Assembly: GCF_006345805.1 (NCBI RefSeq) | Contig: NC_043000.1 | Coordinates: 65,968,001 to 66,032,000, forward strand | Source of the DNA: Octopus sinensis | Taxonomy: Eukaryota | DNA: 64,000 bases | Reading direction: 5' to 3' | In this document: piece by piece, positions 1-64,000 of the stretch | How the letters are laid out: the number at the start of each line of letters is the position of its first letter | How positions within the stretch are numbered: position 1 is the first letter of the stretch | Made by a program: the position numbers and the translations under genes | The notes under the pieces: generated by a model | The model's database searches: none | The model's input: the letters and a program-made list of their open reading frames with translations, nothing else | What the model was told of the DNA's origin: nothing

Positions 1-170
1 CGATCGAGTGAACAAACGAAAGAGACACTCGACATATTTAATAGGAGTTACACATATTTTTTATTAAAAAGTTTGATTCAGCCCTATGCAACAAGTTTCG
101 TAGGCGCGTTATGGGAGCCCACATACACACATACTTACTTACATACACACAGACACACACACACACACGA

Positions 171-211
<41 letters not shown>

Positions 212-483
212 CATACATACATATACACAGTGGTGTGTCTCTATACGAACATAATCCATTCGGGAGCCCTGTTCGTTACATCAGTAATTGAAATACATAT
301 ATAATTAGGGGTAATCCGTACCAAGCCACACTGAAACTCCACATGAAAGCATGAAATGATGTTTATATTTGCCGAGCCATCAATAACAAATACATAAATG
401 TATATACCAACTTCAGTAGCACCTGTTCAGAGAAAAGCTTTTAGTGCATTATAGCACGTGATATTGGCCCATCTTATGACAGT

Positions 484-685
484 GAGCTGGCAGAATCGTT
501 ACTGCGCCAGGCAAAATGCTTATCGGCATTTCGACCGTCTTTACGTTCCGAGTTCAAATTCCGCCAAGATCAACTTTACCTTCCGTGGTCGATAAAATAA
601 GTACCAGTTGAGCACTGGCGTCGATGTAATCGACTTAGCATCTCCCCTGCAATGATTGGCCTTGTACCAAAATTTGAAACTAATA
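484..685 (+). mobile_element. tRNA-derived SINE with MetaSINE-like core
   Basis: GAGCTGGCAGAATCGTTA...GAGTTCAAATTCC (B box)...GGTCGATAAAATAAGTACCAG; many related copies in the window. Confidence 0.8.
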
Positions 686-1368
686 TTAGCCCCGTGTGGT
701 TTCTTTTTTTTTTTTTTTTTTTTTGACATTCCGAGGAGGAAATTGTGAGTCTTATATGTCATTACATACATTAGTATAATCACGTGTTGCGGCCTCATTA
801 GTATTTCATTTCCTGGTGATAAAAAACAAGAAAGCAGTAGCATCTACTTCAGAAAACTGTCAGAAGTTATTGTCATCCATATATTTTTATCAATTTTGAA
901 GCCATTATCTATGCAAGGTGGAGAGGCATCTTTTGTATTTATGTACTAGACCCAAATTCTGACCTAATTGCTAGTATGACTAATTTCTCAGAGTGAACAA
1001 TGATAATAGACAATTCTGTTCTTCAAAGATTTCCTGTATTTTGCGCTATACTCGTGTATATAAAGTTAGACACGAATGACATAAAGTTAAAGAAAAAATC
1101 TAATGAGAATATCGCAAATTCCTCATCTATCATCAGTTCACTTACAAGACCCATGGAATATTTATCAGTGTCACAACAAATGAAACAAATGATGCAAGAA
1201 TCTAAATCTGGTCCGTTATCCTTGAACAGGGACTGATGTGCGTTTGGTCCTGTAGTCAGTACCTAACCTACCTGAGACTGATCTTATTTAAACTGGCTGG
1301 CTCCACTAGATAAATTCGGTGCACCGATGAACTCTGATTTCATCACTGTGTGTGTGTGCTTGCACGCA

Positions 1369-1423
<55 letters not shown>

Positions 1424-2201
1424 AAATAAGCGCCCTTAGAGAAAATCTTGCGTCGTTTTTCATTTTTGTTTCTTACTGCTTTTTATCACATGATTAGACA
1501 ACATCTGAATCACCAGTGGAAAATTTATATACAGATTTAATTCACTTAGAGAGGCAAACTAAGGAGACAGCACTTCTGTGGGCATCGACAATTATATTTT
1601 ATTATCAATACTAAACATGCTCTAAACGAACTGAATAAACAAATAAAACAAAACGTATTCTTCATCTGGAAAAGTAATCAGTATAGACTCTATGGTATAC
1701 CTGTTATGATAAACGTTCCAAACAAAGCGAATAACAAAGCTACAAAAAAAGATGGACCATATCGTTCCCATAGCATCGGGTAACTGGAATTTTTTACCAG
1801 CCTGTTCCGCCCCTCTCAGCCCAGGGTTTCGACTAGTTCGGTATAGAATCAAACAGTACTGTCAGTTCCAGCCAACTGTTTTATTGAAGTTAGTAATCCT
1901 AGTGACACCTATCAGAATATGGGTGTCGTTGGTTCTCCAGGAGCTCATCCATCTTCGACAGATTTTGTTGTTTGTTCCTGTTGAGTATCCACACACCCTC
2001 CTCATTGGCCGATCCCATTAGGGGTCCAATTTAATCACCAAGCAATCGACTGTAAATAGCTGGTACAATATAACATGGTTACCAGTAGTGGGGTTTCTAT
2101 CATCCTGTGATAGAATTAGTCCTAACCTGACCCTGAAAAAAACTACTCCCGAAATATATTCTTCACCTGCTCTTTAAGAATTTCCATTTATTCACTTCTA
2201 A

Positions 2202-2602
2202 CTTCTTTTATCTTTTACTTGTTCCATTTATTGAATTAAGGTCATGCTGGAGCACCGCCCTGAAGAGCCAAATCGAACTAATCGACCCCAGTATTTATTT
2301 ATTTAAGCCTGGTACTTATTCTACCGGTCACTTTTGCCGAACTGCTAAGTTTTGGAAAGGTAAACAAACCAACACTAATTGCCAAGTGGTGGTGGGAGAC
2401 AAACACAAATACACACACACGCACATATTTTGTCTATATATATGATGGGCTGCTTTCAGTTTCTGTCCATCAAATCCGCACGCAAGACTCTGGTCGACCT
2501 GGAAAAACTATAACAGAAGACACTTGCCAAGGAGTCGCGCAACGAGACTGAACCCAAGACCACATGGTTTAGAAGTAAGCTTCTTAATCCCACAGCCACG
2601 CC
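2202..2602 (-). mobile_element. tRNA-derived SINE with CORE-like CCTTGG(G)CAAGT domain
   Basis: Homologous to copies at 19.7-20.1, 35.5-36.1, 41.4-41.9, 50.7-51.1 and 60.3-60.7 kb. Confidence 0.8.
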
Positions 2603-2785
2603 TAAGCCTTTGGAATGATGACCTGCTGCTATCATATTCAAATAAACTCGCTTTTTTTCTTTGTTCTTCTGTAAATTACTGTTGTTTTAATTAAATGTGC
2701 CATTTTCCCAGTTACTAACATATGAACATATTAGTAATTTTTACCAGGAAAATACTAGTTAATTATTTCTTATCAAATAGAAGCC

Positions 2786-3230
2786 GAATCGTTAGCACGC
2801 GTGGCGAAATGTTTAGTGATATTTCGTCTGCCGTTGCGTTCTGAGTTCAAATTCTGCCGAAGTTAACTTTGCCTTTCATCTTTTCAGAGTCGATGAAATA
2901 AGCATCACTTACACACTAGGGGTCGATATAATCGACTAGCTCCCTTCCACCAAAATTTTCAAGGCCTTGCGCCTAGAGTAGAAATAATTATTTCTTACCA
3001 AATAAGGAGTGGAGAGATGGAAGAATCGTTAGACACTGGACAATGCCTAGCGATATTTAGTGTACTGCTCTACGTTCTGAGTTCAAATCATACCGAATAC
3101 GACTTCGCTTCTTACATTTTCAGAGATTGATAAAAAAAATAATGTAGCAGTCAAGTCCTTATTTTGATGGCATTGATTAAACCCTCCCTCAAATTGTTGG
3201 CCTTGAACCTAACTAAATCAGGAATCATTA
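2786..3230 (+). mobile_element. Two tandem MetaSINE-like copies (second degenerate)
   Basis: GAATCGTTAG...GTTCTGAGTTCAAAT repeated at ~2786 and ~3023. Confidence 0.7.
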
Positions 3231-3883
3231 TTTCTTACTAAATATAAAATACTATAATTTTTAAAATGTACTATTCATAATATTGATTTCAAATTTTGGC
3301 ACAAGGCCAGCAGGTTTGGGGGAGGGGTTAAGTCGATTAAATTGACCCAGTGTTCACGGCGGTATTTGAACTCGGAACGTAAAGACGGACGTAATGCCGA
3401 TAAGCGTTTTGCCGTGTGTGCTCACGATTCCATTAGCTCGCTGCTTTCGTAGTATTCGTAATATTGTATGTTTTAACTAAGATGTGTAATAGCAAGAGAC
3501 CCCCTCTTTCCGTTGTTTATATTTTCTCTCTTTAAAATACGGCTGCTATTATACTGTTCAATGATGACGCGAAATAATAGATAAATCTCCCTTAAATTAC
3601 ATCCTATTGTCTTAAAAAAACATAGGTTCACTGACACGATACACTATGACCGAATTAAAAATACCAGATGAGCAAGGTCAAAATATTTTTCGTTTCCTAT
3701 ATTATTTTGTTTTCGTTTTTTAACAATAAAACAACTAACTGTTCAGTCAGAGTTACATTTGGGCTTAGCAACAATAACCTACATTTTTGAGAAATTCCAA
3801 TCAAAACTTCAGTCCGTCTATTTGTGTGTGTGTGAGTGTGTGTGTGAGCGCGTGTTTATGGTTATTAGTTTTAAATAATTCAA

Positions 3884-4177
3884 GACGGCGAGCTAGCAGA
3901 ATCGTTAGCACGCCGGGTGAAATGCTTAGCGGTGTTTCGTCTGCCGTTACGTTCTGAGTTCAAATTCCGCCGAGGTCGACTTTGCCTTTCATCCTTTCGG
4001 GGTCGATAAATTAAGTACCAGTTACGCATTGGGGTCGATATAATCGACTTAATCCGTTTGTCTGTCCTTGTTTGTCCTCTCTGTGATTAGCCCCTTGTGG
4101 GTAGTAAAGAAATAGGTACTTCGTCTGCCGTTACGTTCTGAGTTCAAATTCCGCCGAGGTCGACTTTGCCTTTCATC
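3884..4177 (+). mobile_element. MetaSINE-like copy plus the 5' part of a tandem unit interrupted by the LTR element
   Basis: The SINE core ...GACTTTGCCTTTCATC breaks at 4177 and resumes CTTTCGGGGTCGAT at 9229. Confidence 0.9.
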
Positions 4178-4594
4178 TGTAACGTGAAAGGATCTATCAT
4201 CGAAGCACTGGCAGGGTGTCGAGATCCTTTCTAGTCACATACAAAAATTCTTGTAGAAAACAAACAGACGAAACTCAGGTTAAAGGTGAACAGACAACTT
4301 GGTTTATTGATTCATGGTTGTACGTTGTCTGATGGGGGAATAGACAGCCTCTGATATACTGCTGGTGTTGGTCGTTGAGGTTGGTTGAAGTTGGTTGAAG
4401 TTGGTTGTGGCTGTCAGAGCCAGGAAAACCGTGACCGATCGCAGTGCTGTCTTGAGCCGAAGAGAGAGATTTGAGGTTCGCGGGCTCGAGAGATGTTTTC
4501 CCGCACATGCGCATGGGGAAGACTTCCGGTGGCCACCCGGAAGTAGTCCCATTCTGCGCATGCGCGCCGAACCCTACACTGTAGCATCACTACA
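4178..4594 (-). repeat. 3' LTR (417 bp)
   Basis: Direct repeat of 8807-9224; preceded on the minus strand by the polypurine tract; AATAAA on the minus strand at ~4303-4308. Confidence 0.97.
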
Positions 4595-4606
4595 GGGCTC
4601 CCCTCC
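4595..4606 (-). other. Polypurine tract
   Basis: GGAGGGGAGCCC immediately before the TGTA of the 3' LTR on the minus strand. Confidence 0.85.
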
Positions 4607-4719
4607 GAGTGCGAAGTACGGCAACCAGAATATTGTGGTGGTGCTGCAGAAAACAGAAGGCTTGCCGATCCCCCAGAAGACTTGGTACATACTATTATAC
4701 AATAAGAAACATTTTAAAG

Positions 4720-7700
4720 TTAAATGTAAATTGTTTTTGAAAGTTTCTTGGGCCAATGCACTGTTCTGCCCGATTTTGTAACATACGGTGTGCTCGGGGC
4801 ACCCGTTGACGGCGAGGGTGGTGTTGTAGGAGCCGGTGAAGGTGTTTTGTGCAGGTGAAGGCGTTTGTGCAGGTGAAGGCGTTTGTGCAGGTGAAGGCGT
4901 TGTTAAAGGTGCATAGGTGGGTGTGTCAAGGTTGTCATCAAAAGATGAAGACGTCTCAAAATGTGCCTTTTTTAAACGGTCCACGGAAACGGTCTCCGAA
5001 CGACCATTTATCTCAATCGTGAAAACCTTTGGTGTGCGAGAAAGCACACGAAAAGGTCCTTTATAGGGAGAAACAAGTGGGCCCTTCACAGAATCGTCCC
5101 GAACAAAAACATGCGACCAGGTGTTCATATCCGGTGGAAGATGGGACGGTGGAGATTGCTTTCTGGGAAGCATGGGCGGAAGGTTTGAAAAATATTCCCG
5201 CAGTCTGGTGACATAGGTCGCCGGATCATGGGGCGGGGAAGTGTCTGGCACCAACATCGTACCGGGCAATGCCAGTGTGGTACCATACAGCAGCTCTGCA
5301 GCAGAAAACCCCAGGTCTGCCTTGACAGCAGTCCGACAGCCGAGAAGCACAATGGGCAGAAATTCGATCCAGGACTGTGGGTCCGAAGAGGCACGAAGAG
5401 CGGCCTTGAGCTGTCTATGGAACCGCTCAACCAATCCATTAGACGCTGGATGGTAGCTTGTGGTGTGGATATGGTGCATACCCAAAATTCGCGACAATTC
5501 GCGAAATAGCGAGGCCTCAAACTGTCGTCCACGATCAGTTGTCAATCGGGACGGGACTCCGAAGCGAGAAATCCAGTTTGAAACGAAAGCTCGCGCAACA
5601 GTCTCAGCAGAAATGTCTGCTATCGGAATGGCTTCTGGCCAGCGGGAGAAACGATCGACACAAGTTAATAGATAAGAGAACCCGCGACTCACAGGCCATG
5701 GTCCAACCAGATCGATGTGGACATGGCGAAAACGGGCCTCCGTGGGGGGAAATTGTCCAAGCGGGGCACGAACGTGCCGTTGAATCTTGGATCGTTGACA
5801 CTTGGAGCAGGTGCGTGTCCAACAAGTAATTGTGCGACGCATATTCGGCCAGAAAAACCGAGCAGTGATTAGTTTGAGGGTGGCAGCGATGCCAGGATGT
5901 GATAAGGAGTGCAGTGCTTCAACACTGAGCGTTGATGGGTCTCAGGCACCAGTGGCCTGGGAGATCCAGTTGAAGTGTCACAAAGAATGGTGCCTTCGGC
6001 TGACGGAAGCGGAAGGTAGGAAAACTGGCAACAGGAGAACTTGGGAGAAGTTAAATCTAACGACGCCAAAGGTGGCTGCTCCTGCGATATGGCAGCTAAG
6101 TCGATAGCAGCAGGAGACGAAAGGGCGCAAACTGGAAGGCGAGAGAGAGCGTCAGCAGGAACGTTCTCTTTTCCAGGTATGTGTCGAATGTTGCTAGTAA
6201 ATTGAGAGATAAAATCCAGGTGCCGAAAAGCACGGGGTGAGAGTTTGTCCGTTTTTGAAAACAGGGCAAACGTAAGGGGCTTGTGATCCGTATAGATCAC
6301 AAAATCTCGCCCTTCAAGTTGATGCTGGAAATGACGAACCGATAGATAGATCGCTAGGAGCTCACGATCAAAGGTGCTGTATCGTCGTTCAGCTGGTTGC
6401 AGTTGACGGGAAAAGAAGGCTAGAGGTCGAACATGGTCATCCACTGTGTGTTGTAACACAGCGCCAATCGCAGTGTCCGATGCGTCCACAGTCAAAGAGA
6501 GAGAAGCACCAGGAACTGGATGTGCAAGCAAAGAAACAGAAGCCAGCTCCTTCTTAATGGACTCAAAGGCTGTCACTGCCTCAACAGAGAGGGTGACTTG
6601 ACTGTCCTTTCTAGGAGAGTCCTTTAACAGCCTGGTGAGAGGTAGCAGCTTATCTGCACAACCGGAATGAAGCGTCGGTAGAAATTGACCATCCCTAGAT
6701 AATGCCTGAGCTGGCGCAAGGAAGTGGGGGTTGCGATGCGTTGAATGGCATCGACTTTTGACGAGAGGGGGCTGATTCCAGTCGAATCAATATGATGCCC
6801 TAGAAAATCTAGGGAAGAGCGTCCGAAAACACACTTGTCGGGGTTTATGCGTATGCTATACGCGCGAAGACGCTGGAAGAGTTGAGAAAGGTGCCGGAGA
6901 TGATTTTCTCGTGTGTCGCTCGCAATGAGTATGTCATCGACATAGGCAAACACAAAATCATCAAGACCGCGAACAACCTCATCAATGAAACGCTGGAAGG
7001 TGCTAGTAGCATTCCGCAAACCGAAACTCATGTACAAAAACTCAAAACACCCAAACGGGGTAGTGATTGCAGTTTTTGGAACGTCGGCTGGGTTGACCGG
7101 TATTTGGTGGTAAGCGCGTATCAGATCGACCTTCGAAAAAATGGTACAACCATGGAGATTTGCTGTAAAGTCCCGGAGATTTCTAATCGGATAGCGATCG
7201 GCTATTGTGACGGCATTGAGGCGTCGATAGTCTCCAACCGGGCGAAAATCAGACTCGCCCTTTCGCGCCAAATGAAGGGAGATGCCCATGGGCTGGTGGA
7301 GGGGCGTATAATGCCAAGTTGAAGCATGTGCTCAAACTCGGCTCTGGCCGTTTTAAGTCGGTCTGGCGCTAGGCGCCGGGGGCGTGAGAATACAGGTGGC
7401 CCATTGGTGGTGATGAAATGGAGGGTCGAGTGGGTAGGATTTTCCGGTTTAAAGGCAATGTCCACTAGCTCCGGAAATGAAACCAAAAGAGAGTGAAAGG
7501 GTCTCCAGAGGTGGCAAAAAGAATGTCGGGCTAAGGACCGCAGTGGTGGAACTCCCAGTCGGTGTAGAGAGCGACGTCGTGCTATCAAGAAGCCTCCGAC
7601 GCCTGACATCCACCAATAGGTTAAACCTATCCAGGAAATCAGCGCCGAGAATAGGATGTGGGATGTCAGCGATGACGAAAACCCATCGAAAGTCTCGGCG

Positions 7701-7950
7701 AAGGTTGAGGTTGAGGCGCAGCGAAATCTGACCGTAAGTGGTTATGGGAGACGAGTCAATAGCATGCAAGACAATCGAAGAGCGCTTCGGCTTGTCTGCA
7801 GCCAGACGAAGGGGCCAGATGCTGCAACAGGAACCGGTGTCTACCATGAAGAATGTCTTCGACACCAGATCTTTTACATAGAATGCACGATGTTTGGGAA
7901 ACGAGATGGAAGAAGGTGACGTGCTCACCTCCTCCGGATTTAGTTTTCCG
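4720..7950 (-). CDS. pol: Pol polyprotein (protease, RT, RNase H, integrase) split by several 1-bp indels
   Basis: Protease FMVDTGS...ILGADFL; [28 protein letters not shown]; RNase H VDASD...DRELLA...TDHKPL...ADALSR; integrase [29 protein letters not shown]; terminal [12 protein letters not shown]...IYI* in a shifted frame (stop 4720-4722). Confidence 0.95.
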
Positions 7951-8424
7951 AGGGCTTGAAAGTGCACGGCTGGGTACACCGATCTGCCCTTTTGGTAGAG
8001 CGACTACGACTGCGTTGTCGGCGCTCGATCGCACGGGATAGATCGTCGATTCGCCGCGTGAGCGCATCAATCCGCTCGGCTAGTGAAATTTGCGCAGGGC
8101 CCCCTATACATGCACAGAGGCCTCGCGATGGAGATGGATTCGGAAATTCCAGTATTCCATCGGCCATCGTGGCAATCTGAATATTGCTCTCCCCGAACGT
8201 GTGTTGCGGCGGAGGATTTCTGCTTTCACAGACGCGTATGTGGCATCCGGGTGGGGACTTATTATTAGATCCCTGATCGATGCGGCGAGTCGGGGATGTA
8301 AGCCGGAATATAGCAGGTGCAACTGCTGCTGCTGTGGAGAAATGGCATGTGCATCAAAATACCACTCCACTTGGGCAAACCACAGGCCCATATCCCCCGT
8401 AAATGAAGGCAAACCTGAAGCCAT
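7940..8424 (-). CDS. gag: Gag (CsRN1-like, short; one frameshift near 8190)
   Basis: LPSFTGDMGLWFAQVEWYF...YASVKAEILRR, then IATMADGILE...RSRSRS...RCTQPC, ending PSEN* and overlapping the pol frame. Confidence 0.8.
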
Positions 8425-8794
8425 GCCTTTGTCGGAAGGAATCTGTGAGAAGGGGGCAGAAGGTATGGTCTAGAAGTGGAGAGAGAACACGTGGAACCGA
8501 GAAGGCAATTCAAAATTGTGTTTGTGTGTGCACCTCGTGGGTAGCAAAAAAAAGGAATAAGTGTGTACAAGGAAAACAAAATACAGAAAAGGAAAAAAAA
8601 TGAATGTGTGTGTGTTTTCTTTTTTCTTTGTTTTTTTTTTTTTTTTGTACTGTGTGCGATGAATAAGGCTATTTGACCCACCTCGCCGTGCTGAAAAGGA
8701 GAAAATAGGAAAATAAATGTGAATTTCCGCGCTCTTCGGCCCCAAAAAAACCTGTTCGCTGTGTCTTTTTCTATCCTGTTCTTTTTCTCAACTA

Positions 8795-8804
8795 GGGGTC
8801 ACCA
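8795..8804 (-). other. Primer binding site complementary to the tRNA-Trp 3' end
   Basis: TGGTGACCCC 2 nt downstream of the 5' LTR; complementary to ...GGGGUCACCA of eukaryotic tRNA-Trp, the primer used by CsRN1-lineage elements. Confidence 0.85.
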
Positions 8805-8806
8805 AT

Positions 8807-9224
8807 TGTAACGTGAAAGGATCTATCATCGAAGCACTGGCAGGGTGTCGAGATCCTTTCTAGTCACATACAAAAATTCTTGTAGAAAACAAACAGACGA
8901 AACTCAGGTTAAAGGTGAACAGACAACTTGGTTTATTGATTCATGGTTGTACGTTGTCTGATGGGGGAATAGACAGCCTCTGATATACTGCTGGTGTTGG
9001 TCGTTGAGGTTGGTTGAAGTTGGTTGAAGTTGGTGTGTGGCTGTCAGAGCCAGGAAAACCGTGACCGATCGCAGTGCTGTCTTGAGCCGAAGAGAGAGAT
9101 TTGAGGTTCGCGGGCTCGAGAGATGTTTTCCCGCACATGCGCATGGGGAAGACTTCCGGTGGCCACCCGGAAGTAGTCCCATTCTGCGCATGCGCGCCGA
9201 ACCCTACACTGTAGCATCACTACA
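8807..9224 (-). repeat. 5' LTR (418 bp)
   Basis: Matches 4178-4594 except one 1-bp indel seen by eye (ttggttgtgg vs ttggtgtgtgg); adjacent to the PBS. Confidence 0.97.
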
Positions 9225-9228
9225 CATC

Positions 9229-9889
9229 CTTTCGGGGTCGATTAAATAAGTACCAGTTACGCACTGGGGTCGATATACTCGACTTAATCCGTTTGTCTAT
9301 CCTTGTTTGTCCCCTCTGTGTTTAGCCCCTTGTGGGTAGTAAAGAAATAGGCATTTCTTTCGGTTTTACGTTCTGAGTTCAAATGCTACCGACGTCGACA
9401 TTTCCTTTCAACCTTTCGGAGTCGATTAAATAAGTACCACCAAAGCACTGAGGTTAATGTAATTGATTAACCTTCTATCCCCAAAAGTTCAGGTTTTGTG
9501 CCTATAGTAGAAAGGATTATTTGAAAGCGATTCTAAGAATAATAATAGAGCATTTACCGATAGCAAGACGCCATACTAAAAGCCACAATTATAATAAAAT
9601 TCGTTTTAATAGGAACTTTAATTTTCGACTGATGGTTTATGTAATCAACCATTGATCGGCAAACTGGCAGAATCTTTAGCACGCCGGGCGAAATACGTAG
9701 CCGTATTTCGTCTGCCGTTACGTTCTGAGTTCAAATTCCGCCGAGGTCGACTTTGCCTTTCATCCTTTCGGGGTCGATAAATTAAGTACCAGTTACGCAC
9801 TGGGGTCGATGTAAACGACTTAATCCGTTTGTCTGTCCTTATTTGTCCTCTCTATGTTTAGCCCCTTGTGGGTAGTAAAGAAATAAGAT
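9229..9889 (+). mobile_element. Remainder of the interrupted SINE, a further tandem unit (9351-9520) and a full copy (9657-9889)
   Basis: Repeated GTTCTGAGTTCAAAT / CCTTTCGGRGTCGAT / AAGTACCA blocks. Confidence 0.85.
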
Positions 9890-10203
9890 AATACTGAAAA
9901 TTCTAAATAAAAAGAGTTTTTTTTTATTTCATTGGGAGCGAAAAAACCCGGAATAAACAAAGGTAAAATATAGGTAAAGAGAGGAGAATGGGTGGAGAAA
10001 CAAAACAAAGAATATATATATATACAGAGAGAAAGAGGGAAGAGAGAGATAAAGATAGATATGACCGGTTTATGGGATTACCCTTGATTTCACGTCCATA
10101 AAGCGCTTAGCTTTACAGCATTTCTTCAGACCCTAAACCCGTTATAATCTACTGCTCTATAACTTAGAATGCGCTTCTCTTTCGGATTTATGATTTATTC
10201 ACC

Positions 10204-10259
<56 letters not shown>

Positions 10260-11229
10260 ATAAACATAAAATATCCCACCGAACTTAAATTTAGACAAAT
10301 CGTAGCAGGCCCGAACTCTTAAACACACGGACTGAGCAACTTTTTAGATATATTACTGAAACCTATTTTAAAATACATGCCAAGTCTTGTGAGGGACGAC
10401 CTGGACCTGTTAAATTACCTTCCAAAATCCATAAACAATGATACCACTATTGTATCTTTTGATGTGGTAAACCTATATATCACAATCCCACACCAATATG
10501 GACTAGAGGCAATAAATTTCTGGCTTGAAAAGTTCCCTCATGAAATTGTGGACAGTATTGAAAAGAGTTTCATCACTGAAGGATTAAAGTTTATCCTCTA
10601 AAATAACTTTTTTGACTTCAATGGAAATATCTAAAATCAAATATCTGGGACTGGGATGTGAACAAAAGTTGCTCCGACGTACACTAATCTATCCATGGCA
10701 TACATGGAGGTTCAGGTATATGAACAATCTAAATTAATATATGGCTTGAACTTCTACAAACATCTACTAGAAAACTGGAAACGTTACTTAGATGACTGCT
10801 TTATCCTATGGACGAACACATTTAAACAACTTATAGATTTCAAAAATCTAATCAACAGTATAAACAATAATATTAACTTTACCATGGAATACAGTAAAAC
10901 TCAACTACCATTCCTGGATATACTAATCATCAAAAGAGATAAGATCATTCAAACAGATATTCACTACAAACAAACAGATTCTAAACAATACTTACTATTC
11001 TCCTCATGCCATCCCAAACACACGAAGTATAATAGCCCCTTTAATCTAGCAAGAAGAATCTGCACAATTGTCTCAAAGCCTGAAACTCGCAATAAAAGAC
11101 TCCAGGAACTAAAACAAGTACTACTTTAAAGACAATATCCATTTATGCTAATAGACAACGAAATGGAACGTGTCGAGGCGAAAAACGCTCCAGATACATC
11201 CAATAATTTACCTTTTATTACAACACACA

Positions 11230-11545
11230 GGAGTACTCCGTCGGTTACGACGACGAGGGTCCCAGCTGATACGATCAACGGAACAGCTTGCTTGTGAAAT
11301 TAACGTGCAAGTGGCTGAGCACTCCACAGACACGTGTACCCTTAACGTAGTTCTCGGGGAGATTCAGCTTGACACACAGTATGACAAAGCCGGCCCTTTG
11401 AAATACAGGTACTACTCATTTTGCCAGCTGAGTGCAACGTGAAATAAAGTGTCTTGCTGAAGGGCACAACGCGTGGCCGGGAATTTAACTCATGACCTTA
11501 CGATTGTGAGCTGAATGCTCTAACCACTATGCCACGCGCCTTCAC
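11230..11545 (-). mobile_element. tRNA-derived SINE (V-domain-like) inserted in PLE1
   Basis: Minus-strand head GGCGCGTGGCATAGTGGTTAGAGC...GAGTTAAATTCCC and core GTGCCCTTCAGCAAGACACTT; 10-bp TSD acaacacaca/acaactcaca (11220-11229, 11546-11555); removing it restores PFITTHNPRN. Confidence 0.88.
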
Positions 11546-12707
11546 ACAACTCACAACCCAAGAAACATAGAGGTTTACAATATTATCCACCAGAACAACC
11601 CACCACTAAAACAAGACCCAAGAATGAAACAAGTATTCGAAGTACACAAAATAATCAAAAGTAAAAGACAATCAAGGTCCCTCAAAAATTTCCTCACAAG
11701 TGCTGAATTACCTCCCGCAATTCCTACACCAACAGTCAAAAAGTGTGGCCGCCCCAATTGCAGGACCTGCATCAACCTTATTGAAGACACAACATACAAA
11801 TTCAAATCAGGACAGACTTTTACCGTAAAAAATCATTTTACATGTTCTTCAAGGAATTTAATATACGCTATCAAATGTCAAGGATGTAATTAAGATTACA
11901 TAGGTCAAACAAAGCTTACTCTAAGAAATAGACTAACCATTCACTGACAACAAATACGAGACCCCAGTACTAGACAGATCCCACTGAATGGTCACATGGA
12001 CATATGTGCAAAAAATAAGTCCCCCAAATTCCAGGTCTTCCCACTCTACCTATGTTCAGCGAATACCACAGATGAAGCACAGATAAACAAAGAAAATACT
12101 TTCATACAAACCAAGACTTAACAAACTTTAACAGAGTACTTACACATCTATTCACACACAAAATTCATTCTGCCACTTATCATGAAGAAGCTACACAGCT
12201 AGCAACCTAAATTTTAACCATTACACTACATACAAACGATTCCTGGCCACTCTCCCACTAGACAGATTAAATTTGGTCTGTCTTGATTATAACTAAACAT
12301 GTTCACTCAATCGTGTCGGCCCTCTTTTTAGGCGCAAAATATACTGTCACGTGACACTAACGCACGGACAGAGCGGAAACGTTCAAAAGTTATAAACTGG
12401 ATCATGTGTCCATACCCTACAAACACTTGACAGAAAACATTCAGAGCATCGATTGTTTGGACTTGTTCAGTCAACCGTATTAGCCTTAACTTATGACGCC
12501 AAACATAGTCATTTGATACTAATACACGGACATAGCGGGGAACCTACACAAATTTCTAAGACCAGTCATGTGACTATCCTCTATCAATCAAATCCTATTC
12601 AAAACATATATTGATTTGGCCATGAACTCCTTATAAAAAGAGGCTAAACTTCAAACAATAGTCAGAAGCAAGACAGCTGCGACATAAGCCATATCGTTCT
12701 ATTTAAA

Positions 12708-12746
12708 CTTTTTGAAAATCAGCGTAAAATGTAAAACCGGTTAAAG
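12708..12746 (+). ncRNA. Degenerate minimal hammerhead ribozyme (U3:A8 variant, G12 lost)
   Basis: CUUU-UUGAAAA-U[CA...UG]U-AAAA-CCGG-UU-AAAG at the PLE1 3' end. Confidence 0.55.
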
Positions 12747-12978
12747 CTTCAAATATTTTCACTATTCTCAGTGCATTTTCAACTTCTATTTTCTATATAT
12801 ATATACTTTATTTAAAGCAGCAGAAAATGCAACAAAATCTGTTACTCTGAGTTTCTCAGAGTAACAGATTTTGTTGAATTTTCTGCTGCTTTAAATAAAG
12901 CATATTACTCTACCACTGGTATTTGAGTACTCTTTTTTCCACCTTGTTTCACATTATATGTTTACTCCGGTATATATA

Positions 12979-13021
<43 letters not shown>

Positions 13022-13074
13022 ATATATATGAAAAAGGGTTTGAAAATGAAGAGGTCTTTTAAATATGTTAATGG

Positions 13075-13114
13075 TTTGACCGGTTTCACTTTTTAATAAA
13101 AAGATTATCAAAAG
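13075..13114 (-). ncRNA. Minimal hammerhead ribozyme (U3:A8 variant) in a solo PLE terminal repeat
   Basis: UUGAUAA-U[CUUUUU/AUU/AAAAAG]U-GAAA-CCGG-UC; stem I weak. Confidence 0.65.
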
Positions 13115-13975
13115 TAAAATGTAAAGCTTTGTATAAGCTTTGTTGTGTTAAAAACCGGTTATCATAGTTGTATTAAAATACAATTATACAGTCTTTGATA
13201 ATGATTAAAAAATAGAATCTTTGACAATGATAAGAAAATGTTAAGATGGGCTTTTTGTTGAAACAGTTTACATGAAAGTGTTCAAAATAGGTAGTAAAAT
13301 AAATTTATAATTATTTTAAGTTCATATATATATATATATATATATATAGTAAAGTTTATTTGCCAACAAAATGTGGCAGTCCTACACAGGACGATGTTAC
13401 TACTGTTTAGCCCTATAGAAACATCTTTTCCGGCTTACTACTGACACAGTTTGTGTCCGTATAGTATGAGCAAGAGAGGTTATCGCTCCCATCTCTAGCC
13501 TTCGTGATACTCACAAACCTAAGTTTCTGGGTTGTTTCCCGTCTTCTGTGTGAGACAATCACAGGCTACTGATGAAGGATTATTCGATTTGCTCATACTA
13601 TATATTTTTTAAAGCGACACACAGTCGTTGATCTCCTAAAGAAGGAATCAACTAAATCTCTGAGCGAGAGATAAGCAGTACCAGTACCGAACAGTACAGT
13701 TTATTTGCCAACAAAATGTGTATTTATGTGTGCGTGTGTGTGTGTGTGTCTGTGTTTGTCCCCGCTCCATCACTTGACAACCGATGGTGGTGTGTTTATG
13801 TCCCCATAACTTAGAGGTTCGGCAAAACATCGATAGAATAAGTATTGGGCTTACAAAGTATAAGTCCTGGGTTCGATTTTTTCGACTAAAACCCTTTGAG
13901 GCGGTGCTCCAGGATTGCCACAGTCAAATGACTGAAACAAATAAAAGAATAAAAGTATATATATATATATATATA

Positions 13976-14760
13976 TGACGTCTAGATGACGTCTAGCTCT
14001 GCTAGAATGGACAGGATACAAACAGGGGACAGTCATTAGTCAGAATATTGATGACGTCCTTTTCTGCTTGAATAGTCACCTAACAAGTACAGACAGGGGG
14101 CAGATCTAATGTAGCTATAAGTCGTGATTGGGCAGAATCTGGATGACGTCCCGCTCTGCTTGACTAACGAAGCGACTGGTCAAAACAGGAACCAACAAGA
14201 GGCAGATATAATGCAGCGATTGGTCAAAATAATGATGACGTCCCGTTCTACTTGACTAACGAAGCGACTGGTCAAAACAGGAAACAAACAAGAGGGAGTT
14301 ATAATGCAGCGATTGGTCAAAATAATGATGACGTCCCGTTCTACTTGATTAAAGCCACCTAACGAAACGATTGGTCAAAACATTGATGACGTCACGCTAC
14401 GCTAGATTGACCACCTAACAGCATTATAAAACCGAGCATTTCACAAAAACTCACTAGAACCACCCAGCGAACTTCCACCATGGGTCATCACAATTGCTTA
14501 AGGTAAAAATGAATTCCTCGCTCTTTCGGAAACATCAATCTCCTGTATTGACCGCTTTCCACCACTTTGATCTGTTTTTTGTATTGAATACGTATCGCCA
14601 CCGTGGGCCACTGCATCGAACACGTTGAACATATACTTCAAACTATATATCAACTATACATGAACTATATATCAACTATACATGAACTCTAAGATGTCTG
14701 ACTCCGTTGTGTATTATAAATGAATTTCTTGTGTTTGACGGCATGAGCTGTCTTTTTTTA
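13976..14760 (+). repeat. LTR-like element with a tandem ~92-bp enhancer array
   Basis: Seven TGACGTC motifs, repeated GATTGG, TATAAAA at ~14425, embedded in (TA)n. Confidence 0.5.
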
Positions 14761-14892
14761 TATATAACTTTTTTTGATAAGGTTCATTTCAGGAACTGAA
14801 ACATGTTATAATGTATATATAAAAATTAAAAATTGTATAATACAGCAGCATTTTCGAACTTCATTTTTTACAAATATATATATATATATATA

Positions 14893-16197
14893 CCAGGGTG
14901 ATGCAAAAAAGGGGCTCAAAAGTTTCTTTTTTCAATTTTCAGGGAGACACCCTCCTATTTTATTCATGTTCCCAAGAAAGCATTGTATGCGAAATTTGGG
15001 GTTGAAAGAAAGAAAATTAGAGGTTGCTACCAAGCTTTAAAAATAAATGTATATCAGTTTGTGCTCAAAAATATTTTGTTGATATTCTCGCCAGAACCGG
15101 TTTGATATGTACCTAGTTAAGCTAGTTTGAAGAAAAACGATGACATTCTAGGCTATAGTACGTAGTGAGGTACAGCGTATAGCGTGCTAACTTTTTTTTA
15201 TGTGGAATTTCCCCAGTAGGCATATAATAACCACTTATGTAAGTTTATTTTTGGTTTTTTTGAAGCAAGAGTAATGTTTTCTTGTTTTTGTTTGAGAGTG
15301 ATGGCCTGTAACTTTTATAATTTGAAGAAGGTATAGTTTCTCCTCTTCATCATTGGTTATCAATTTGTTGTATTCCTCCATCAGTCGTACACCTCTTTTC
15401 ACAGTGTCGTTTACCACTTTGAGTCCATGTGCGATATCTTTTGCATTTGCATAACTTTCATCATCATTCCATTCTTCAGCATCTTTTTCAAGAAAAGTGC
15501 AAGGCACTTCTAGGATTTCAAAGAATTTTGTTGTATTGGCAAAAATGAAATCCTGCAGTTGTTTCTGCCCAGCTGGTTCAGGTTTTATTGATGCTCGTTT
15601 GCTCGGTTTTGAGTCAACTGGTTTCTGCAGAGCATGCTTCATTTTGCTTTTGGTCTCATGTAAAACAGCTGAATCAAAAAATGCAAGCGCCACAAACTCC
15701 TCAGAGAGGTATCACAAATGTCTCAAAGACTTATTGAGTGCAGCACTAGCGATTTTGTCCTCTTTTTGCATGTAGAGCTGCAGACTTTCCACAAAATGCA
15801 AATCTGAACGGGGAGGCGCATGAGGGTCTGGATGCCAGGTACCACAATCTGATGTGTATCGCAGCTGAAAAGCAGAAAACATCTCTCAGTCCTTTTTCCT
15901 CTCTTTCAGTTAGTTTAAACTGAGATTTAAACATCCAAATTTTAATGCAAGTAAATTAGCTTGGCCATCCATCCTGCTCTGTGATAAGCTCCGGGTGATA
16001 AGCTCTGTGATAAGCCTCTGACTTAGGGGTACTACCGAGGAAAATGAGCGTTAGCTCGAGCAATTCCTTGTAATCATCACGAGGCTTTTGTTCATCAAGC
16101 TGAGCTTGAGAAAACTGAATGATTTCTTCAGCATCTGAGATTTTCTCTGCAATGTTAGGATCATCTGTTGCTGTTTGGTAATTGTTCTTGTCAATTT
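14893..16197 (-). mobile_element. Degenerate DNA transposon, hAT-superfamily-like (hATm / cc8K15.2-like transposase C-terminal half)
   Basis: Motifs PGAYHRAGWMAK, RHL*YLSEEFVALAFFD, LKVVNDTVKRGVRL; terminus CCAGGGTG at 14893; the subfamily label is from memory. Confidence 0.65.
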
Positions 16198-18739
16198 ACA
16201 AACACTATCCAAAGGAATTTTTAGATGAAACTCAAACGGAATATAATGGTTATCCACTTTACAGATGTCGTAAACCATGACAGGGAGGATTCAGAGCAAG
16301 CCTTAGAGTACGACAGAATTGTCAATCAGAAATTGATAACAAGTGGATTGTTCCATATATCCAATATTTTGCAAAATTTTCAACGCGGAATGTGGAATTT
16401 TGCAATTCTTTCAAATCAATCGAGTATGTTTGTAAGTATATAAATAACGGATGTGATATGGCAATGATCGGGCTAAAAGATATAGATAAAAATGATGAGC
16501 TAACATGTTACCAGATGGGTCAATATATTAGCAGCAATGAGGCAGCATGGGTACTTTTCAATTTTCCAATTCATGAAAGGTATCCAGCAGTAGTTCATCT
16601 TGCCGTAATGCAAACTCCTCCAGAAACAACACTTACTGCTTTCTTTAAACTTTGATAACCATGACTCGTTTGCTGTAACATTACTCTACCAACAAGTCCC
16701 AAACTTCTATACATGGATTCAAACTAATAAGATGTGGAAGAGGAGGGCAAGAGGGAGAGACGTTGAAGGATGGCCTGGAATTAAGAAAGATGATGCACTC
16801 GGAAGGGTCTATACTGTACATCCAAACAACTTTGAATGCTATTTTCTTCGCATGTTACTTCACGTGACTAGAGGACCAAAGTCTTTTCACGATCTGAGAA
16901 TGGTTAATAGTCAACTATGCGAAACTTATCGTGAATCATGTCACTGTTAGAAAGTGATTCTCATTGGGATGACACGTTAACTGAAGCTGCTGTTTCAAGT
17001 TCTCCCACCCAGCAGAAGAATTTATTTGCAATAATGCTTCACACACGTGACCTGTCCAATCCTAAACGGCTATAGGAGAATCACAAGCATGAACTAAGTG
17101 AGGATGTTCGCAATCGTGCGCAAAGGGAAAATCCAAACCTTGACCTTCAATTAAATTACTATATTCTCAATAAGACTTTGATACAGCTTGAGAACAAACT
17201 CCATCCTTTGGGAGGGAAAGATCTAAATGAGTATGGATTGCCATCTACCAACAGACCACAACAACAAAATTTGTGCCGTGAAATTCTCGGAGAAACTTCC
17301 TACAATTTAGATGCTCTAGCAGTTTGTCACAGAAAAATGAGCCTAAGCTTCAACAATTGCTAAGGTATGCATATGATACAATCACGATGCAGTCAAGCAT
17401 GAAAGAGAGGATGGTCTTTTTGGATGCTCCTGGTGGTACAGGAAAGACATTCCTTAGCGGTTGCATCTTCTGGTATTGCAGCTCAAGGAAGTGGGAGGGG
17501 GAGAACTGCTCATTCTTTGTTCAAGCTCCTTGAAAAAGAATCTCAAATGTGCAGCATTTCCAAAAGCTCTGCAATGGTAACAGTTCTCCAACAAACTCGC
17601 TTCATTGTTTGGGATGAGTGCACTATGTCATATCGTAGAGCTCTAGAGGCACTTGACTGTACCCTCTAAGACATAAAAAAACAATAGCCCGTTCGTGGGA
17701 GGAGTAACAGTCCTTGCAGGAGATTTTCGTCAAACATTGCCAGTTATCCCCCAAAGGATCAAAAGCTGATGAGATCAATGCATGCTTGAAAAAGTCGTAT
17801 CTTTGGAAAAATGTGTAAAAACTTCATCTCACAAGCAACATGACAGAATTTCTACAAGGTAACCATACAGCTGGTGAATTCTCAGAGGAGCGTCTTAAGA
17901 TTGGTCATGCGATATTAACATTCAACCCAAGACTTCAGCTGCATGAACTGTCAATTACACTGATGTAAACTGGCTATGTGAAAGACCTATTCTGGTTCCA
18001 TCTAATGAAATGGTTGGTAAACTCAATCATGAAATTCTTCCATAGTTAACAGATACATCAGAAATGACTTTTCAATCAATTGACACAACAGGCGATCAAG
18101 ATCATTCTGTTCAATACCCTGTTGAATTTCTGAACACACACAAACCCACTGGGATGCCACCGCATAACTTAACACTAAAGCTGGGTGTCCTCATTATTTT
18201 GCTTAGGAATCTTGACTCATCTCACCTGTGTAATGGAACTCGCTTAATTTTTACTTCCATGAAGCCCCATGTCCTAGAGGCAACAATCATAAGAGGTAGT
18301 CCCAAAGGAGAAAATGTTTTTATTCTAAAGATTCCTCTCATACCTACAGATGTTCTATTTGAGTATAAGAGGCTTCAGTTTCCAATCGAACTAAGTTTTG
18401 CTATTTCAATCAACAAATCTCAGGATCGATCCCTTAAAGTAGTTGCACGTGATCTCTTTACTACATGCTTCTCCCACTCCAACTCAATGTTGCTTGCTCA
18501 CTAGTTGAAAGTTTCAGCAATTTATTCATTTGGACACCTTGAATATTGTTTACCCTGAGGTGCTTCAAGATTAACAGATTTTCAGTTCTAAATTCTATTA
18601 GCATTACAATTTGGATTTTTAAAAATAGAATATAGATATTTTTAAATAATTATGAGAAAAAAATATATCTTCATATTCATTTTTCACTAATCTGAATAAG
18701 AACAGCATTAAGCCGGGCAACGCCGGGTCATTGAGCTAG
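16198..18739 (+). mobile_element. Helitron (RepHel pseudogene, 5'-truncated, 3' end intact)
   Basis: Rep C-terminal motifs KHYPKEF...NGYP, SIEYVCKYIN, YISSNEAAW, LGRVYTVHP; PIF1 helicase motifs DAPGGTGKTF, ASSGIAA, WDECTM, GDFRQTLPV, LCNGTRL, RLQFP...INKSQ; subterminal CCGGGCAACGCCGGG hairpin then CTAG|T at 18739. Confidence 0.95.
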
Positions 18740-18917
18740 TACTGAAATAATCTAAGAAAGGAAGCTGAAAAGGTAATATTGTATTTTTAATGTGCCGTAG
18801 TTATATTGTGGGTAAATACTGAGCGCTCATTAGTGTGTGTGTGTGTGTGTGTGTGTGCGTGTGCGCGCGCGCGTGTGTGTGTGTGTGTTGTGTGTGTGTG
18901 TGTGTGTTTGCGTGTGT

Positions 18918-19324
18918 GATAATTCAGTTTTATTTCACAATTTCTTGCCAATAAAAAACCGGTTTCTAATCTAGATCCGAGGTTCCTTCATTAGAATTTC
19001 AACACAAACAACAGAGTATTTTTGTATGTATGTATGTATGTATGTATGGGTGTATGTATGCGAGCAGATTTGTATGTTTTGTTTTATGTATGCATTCTCA
19101 TGCATATACTTGCATATCTAGGCATGTTCACATATACCTAAATGATAAACTTCTGGAAAGCTTTACAGATTTTTGCAGATCCAGTGATGGGTTAGATCTG
19201 TAGTCAACGAATCAGCTTTCCTCTTTCTAGTTTTAAGAAGCCTAATTTCTCAAGCTTGGTATTTAGACAGTGTGTTATATATCCCAGTACCCCAATAATT
19301 ACGGGTATAAATCTGAACTTGTAA
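18918..19324 (-). mobile_element. 3' end of an RLE-type (R4/Dong-like) non-LTR retrotransposon
   Basis: Minus-strand YKFRFIPVIIGVLGYITHCL...KLGF, homologous to the C-terminus at ~23.9 kb; flanked by (TACA)n and (CA)n. Confidence 0.75.
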
Positions 19325-19696
19325 TATGTATGTATGTATGTATGTATAAGAGTGTGCATACATATATGTGTATATGTGTGTATGTATCTATGTACCTAAA
19401 TGTGTATTTATATTGTTAGTATACACATACAGATGCACACACACATACACACACACACACACACAATTTACCACGCCTGTACGTATACACCCAATATAAT
19501 TAAAACAAAAGCCCGTTGACTCGCATGAAAGGAAGAAAATTACCTTTTCCAGATTTTTCCATCTCAATAACCTTAATAGAAACAATACCCCCATAAGCTC
19601 AACTTTTGATCTTACCACTCTTTTGACGCTTATTCAGATATAATTTCATTTTGCTTTATATATACATGCATATAAATGTGTGTGTGTATATATAAA

Positions 19697-20100
19697 TTCT
19701 TTTATTCTTTTACTTGTTTCAGTCATTTGACTACGGCCATGCTGGAGTACCGTCTTAAAGGGTTTTTAGTCGAAGAAATAGAGCCCAGGACTTATTCTTT
19801 GAAAGCCTAATACTTATTATATCGGACTCTTTTGTCGAACAGCTATGTTACGAGGACGTAAACACACCAACATTGGTTGTCAAGCGATGGTGGGGCAACA
19901 AACATACACATAAAGACACACACAAAAAAATATATACACACATGACGGGCTTCTTTCAGTTTCCGTCTGCCAAATCTACTCACAAGGCTTTACTCGGCCC
20001 GGGGCTATGGTAGAAGATACCTGCCCAAGGTGCCACGTAGTAGGACTGAATCCGGAACCATGTCATTGTGAATCAAGCTTCTTACCACACAGTCATGCCT
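19697..20100 (-). mobile_element. CORE-like tRNA SINE, full length
   Basis: Homology to 2202-2602 and 41.4-41.9 kb. Confidence 0.8.
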
Positions 20101-20106
20101 ACGTCT

Positions 20107-20212
<106 letters not shown>

Positions 20213-21243
20213 TATAATATATATATTATATATATATATATTCATACATACGTATGAATATATATTCACACGTACATATATATATTCGTACACACACGCA
20301 CACACACACATGCATAAAGAGAAGACAGGAAACATTTTTTTTTTTATATTTCTATACTTCTATATAGAAATCGAACTCGAAACACTTTGTAAAAATAACT
20401 AAGTAACAGAAACAGGGTTCTATCAAGGACTGAAGGCATCAACTAAGAACCGACCACTCAAATCTCTTGTCGAAACATTATGAACTTGTTTTTATCAATA
20501 GCTGAACTGATCAGCAAAATAATATCCCCAGTCGATGTTTAACCCATGAAATCTCTGTTGTAAACAACCATTTTTAAAAATCGCATTTACAATTTTGTCT
20601 TCGGCATCTTTCTTCGATGGATATTAGCTATATATAGTTTATTCATCTGCTAACTAGCCAGTGGTTATATAACAGCCAAGATTAACAACGATGAAAAATT
20701 CCGTTCACACAATGACAGCTTCTGTCATTGCTGATACTTTATTTCTCATGGACACACACAAACTGATCACTTACCTTAAATAACTGCCTTTCTGTCGTTC
20801 GTTTTAAGGATAACATTTTTGCTGACCATAAATATTTTTTTAATCTGGAATTTCACGCAGATTTCTTGTTCACCTATCTCTTAGCCAAACCGAAATACAT
20901 TATTGTTACAAACCTGTTTCAATGACTTGATCCCATACCTTTTCAGTACAGCGGTAGATGTACTGTAGAACTGAGTGATTAACTCATTGGAACCTGTGTA
21001 TATACAAAGGTATAAAAATATCAAAAATATTAGGCGGAATTAGAATTAAAGAATTATAAGGACAAAGATGCATAGAATTCATGTATTTTTCCACGTATTA
21101 AAGAAAGATTAAATAAGTAAATTATGTGCATTCTTCCTGATAATTCCGTAATTTCAATTACAAATTTCAATCTTGCCTCATACTATGACAAAATGATTAT
21201 CTCCCTTGTAATAGCTGTGACCGTTAGGCGAACCACAAATATC

Positions 21244-21458
21244 GGTTTCAAATTTTGGCACAAGGCCAGGAATTTTGAGGGAGAAGCTAAGTCTTTTACA
21301 TCAACCCAAGTGCTTGACTGGGGCTTGTTTTATCGACCCCAAAAGGATGAAAGGCAAAGTCGACCCTGGCGGAAGTTGAACTCAGAGCGTAAAGACGGGC
21401 GAAATGCCGCTAAGCATTTTGCTCGGTGTACTAACAATTCTGCCAGCTCGCCGCCTTA
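21244..21458 (-). mobile_element. MetaSINE-like copy
   Basis: Reverse complement of the 3884 family. Confidence 0.8.
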
Positions 21459-22265
21459 AACTAACCACAAATATCAAAATGTCTTTCCAGCATTTTTTCG
21501 CTATATAATGTGGCTCGGAGTCTACATTTAGCCTATCCTTCGATTTAACGTGAATTTAATGCAGACCTGACTACTGAACCCAAAACTTACTTGTAACGTG
21601 TCTCGTAAACGACAGAACATTGCTGATTCACACACACAAGTTTGGATTACTTTCTAACACAGTCTGCTTTTTGACGCGAAGGTTTTAAGAAATTGATTTG
21701 ACAACTGTGAGGATACAATGAGTGATCTTCACGAAGATATCCGCTGCTCAGCCTGCTAGAAATAGTTGTCAAATCTATCCCAAATCAGTGTTCTACTATC
21801 TGAAAAAGGAAGACCACATTAGTCAATGTTCTGTAATTTTGGAATTTCTTTAATTATTACTTCTAATAGCCACTGGTCACTTTCTTGTTATATTTTCGTG
21901 TAACAAGTGTTACTATATATATCATTCCTTAATTATACTTGAGACTCCCCTCCAACTACAGTTTATATTTGATTTTAATTAAACTTTCAGAGTTCTCTTC
22001 CTTACCTTTTCTGCCCAGAATTTGCTATTCAGAGAATCATTGTTCTCACTCTGATTGGACAGACCTATAACCAAAAATATATTTTAGCTTCGAACACCTC
22101 GCTTTGTTTTATTCGGTTTATACTGTACCTAGGACTACATTATTCAGGTAATCCTTTTTTAAGACAATAGGATATAATTTGAGGGATATTTAGCTACTAT
22201 TTTTAGAAGGTTGAACTTAGAAGTTCTCTCATTAAAGAGTATAATTACAGGGAAATTTAGTTTTA

Positions 22266-22311
<46 letters not shown>

Positions 22312-22870
22312 TCTCTCTCTCTCTCTCCGTTGCCCATGACTGCTGAATCGCAGTCACGGGCAATAGAGAAATACAATGAAATAGAGAAATACAATGTGTG
22401 TGCGTACGTGCGTGCTTGTGCGTGTGTGAGTGTTTGTTTGTACCCCTCCACCGCTTGACAACCGGTATTGCTATGTTTACATCCCCATGAACTAGTGATT
22501 CGTGAAAACAACCGATAGAATAAGTATCAGGCTTTAAAAAAGTACTGGGGTCGATTCATTCCACTAGAAGTTCTTCAAGGCGGTACCCCAGCATTGCTGC
22601 AGTCTAAAGACTGAAAACAAGTAAAAGATATTTTCCAAATTGCAATGAAAATTAGAATATATTCTGTTCGGTCTTGGTCTTAAGCAATTGTTTGAAAATT
22701 GTTGCACCACCGTAAAGTTAATGCATAACAAGGAACATCTTGATGCGCAGTAGATTTTTAAAGACATAATCTAAAGTTAAGACAGTCTTGAGTTCCATGA
22801 AAAAAGCTGTTACTCATAATTTTGTTAGATATAATAATTATCAATAAAATAACGTATGCAATAGTTTTCT

Positions 22871-22891
22871 ATACATACATATATACATACA

Positions 22892-22925
<34 letters not shown>

Positions 22926-22961
22926 CACACACATACACACATACATACATACATACATACA

Positions 22962-22997
<36 letters not shown>

Positions 22998-23166
22998 TAC
23001 ATACATACATACATACATACATACATACACACACACATACATACATACATACATACATACATACATACATACACAAACACACACATACATACATACATAC
23101 ATACATACATACATACATACATACATACATACATACATACATACATACATACATACATACATACAT
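22871..23166. repeat. (TACA)n/(CA)n compound microsatellite
   Basis: Direct reading. Confidence 0.95.
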
Positions 23167-24570
23167 CCTACGTGTTGGAAATAAGCTCCTCGGGAAGTAC
23201 TCTCTTCCTGATGACCTTCCATACAACCCCAAATCAACATACCTCAAAGAAGACCTGAAGGTAAAACGGTCAGCATACCAGAGAAAAAAGAAAGACCATG
23301 CATGGGTATGTTTCTCGTAGAAGAAGATAGTAGCATTGACATGAAACGAAGCCACTCTTGGACTTTTGACCGCTATATCACATCACACTTCGAAGGTTAT
23401 GCATTTTCTGTACTAAACAGGAAATTGCTACTAAATACCAACAAAAGAGACAGTGAAGCCCTTGGAGTTCCAAGATGCAACCTTCAGTGTAGATTATGTC
23501 ATATTTCTGTGGAACATATTACACATGTGATTAGCAGCCGCCCAAAAATGTTATCACGGTACTACCTCCCCAATGCGACATGACATTGTTGCAAAAATGA
23601 TAAACAATGCCATTCGGAAAGAAAAGACTATCCTGGAATAAATACAGAGAATCCCCCTGTTATTGAATACGTACGCAAATACTAACACAATGAGTACTGG
23701 TGGAACATTCCCATCAAAACATTTATCGGATATTGTTGTTTGAGACAGACAAGAAAAAGTATGCACCATCATAGAGGTCAGCTGCCCTGCTGATGTGAAT
23801 ATCTCCGAAAATCAAAGAAAAAGAAGATACCTATGGACAACTACTTCGAAACCTCTTGCTACTATATCCAAATTACAAATTTACATTTATACCAATAATA
23901 ATTGGAGCGCTTGGTTTTGTAAGTAAATGCCTAACCGTCAGTCAGGATAAGCTTGGATTTTCAGGAAAAACAATGGTTATGTTATGAACTTCATTAGCTT
24001 ACAACTGTTTCTGCTATAAGATGCAGTGAACACTTAGTTGAGTGCTTGAATAACAGCCTATAGCTTCATCGGAACCTCGAATATAAAATGCAGTTTATTT
24101 GAGATAAAATATTTTTGCAGTATACAGGGAAGGCATTACCAGTGAGAAATTAGTAAATCTAATTGCCTTTTAGACATACACGTTTATGACTTTCTCACTG
24201 GTAATCCCAGTGAACAATTAATTATTCATCAACACACACTAAGTAACCTGATACAAAATATACTACCATTCACCACTCGAAGGATAAAATACATTTGCTG
24301 GCTACTGACCCATTCTTGGGTAGCGAGTCACTTGTTTTTCTAACCAGCAGATTTGAAAAGGTCAGAATTTAGGCTATTTTTAGAATACTAACACCACGTG
24401 TATGAAATATTTTGGTTGGACTTCCATTTAGTTCAGATGGGATCTGAAACGATGTTAATAGCCCCTGAAGAAGTGGCAATAACACCAAGGTGCAAAAATT
24501 TGCAGTGTGCTCAAAATTGCAGCAGAAATGGAAAGACGTGATTGACAGCAGAATAAAACTGGATATATAA
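23167..24570 (+). mobile_element. 5'-truncated RLE-type LINE (R4/Dong-like): CCHC zinc finger plus restriction-like endonuclease
   Basis: CRLCH...EHITHVISS(R/C)P, MRHDIVAK, DIVV*DRQEK...IIEVSCP, FIPIIIGALG; degenerate; 3' boundary approximate. Confidence 0.8.
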
Positions 24571-24800
24571 ATCTCTGTTCTCCTTATTATTAATTTATTA
24601 TTTCTTCTCTACCGACAGCATGCAGTCTCTATAGAGACATGGATTTACCGATGTGAAGATCTACTGAGAACAGTAAAATAAACAAACTAGACTGTTTTTG
24701 TACATTCACAGAAGCTAGCCAGAATTATTAATTGGTAAAAGTGAATATGGTACCAACTAGGATTGTATATCCCTACCAACCTAATTTGGAAATATAACTT

Positions 24801-24883
<83 letters not shown>

Positions 24884-24929
24884 ATGTATGTATGTATGTA
24901 TGTATGTTTGTATGTATGTGTATATGTAT

Positions 24930-26660
24930 AGGAGGAGAATTCGGAAAAAAACAAAAGACGAAGAGGGGTGGTGTAGACAAAAAACAGATGTATTAGTTTA
25001 ACGCTCGGGAAGTGAAAAAGTCTTTAACGTTTCGAGCCTACGCTCTTCCACAGAAAGGAACACAGAAAGAAACAAGGAGAGAAAATAAAGAATGTGTAGT
25101 GGCGAATGCCGGACAGAGGGGTCACACAGGAGAGCTAGGAAGAAGGGGAGATAATAAAATAGTGGTAATCCCAAAACGGAAGGTGCACGTGCGCGTATAT
25201 AAGAGAGCATGTATGTGCGTGTGGAAGAGGGCTGGTGACCTTGACGTGTGTGTGTATTTGTGGGTGTGTGAATGATGGTGTGGGGCTGGAAAGTGGTCAG
25301 TGCTAGTGTATGCGTGGTGGTGTGATGTGTGTGGTATGGTATGGTGGTGTATGGGATGGTGATGTGGTGTGGTGGTGTTGTGACGCGGGGGAGGCGAGAG
25401 TGGTGAAAGCAAGGGTGAGGTGTGGGTTAGGTTGAGGGTAGGGGTAGAGGTGGGGTATGTGGGAGTGGGTGTAAGGGATGCGGTAGGTGGGATGGGATGG
25501 ATAGGGAAGGTGGGGTTGGATTGTATAGGGATGGGGTTACGAGGGAGGGGTGAGGATGAAGGGAGAGGGAGAAGGGAGAAGGTGGGTAGGAGTGAAGAGA
25601 AGAGAGAAGCAGAGTAGGAATGAAGAGAAGTAGGAGTCGGAGCAAGAGAGGAGAGGTGGGTGGGGGAAGTAGGTTTGACAGGGAGAGAGGATAGGGGAGA
25701 AGAATTAGATGAAGAGGGTAGAAGAGTTGAGCTCATGTGGCGCAAAGGAGCAAAGAGAGAAGATTAATCCCTGTTCACAGCGAAAACGGGAGTCCGGATG
25801 GCCCCTGTGCAAGGACAATCCGAAAACAGACAGGTGTTGGAAAGAGTGACTGGTAGAGCAGAAATGGAGCGACATCGGGGTGTCATTGCCGAGGCGGATG
25901 TCTCGGAGGTGTTCCGCAAACCGGTCAGCCAAGCAGCGTCCCTTTTGCTCGATGTATAGAGATGAGAAAAGAGGTAGCAGTAGATGCAGTAGATGACATT
26001 TGTAGAAGTGCAGATGAAGGAGTCAGTGATATGATAGGGTCGATGATGGGTGCCGGTAAGGAGAGGGTGGTGATGGAGAAGTAAGGGCAAGTGCGGCAGC
26101 GTGGGAGGGAGCAGGGGAACGAACCGGGTTGGGAGGTTGGGTTAGGGAAGTAGCTGTAGACCAAGAGGTCTCGTAGATTGTGGGCTCGTTTGAAGAGGGG
26201 AAGAGTCAGCTAGGGAAGATGTGCGAAGTGGAGGATTCTGACTGGTGTCGCCGGAAGGCTCGGAGAATGGTGCGTTGGAAAGGTAAGGTGGTGGGGTGGT
26301 AGGTGAGAGGAAACGGGAGACGGGAGACGGCGGGGTGGGTGCGGGGGAGAGAGCAGATGCACGGTCCTCGGAATGTGCTCTGGCCAGGGCGATGTGGAGG
26401 GTGGTGAGGGGATATCCACGTAAGATGAAGTGGCGAGCCTTGAGTTGAGACTGAGTTTCAGTGTCATGGTCGACACTGCAGAGCCTGCATAGACAGAAGA
26501 ATTGGAAATAGGGGGTGGAAATCCTGGTGTGTTTAGGGTGGGAGGAGAAGTTGAGACATGAGTGTAAGTCTGTGTGTTTGTAGTGGATGGAGGTGGTGAG
26601 AGTGGAGTGGTGAATCCTGACCAAAATGTTAAGAAAGGAGAGAAAGAGCAATAACCCACA
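24930..26660 (-). mobile_element. Penelope-like element 2 (C-rich), 5'-truncated
   Basis: TSIHYKHTD...NFSSHPKH, GYP, FPCSLPRCRTCP, FICTSTNVIYCI, ADRFAEHLRDI...HF; hammerhead in the terminal repeat. Confidence 0.88.
25022..25057 (-). ncRNA. Minimal type-I hammerhead ribozyme (A6U variant)
   Basis: CUUU-CUGUGGA-A[GAGC/GUAG/GCUC]-GAAA-CG-UU-AAAG. Confidence 0.7.
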
Positions 26661-26980
26661 AACCGGTCCACAGACGTTTCTTTGTGTTGGATGGGGGTGC
26701 TGAGCTTCCCTGTTCGAAAATATAAGGATATTGTGTCGTATAGCCAGCTGCAAACGACGTTTCCTGGGGCTAAACAACAGTATCATTCGTCCCATCCAGG
26801 ACTACCACACTATGTTGGCAAATAGTCTTTACTTTAAAATACTGTTACTGAATATCTCTCTTTGAGAGATTTAGAAATAATAATGTTTCTATTTAGATAT
26901 GTATGTGTGTGTGTGTATGAGCAGACAGTGAAGACCTTGGAGTTTTAAAATGCAACCGTAAATGTAGATAATGTCACATT

Positions 26981-27017
<37 letters not shown>

Positions 27018-27619
27018 ATATACATACATATATACATATATATATATATACATATATATAAAAACAATTAGTTTAACGTGCACTTCACTTCAATAGAGAA
27101 ATCCTTTCCTAAGCCTTTGAACATTCTTTTAATCTACGTACCCCTCCCCCTCTATTTGTTCCCTATTTATTATTCCTTTAACCCTTCTCTTCCTACTATC
27201 TAACTTTGACGTCAATTCTACTAACAGTTTTTTAAAACACTTATTGACGTTTTGTTTATCATGTAGGCAGTCATCGTAATTATTATATTGTCTTGTTGGT
27301 GAGAGAGGCTCCCTTTCTTTCCTGATGAGAAGATTGTATCTTACACCGTTTATTCCTTTGGAATAAAACCATGTTGTCTTTGAAACATATGTCGAAAGTA
27401 AAAGAATTTTATTAACATCTTCGTTCAACTCCATTTATTTATTTATTCATATATAACGCACAAATTTCTGCACATGAACCCGGAGTTACTACCTTTGGAT
27501 AGATCGCTTCAACCGTGTTTCTGACGTGAATTTCCTACCCTGGTATCGGTTCATCGAATTTTCCATGTTGACGGTAAACATAGGATAATTCATTCACCCA
27601 TCGATCGCCATGTTGATTC

Positions 27620-27815
27620 GTTAGTTACTGCACGCATTTTTTTCTCTCCTTCTTTCTGTGTTTTTTTCTCTCTGTGTATCTTTCTGTTGAAGAGCGTAGG
27701 CTCGAAACGTTAAAGACTTGTTTTATTTATATTTCCTGAGCGCCATACTAATACAATTGTTTGTTTGTTTCCCACCTGCCTTCGTCTTTTGTCTATTTTC
27801 ATAAAGCTTCCCGTT
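27620..27815 (+). mobile_element. Solo terminal repeat (pLTR) of the PLE2 family
   Basis: Similar to the reverse complement of 24930-25100; followed by (TA)n. Confidence 0.8.
27679..27716 (+). ncRNA. Minimal type-I hammerhead ribozyme (A6U variant)
   Basis: UCUUU-CUGUUGA-A[GAGC/GUAG/GCUC]-GAAA-CG-UU-AAAGA; 5-bp stem I. Confidence 0.75.
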
Positions 27816-27822
27816 ATATATA

Positions 27823-27906
<84 letters not shown>

Positions 27907-28780
27907 CCTCATATGTGGGAAAACATGTTTGTGGAGTTGTTAGCTAACTCCTCCTACATCATTTTATCGATTTTGATTAAACTTGACACGTGAGTAGAAC
28001 TCATGTCTGGAAACCTCATGGCATACTCAGATTATTGAAAAAAATTGATAATAGGGCCCCTGGAAGGGATCCTTATATATAGCTAATATATTTTATTTTA
28101 AAAACCAAGGGAAATAATCCATTCGCCTCTATATATAGCCAAGGGTAATAACCCATTCATTTTCCTAAATTATTAGGTAAAAATGAAACTGAGTATACTT
28201 ATTTCTTAGTATTTGAACTGTTAGAGTTATTTTCGCAATTTATCCAGTTCAGCCCTTAAACAATAGTATTTTCCTAAACAATAGATCCACTTATTTCGGT
28301 TAGTGACTTATTCACGAATATACTCACACTAGCGTCCCTGAGGATAATATTCTCTGGGAACGAACAAAAGCCCTTTTCAGAGTTATCTACTTTGAATTGT
28401 TATCATCTCATATCTGTTTAGCCTGTTATTATGTAACGATTTTAGTATACATACCTTATTAGCATTTCCTCCTAAGTTCTATATACTCTGGGAACGCATT
28501 AAAGCCCTTTTCGAGGCTACTTAATTTGAATTGTTTCTATCGGGTAACTAATTTCATGCTATTACATAACTGACTTCACAATTTGGGTATTCCTAACTTA
28601 TTGGAAATTCCTACAAACAAGATCCTGTGTAAGACAGTTCGGTATTCTCTGTAAATGCACAAAAATCGTTTTAAGGGCAACATACTTTGTATTATTGTTT
28701 TTGGATTAGTGAAACAATTATGAGAACAGAAACAAGGGATAAGCCCCGCTTTCCCGGGAATTGTTGGGTACGTCAGCTCG
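27907..28780 (+). mobile_element. Non-autonomous Helitron/DINE-like element
   Basis: 3' end CCCGGGAATTGTTGGGTACGTCAGCTCG|T resembles the Helitron end at 18712-18739; internal repeats; between (TA)n tracts. Confidence 0.6.
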
Positions 28781-29269
28781 TATATATATATACGCTACCC
28801 CCTATTCCTCCCCTTCATCGAACCCACCCTCGCTCGCACCTCCCGCCTCCTCATCCGTGCCGCCATCCGCTCCATCCGCCCTCTCCTTCACTCCCTTGAC
28901 CACCAACTTCCCCAAGCTTACCTCCTCCTCTCCTCCCTCTGCCCACCACTCTTCACCCAATCTATTCTCCGCTTCATTCTTAATCTCAACCACCAACTCC
29001 ACAATTTCCTCACACACACAAAAAACAAAAAACTCCATCACCTCCTCAACCCTTCACCCCCTTCCCCTTCCCCTACATCCTCCCCTCCTGCTCCCTCGAC
29101 TCCCTCCGTTCCCGCACCCACCACCCCATCTCCCCCTTCCCCCTCCACGGACCCACACACACCCCACCCTGACCTTCCTACGCCTAACCCTTCTTCACCC
29201 AACCACCCCTACCCTCCTCCTCACACCTCTGCACCCCCTCTTCCTGACCCCAGTCATCCCACCACTCCG

Positions 29270-31460
29270 CTTCCTCGCACTTTTGTCACTATACCCCCAA
29301 TTTCCCCCTCTCCGTTGCCGAGCGCTCTCTCCTCAGTAAGGGACTCCGCTTCACGCCACTCACGCGCCACTGTGATGAATTCGAGACTCGGACTGACGTC
29401 AACCAGTTCCTGCGCCGCCTCAAACTTCGCGCATACTTCCACGCGTCCCCGCAGCGTCACAACAATCAGGATTGCCTTTTGGAGCTGGGGCGCCGTCCAT
29501 CCATCTGGACGCCGCCCCCAGGCCTATTCAGTAGCCTAGATTTGTTCGTGAATGACTGCAACGCGCTGGTCCACCGGTTCAACTTTAAACAAAGACCCCT
29601 CCGAGACAACCTCACTCGGGCTGAATCGATTGCCCTTCGCCACCTCCGCCGCCGCAATGACATTGTCATCAAACCGGCGGATAAAGGCGGAGCAGTGGTG
29701 GTGTGACGCGCGGACCTAAACAGGGAGGAAGCGCTCAGCCAGCTTCAAAATCCCCTTTTCTATCGCCTCCTCCCCTCTGATCCCACCTCTTCCTGCCAAC
29801 AGCGAGTGTCCTCCACCATCCACGACCTCATCTCCTCTTATGCTCCCCCCCCACCGCCACCAACCTCATCGTCCGCACACCCCGCACCTCCACCATCTAT
29901 TTCCTTCCCAAAATCCATAAACCCCAAAACCCTGGCCGTCCCATCGTGTCCGCATGTAATTGCCCCACTGAACACATATCCCTATACCTCGACCGCATCC
30001 TGTCCCCCTTAGTCGCAGCCCTCCCATCCCACATACACGACACCAACCACGCCCTCCGTCTCTTCAATTCCTTTTCCTTCCCTTCCAGCCCCTCTCACCT
30101 CCTCTTCACCCTTGACGTAAAATCCCTGTATACGGTCATTCCCCATAACGACGGTCCCCTAGCCCTCCAACACTTCCTCGACCGTCGTCCCGACTTCACC
30201 CCCCAGCACCCCCACCCTTCTCCGCCTGGCTGAGCTCGTCCTCACCCTCAACTGTTTCACGTTCGCCGGGAAAACGTACGAACAAGTGTCCGGGGCGCGA
30301 TGGGAACGAGAATGGGCCCTAATTTCGCCAATCTCTTTCTTGGGTACATTGAGGCCCAAGTATTCTCCCAATTCTCCGGACCGACCCCCGAACTATACGG
30401 TCGCTATATAAACGACTGCATAGGCGCCACCTCCCTTTCCCGCGAACTTCTCAACCAATTCATCTCTTTCCTCTCCAACTTTCACCCCTCTCTACAATTC
30501 ACTTCTACCATCTCCAACACCTCTGTCAACTTCCTCGATATCTCTCTCAGCATCGACCACCCCTCCCACTCTCTCACCACCTCCGCCTTCTTTAAACCCA
30601 CGGATTCCCACCTCTATCTCAACTTCTCCTCCTCCCACCCCTTCCACACCAAACGGGCCATCCCATACTCCCAGTTCCTCCGCTTCCGACGTTTGTGCAG
30701 CCGCGACCAGGATTTCGAGACCCAATCTCAATACCTGGCCCGCCTGTTCAGGAACCGAGGGTACCCACCTACACTAATCTCAATTGCCATCGCCCGCGCC
30801 CGTCGCATCGACCGCACCACCGCCCTTTCTCCTTCCTCTCACCCACCCCACCCCAACCGCACCCCTTTCCCCTCCTTTTCCACCCCTCTACTCTACCCCT
30901 TCGTCGAAAGATACTACGTGCCTTCCGTCGCCTCCAGCTCGATCCCACGACCCGCCCCATTTTCCCCAACCCACCTCTGTCCTCCTTCAAACGAGCCCGG
31001 AATCTACGCGACCTCCTGGTCCATAGCACCCTCCCTTCTTCCCCCTCAGCTCCACACGGATCTTTCCCGTGCTCTAGATCTCGCTGCAACACCTGCCCCT
31101 TCATCACCAACACCACTGCTGTCACCGGCTCCAACCAGCGAACTGTACGTATCAGACATTCTTTTACGTGCACTTCGTCTGGCCTCATATACTGTATTAA
31201 ATGCAACCTTTGCGGAATGCTGTATATAGGACAGACGGGACGCCGTTTGTCTGATCGATTCGCCGAACATCTGAGGGATGTTCGCCTACGGTCCCTTTCT
31301 CCCGTCGCACGTCACTTCTGCTCGGCCAACCAATCCTCCGATGACATCTCAGGGTTTGGTCTCGCCCCACACAACGGTCTTCCGCATTCCAGGCTCCACT
31401 TGGAGCAACGCTTCATCTTTACTTTACAAACCATTACCCACACGGACTCAACACAGCCCC
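29270..31460 (+). pseudogene. PLE3 reverse transcriptase-GIY-YIG endonuclease polyprotein (frameshifted)
   Basis: ORFs 29479-29706, 29946-30233, 30300-31229 and 30695-31876 carry consecutive RT/EN motifs. Confidence 0.9.
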
Positions 31461-31519
31461 CTCCTCTTAGTCTGCGCTCCACTTCTCTTTCCCCCCCCTT
31501 TTTTCCGAACACCCCCACA

Positions 31520-32585
31520 TATCCACTTCCAACACACCTACATACATGCATACATACATACACACACAAACAAACATACACATACATACACACATACATA
31601 CATACACACATACGTACACACATACCTACATACACACACACATACACACACAAATACATACATACACACACACACATACATACACACACACATGCATACA
31701 CACACACATACGCACGTACGCATATACATGTGCACGCATACGCGGACGCACACATACGTACATACATACTTACCTACATACGTACACACACGCGCGCATG
31801 CACACGTGTGCGCGTGCACGCATACGTGCATGCGCGCGCGCGTTTGGGAGCAACACCTGCATGTGTTTGTACCTAGGCGCACGCCCTTTCTTTCCTTTTT
31901 TTTGGTTGAGGGATTGATGGAGCTCGGTTTTTTTGGTGTGGTTGTCTGAGGGTTCGCGGGCGCGCTCCTGGGGTGCGGCCGGCCCGATATGCGTGCGTTG
32001 TGTATGTGTGTGTTGTTGTGTGTGTGTGCGAGCGTGTGTGTTGCGTGTGTATACATACATACACACATACATGCTTGCATGCACGCGCGCACACATACTT
32101 ACCTACATACATACACGCACACACACTTACACACATACATACATACACACATACACACACACATACATAGCTACACACATACACACATACACACTATACA
32201 TACATACACAAGACATACATACGTACAGACATACACCCATACACTCACACATACATACATACACACATACATACACACCCACATACACACGCACACGCAC
32301 ACATACACACACACACACTCGCATACATTCATACTTTCATTCGTACATACCACATACATACACACACACACAAACATACACATACACACACACATACATA
32401 CACACATACATATATACACACACGCACGCACACATACATACACACACACACATACACACACATACATACACACACATATACGCACATACACAAATACATA
32501 CACACATGCATACACACACACACATACGCACATGCATGCATACATACATACATACACACACCCCCATACACACATATACGCATGC

Positions 32586-32617
<32 letters not shown>

Positions 32618-33600
32618 TTACACACATACACACATACATACATACACACACACATGCATACATACATACACACACATACATACATACACTCATACGGACA
32701 TACATACACACAGACATACACACCAACACACTCACACATACACACATACATACACACACACACATACCTACATACACACTCGCATGCACACATACACACA
32801 TGCATGCACGCACGTTTTTGGTGGCTGGCGTTATTTCGGGATCGCGTCTGCGCTTGTGCGGGTGGGCCTGCAGTTTCGCACGCGCCCGCACCACTGATAG
32901 TCTCTTCCATCTTTCCTTCAGTCGCGAAGTGTGTTCTTGCGTGCATATATATGCACGTATACGGGCATATGTGTGTGAGTGTGTGTGTGTGCTTGTGTGT
33001 GTGTGTGCGTATGTTTGCAAACATATAAACACACATTTGTACGCACGCGCACATACATACATTCACTCCCGCGCACGTACGCGCACACATTCACATATAA
33101 TTACAATACACGCACACACACACACACGTACAAACACCCACTAATTCACATACACACCGACACATATACATACACACAACATATACCTCCACGCGCACGC
33201 ACACATACACATACGTACACACATATAAGCACAGACACACAGACATTAGCACACTCGCACACAATCATACATACGTATATATACACACACGCGCACGTAC
33301 ACGCACACACGCACACATACACTAAGTCTAAGCACAGTTACTCGCCATACACACAAAAAAACGCACACGTACACACAACACATACTACAACAAAACACAC
33401 ACACGATACATATACACGCGCACACACATACCTCCTTGTTGCTGACCGCCTCTGACTTGCTAGGGTACCCCCACCCACTCCTTAATTCCCTACTGCTTGC
33501 TACCAGCCATCATCCACCATTCCGCCACTGCTGCTAGTAACCTTGTCCACCATACACACACATACACACACACGCACACACTCACACACACACCCTTGTC
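31520..33600. repeat. ~2-kb cryptic (CA/TACA/CG) simple repeat within the PLE3 3' UTR
   Basis: Direct reading; lies between the GIY-YIG domain and the terminal hammerhead. Confidence 0.9.
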
Positions 33601-33768
33601 ATCTCGCACACCTCTTTTACCATTCATTCTCTGACCCGCTCTTTTGTTTTTAAAAAACACTTTTCCTTCCTTTTGACCACTTCCGTCCTTTTAGTATGTG
33701 ACCTCGTGTAGACTACCTGCATTTTTTTTCCTCTGTCCTTCCCATCTCGGGATGTTTCTTTCTCCTAT

Positions 33769-33803
33769 GTTTCCGACGAAGAGCTCCGCTCGAAACGTCA
33801 AAC
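33769..33803 (+). ncRNA. Minimal type-I hammerhead ribozyme (U4C variant, GUC site)
   Basis: GUUU-CCGACGA-A[GAGC/UCC/GCUC]-GAAA-CG-UC-AAAC. Confidence 0.78.
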
Positions 33804-33906
33804 CCTCCTTCTTCCCTTCTTTCCTGAGCGTCCAATAATACCTTATTTGTTCCACATCCTTGCGTTGTTGTTTTTTGTTTTCTTGTTTGGATTAACTTTA
33901 TATATA

Positions 33907-34044
<138 letters not shown>

Positions 34045-35320
34045 ATTACGGAGATGTACTCGCATAGCAAGTAATTTGATCTGAGATCGTGTGCTGAAAC
34101 GAAAACAATTGCAGCGTGGAAGGTGCTTATAAGCCATTTAAGAAACACACAAAAGCCGTTCGATTCACTCCAACATTTGAGATGCAGCACGGATTTTTGT
34201 CAGTGAACAGGTCGCGGATTTTAGCGACGAAAATATTTTGACAAATTAAACTTAAATGTTGGAGTGAATCGAACGGCTTTTGTGTGTTTCTTAAATGGCT
34301 TATAAACACCTTCCACGCTGCAATTGTATATATATATATATATTTATATGTGTGTGTGTGTGTGGTGTGTGTGTGTGTGATGTGTGTGTGTATGTATGTA
34401 TATGTAGTGTGTGTGTATGGCCCGCACACACGCGTAGACGCGCACGGGCGGACACGCATATATACACACACCATCCTACCCCAAAAAATTCTTTAAACAA
34501 CACACATCTATTTTCGCCACCCTGGAACCATTCAAAAACAGCCCCCACACACACGCAGACGCTTGTATACGTGTGTGTGCACGCACACAGGGGCACGCAC
34601 ACTCACACCAGCCTCACCTCCATACAGGCACATATATACACACGCAGCACCATGTCAAATACCATCCACACTCATGCATGCGTACACACGCACGCACACA
34701 CGCACACACGCACGCGCACACACACGCACACACAACACCATGACAACTACACACACTTGACAAACAGACGTCATTGACCAAATATTACAGGCACACAGAC
34801 ACATCTATTCACACACACGCAGAGAGACACACATACTCACCTCATCCTAACCCCAAAATCATTGATGCTTGAAGGAAAGCCATAAACAGAAAAAAACGGG
34901 TACATCTTTCTCAATTCAACATTTCTGCTAAAACGGACAGGTCAGTAAACAAACTCGCCTTGAATTCATAATATTCTGTACTGACCCTGAGATGTATAAT
35001 ATATTCATTTTAATCTTTTCTGCCCATTTTTTCAAATATTCTCATCATACTGTTGTACTTCCTTATGTCCTTAACATGTCCTTTTTACCAAAGACTGTAT
35101 ATATACATGTAATGTGGCAATTTGCAACAACCAATAATTAACGCAACCAAACTTCCAATAATATATTTGTTTTATTCTTTTCTGCCCATTTTTTCAAATA
35201 TTCTCATCACACTGTTGCACTTCTTTATGTCCTTAACATGTCCCTGTTACCAAAGACTATATATATACATGTAATGTGGCAATTATGTAAAAAACTTTTT
35301 TGAATTCATAATATTCTATG

Positions 35321-35365
35321 TTACTTTTGACAATCTTTTTCCAAAGAGTGAAACCGGTTAAGTAA
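35321..35365 (+). ncRNA. Minimal type-I hammerhead ribozyme (U3:A8 variant)
   Basis: UUACUU-UUGACAA-U[CUUUU/UCCA/AAGAG]U-GAAA-CCGG-UU-AAGUAA; perfect 6-bp stem I. Confidence 0.75.
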
Positions 35366-35435
35366 ATAAACATCTTTTAAATTGGATTTTCAAACCTTCT
35401 TTCGTATAAATTTATATATATATAATATATATATA

Positions 35436-35500
<65 letters not shown>

Positions 35501-35549
35501 CATATATATATATATAGAGAGAGAGAGGGGGGGAGGGGAGAGATAGACG

Positions 35550-36135
35550 CAGGTGTGGCTGTGTGATAAGAAGCTTGCTTCCGAACCACATCCTCTGGGT
35601 TCAGTCCCACTACGTGGCACCTTGGGCAAGTTACTTTTGCTATAGCCTCGGGCTAACCAATGCCTTATGGGTGGATTAAGTAGACGGGAATTGAAAGAAG
35701 CCCGTCGAATATATATGTAAGTTAAAATTTACTGAAAACAAAAGACGAAGACAAGTGTATAAACAACAAGCAGGTGTATTAGTTTGACGCTCGGGAAGGT
35801 GAGAAAGTCTTTTACGTTTCGAGCCTACGCTCTTCAACAGAAAGGAAGAGGAGGAAATAAACAGAGAGAGTATAAATAAATTTGGGAGTTAGCAGTCAAT
35901 AACTGTGTCTGTGTTTGTCCTCACCATCACCACTACCACCATCGCTTGATAACCGATGTTGGCGTGTTTACGTCTCCGTAACCTAGCAGTTCAGCAAAAG
36001 AAACCGATAGAATACATACTAGGCTTACAAAGAATAAGTCTTGAGGTCGATTTCTTCGACAAGAACCCTTTGAGGCAGTACTCCAGCATGGCCACAGTCA
36101 AATGACTGAAACAAGTAAATGAATAAAAGAATATA
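35550..36135 (+). mobile_element. CORE-like tRNA SINE interrupted at its internal (TA)n by a solo PLE2-family pLTR (~35718-35900, minus strand)
   Basis: SINE head to GAAAGAAGCCCGTCG, then the pLTR, then TGTGTCTGTGTTTGTCC resumes. Confidence 0.82.
35809..35844 (-). ncRNA. Minimal type-I hammerhead ribozyme (A6U variant, GUA site)
   Basis: CUUU-CUGUUGA-A[GAGC/GUAG/GCUC]-GAAA-CG-UA-AAAG. Confidence 0.75.
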
Positions 36136-36738
36136 AGTAAACAAATAGGGAGAGCGTAACGTTACTTAGAAATTTCAGAGATTGAATAGCAAATGTATGT
36201 ATGTAATATTAATAATAATAAAGAGTATGGAGACTTGTACATCCACAGAATTTATTTCATAGTTATACACAGCATATTATAATGACCACCTGTTTCCGCT
36301 GCAGCGACTACACACTGTTAAATACTGATCGTTGTGGTCAGCCGTCATCTCGCACTCAACTGAGAGCTAATATAATATCCGCCCAGATAATATATCCTTC
36401 TAATAAAACATATGCATATATACATACATATATGTACGTACCTACATCTACATGTATATATACATGCATATATGGGTACAGGATACCAAAAAAACGTCGA
36501 ACACAATGAGAAACGAAAACATAAACACAAAACCAAGGAAATGGACATTTTTCTTAAACAACGAAAAAATAGAGTACAGGACATACAACACAAGGAAAAT
36601 TCCCTTTCTTCGGTCGCCTCTGTTTCATCTACCCCTCGTTTCGAAGGTCAAGGCGAGACACGACTTCGGTGAAACATTCCTTCCCGCAAAAAGCAAATTA
36701 AATAAATGCTTGTTATTTTTCTTTAGTTTCTTTTTCTT

Positions 36739-36813
<75 letters not shown>

Positions 36814-37789
36814 TTCCATTGTTTTGAGTACGAATATCTCTACTCCTGTTAAGATAACAGTTTTTACGGAAGGAAAGGAAGTGGCAATATTTCATTTTTC
36901 TGGAAAGATGCAAGATGCAGTAGATTCTGGGCAATTCTGGGAAAATGTCACAATTTAAGCTAGAACGAAAAAAAACGTCACAGCAAAGATTTATATAACA
37001 GAAATAATTCTTTCTACTATAGGCACAAAGCTTGAAGTTTAGTGAGAGGGGGTCTAGTTGATTACATCGATCCCAAGTACTTGATTGGTACTTATTCTAT
37101 TGACTCTGAAAGGATGGCAAACAACCTCGGCAAAATTTGAACACTGAGCTAGAAGAAATGCTGCTAAGCATTTGTCCGGCGTAGTAACGATTCTGCCAGC
37201 TTGCTCCCTTTGAATACTACAAATAATAGTTAGACTGAATAATTAAGAAGCTCCCTTCGCAATTGTGATGTGCTGAGTTTGATCAGACAGCATAGCATCT
37301 TTTTCATAGCCTCACGTTGACTAAGCCTTGAGAATGAGAAAGGGTAGACAGAAACTTCGAAGACCTTTGTCCTTATAATTCAAAGAGCCAGCTTTGTCAC
37401 ACCGCTTTCAACAGAACTTTCCAGAAAGATTTGTTAATCACTGTTTTTCTATATCAGTATAAGCTAAATTTGTCTCGGCATGCGGCTGCTAGAAAATACT
37501 TGTTACTGATGACGCTCAAAAAATCTGGACTTAGCAATTCCACTACCGCTGCTTGACGCTTTTTATCTTCTACGGATATATATATGTTTTCTGGCTTTCC
37601 ACAGAATGTCCACTTTAAGTGAGACATACAGAACGATATTTTAAGTCGTTTTATAAATTAACACTAATGAAATTACACGAATGCAGTAAAACATCACATT
37701 CTATTCAGTGATTTAAAACAATGAATTAGCATTAAACCAGTTTCTTGAGGTTTTCTTGTAATTTTGTTGTTAGAAAGCGTAGGGGATTT

Positions 37790-38507
37790 CAATTTGGAAA
37801 TGCCTTTTGCATTCCAAACAACTGAGGCCATCGCCTTTCCAATGCATGGATTGTCTCTTAATATTGTTCAAACTGATGAACCTGACACTCAGCCTGGGTT
37901 AGGAAACGTTCAAGGAAACCAGCTGGATCTGCATCCAATAATATCAGATATTCCAGTGATGTGGTCAGCCTGGTGCACTTTTTTGTTCAGGTGTCAGATG
38001 TGGCACCCACCGAGCAGAAACCTTTGCCATGACAAGTTCATTGTGCAGAATATTCTCAACTCTCTCACAGAATATGTTAATAGCATTGACTATTTGATTT
38101 AGAGTCGATCGCCTGTCATCCATAACAATGTGCTGAACACGATCAATGTTTTTCCTCAGTGGTGGCAGTTTCATGACGTCTAGGCTTTGAATGACCTTCA
38201 AGAATCTCCCTTCCCCTTCTAAATTATGCTGCCTACTTTTGCATGGGAGTGTCATCCATTAATGTAGCAAGCATGTCAGCGTGACTCTCTTTTCTGCAGA
38301 TAATTGATCAAAACTACGATGCCAAATTTTTTCAAGAAAAGTCGCTACTAATTACTTCTGAAGTCTTTGAACACTTATATGTCAGTTTACCTGGCAAAAA
38401 ACAATGCAGTTATTAATAACAAGAGTTGAAATGATGCATTAAAAATTTCACAGCTATAGCATCACTCCTTCATAGTCAGCCTATGAACTTCTCAGCTCAC
38501 CCTCGTG
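37790..38507 (-). mobile_element. Mariner remnant (5' TIR plus transposase N-terminal half)
   Basis: TIR ACGAGGGTGAGCTGAGAAGTTC next to TA; KVSARWVPHLT and GKAMASVVWNAKGI motifs. Confidence 0.85.
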
Positions 38508-39136
38508 TATGCACATGTATGTATATATATATATATATATATAATATAAGGGAATATTATTCCAAACTTACAGGGAAAAATTCAATTTAGAAATACTAAA
38601 TCAAATTTCACAAAATATAATATATATATATATATATAATTAGCGGCAGAAGCGCATACCAGTCATATCTCACTCCCAGAGATATGTGGAATTTCAGTGA
38701 CTATACAAGCACTGATAACGCAAGTAGTTAAGCTTTTTAAAAAGTAGCTATCTGTGGACGTCTGCCACTGAAAACACGGGGCATGTCGAAATCAGGTGAT
38801 CTGGCCGTTCCGGCGCCGGAGCAGACTGGCCTCGTCTGCCAGCAGTATAAATATATGTCCTTTTAATGTACCATGCGTCCATGTGAGATGTCCTCTCAAG
38901 GTAAATAATGCAGTATTCAGTGCTTTAACAATACATCCACGTTAAGTTGAATATAAATATTGACTTTTGATATATACACATACATACATATATACACACA
39001 CACATATATATATATGTGTATGTATGTATGTATGTATGTATGTATGTATGTATGTATGTATGTATGTATGCATGTATGTATGTATGTATGTGTATGTTTA
39101 CATCTGCATGTATGTGTATATATGTATACATGTGTG

Positions 39137-39177
<41 letters not shown>

Positions 39178-39349
39178 TAGCATTATGACCGTCGTTGCCG
39201 GGTCATAGTACTAGTGCATGTAAATATGTGTATATATATGTGTACATATTACATGTACATCTATATATGTACATCTACACATAAAATACAAAATACAAAG
39301 TTATATCTTGATATCGCTGGTGATAACAATACTCAAAATATATAACAGA

Positions 39350-39990
39350 CTGGAATTGTAGGCCTGTCTCTTGCAATGTCGATCAATTGTATCTTGTCCT
39401 CCCTCTTGTATAGAAGTGTGGCTACAATCCAGCCTACCTCTACTTCTGGGGGAACATTTTAAATTTTTATCCGGGACGTCCTACGTCCCAGATATAAAGG
39501 CAAAAATAAAATATTTCCACTTTGCAAGGTTCGAATCGAGTACACCCTTGCACGCTCCGTTGACTCGAACCTTGCTTCTATTGTGGCGAATTTACCGCCT
39601 CTGGTTAGTTACTTGATATCTTTCATAGTCGTACCAAGACACTTTTCGATGGTGCTTTCCTCCAGGTGTTCAATTTTTTTTTCTCTACATTGTATACTTT
39701 ATAGACAATAGTATTTTCTTTAATTTTATTTTTTATTTCGTTTGGTGGTGTTATCCTAGATTCACCGTCATTGTCGGTGATCAATCCGAAATAGATTTGT
39801 ATTTCTTCCATTTTAATTTTAATGAGTTCGCGCCCGCCGACGGCTGCAGCGAAATTCCTTTTTGGACTTTCTTCTATCGAAGAAAAATGCTTCCGTATAA
39901 ACGGTGAAAATATTGTCAATTTCGAGGAACCAACAAACGTAGTAACAATAGTTAAACAGTAATAATAATAACAACAGACCTTACGGTGAA
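39350..39990 (-). pseudogene. Probable LINE ORF1-like (L1/Tx1-type) degenerate fragment
   Basis: RNFAAAV, then MEEIQIYFG..., and after a frameshift RTSRIKI*NVPPEVEVGWIVA, resembling RRM-like ORF1 sequence. Confidence 0.4.
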
Positions 39991-40449
39991 TCAAAAAGCA
40001 GTACGCAGTTGAAGCTATAGTCCTTTATGTATAAGAAACAAACCAACAGCAGTACTCAGTAGAAGCGGCTGTTTGAGAAAACAGACATTACATACAACCA
40101 AACTTCATATAGATACTTAATGCTAACTAATTAGCAGATAATCTAATGTAAAAGCCGTGGTAAAAGGTATGTGCACAGCTCCATTTCTGCACCCTAATTT
40201 TATTTTTGATTTATTCCCATTCATGTGAAATCACTTATTCAAGTTCAAGTCATTGATGCAATTTTATACCAATTGCTATTTTTACTTTTGTTACGTTACG
40301 ATTATATTATACTTTAGTTTGATTTTACTTATTACTTACTACATATAATTCAATTATTATTATCATCTCTAACTTTTATTGTTAAAGTGAAAGTATCTGA
40401 CATAAAATAGAGAAATGTTTTTCAAAATATTTTGAACAATGATTTATGG

Positions 40450-40593
40450 GACTCTGTAGAAAAGCTCCAGCTTTGTGTAGGGTGGGTTTTACAACAGGAT
40501 AACGATCCTAAGCACGCGGCAAAGTCTACCAAAAAAAAATGGATTGTCGATCACAATATAAAATTATTAGAATGGCCAAACCAGTCACCTGAC
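40450..40593 (+). pseudogene. Tc1-family transposase fragment
   Basis: WVLQQDNDPKH...LLEWPNQSPD. Confidence 0.88.
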
Positions 40594-40989
40594 TATATGT
40601 ATGTAATATAATTTTTCTGAATCTTCAAATTTGAAAAAATTTGAAGATTCAGAAAAATTATATTACATACATATAAGAGGGATGACCACTGAGTGAACAT
40701 CCAATATGCTAAATGTAGATCCCATATGGTCTGCCCACTAAGAAAAAATTGTTATCAAGAAATTTCGACAAACGCCAGAACATAAGCGAACAAGACAAAT
40801 GAAAAGATACAAAATATAATTAGTCACATACCAGATTTCATTGTTACCATTTACATATTTACATACGTAAATGCCTGCAAATCATCAGTGCGACCGTCAT
40901 AGAAAATATAATTTGCAGAACTGTACACGAAACGTCAACACGAGAGAGAACATGCATATAGTTCTGTCAATTATATTTGTGGGTATATT

Positions 40990-41252
40990 TCAAATGTCTT
41001 CGTGGTCATCCTTCTTATATGTACCCATTCCATTCCGGTCATTCAAAATGTGACCGCGTGTACCGTTGGCGATTTTTTTCCTCCGTCTTCCCTTCTTTGT
41101 ATCTTTCCCTTTCCTATGTTTCTGAAGAAGAGCTCCGCTCGAAACGTTAAACCCTCCTTCTTTCCTTCCTTCCTGAGCGTCCAATAACACTATACTTGTT
41201 CCACGTGCTCGCGTTGTTGTGTTTTCTCTTTGTGTTTTCATGTTTGGATTAA
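40990..41252 (+). mobile_element. Solo terminal repeat (pLTR) of the PLE3 family
   Basis: Strong similarity to 33760-33898, ending TGTTTGGATTAAC-(TA)n. Confidence 0.85.
41118..41152 (+). ncRNA. Minimal type-I hammerhead ribozyme (canonical CUGAAGA core)
   Basis: GUUU-CUGAAGA-A[GAGC/UCC/GCUC]-GAAA-CG-UU-AAAC; predicted cleavage after 41148. Confidence 0.85.
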
Positions 41253-41372
41253 CTATATATATATCACCGTGATCGACCAGGCTATCAGATGTTGCTACAC
41301 ATCGCTGGTCACAATGCGCTTCACATTGTTTTAGCCTTCAAATGACGCCACCCCGCTGGCTAAGCGAGCAGG

Positions 41373-41430
<58 letters not shown>

Positions 41431-41431
41431 G

Positions 41432-41940
41432 AAGTGACTGTGTGGTAAGAGGCTTGCTTCCCAACCACATGGTCCCGGGTTCAGTCTCACTGTATGGCAC
41501 CTTGGAGAGTTACTTGCTCAATGGTTGAACGAAGGGTGGGCATCCAGCAACAGGACCTCCGTAATGCTATGATGGACCGTGAAGTCTGGCGTAGCATGGT
41601 AAATTCCATTGTTTTGACCACGGTCGAACAATGATGATGATGATGGCACCTTGAGCAAGTATCTTCTACTATAGCCTCAGGCCAATCAAACCCTTGTGAG
41701 TAGATTTGGTAGACGGAAACTGAAATAAGCCCGTATGTATGTGTTTATGTGTCTGTGTTTGTGTTTGCCCCTTCCACCATCGCTTGACAACCGATGTTAG
41801 TGTGTTTACGTCCCCGTAACTTAGCGGTAGTATGCGCACCAAGCTTACAAAGAATAAGTCCTGGGGTCGATATGTACGACTAAAGGCGGTGCTCCACCAT
41901 GGCCACAAGGAAATAACTGAAACAAGTAAAGGAATAAATA
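41432..41940 (+). mobile_element. CORE-like tRNA SINE carrying a nested LINE 3' fragment
   Basis: The SINE sequence resumes after the insertion at 41643. Confidence 0.82.
41505..41642 (+). mobile_element. Very short 5'-truncated RTE-like LINE 3' end
   Basis: GIQQQDLRNAMMDREVWRSMV plus (TGA)n tail; 11-bp TSD ATGGCACCTTG (41494-41504, 41643-41653). Confidence 0.8.
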
Positions 41941-42139
41941 TACATACACATAGTATTATTATATATGTATATACATATGTCATGGTACATATATGCATAT
42001 ACCTATCATATTTTCCACATATGCATATACTTTCCTTTTACCGAGCGTCAAGTTAATACATTTCTTGTGCACGTCTTCACGTTCGTTTTTAATCGTTTAT
42101 TTGAATTGCTTGTTTATTTGAACTGACAATATATATATA

Positions 42140-42200
<61 letters not shown>

Positions 42201-42229
42201 ATATAAGAGAACAAAGTGTACGTACGCCG

Positions 42230-42283
<54 letters not shown>

Positions 42284-42424
42284 CAAATAGGACAAGGACG
42301 CAAAACATCCAGGCAGACGATACAAAGAAAACAAGGACGGATTCATTCGAAGTTGTCTATCTTCAGTCAAGAACCAGATTATCTTTGCAATTTCGGTTGA
42401 TTATATATATATATATATATACAT

Positions 42425-42620
42425 AGTTCAAATTTATAGAAATAGAAAAACAAAAGACGAAGACAGGTGTAGGAACAGCATGCAAGTGTAATAGTTTAAC
42501 GCTCGGGAAAAATGGAAAGTCTTTTACGTTTCGAGCCTACGCTATTTGATGGAAAGAATGAGAGGGAAAATGAAGAGAATGAAAAAAAAAAAACGGAGAG
42601 AGAATAACTGTGTAGTGTTC
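42425..42620 (-). mobile_element. Solo PLE2-family pLTR with decayed hammerhead core
   Basis: ...GCGUAGGCUC-GAAACGUA-AAAG retained; CUGUNGA core mutated. Confidence 0.75.
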
Positions 42621-42912
42621 AAAGATTCAGCATGTAATATCTATACACACACACAGACATATGTATGTATGTAGTCAGTTGTAAGACAAATCTGGAACGA
42701 AATACGGGAATTGATGTATCTCGATGATATTGAGATAATCTTCACCAATTAAATATTGGAACCATAAATACCTACCGTTTAACCTAAGGCTACAAAACTT
42801 AGTTGCTTGTGTGAAACAAATGTCGCACAGAAAGGGAGGAATTTACAGGCACCTTGCAACTTATGAATCTTAAGAAGCAATTATTATTTCTATTATTTTT
42901 ATTATTATTATT

Positions 42913-43338
42913 ACTGGCAGGATCGTTAACACACTGGGCAAAATGCTTAGCGGTATTTCGTCCGTCTTTACGTTCTGAGTTCAAATGCCACCGAGATCGA
43001 CTTTGCCTTTCATCCTTTTGAGGTCGATAAAATAAGTACCAATCGAGAACTGTGACCGATGTAATCAACTTGTCCCTTCCCCCGAAATTTCAGGCGTTGT
43101 GCCTATAGCAGAAACGACTTTTGGTTGTTTTTTTTGCGAGCTAGCTGGATCGTTAGCACGCCGGACAAAATGCTTAGCGGCATTTCGTCCGTCTTTACCT
43201 TCTGAGTTCAAATTCTGCCGGGATTCACTTTGCCTTTCATCCTTTCGGGGTCGATAGATTAAGTACCAGTGAAACACTGGAGTTGACTCATCCCCTCCCC
43301 GAAAATTTCAGGCGGTGTGCCTTTATTAGAAAGGATTA

Positions 43339-43340
<2 letters not shown>
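42913..43340 (+). mobile_element. Two MetaSINE-like copies
   Basis: Same family as 3884. Confidence 0.82.
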
Positions 43341-43397
<57 letters not shown>

Positions 43398-43400
<3 letters not shown>

Positions 43401-44534
43401 TAGTATATTTTTTATATCATGTTTTCACTTCACAACCGAGCGCAATCCCTCTGTCTATGCTTTGAGTCCTGAGCTTCTCAACCATTGCTGGGATTTTTCT
43501 TTGTCTATTTCTTTTGTATTTAGTTTAGTCCAGTATTTACCATAAAGGGGTTTTTCTTGCCATCGTTTTATCATGGTTCTTTGCTGTTCTAGTTTTAGTT
43601 TGGATTTCATTTGTATTATAGCTTTTGTTGTTTCTTCATCTTCTTCTTCTTCTTCTTCTTCTTCATATTTGTTAGGTGGTATGATTTCTTGTTTGTATTT
43701 GTCAGCTTCCTTAATTACTGAGAACAGTTTTTTGTTTTGCTCGTGTTTTGCCGCTATTTGTATCAGTTTTCCTTCCTTCTGAAGTAGGTATTTTTGCAGT
43801 CCTATGGTGGTTATTTTATAGTAGTTTTCCAGCTGTATAAGGCCTCTACCACCTTATATACGTTGTATATATAGTCTTTCTATGTCAGATTTTAGGTGAT
43901 GCATCCTAGATCCTGTCATTATTTTTCTTGTTTTCCTATCTATTTTGGTCAGTTCATTTAGTGTCCAGTTAAGGATATTGTAGCTGTAACTTATAACTGG
44001 GTCAGCTAAAGTGTTAATACCTATTATCTTGTTTTTAGCATTGAGCTCTGTTTTTAGTATTGATCTAACTCGTCAATAATATTCTTTTTTTATTTTCTCT
44101 TTCATTTGTGTGTGTTGTGTCTTATCTAGTTCATGGATTCCTAAGTATTTGTAAGTTTGGCTTTGGTCTAATTCTTTTATTTCATTGGTTTTATCTAGTG
44201 TGATGTTGCTACTCTTAACTAGTTTTCCTCTTTTCATGGTTACTTTGGCGTATTTTTCTAATCCAAATTTCATATCTATTTCTTTGGTAAATCCATGAAC
44301 TGTCTTTAATAGTGTTTCCAGCTGTTTGTCATTTGCAGCGTATAGTTTTAGGTCATCCATATATAAAAGGTGGCTGATCGTTTTGCCGTAACATTTATAT
44401 CCGTATCCAGTACTATTTAGCATATCAGATAGAGGTGACAGTGCCAAGCAGAAAAGGAGTGGAGAGAGCGTGTCTCCCTGGAATATTCCTCTTCTAATGG
44501 GGATGGCTTTGGTTTTCATTATCATTTTTTTTTC

Positions 44535-44535
<1 letters not shown>
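43398..44535 (-). mobile_element. Dong/R4-like LINE fragment (RT to thumb), 5'-truncated and internally deleted, inside (TAA)n
   Basis: RGIFQGDTLSPLLF, HLLYMDDLKLY, YKYLG, GGRGL; (ATT)n on both flanks. Confidence 0.88.
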
Positions 44536-44570
<35 letters not shown>

Positions 44571-44782
44571 CATTATTGTTATTATGTAGACGACAGACGT
44601 CAAGAAACAAATAAATGCATAAACATACACGAGTCGCAAAATAGGGGCAAAGTTAAGAGAAACCTAAAAGGTTTTCTAAGTCTGTTATTCTGGAAAACAA
44701 AACCATTTGTGTGTGCGTGTGTGTGTGTGTGTGATCTTGCTACACATCAAACAGCAATAAATCAAATTCGATTTTACACACT

Positions 44783-44823
<41 letters not shown>

Positions 44824-44922
44824 CACACACACACACACACACACACGTCACGCATGCACGTACGCACACACATGCATACATACATACATAATATATACAC
44901 AGGTATATGTTAATAGACATAA

Positions 44923-44952
<30 letters not shown>

Positions 44953-44967
<15 letters not shown>

Positions 44968-45003
44968 TAGTAACATACACATACACACGTGTGTGTATAT
45001 ATG

Positions 45004-45072
<69 letters not shown>

Positions 45073-45702
45073 ATATATATATATATATTTATATTTATCA
45101 TTAGCTCTAAGGAAAAAATAATGTGAAAGAAGCCTATTTTCTTTTCCCTTTACCATTAAATATGTGTTCTACATCAATTCCTTTTATTGCTGGTCCACCA
45201 TAGTTGTTCTTTTCAGATACATGAACATGTTCTGTTTTTCTTATTTACATACCCGCCTACCCCAAAGAAAACTGTTTCTGTCAAATCTATTGAAAATAAC
45301 GTATCTAATAGAGACTGTCCAGAATCGAAAGGCAGCTAGTGGTTGTAAAAATTCATTCATTCCATTTTCCCTTGTAGTAATTGGCACTAGAAAGGGTATC
45401 CAAGTGCAACGGGCACAGCAAATTGTGAAGCACTGATCAATTTGCGTATGTTTGTTTGTGTGTGTGTGTGTGTGTGTGTGTACATATACACATACACACA
45501 TACATATGTAAATACGACTAAATCATTTTTCATTATTTATGTAAAAATGTATGTATATATGAAAAGAGAGACAGCTATAACGAAAATATGCGTTTCAATG
45601 TTTCCATAGTTGTGTGTATGCATATATACATTTATATATATATACACACACACATAGTAACATACACATACACACGTGTGTGTATATATGTATGTATATA
45701 TA

Positions 45703-45780
<78 letters not shown>

Positions 45781-46326
45781 TTATCATTAGCTCTAAGGAA
45801 AAAATAATGTGAAAGAAGCCTATTTTCTTTTCCCTTTACCATTAAATATGTGTTCTACATCAATTCCTTTTATTGCTGGTCCACCATAGTTGTTCTTTTC
45901 AGATACATGAACATGTTCTGTTTTTCTTATTTACATACCCGCCTACCCCAAAGAAAACTGTTTCTGTCAAATCTATTGAAAATAACGTATCTAATAGAGA
46001 CTGTCCAGAATCGAAAGGCAGCTAGTGGTTGTAAAAATTCATTCATTCCATTTTCCCTTGTAGTAATTGGCACTAGAAAGGGTATCCAAGTGCAACGGGC
46101 ACAGCAAATTGTGAAGCACTGATCAATTTGCGTATGTTTGTTTGTGTGTGTGTGTGTGTGTGTGTGTACATATACACATACACACATACATATGTAAATA
46201 CGACTAAATCATTTTTCATTATTTATGTAAAAATGTATGTATATATGAAAAGAGAGACAGCTATAACGAAAATATGCGTTTCAATGTTTCCATAGTTGTG
46301 TGTATGCATATATACATTTATATATA
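44953..46326. repeat. Tandem duplication, period ~686 bp
   Basis: Identical ORFs at 45164/45850 and 45241/45927; junctions lie in (TA)n/(CA)n. Confidence 0.92.
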
Positions 46327-46388
46327 TACATACGAGTATATATAGATGTAAACAGATTTCTGTTTATTGTTTCTGTAAAATGTGTGAG

Positions 46389-46514
46389 ACCGGAAGCGAA
46401 AAATGATAACGTGACCTCTACTTGACACATACTTTATCAGCGTAGCAGTTTTCAGTATTTTCACTATTGGACTATTCAATTCAATTATATTTCCTTAAAA
46501 ACTAGTGAATTAAG
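46389..46514 (+). promoter_or_regulatory. Candidate promoter / first non-coding exon of a host gene
   Basis: ETS-like ACCGGAAG at 46389; donor AAG|GTAAGA at 46514/46515; locally CpG-retaining unique sequence. Confidence 0.4.
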
Positions 46515-46865
46515 GTAAGAAAATATAAAATAAAATATTAATTTACATGTAATTTACCTATATATTGCGAAGTATATTAACAGTAGTAAAGCTAAACCTG
46601 TGTACGTGTTAGTAATATACAATTCTGACTACCGGCGCCATCGTGCGTTTACTTAAGCCGATGATACACTCATACGGGACTATAACAGATGACACACAAT
46701 TTAACAGTTCCAACAAATAATTATCCGCTGATGTGTAACTGCTGTGTGTTCAATTTCCTATAGTTCTACTACTATCACAGACCGTATAATAATAATAATG
46801 TGCTTTTGTCGATGATAACAAAACAAAGCATGAAAGCAACGTCTCTCATTTTGTGTATGTTTCAG

Positions 46866-46925
46866 TCTGCTAAAAGTAAACTAATCTATTGAAAGATAAA
46901 TAATAACAACCTAGATGACTAAATC
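46866..46925 (+). other. Candidate 60-nt exon containing a possible start ATG (46915)
   Basis: Acceptor TTTCAG| and donor |GTAAGT. Confidence 0.4.
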
Positions 46926-49900
46926 GTAAGTATCCTCTCGGTTCACCTCAAAATTAATCAGTCTATTTACACAAATTGTGTGTTTTAATTAGAAACCAGC
47001 AATAGATAGTGTGTTACTGATATTTTATTTTACTTTTTAAACGATGCTTTTTTTTTTTTAATTTGAACTTTTATATTTCATAAGGTGCATCGCCATACAA
47101 AGGATTTATTTTGCATTTTGTTTGTCACTGCTATTAAAGTTGTAAGCAAAGACACGCGTATTTATAATCAAAACTGATTTAACTAGGTGTGTGTGTTTGT
47201 CTTTCGGGATGTTACTTTTTATATTTTCCTTCCTTGTCTTCCTATATTTTCATTCCTGACAACACAATTCGATCCAAAAGTTTTATATGTATGTATGTAT
47301 ATATAAATACTTTTTATGGAATTTTGTTTTACTGCAGAAATGTTTTTAAAGAGAAACTTTTTCTGGATTGAATTAATTATAGATTTAATTTTATCATTTA
47401 TTTTAATAGTCTGAGTAAGCATATACGTGTATAGATAGGTTAGATTGTTTGCTAATATGATCAGTTTATACGTTGTTGGCTACGGACGTGTTCGACATAA
47501 CAAATATGGCGGAGCTAAGCTTGCAACTCACTGATGGGCTACATTCTTTTACTTCAATCTCAACCACTAATAAACATTCTCTAGAATAACACCACAGAAA
47601 AAAAGTTTCTATCTTTTTGTATAGAAAATAGAGCAATTTGTGCAAATTCTGAGGTAATGAAATTGATGCAATAATTACTGCAGCGAAATATAAATTCCGT
47701 GCAGAAGCTATCTAAACTAAATTTAATCAACTAACACTATTTCTTTTAAGATATTTTCATATAATTTTTTTTCTTAGATAGAAAATAAACATTCTCTATC
47801 AATTTACTCTTGATTTTGCATAGTTTTAAAGCAATGTCCAACCAAAGGCTACTATAAATCTTACCAGCGAATCTCGTATTCTGTGTGAAACTATTATTTA
47901 CCTTCTGCACTCTCGGAACAAATTCTCTTCTAGTCTTTTCTTCTTTCACTCAACTTCTCATAACTTGATAGTTTTTGTTCTTTAATCTAATAATATTAAT
48001 GTGAATTAAGTTCGGTTTTACAGTATTGTATTTTGTCTGTCCTCAAGAGAATTGTTGCTAGACTGTCATTAAAAAAAAAAAATAATAACATTTGGCACGC
48101 CAGGGTCACTTCTGTTTCAGCAGGTCCCCTAATAAAAAGCGTTCCAGCTCTGAACATATTTTTGTATATCAAAGACTACATCATCAATTGTATCATTTCG
48201 TTCTAAGACGGTAGCGTATGCTCTAACAGAGGGACTTGGCTGCCATTTCTAGCAGATCGAAACAACTAGAGACTCCCGTGTTCTAGTTGTCTCCAATATA
48301 GGTGTTGGATATCAAATAAGCAAATAATTTTTCGTAATGGTAAATAATTTTGCAGTTCTTATTCGTTTTAAAGTCTATTCTTTTAGATTACAATACTTTA
48401 TTAAATTTAGTTTGTTTTTTCTATTATTGTACAAAAATACGATACAGAATAAGTAGACTACTCCCGAGTTGCCGAATCAAAACAAAAATGTCCATTAATA
48501 TACAAGTTTGTAAAACAATAAACCATTAAAAGATCAAGAGGCCTGTAAACTTGATAGAAAATTCCAAAGTATAACATAGTTTTGCTTAGTTTACAATATA
48601 GGATATAAATAAGAATGAATTATTCGAAGTGAGCAAGAGATGCAGGAAAAAGACAATATTTTAAACTTTTTGTTACGTGTAAATTTTCTGACCAACTGAA
48701 TTTACCAACCACAACTAATTGGGCACTTTCTAATTTAACGGTAATATTTTTTCTTCTATATATAATTCCATTTGCATCTTGGATGCTTGCTTCATCGTAC
48801 GAATGTTAGTAATTTCTTGTTTGCCTTTTTACGTGAACCTTCAGTCTACCACTTAATTTGTTTCCCTAATTGCCAAACTTTTGCAGGAATGGTCATTATA
48901 CTTTGCTGTATTCAAATAGGTCGGTGTTATTTCTAAGTTAAGCATTGCCTTTATTTTTATTCAGCGCTTGTGTTCCGTGTGTTGCTGTTTTGTACGTCTT
49001 TAGGCCTACAACTAAAGTATGAGTGTGTGTACGTGCGTACATATCTATCAGTATATGTGCGGTGTGTGTGGCTATCGACCAGACTATCGGATGTTATATA
49101 CTGCTGGTCACAATGCGCTACCAATTCTTCCTTGATAGCGCCCTTCTTTTCCAACTCGGCCCAAATCGTTTAGTTAAATCGTCTTCCCATGTATATATGT
49201 ATAATTATTTATATCATTTGATTGAACGCCACGCATCCATTTCCAAGTATATTTGTGTGTATGTATATATATATATATACACCAATTCTGATATGATACG
49301 TCAGTTGTGCTTCCAGTATTTTTCATAGTAGTCCTCATTCAGCAACACTGCCAAAGTGGTACATAGTGGTACAATCTTTAGCATGTTTCCTCTGTTACAA
49401 GTACGTGAAACCCTCGGCTCCTTTCTGTCTTTATTAATGCTTGTATCTAGCTATTTGGCGTGCTCGTTTGAAGGACTTTCTTTGTATTCTAGATTGTTTA
49501 TGTTTCTTCGGAGTTTCGGAATTGATGTCCTTCCTTTTCCTGCATGGAGACAGAAAAGATTGCATGATTGAGTGGGCTTAGATGTAAAAAAAAAATGGAA
49601 TTTTTTAAAAGCATTTACACAGTCGCATCTACCGTTATTATGACACAGGTATATATATACAGAGGATGGGGAGCTACTCATTACCTTCCTCATCAGATAT
49701 GGGACAGATGTTCCAAAACTCCGCCTTTCTTATTACAAATATTAAGTTAATATTTTTTAACTTCAGGTCAGCCTTCATCGAACAGAACTATAATCAAGGT
49801 CGTTCCTGCCTTGACCATTTAATCTTTCTACATTATCCAGTAATACCTTCACTTTTAAAACAGATTTGGGGAGAATTTGGTTGCTATTTCTAGCAAGTTG

Positions 49901-50751
49901 AGTAACCTTGTAAGACACACCCCCTCTTCGTTAGCTCGACAGCTATATTGTTCTCTGCATTATACGAAGGGGAACAATTGATTCTGGATTATGAACTTTA
50001 CAGCCAGGCTAAGTTTTCGGACAAGTAACTGGAATAATGGAACAGTTTTGGAATTATTTTTATGCTATATGTATTGAAAAGTTCCTCGTAGCAGAAAGTC
50101 AAAACAATAAGCATTTGGAACCAGATTTCAAATGAAACACACTCATTGGTGTATCAGTTTAAGTTATACTATAGCCCCGGGCCGACTAAAGCCTTGTGAA
50201 TGGATTTGGAAGATGGAAACTGAAAGAAGCCAGTGTCGGTTTGTTTATGTCGTCGTAAACTAGCGTTTCGTTAAAAGATACCAATAAAATAAGTACTAGA
50301 ATTGATTTGTTCGACCAAAAGCCTTCAAGTCGAAGTGGGTGTAAATCATAGAAAACGAAGATAAATTTTGATTTGGAAAAAAATGTCACAGGAAAAAATA
50401 TTCTTACGACATAAACGATACTTAAAGTAATTAGATAAATATATGAACTTTTATTAACTGACATTACATGCTACATGAGTTGTGTACAATAACAACACAA
50501 TTTATATAATGCTTATTTACACGTTTGTGAAAACAAAAAAAAAAATATTAAATCACTCTCGTATTGAAGTTTCCTGCGACTTTTTTTTTTATTGGATTCT
50601 ACTGTACACAGGCTTGTCCCATCGATTTATTTTCATTATCGTAATACTTTCGTTCTTTAAATATGCAGTCGCAGCAAGTATGCACCAAACCATATATACG
50701 TGTATGTGCTTTGATGTACACTTGCTTGTACACACACATACATACATGCAA

Positions 50752-51315
50752 GTGTGGCTGTGCTGTAAGAAACTTGCTTCCCAACCACATGGTTCTGGGT
50801 TCATTCCTGCGCTGACCAAGTCTTTGTGAATGGATTTGGTATATGGAAACTAAAAGAATCCCATCGCTCATATATAATATATGTATCGATTTATATATAT
50901 ATGTATGCATGTGTGTGTGTGTTGTATTTGTCTCCCACCACCACTAACAGATGTTTCTTTTCATCCTCATAATTTAGTTGTTTGGCAAATAAAACCGATA
51001 GTATGAGTACCTAAGTACCAGACTTTAAAAATCAGTACTGGAGTCAATTTGTTCAACAACTAAACTCTTCATGGTGGTGTCCCAGCACAATTATTGAAAC
51101 AAGTATATATATATATTGCCATCTTCCTCTGGCCCCTGTGCCGGTGGCACATAAAAAGCACCCACTACACTCATGGAGTGGTTGGCGTTAGGAAGGGCAT
51201 CTAGCTGTAGAAACACTGCCAGATCAGACTGGAGCCTGGTGCAGCCTCTTGGCTTCTCAGACCCCAGTCATTGTCCAACCCATGCTAGCATGGAAAACGG
51301 ACGTTAAACGATAAT
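50752..51315 (+). mobile_element. CORE-like SINE followed by a Nin-domain-like SINE 3' part (51133-51315)
   Basis: GTGGCTGTG...GGTTCATTCC head; GGTTGGCGTTAGGAAGGGCATC domain. Confidence 0.7.
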
Positions 51316-51323
51316 AAGTATAT

Positions 51324-51379
<56 letters not shown>

Positions 51380-52140
51380 TGTGCTATAAAAAGCGTACTT
51401 CCCTAGCACATGGTTCTAGGTTCATTCCTCAGAAAGAGAGAGATAGCCATTCGTTATAATCACAGGTAACATAATGAAGATGTTGGTATAGAAATTATTA
51501 GGCTTCAAACATTATTTTAAATCAAACCTCCACATATTGTTACCGAAACTTTCAAGTAAACTGCTACACAACTACTGCATTCCTTACAGAGTTAAAAAAA
51601 TTAAAATGCCATTAACAACGGAGATGTGATATGTGTGTGTAAATGTATAATACATACACATGTCCAAGTGGTTAAGTAGTTCACTTTGCAATTGTGAGAT
51701 TTTGGGTTAAGTCATGATGTGTGGCATCTTAAGCAAGTGTATCTTGATGTAACCCTGGGCCGACTTGTGCCTTACAAATGAAATTGCATAATCAAAACTT
51801 GTTTGGGAGCGCTCCAGATTGACTGCAACCATAATTCAAAGCACACATATCTATGGAATATTCAGCCACTCTGCTGCTAATTCAGTGAATGTTCTATGCC
51901 ATTCATAGGCCAGTTCTTTCACTTGTCATTGACCCAAAAGGAGATCCTTTATATATATATATATATGTAAAGTTTACAATTACACTTATTTACTGTTGGT
52001 TATTACTGTTCAGTCCCAACATCCAAATGTGACCCAGCAGACTCTTTTAATTAAAGGATTCCAACCATGATCGTCTCTTCTATTACTTAGCCATAATATA
52101 TCTAGAATTATATTATCTAATACGTCTTTTGTGTATTTAA

Positions 52141-52361
52141 CTCTTTATCATTTAAATTGGCTGTAATCCAGCCCAAATAGTCTGCCTCTTTTTTGTTCAA
52201 ACTGGCCAGATCTGGCCTCTTGTATCTAGTCTACAATGTAATTCTAAAAATAACAATCATATCATTGAAATTCTGAAGCATTTGAGATAGTGAGTGATTA
52301 GTTCAAACTAATGTGAATAAATAAGCATTGCATTTGACAAAATAACCTGATTGCTAAAGGG
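52141..52361. mobile_element. piggyBac-type MITE
   Basis: TTAA|CTCTTTA...TAAAGGG|TTAA; same family as 56885 and 63650. Confidence 0.75.
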
Positions 52362-55300
52362 TTAAGACAGAAGAAAATTAGGTTACTATTTCTAGCAGGT
52401 CTAGATCAGACATGGGTAATCTTTTTACATAAGGTTCATCAGGCAAGCCACACTACTAAAAAAATTTCTTGGGAATTTTTCATTGTCATACCCATTCAGT
52501 AAGCCCTACATAACTAGTGCAAAGGCTCTCTCATTAGTTCTTTGGGTACGTAAATGCTGTTATTGCATTCTGTATACCTGTCCCCCATTACACACATACC
52601 TGAGCCTTTTTTGTAGTTAACCAGCTATAAATGAGGGCATCAATTGAATTTGGAGGTTTTAAAAGATGAATGCAAATCAAGGGACTGGCATTTACAGTAG
52701 TGCTTTTTGAAAAAAAAATAATAATTATAAATTTGGTGAGGTTTAGTAAAATAGCTAATTTCTGCATAATTCAGCTGAAAAACCTTCTTACATAAAATCA
52801 CATTGAAGTTTTAACTTAGATGTGAACACATTAAAATAAGTGATTCTGTGTTATAGAAATCAAGAGATCTCAGGTGGTTTTGATATCAAAGGGTTCGATA
52901 GATACATGAAAATTTAACCACCATCATCATATCCACTCACAAGATCTTAGTTGGCCTGGGGCTACAGTAGAAGACATTTGCCCTAGGTTCCACAGAGTGG
53001 GACTTTGTGGCACCTGGGGCAACTGTTTAAAATTTACAATGGGGAAAATTAGATTTGACCTTAGAAAGATTAATAGTCATGAAGTGACCCAAGATGAAAA
53101 AAAAATGGAGGTTTGAAATATAAATACACAATTGCAGATGTGAAACCAATTATCATAATCTCAATGAAATAAATACTGAAGAATTAGTTCTATTGAGGAA
53201 TAACATATGAACAGGAAGCAATAAGATATAAAGTAGAAATTCTGAAAACCCTCCCCTCAAATTGAATTAGAATAAATGCATGTGCAAAGATATACCTGAA
53301 ATGCTCTATTTGTATTTCATTAAGAGAAACAGCCAAGGACTTGTCCATTAATGATTTTGTTGACATAAATAGGAAAATAACTGTAGATTAAATCATTAAT
53401 GATATATATCAAAAACTTTTCTTGCAAGCTGCTTGGCAGTCTCACTGGTGATGATGGCACGTAAAACACCCAGTACACTCGGTAAAATAAGGCTGAGCAA
53501 CCAGCCATAGAAACCATGCTAGAAGTGAGAACCCAACACAGTTCCCTGACCTTTCAGATCCTGTCAAATCGGAATGGAATATAGACACAAAATGAGGATG
53601 ATGTCAGTGTATAATTATGTTGCTATCCAAATCATGAGTAATACCTTGATTGTACTTATATCTTCATTTGATCATTAAAGCTTTGATTTAATTGTAGAAT
53701 TCAATGGAAAACTTTAAGCAAAACCAATGACAATCAGAATTGAAGTAGACTCCTTGAATTTTACAGTATGAAGTGATGATTATTGATCTTTTAATACAAA
53801 TTGTTTTAGATACCTTACTATTGGTTTATCATATAGAGTGTATTGAAATGATAATTAAAACAGCTGTGTCTTAGAATACTAAGTATAGTTAAATACTGGT
53901 GAGTACAATTAGTGTAAAAATTATTGAGATAATTGTTCACAAGTATGGCTGTGTTGTAAAGCAGTTCATTTTCAAACCTTATGGTTCTGGATTCATTTTC
54001 TGTGTGTACTTTAGGCAAGTATTTTCTACTATAATGCTGGTTTAACCAATACCTTGTGTGTGGAATTTGGTAGACAAAAACTGCAGAATCTCATATGTGT
54101 ATCTGTTTCTTGACTGTGTTTGTTTATATTGGTTTTAAAACAAGCAGTCTATGTTACCACTTTATGTCCCTTAATGATTTGACAAGCAGAAGTTAATAAA
54201 ATAAGCACCAGACTGAGGTATATATAGATATTGAAGTCAGTGTTCCAATGTGGCTATGACTGAAACCAGCAAAAGATATTGTGAGGAATTGAAATTTGGA
54301 TTGCTGAATCCTCATATTAACAAGACTTCAAAGCAGAATGTTTCACTTGTCAAATAAGTATATTTAGACACACTTCAATTATGGCAGCTGTATTATATTG
54401 AAATCTGAGTTCTCAGTAAATGATACATGTTTTAATTTGTGTTTGTGGTTGTTAGTTTCTGTTGTGAGTCTTTTCATATAATGAAAACTTTCAAGCATGA
54501 CAATTTCATTTTCACATCATGTACTACTATTGACTTTCTTTTACTGTTATTTTCTTTCACTTTCAATCGGAACTGTTATTCTGTTCTGAGTTTTATTTAA
54601 GAGTTTTGATTTTTCCCTCTTTCCAATTGCTCTTTTCACCTAAGTTTGCCTTAATTGACAAGCCTAAAATACATATAACTCTAGTGGAACCAGTTGGTAG
54701 CTTGGATAGAAAACCCTGTACATAGTGTCTGTATCATCTAAAATCAACTTTGTCTTCCATCCCAGTAGAGATAAATGTACCAGTTGATAGCATCAACTCA
54801 CACTTTCTCCTCAAAATTGCTAGTCTTGTGCCAAAATTAGAATTATCATCATCATCATCACTGTCATTGTACCATTGCAAGCAAATAGATTGTTAATTCC
54901 CTTCCATCATTTGGGCATATTGAGTGAAAAACCTTTTTTCTATTGAATTATGAAGACATTTGATACTTCTCATCAATAATGGATGTAAGATATTGAAAAG
55001 GAATCTCACACTTGTATTACTTTTAAATGTTCTTTCACATATAAATAAGAACTTTCACACAAATTTATGCAGTTAATGAAGTGAGATCTATTTGCTGCAC
55101 AGCAAATACTATATTTACTGAAACAGAAATTAAACTTGACCCTAGTTTTTCATGGGCAACAGATCAACAATGTTGGTCAAGGGATTATCCTATGTCTAAA
55201 TGTTATGGTAAAAAATGAATTTTCTCTCTGTGTTTTTGATATACATTTCACAAAGATATTGGGTTATGGATCTCTTTGGTCCATTATCAAAAAGGTGTTG

Positions 55301-56884
55301 CAATTACTGTGGTGTATAATTAGGGGGATACAAAATATAGCATTTCTTACATAAACTAGACCATATGCATTTACCTGTACTTGTTGCTTCATCAGCCTAC
55401 ATTTCATACATGTACGTATAATTGTGAAGCAGTGTACCAGTGTTGTCAGTTAAGTTACAAAAGGTAACAATTACTGGTCCCTGTTTCTAACACTCTAATG
55501 GAAATGCTGTATAAAAGTCAAGTCAAAATTTGTTCACAGTTTCACTTGGTAGGGCAGCTGATATTAGTTCCTGTACAACACTCCTGGAATACAGTCTGTC
55601 ATTTTGTGAAAAAAAGACCTCCTAGGAGAAACATCAATTGTACAGCAATATAAGCAACAAGAGAATTTGGTGTTTAGATGAATTTGTGAGAGACTAAAGA
55701 AATTTGTCAGACTTTAGATAATATGATCAACAATCTCTGAGAATAGAAGTTCAACCTTACAATTTCAGATGAAAGTTGTTGAGAAGGTACTTGGAAAACA
55801 TTAAGATGAAAAAAATATGTACCTCATGGAGCCTCTGAACTATATGCATAAGTAATCAGAAAAGGGTAGAATTTTAGATTTTAGGGCAAATTTTAGCAGG
55901 GCACAGAGCTTATGAGGTAAGATGGCACAAAAGTTGTCTGCTGATCCAAATAGTATGTTACTTCTATTTCCTTAATTTGCTATCAGAAATCAGAAGGAAA
56001 GTTAGAGATAATCATACAGAGAAAAAGGGGATGAAACCTGTTAATCTTGACATACAAAGAGATGATCTGCAAACTAAATAGGAAATATTACTGATGAAAA
56101 CTATTGAGCATGAGAAAATAAGATTTCCTGTAGTTCCTTCATTTGTAGCAAATGGTACTGATGGAAAACACAAAAAAGTAGTCAGATGGTTATTTTTCAG
56201 AGAAAACTATTCCAAAAAGAATTGTATGTAATCAACCACAAGACTCAATGGATGAACATGGATTGAAGAAGTTTGGCATTTACAACTTGGACTATGAAAG
56301 GAAGGAGAAGGTTTGTTCACCTGAAATAAGTTTAGATCACATGTAGTGAAGAGTATTTCTGTTAAAGTCTGACTGCAAAATACTTACATAGGGGCAACAC
56401 TTAGTAGACTTGTGAGTATTTTACAACAGTTTACTGTTGATGTAAATAAACCATTTGAGGACATGGTGAAAACAAAATTAAGTAACTGGATTCATGATGA
56501 AGGGTAAAATCCTACATGGAAAGGAGGCACTATGCACATTCCATCACTATCTTTAATCTATGAAAGGAAATTATAAGTTGACATTATTATAAAATCTTTC
56601 AAGAAAGAGAATTTTGAATGCATTTGATGGGACAGAAGATAAATACACATGAGATGATGATGAAAGTCCTAGCATTGATACCACTCTCCGTGATGATTAT
56701 AACTTATTCTGAGCTGAAGATGATGAACAATGTGATTTTGGAGGATTTTAATGAACTTATCTATTTGAAATCTTTATGGTTTGCAATTAATTTGTTATTT
56801 AAGCTCAAATTGAATTTCTACTTCAGTTCTGTATGTATAAATTATCGTTATTAATCATTTTCATTTTAATATTTATAACCTTAA

Positions 56885-57092
56885 TCCTTTTCGCATGTAA
56901 ACTGGCCATATCCAGCTAAAATATTCTACCTGTTTTATGTTCAAACTAGCCATATCTGGCCTCTCACACCAACCTTACAATATCATTCTAAAAGTTAAGA
57001 GTTACCTCATCAGAATCTCAAAACATGATTAATTCAAAACAATGTGAATAAATAAGCATTACTTTTGACAGAATGATGTGAATGCTAAAGGG
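56885..57092. mobile_element. piggyBac-type MITE
   Basis: TTAA|TCCTTT...GAATGCTAAAGGG|TTAA. Confidence 0.78.
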
Positions 57093-57100
57093 TTAAACTA

Positions 57101-58293
57101 TCAGGCTGAGTAGAAAGTAAGCAATGTTTTGAAGCATGAAATTCATCACAATATATTTCAACGATGTGGAAATTTTATTCATCAAAATAAGCACCATTAC
57201 AATCAACATATTTTTGCCAATGAGTTACAAGTTTGTTTATTCCAGTAACATAAAAATCTGGAGTTCTCGAACTGAAGAACTCTTAGAACACACTTTCAGC
57301 GTCAATTTGATTTCTGAACTCCTTCTCTCACAGGGAACCATCAAAGTGCTTGGAAAAGTGATAGTCAGTAAGAGAAAGGTCTGAGGAATAAGCTGGGTGG
57401 GGAAGAACTTCATAGCCAAGTTCCCTCAATTTCTTGAGTATCATTAGTGAAACATGATCGAGAATGATTGGCCCTCTTCTGTTGACCAGTCTGGGGTGGA
57501 GGAGTAGCAGTTTTTCATTCATTTTGGCAATTTTATGGCAATATGTTTCTTCAGTAATGGTTTTTTTGAGTTTTAAGAAGTTATAGTGGATGAGTCCAGC
57601 AGTACACCATCAAACCATTGCAAAGAATGTTTTTTTATTGTACAGAATCCATTTTTCATTGCAAGCTACAATATGATCGAGAAATGGATCAATCTGATTA
57701 CAGAGAAGTAACGAGCAAATTGCATATCTGCACATTTTCTGATTTTCATTCAAATTGTGTGGTACCCATTTGTCGAGCGCTTTTGATTTTCCAATCACAT
57801 GCAAATAGTTGCAGGCAGTTTTTTTTAGCTAACTTGAAGTTCTTTTGCCAGTTCTCATGGTTTTATGAGGATCTTTCTCAATGATGGTCTTTGATTGTCA
57901 TCAATGACAGATGGGTATCCACTATGCTCATGATCTTCAAGGCTCAGATCTCCACTGTGAAATAGTTTAAACAATTTTCTAACTGACCATTCACTGGTCA
58001 ATTCCCCACCAAACATTTCATTGATATCACAAGCAGTTTCAACTGCTTTACATCCCTTTTTGAAGTTGAATTGCAAAATTGCTTGAATATCACACTTTGA
58101 TAGTTCCATTTCAGATGATTGTATTAACAGTGAAAAAAATATCAATGTTAATTTATTGATGCATTTGAGCAAGTCTGTGTCTGTATTATCAGACAATTGC
58201 AAAAGAAATGTTTTTAAAAAATTCAAAATTCTGCAAAAATCCAATACAAATTCTTCATGGTTGAAAACATTGCTTACTTTTTACTCAACCTGA
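57101..58293 (-). mobile_element. Full-length but degenerate mariner (cecropia/Hsmar1-like)
   Basis: 40-bp TIRs (36/40 match), TA on both sides; transposase 58109->57175 with WVPHNL, CNEKWILY, HPAYSSDLSLTDYH motifs; many disruptions. Confidence 0.93.
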
Positions 58294-59060
58294 TAGATTG
58301 AATTACCTAATTAGAAATTTAAAAAATTGTGTGATGAATGTGATTATTATGAAGGTTAAGAAACAATAGTAGATGCCTGTAAGTATTGATAAGAGCTACA
58401 GGGCTATTTTAACTTGGCGGAATGTGTGTTGGTGCATATACTGAATAATTGGTAGTACTTTTTGGGGGTGGGGGTGTCTTTTGTTTCTCTTCCTCATTTA
58501 CTTAAGAGGACATTAGGAGCTCTGCTGCTAACTGATATTATACCTTAAATTGTACTTTGAATGTCAGCTCCTCATAAGTAATATCCATCTAATAGTTGAA
58601 ATTTAGCCTGGAAATTCTGGTCTGAAAATTTTGAATAAACGATACCAAGAAGTTTGACATAGGTAAAAAAAGTCATATTCATCTTAGCAATGTTGTCAGC
58701 TCTAAACTGGAGGCTATTTCTAGGAAGTTTATTTCATTTATCTTTTCATATTCTTTTTTTATATTTCTGTACTAGTTTGAGCCTCTTATCCATGCACATG
58801 TTTGGAAATTAGTATCTTATAAATTTAAGAGTTTTAGATGTTTATAATTCTTTGATATAATATAATTTTCAATTTACTTTGTTTTTGTTTGAGGGCATAT
58901 TGGTAGTGGGAGACCTGAAACAGTAACTGGAGGTGGAGTGAATGACAATCAGAGACATTAAATATAGCTAAGAGAAAGTGAAAACTTCCAGTTTCCAAGA
59001 AAACAATTCTTTCAAAGAGCAAAAGATCACCAAGTATATTTAATCTCTCACACACAATAC

Positions 59061-59095
<35 letters not shown>

Positions 59096-59232
59096 TACTA
59101 TTGCATTAGAAAATTAAATAATTTATAAACACAATTTCTTGCAAAAATCCAGGTCTAACACAAGGGAAGTAACAAGGTATTCTTATTAGTTACCTCCCAT
59201 GATCTGTGTATTTATTTTGAAATCCTGTTCAG

Positions 59233-59259
59233 TCTCATGTATTCTCATCCAAAGTGGAG
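59233..59259 (+). other. Candidate 27-nt micro-exon
   Basis: CCTGTTCAG| acceptor and GAG|GTGAGT donor. Confidence 0.3.
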
Positions 59260-60301
59260 GTGAGTACCAACACTTCCGTGCGGTATACCTGAATGATTGT
59301 GAAGATCTCTTGGTTACAGTGTTGAGCGCCCATTCTCACTGTTAGATATTTGTATAAATGTGTGTATCTGTGTCTCCTTGATATCATGCAACAGTTGTTA
59401 ATGAGCATTACTCATGCAATATTGTTAATTTTCAATCCTCCATAAAAACATGTCTGGACATGAGAAATATTACCTTGCTTGGAAATAGAAGAGAGTTGAC
59501 TGCATAGGCATTGGTCATAGAAAATTTGCCTAAACAAATTCCAACTGACCAATGCAAGTAGGGAAATATGGACATCAAAATGATTGTACATATAATTAAA
59601 TGCCATGTTCCATGTTGGCATGGGTTGAACAGGTTGATAGGATCTGATTGATCCGAGGTCTGCATCATGCTCCAGTGTCCACTCCAACATAATTTCTATG
59701 GCTGGATGCCCTTCTTAATGCCAACCACTTTAGAGTTTGTACGGGGTGCTTTTTTCATGCCACCAGCACTGTTGGAATTGCCTAGTTACCCACATAACTA
59801 TGAATTCCAAGGGAGAAAGGGTCAGAACTTGTAAATTTTAATGACTGGTATGCTCATTTAAATCATAATCTTCATTTAGTTGATAAAAAATTTTCATAAA
59901 GTGATTATGTATTTAAAAATAATCAAATTATTTTCCAATTAGCAATTTCATTGTTTTGCTTTTTTATTTTTCATTTGAAGCTTGGTTAATTCATTTGCAT
60001 TTGTTGTTTTTACATCTCTCCTAAAACTACAGCCTATGATCAAGTCATTCCATCTACAACAATTTGGTGTTCTTTTTGTACTCAGTGTTTCTAAGACAAC
60101 TACATTGTGCAATATGACCCTCTTCTTTTATTATAACAATATGATATGAGGGAGAGTTAACTGTTATTTATACCAAGTCAGATTAATCACATAGATATTT
60201 CTTCCTTATTACTTCAGTGACAAATTTGTTTCATCTCCATAGATGACCAATTCTTCTTCTATATTTTAATGAAATTAAAAAATAAACACCCGAGTTGAAT
60301 A

Positions 60302-60680
60302 TCTTTTACTTGTTTCAGTCATTAGACTGCAACTCTGCTGGAGCACAATCTTGAAGAACTTTAGTCAAATGAATCAACCCCAATACTTTTTATTTTTGTA
60401 AAGCCTGGTACTTATCAGTTTCTTTTTGCCAAACTGCTAAGTTACAGGGACGTAAACATACCAACAAGTGGTGGTGAGAGACAAATACATACACAAAGAC
60501 ACAAACACACACACACACAACCGACTTCTTTCAGTTTCTGTCTACCAAATCCACTTACAAAGTTTTGGTTGGTGCAAGGCTATTGTTGAAGAGACTTGTA
60601 CAAGGTGTCATGCAGTGGGACTGAACCCCAAACCATATGGCTGGAAAGTAAACTTCTCACCATGCAACCACACCTGCACC
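60302..60680 (-). mobile_element. CORE-like tRNA SINE, CpG-decayed
   Basis: Same family as 19697; most CpG positions converted to TpG/CpA. Confidence 0.8.
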
Positions 60681-63649
60681 TGTATCGATAGGTTTCACTC
60701 TGTATATTTTCAGTCATTTTCCAAATGTCATATTTTTTACATTTGTTTTATTGAAGTGACAATAGATTCATCATCATCATTTAACATGCACTTTTCCATG
60801 GATCGCTTGTATGAAGATGCTACTCATTTACAACTGTCCTGTGATGTCTAGACAAGGGTGAACACACACACATATATTCATACATATGTATGTATATATA
60901 CACACAGTAGGTTGTTTTCAGTTTTCATCTATCAAATCCTCATGTTCTTTCGTTGATCCTGGCCTATTGTAGAAGACACTTGCCTAAGATTCCACACAGT
61001 GGAACTGAACCCAAGATCATATGGTTAGGAAGCAAGCATCTTAACCATGCAGCCTTGCCTGTGTCTATTAGCAAAATGCATCAGGCTAAAAGCTTTTCAG
61101 TATTTAGTTTTATATCATTGAATTCTTAGTTTGAACTCAGATGGTACTGATTTTGTTTTTCATCTGAGTGTGATAAAATAACACCAGTCATGCTCTAGAG
61201 TTTGTATTTGTTGGTTGTTTGTAAATACTGTGGTGTATATCTTCTGAGACTATTCTGTTACTTGTTTGCAAATGCTTCATCAGCACAGTAGTTTTTATTA
61301 GATACAAGAATCTAGGGATATGTTTTGGGTTTGTTTTTAGCAATCACAGGTTTGTTGGTACTGAAAATTTAGATAGTGGTCTTTTAATTTTTACTTTACT
61401 GAAATTATAATGCTTGTCTCAGTTCATTGCAATAATAATAGTATATGGAAGAGATGTTGAGATAGCATTTCTTTCTCTCTGAATAGCATGGAGTTGACTT
61501 GTTCCAGTAGAGCCAAGTCCTCCTTCTGATACTGTTAGAGAATGAAGGTGTGTTCTCAGCATCTCTAAGCCAAAATGAGTTTTAATGGTACTACTTTTAG
61601 AGCTTTGTTCTGAAAATTAACAATTATTAATAAAAATGGCAAATCTATTGTTGTACTTTCCAACTGTTCTTATTAGAAATTAAGTTTTACATAATGGTAA
61701 CTTTTCTGCATTATACTGTCAAATGGTATGTTTTATGAGATTTGTGTCTCTGTGTAGCTTTTGAAAACAGTTATTACTCTGTAATTAACTGAATTGCAAA
61801 TAATAGTAAACTAAAGTGAACAACTGTTCATTCTACCTACCCTGGCTTCAGAAACATAAACCACAATTGTTGTTATTGAGTTGATCCAGGGTAGCCAATC
61901 CAGCATGCTTGATGTTTTATGCTTCCCTCATTTTACTAAGCAACAGCTGGTTTTGCTAAGTTTTTTTGTAAATGTTATAGCCACTTCACTGTGTGACTTT
62001 TCATTTTGTATGTCCATAGGCTTTGACAGGTCTGTAGTATTTCTTAATTCTTTAGTATTTTTATTTTATTTTTTTATTTTATATTACAAACGCTACAATA
62101 TAATTTACTGTTTATACTACTGTACCCAAACAAATACTTCAGCTTTATTTATGTTTCAATAAAGTTTCGAAGAACATCAACAAATTAAACTTATTGAACC
62201 AATTAACTAGACTTTAAATTCACTTGTGTATACAGCATTAGTTTCTTTCTTTCTGGTGAAGGGTAAAAGTTTACATAAAGAGTATTTGTTTAGATATTGA
62301 AAGTGAATCTGTAAGTCAATAAAAAGTGAAAACCAACTAGAAATTAAATCCATTTCTTTTTTGTAGTTGTCATGATATAGTTTATCACTACTTTTCAGTT
62401 CTGATAATATTCACTTTAACATTAATATATTTGCTGTTGCAGCAAAAGCTTCAAACTCTTCCTTATCATTTGTTTCAATGAAAGTAAATATTCTTAACTA
62501 ATTCAGTCGACTTACTTTTTGGGAACCATATCTAGTTTTCTTCTTATGACCTATAATCTCAACACTAAAATGAATTTTGAAAAATGTGAGCCCAAAGGAA
62601 GTTATAAGCCATCTGTTAGTAACTAAACTGGTGTCAACTACAGTTATACGGTGGGGGTTCTCACTTCATCAAATTTTTTATATATATATAAATTTTGTTC
62701 ATACAATATAAAATGTAGACATTGTAAATAATCATACAAGTACAGAAATTAAAAATGTGCTAATTAGATTATTATGATCACCAATATAAAGGGCCAAATG
62801 ATTTTTTTCTTTTGTTGGTTTCTTGCTGTTGTACTACAGGAATGTGGAAGGAGAAAGAGTGGTCAGAGTAATGGACTGAGAATGGGAAAGTCAATGGTCA
62901 TTACACACACACACACACCTAATGTAGAATTAAACAATATAAAGAAAGGGAAAGAGTAGTAAGAAAAGTTGTGCCAGTAAATTGAGGGGCAAAACATTCT
63001 GAATAGAATAAAATAAAGGCAGAGAAGATGTGTAAAAAGATTGGTCAGATAAAAGAAGACAAGGATAAGGGTGGGTTAAATGGTCATTATAGTAGAGAAG
63101 TTAGAGGGAAAATAGTAATAGATGAAGAGAGATATAAACATAGTAATTAATGGCTGTGTTGACAAGCAGTCAATCTGCTGACATGCACATCCAAGCAAGC
63201 AGATGCTATATTTTCATTAAGTTGATGATAATGAAAATTTGCATTTGCAGCTCTGAGAGTAGATCCAAAAATTGGGGCTATGCAATTTAAGGAAAACTTA
63301 TGGAAATTGGCATCTTCATAAAGAATGTATCCAAAAAATTATTGCATTTACTAATTTTACATTTCCCCACCCCCAAAATCCCATACTGTATGTGGCCTAC
63401 TCTCTGTAAACCCTCAGTCTCCAGATGTAATATAACTGCCAGTCCTACATGTAAATATTGCCATCAGCAAGGTTCTTGGTTAATATAGTAAATTCCTTAT
63501 TCACTCAAGTTTGGACAAAATAGCCACAAACTTCCCAATGTCTGTTGAGATAGTTGAATACAGTTTACATAGACTCTACTGGAGTGTTATCCAAGCTTGG
63601 ACTCATCATCTGAAGATGGGTAGTAAATGCAGAAAACAGAAACCTTTAA

Positions 63650-63815
63650 CCCTTCAGCATTCAAACTGGCCAAATCTGGATTCTCACTTATATCTAACAA
63701 TGTTATTCAAAACTTAAGCAATCACATCATTGAAAGCTCAAAGCTTCATGATTAATTCAAATCAATGTGAATGAATATGTATTATGTTTGACAGAGTAAT
63801 CTGAATGCTAAAGGG
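63650..63815. mobile_element. piggyBac-type MITE
   Basis: TTAA|CCCTTCAGCATTCA...TGAATGCTAAAGGG|TTAG. Confidence 0.78.
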
Positions 63816-64000
63816 TTAGGTATCTTAACTGAAATTTGTCTTTGTTCTGAACCTTGTGAAATTAGTTTCATATGTGAACTGGTTGGTTTAGAAATATCCT
63901 CATTGGACAAACCAAAGACATTATGCATTAAATTTCAAACAATGTTAGAATAAGAATGCAGCTTTGCTTAGTAACATTACAGAAACAATTTTAGTTGTAG

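What the first reader, a model, noticed from the sequence alone, without database searches (positions are those of the whole stretch)
35321..35365. Hammerhead variant with U3:A8 covariation and a U-U pair closing stem II
Seen: the copies at 35327 (UUGACAA), 13105-13111(-) (UUGAUAA) and 12712 (UUGAAAA) all replace C3 and G8 with U and A together. All three also place an unpaired U on each side of stem II instead of the usual G10.1:C11.1 pair. Their stem I and II sequences differ yet stay paired. Established: C3-G8 is a tertiary Watson-Crick pair, so U3:A8 is compensatory. Inference: a selected, family-specific core that a CUGANGA pattern search would miss.
Basis: partly seen in the sequence, partly recalled or inferred. 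Interest (0 to 1): 0.72.

Follow-up and report, generated by a model that had tools for sequence, protein, structure and literature searches.

The report
Variant hammerheads in Penelope retrotransposon ends
These are real copies of a small hammerhead (self-cutting RNA) motif carried at the ends of Penelope-type jumping genes in an animal genome; their two unusual base choices are the rule for thousands of copies here, but both were already published, and cutting is only predicted.

Summary
The motif at 35321-35365 (+) is there exactly as described: stem I, UUGACAA, U, a 5-bp stem II, U, GAAA, CCGG, U, U, then stem I. It is one of about 7,900 genome copies with a U3:A8 core and an ACCGGU helix III. 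Only 166 copies have the canonical C3:G8 core, 281 have C3/A8 and 167 have U3/G8. So the family consensus is U3:A8, and these are not decayed CUGANGA copies.

U on both sides of stem II is the consensus of the subfamilies that hold these three copies: 1,488 of 1,567 copies. It is not general. About half of all U3:A8 copies keep G10.1:C11.1.

Only copy 1 is intact. Copy 2 has lost most of stem I. Copy 3 has G12 changed to A and a broken stem II.

All three lie in the 3' regions of Penelope-like elements (reverse transcriptase plus GIY-YIG endonuclease), about 50 nt before a (TA)n insertion site. They have the 1-bp helix III with a palindromic loop that defines the dimer-acting minimal hammerheads of these elements.

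Both oddities are in print. U3-A8 is in Perreault 2011 and, for Penelope elements, in Cervera and de la Pena 2014. U10.1-U11.1 is in Perreault 2011. Earlier notes of this scan report the same variant in this genome and in others.

Verdict: a real, well-supported new member of a known kind. Cleavage is untested.

The parts
35321..35365 (+). Copy 1, the only intact one: a minimal type I hammerhead motif. Stem I 5' strand 35321-35326. U3-A9 (UUGACAA) 35327-35333. U10.1 35334. Stem II 35335-35339 paired with 35344-35348, loop 35340-35343. U11.1 35349. G12-A14 35350-35352. A15.1 35353. Palindromic loop CCGG 35354-35357. U16.1 35358. U17 35359. Predicted cleavage after 35359. Stem I 3' strand 35360-35365.
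   Evidence: Sequence read. Covariance-model hit at 62.1 bits, but the model was built with this copy in it. Identical or near-identical motifs are listed many times elsewhere in the genome.
34758..35408 (+). 3' terminal region of an 'A' subfamily Penelope-like element, 5'-truncated, carrying copy 1. It ends 49 nt after the predicted cleavage site, directly at a (TA)n microsatellite.
   Evidence: BLAST against loci L033, L015, L012 and L035 at 76-96% identity. In read laying, other copies' contigs diverge from the window at 35408 (table 7).
13070..13120 (-). Copy 2, 'B' subfamily: UUGAUAA, U, 6-bp stem II (CUUUUU/AAAAAG), U, GAAACCGGU, C17. Most of stem I is lost.
   Evidence: Covariance-model alignment shows three non-pairs in stem I.
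12970..13325 (-). 'B' subfamily Penelope-like 3' fragment carrying copy 2. It points towards copy 3 across a shared (TA)n tract.
   Evidence: BLAST against L022, L014, L023 and L020 at 76-90% identity.
12703..12750 (+). Copy 3, 'C' subfamily, decayed: UUGAAAA core kept, G12 changed to A, stem II broken, stem I 6 of 7 pairs.
   Evidence: Intact relatives read UUGAAAAUCAGUGUAAACUGUGAAACCGGU.
10273..12805 (+). Decayed Penelope-like element that owns copy 3. Reverse transcriptase (YLDDCFILW), a CGRPNCRTC zinc-finger-like linker and the start of a GIY-YIG endonuclease lie in 10273-12133, interrupted by another repeat at about 11235-11544. The 3' region with the hammerhead follows in 12225-12805.
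   Evidence: BLAST against L031, L033 and L032 ORFs at 70-73% and against L016, L007 and L028 3' regions. ORF translations. Pfam RVT_1 and GIY-YIG matches on the homologous L033 and L031 ORFs.
14765..14815 (+). Fourth hammerhead motif, not in the finding: UUGAUAA, stem II GGUUC/GAACU, GAAA, CAUG, U (helix III palindrome ACAUGU). A (TA)n tract follows about 60 nt downstream.
   Evidence: Covariance-model hit at 15.2 bits, E = 0.32. Sequence read. The same motif is listed many times in the genome, and the pattern has 2,333 matches against 219 in the control.

Best explanation
The three copies are minimal type I hammerhead motifs in the 3' regions of Penelope-like retrotransposons, and they would cut their transcript only when two copies pair through the palindromic ACCGGU to build helix III.

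Shown:
- The motif is a genome-wide family whose consensus core is U3:A8.
- In these subfamilies the 10.1/11.1 position is U.U.
- Stems I and II covary.
- The motif sits downstream of reverse transcriptase plus GIY-YIG ORFs, about 50 nt before the insertion end at (TA)n.
- Insertions come as head-to-head inverted pairs, with a short tail at one end.

Inferred:
- U3:A8 replaces the C3:G8 tertiary pair without loss of the fold.
- U.U is a tolerated substitute for G10.1:C11.1.
- The RNA likely cleaves slowly, after U17 (35359 in copy 1), in tandem or paired transcripts.
- Because genomic copies run 49 nt past the cleavage site, the copied template was probably uncleaved at that site, or was longer than one unit.

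Copies 2 and 3 are dead relics.
For: Family size and consensus:
- 7,909 U3/A8 copies, against 166 C3/G8, 281 C3/A8 and 167 U3/G8.
- U on both flanks in 1,488 of 1,567 A+B subfamily copies.

Covariation:
-, on 30 rows that I chose out of the 55 unique motifs: 81.1% of cells paired, against 34-49% with the partners slid. Covariation score 0.599, against at most 0.171. All 7 stem I pairs and all 6 stem II pairs show changes on both sides.
-, all 55 unique motifs, counted from fixed anchors: 398 of 495 stem cells paired (80.4%), against 40.7% and 46.7% when slid.
- the 3:8 pair is Watson-Crick in 277 of 300 copies of one subfamily, in two forms.

Penelope context:
- RT (RVT_1, E = 2e-5, below Pfam's cut-off) and GIY-YIG (E = 5e-5, above the cut-off) upstream of the motif in L031 and L033.
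- the same arrangement in the window.
- inverted pairs 0.7-6 kb apart. In each of 5 pairs that I looked at (L029/L030, L031, L032, L033, L035), one end runs straight into (TA)n and the other carries an extra tail.

Helix III:
- two copies are predicted to pair through the AACCGGUU palindrome.

Literature:
- PMC4209133: minimal hammerheads in Penelope terminal repeats, dimer action, the U3-A8 variant.
- PMC3088659, section 8: natural U3-A8 and U10.1-U11.1; exchanged 3:8 pairs are active in vitro.
- PMC11167929, passages: in a Penelope element, reverse transcription starts downstream of the hammerhead.
Against: - No cleavage data exist for these sequences.
- The nearest-neighbour model does not favour the hammerhead fold of copy 1. 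The double-hammerhead structure scores -10.7 kcal/mol, against a dimer minimum of -20.7. In that minimum the stem I 5' strand plus U3-U4 pairs with the 3' strand of stem II.
- Published Penelope minimal hammerheads cleave poorly in vitro, even as dimers (PMC4209133).
- In the one Penelope element studied biochemically, hammerhead mutants did not change insertion in vitro, and no RNA-seq reads ended at the cleavage site (PMC11167929, passages).
- A lineage with a mismatched C3/A8 core still reached 21 copies.
- G10.1, which these copies lack, is the most conserved stem II position (PMC3088659; PMC4209133).
- Rfam hammerhead models do not score copy 1.
Confidence: 0.8

Rival explanations
1. The motif descends from a hammerhead but is now kept for a non-catalytic job in the 3' region, for example as a fold that the element's reverse transcriptase or endonuclease recognises near the place where copying starts. 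Self-cleavage would then be vestigial or absent.
For: - Insertion ends lie a fixed 49 nt beyond the predicted cleavage site, so the copied RNA was not cut there.
- A more stable alternative fold exists.
- A C3/A8 mismatch lineage amplified to 21 copies.
- In a Penelope element from a lizard, hammerhead mutants did not affect insertion in vitro (PMC11167929, passages).
- Naiad-type Penelope elements proliferate without canonical hammerheads (PMC8557442, passages).
Against: What is invariant across subfamilies is exactly the catalytic set: U4 G5 A6, A9, G12 A13 A14, A15.1-U16.1 and a non-G at 17. The 3:8 partners change together. A protein-binding fold would not by itself require that pattern.
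Confidence: 0.15
2. The copies are randomly decayed canonical CUGANGA hammerheads. On this view C3 to U and G8 to A are independent transition mutations, with G8 possibly lost through CpG decay.
For: Both changes are transitions. When N7 is C, G8 lies in a CpG. Copies 2 and 3 are visibly decayed elsewhere.
Against: U3/A8 outnumbers C3/G8 by 7,909 to 166, and the single-change forms are only 281 and 167. U3:A8 is shared by subfamilies with unrelated stems and with N7 = A, C, U or G.
Confidence: 0.02
3. For subfamily A, stem II is in another register: U10.1 pairs with A, followed by C-G and three U-A pairs, and 'GU' is bulged before G12. There would then be no U.U pair at all.
For: RNAfold prefers this register for the isolated stem II segment of subfamily A.
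Against: Subfamilies B and C cannot form that register, yet they keep U on both flanks.
Confidence: 0.15

Closest known systems
Minimal hammerheads of metazoan Penelope-like elements, including the U3-A8 variant of Schistosoma mansoni Cercyon elements (Cervera and de la Pena 2014, PMC4209133; parts 1-2 of the text read)
   Same: - Type I topology with a long stem II.
- Helix III reduced to A15.1-U16.1 with a palindromic loop.
- Thousands of heterogeneous copies falling into consensus subfamilies full of compensatory changes.
- Location in the terminal repeats of elements with reverse transcriptase plus GIY-YIG.
- Pairs on opposite strands a few hundred bases apart.
- U3-A8 in place of C3-G8.
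   Different: [quoted passage not shown] Here the subfamilies of the finding have U on both sides of stem II, and across the genome 10.1/11.1 varies: G-C, U.U, A-U, G.U and A/C (my hand tally of the first 100 places listed). In this genome U3:A8 is the majority state, not a side family.
Natural core variants catalogued by Perreault et al. 2011 (PMC3088659; section 8 read)
   Same: The paper reports natural covariation of C3-G8 to U3-A8. It also reports hammerheads whose stem II starts with a U10.1-U11.1 mismatch, and notes that U.U supports more cleavage than any other mismatch at that position.
   Different: In the section I read, the two variations are described separately and as rare. It does not say whether any example combines them. 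Here both occur together, as the consensus of about 1,500-2,400 copies of a retrotransposon family.
Animal non-LTR retrozymes (Cervera and de la Pena 2020, PMC7229834, passages; Li et al. 2026, bioRxiv 10.64898/2026.07.22.740005, abstract)
   Same: The same genome holds roughly 357-360-bp tandem units that carry the same kind of hammerhead with the ACCGGU helix III.
   Different: The three copies of the finding are not in short tandem units. They lie in the 3' regions of autonomous-type Penelope elements or their truncated remains.

Membership tests
Hammerhead ribozyme (type I) | Conserved core: U4 G5 A6 N7, A9, G12 A13 A14, A15.1-U16.1, H17 | tested here: met
   Copies 1 and 2 have every one of these. 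Copy 3 fails at G12, which is A. These columns are invariant or nearly invariant in 55 unique motifs.
Hammerhead ribozyme (type I) | Positions 3 and 8 form a Watson-Crick pair (C-G, or a covarying pair) | tested here: met
   U3:A8 in all three copies. Genome counts: 7,909 U/A, 166 C/G, 281 C/A, 167 U/G. 277 of 300 are paired within one subfamily.
Hammerhead ribozyme (type I) | Stems I and II supported by compensatory changes | tested here: met
   81.1% paired against 34-49% when slid, with all 13 stem pairs changing on both sides; 80.4% against 41-47% on all 55 unique motifs.
Hammerhead ribozyme (type I) | G10.1-C11.1 closing pair of stem II | tested here: not met
   U/U in all three copies and in 1,488 of 1,567 A+B subfamily copies. 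This is a published natural exception (PMC3088659, section 8), so it does not exclude membership.
Hammerhead ribozyme (type I) | Site-specific self-cleavage after position 17 | not testable with these tools
   No raw RNA reads were on offer. The runs found are contigs whose RNA status is a guess.
Hammerhead ribozyme (type I) | Match to a curated Rfam hammerhead model at its gathering score | tested here: not met
   0 matches over the window at gathering scores. No hammerhead match up to E = 10 on 35250-35430. A sister-subfamily copy (L050) reaches 22.9 bits on Hammerhead_HH9, against a cut-off of 52. Minimal helix III forms are expected to fall below these models.
Penelope-like element minimal hammerhead | Helix III reduced to 1 bp, with a palindromic 15.2-16.2 or loop sequence | tested here: met
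   A-CCGG-U in all three copies. The fourth copy has A-CAUG-U. Two copies are predicted to pair through the palindrome.
Penelope-like element minimal hammerhead | One unpaired nucleotide between A9 and 10.1 | tested here: inconclusive
   The 5' U could be that nucleotide, but a matching U then sits on the 3' side before G12. The sequence alone cannot separate 'two bulges' from 'a U.U pair'.
Penelope-like element (canonical, C-terminal endonuclease) | Single ORF with reverse transcriptase followed by a GIY-YIG endonuclease, and the hammerhead in the terminal repeat | tested here: met
   L031 and L033: RVT_1 at E = 2e-5 (24.6 bits, below the 29.6 cut-off) and GIY-YIG at E = 5e-5 (23.9 bits, above the 22.6 cut-off), with a YLDDC motif and a CxxC linker in the translations. 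Window 10273-12133 is homologous to these. The ORFs are broken by stops or frameshifts.
Penelope-like element (canonical, C-terminal endonuclease) | Inverted 5'-truncated partner copy, and a short tail at one end only | tested here: met
   Many minus-then-plus pairs 0.7-6 kb apart. In L029/L030, L031, L032, L033 and L035, one end of the pair abuts (TA)n and the other carries an extra ...UAAUCCCACUC tail. This is the signature described in PMC8557442 (passages).

The most novel reading that the evidence does not exclude
In this animal genome the textbook hammerhead core is the exception. At least 10,000 Penelope-type and retrozyme-type hammerheads use U3:A8, against roughly 130 canonical ones net of controls. 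One family of roughly 360-bp units is caught between the two states: 84 C3:G8, 193 U3:A8, and an amplified C3/A8 intermediate of 21 copies. So elements with a mismatched catalytic core kept multiplying. That would mean either that hammerhead catalysis is dispensable for their spread, or that a C.A pair is tolerated at the active site.
Probability: 0.3. Interest if true: 0.5.

Novelty: new member of a known kind. Interest (0 to 1): 0.27.

Why it matters
The finding shows that descriptor searches fixed on CUGANGA and G10.1-C11.1 would miss nearly all Penelope-type hammerheads in this genome. That bears on published statements that some element clades 'lack canonical hammerheads'. The genome also offers a natural series for asking what the hammerhead does for Penelope elements: C3:G8, C3/A8 and U3:A8, and G-C, A-U, G.U and U.U at positions 10.1/11.1. 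The two base changes themselves are already in the literature, so the value lies in scale and in material for experiments, not in a new principle.

Tried and rejected
- RNA evidence for cleavage. The look-up of sequencing runs listed no holder on record as RNA; all 24 runs are Logan contigs whose RNA label is a guess. Laying 4 of them gave no table of molecule ends. Some contigs cross the predicted cleavage site. Nothing can be concluded about expression or cutting.
- Rfam. No hammerhead match for the window at gathering scores, and none for copy 1 up to E = 10.
- Thermodynamic folding of copy 1 does not return the hammerhead fold. I report this as evidence against efficient folding, not against the motif.
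- A column-based pair count on all 55 motifs was dropped, because MAFFT misplaced the 5' strand of stem II. I replaced it with an anchor-based count.
- Polarity of the C3:G8 / U3:A8 switch. The tree of 40 copies that I picked by state has no outgroup. Old long-branch copies are U:A and the C:G copies are young, so my first idea cannot be preferred over the reverse route. That idea was CpG decay of G8 followed by a compensating C3 to U change.
- Lunse et al. 2017 (PMC5785218) is not held. It may describe further core variants.
- I did not assign the elements to a named Penelope clade. The CX4CxxC linker and the (TA)n targets resemble what PMC8557442 says of Neptune/Nematis, but I built no phylogeny.
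- The supplementary figures of PMC4209133 and PMC3088659 were not read. They may show U.U or combined variants.

Full report
**What is in the window.** At 35321-35365 (+) the sequence reads UUACUU / UUGACAA / U / CUUUU-UCCA-AAGAG / U / GAAA / CCGG / U / U / AAGUAA. That is a type I hammerhead layout:
- a 6-bp stem I
- the CUGANGA box written as UUGACAA
- a 5-bp stem II (one G.U) with a U on each side
- GAAA
- a helix III of only A15.1-U16.1 around the palindromic loop CCGG
- U17
- the return strand of stem I

UUGAUAA is at 13111-13105 (-) and UUGAAAA at 12712-12718 (+), each with U on both flanks of stem II and ACCGGU. They are damaged:
- Copy 2 keeps a 6-bp stem II but only 2 bp at the base of stem I.
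- Copy 3 has A in place of G12 and a broken stem II.

A covariance model built from 30 copies finds no further strong match in the window. It does give a weak fourth hit at 14765-14815 (+). This reads UUGAUAA-GGUUC..GAACU-GAAA-CAUG-U.

**More than chance, and not decay.**
- Keeping only the anchor GAAACCGGT and a 10-22 nt gap gives:
  - 7,909 U3/A8 copies (control 84)
  - 166 C3/G8 (control 34)
  - 281 C3/A8 (control 52)
  - 167 U3/G8 (control 39)
- So 93% of these motifs are U3:A8. The single-change forms are at the few-percent level expected from point decay of a U3:A8 consensus.
- The ACAUGU family adds 2,333 more U3/A8 matches (control 219).

**Covariation.**
- U3:A8 is shared by subfamilies whose stems differ. 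Stem II examples are CUUUU/AAGAG, CUUUUU/AAAAAG, CAGU/ACUG, GGUC/GACC, AGUC/GACU, GUCA/UGAC and GAGG/CCUC.
- On an alignment of 30 rows that I picked from 55 unique motifs, 81.1% of cells pair in the hammerhead structure, against 34-49% with the partners slid. The covariation score is 0.599, against at most 0.171.
- I had left out 25 rows, many with poor stems. So I recounted all 55 from fixed anchors: 398 of 495 stem cells pair (80.4%), against 40.7% and 46.7% when slid.
- The cleanest test of the 3:8 pair is within the GAGG/CCUC subfamily: 84 C3:G8, 193 U3:A8, 21 C3/A8 and 2 U3/G8.
- These counts are copies, not independent events. 17 of the 21 C3/A8 copies share one loop sequence.

**The U.U position.**
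- Among copies with stem II CUUUU..AG, U on both flanks occurs in 1,488 of 1,567. So it is the consensus of the A and B subfamilies. The C subfamily (CAGU/ACUG) has it as well.
- It is not general. In my hand tally of the first 100 places listed, the two flanking letters are G..C 49, U..U 25, A..U 11, A..C 8, G..U 4, C..U 2 and A..G 1.
- For subfamily A alone, another register (U-A closing pair with a bulged GU) is possible. It does not fit B or C.

**Context.**
- In L031 and L033 the A-type motif lies downstream of an ORF with reverse transcriptase, a CxxC linker and a GIY-YIG endonuclease. The ORF is broken by stops. A second motif lies in inverted orientation upstream.
- Many genome hits form such minus/plus pairs 0.7-6 kb apart.
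- In five pairs that I inspected, one end abuts (TA)n and the other carries an extra tail.
- In the window, copy 3 lies about 580 bp downstream of a decayed reverse transcriptase/GIY-YIG remnant at 10273-12133.
- Copy 2 belongs to a 350-bp B-type fragment that faces copy 3 across a (TA)n tract.
- Copy 1 closes a 650-bp A-type 3' region that ends 49 nt after the predicted cleavage site, at (TA)n.
- This is the published anatomy of Penelope-like elements: pseudo-LTRs with hammerheads, an inverted truncated partner, a tail at one end, and a bias for microsatellite targets (PMC4209133, text read; PMC8557442, passages).

**How it likely works.**
- With a 1-bp helix III a single copy cannot fold into an active hammerhead. 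Two copies can pair through ACCGGU. A cofold of copy 1 with itself does form the AACCGGUU duplex. This is the dimer mode proposed for these elements (PMC4209133; PMC6765202, passages).
- U3:A8 should preserve the tertiary pair. Exchanged 3:8 pairs are active in vitro according to PMC3088659 (section 8). A C3G/G8C double mutant partly restores cleavage in a Penelope hammerhead (PMC11167929, passages).
- U.U is reported as the best-tolerated mismatch at 10.1/11.1 (PMC3088659, section 8).
- These steps are inferred for the present sequences.
- Against efficient cutting:
  - The modelled double-hammerhead fold of copy 1 is 10 kcal/mol above the dimer minimum.
  - Published Penelope hammerheads are slow.
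  - In the one biochemical study, insertion did not need the hammerhead (PMC11167929, passages).
- Genomic copies extend 49 nt beyond the cleavage site. This fits reverse transcription starting downstream of the hammerhead on RNA that was not cut there.

**Comparison with what is known.** Both unusual features are in print: U3-A8 (Perreault 2011; Cervera and de la Pena 2014, in Penelope elements of Schistosoma) and U10.1-U11.1 (Perreault 2011). My full-text searches for 'U3-A8' and for 'C3-G8' plus 'covariation' each returned only the 2014 paper. Earlier notes of this scan describe the same U3:A8 variant in Penelope and retrozyme contexts, in this genome and in others, and reach the same verdict. 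Three things differ here:
- U3:A8 is the majority state of the genome.
- The 10.1/11.1 pair, called highly conserved in 2014, varies widely.
- The two variants occur together as a subfamily consensus.

**A side observation.**
- The GAGG/CCUC family forms arrays of roughly 357-360-bp units and inverted pairs. It holds both core states and an amplified C3/A8 form.
- I built a tree of 40 copies that I chose by state, with the 7-nt core box removed. It gives a supported U:A clade (13 U:A plus 1 U/G; support 100/98) and a supported C:G clade (6 C:G plus 1 C/A; support 100/99). The other C/A rows are unresolved between them.
- The root is unknown, and the oldest-looking rows are U:A. The direction of change is therefore open.

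**Verdict.** This is a real, abundant, structurally supported Penelope-type hammerhead family with a published core variant. Cleavage and biological role remain untested.

Noticed in passing
window 14765-14815 (+): A fourth U3:A8 hammerhead motif, with helix III palindrome ACAUGU in place of ACCGGU. Its pattern has 2,333 genome matches against 219 in the control, with subfamilies closing stem II by G.U, G-C or A-U.
   Followed up: partly
G000 loci L037-L045, L059, L060, L063, L066-L085: A retrozyme-like family of roughly 357-360-bp tandem units and inverted pairs, with stem II GAGG/CCUC. It holds 84 canonical C3:G8 copies, 193 U3:A8, 21 C3/A8 (17 share one loop sequence) and 2 U3/G8. Nearly all the canonical copies listed read CUGACGA, so G8 lies in a CpG.
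   Followed up: partly
window 28724-31876 (+) and 24998-26801 (-): A GC-rich Penelope-like ORF from a different family: reverse transcriptase, a CSRSRCNTC linker and GIY-YIG (GLIYCIKCNLCGMLYIGQT). An inverted partial copy lies upstream, and about 3.4 kb of TG/TA-type simple repeat (31.4-34.8 kb) follows before the A-type 3' region with copy 1. It shows no nucleotide match to the A-type ORFs.
   Followed up: partly
window 12821-12890: A nearly perfect inverted repeat of about 33 bp (GCAGCAGAAAAUGCAACAAAAUCUGUUACUCUGAG / loop / complement). It lies between copies 3 and 2, next to the (TA)n tract. Part of the region recurs in locus L014.
   Followed up: no
window 35100-35320, and other copies seen in public contigs: Other copies of the A-type 3' region lack about 162 bp (35156-35317) or repeat about 145-162 bp of it. 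This points to an internal tandem duplication that varies between copies (table 5).
   Followed up: no
window 35321-35351: In subfamilies A and B the stem I 5' strand plus U3-U4 (UUACUUUU) is complementary to the 3' strand of stem II plus U11.1-G12. This gives an 8-bp alternative hairpin that excludes the hammerhead fold.
   Followed up: partly
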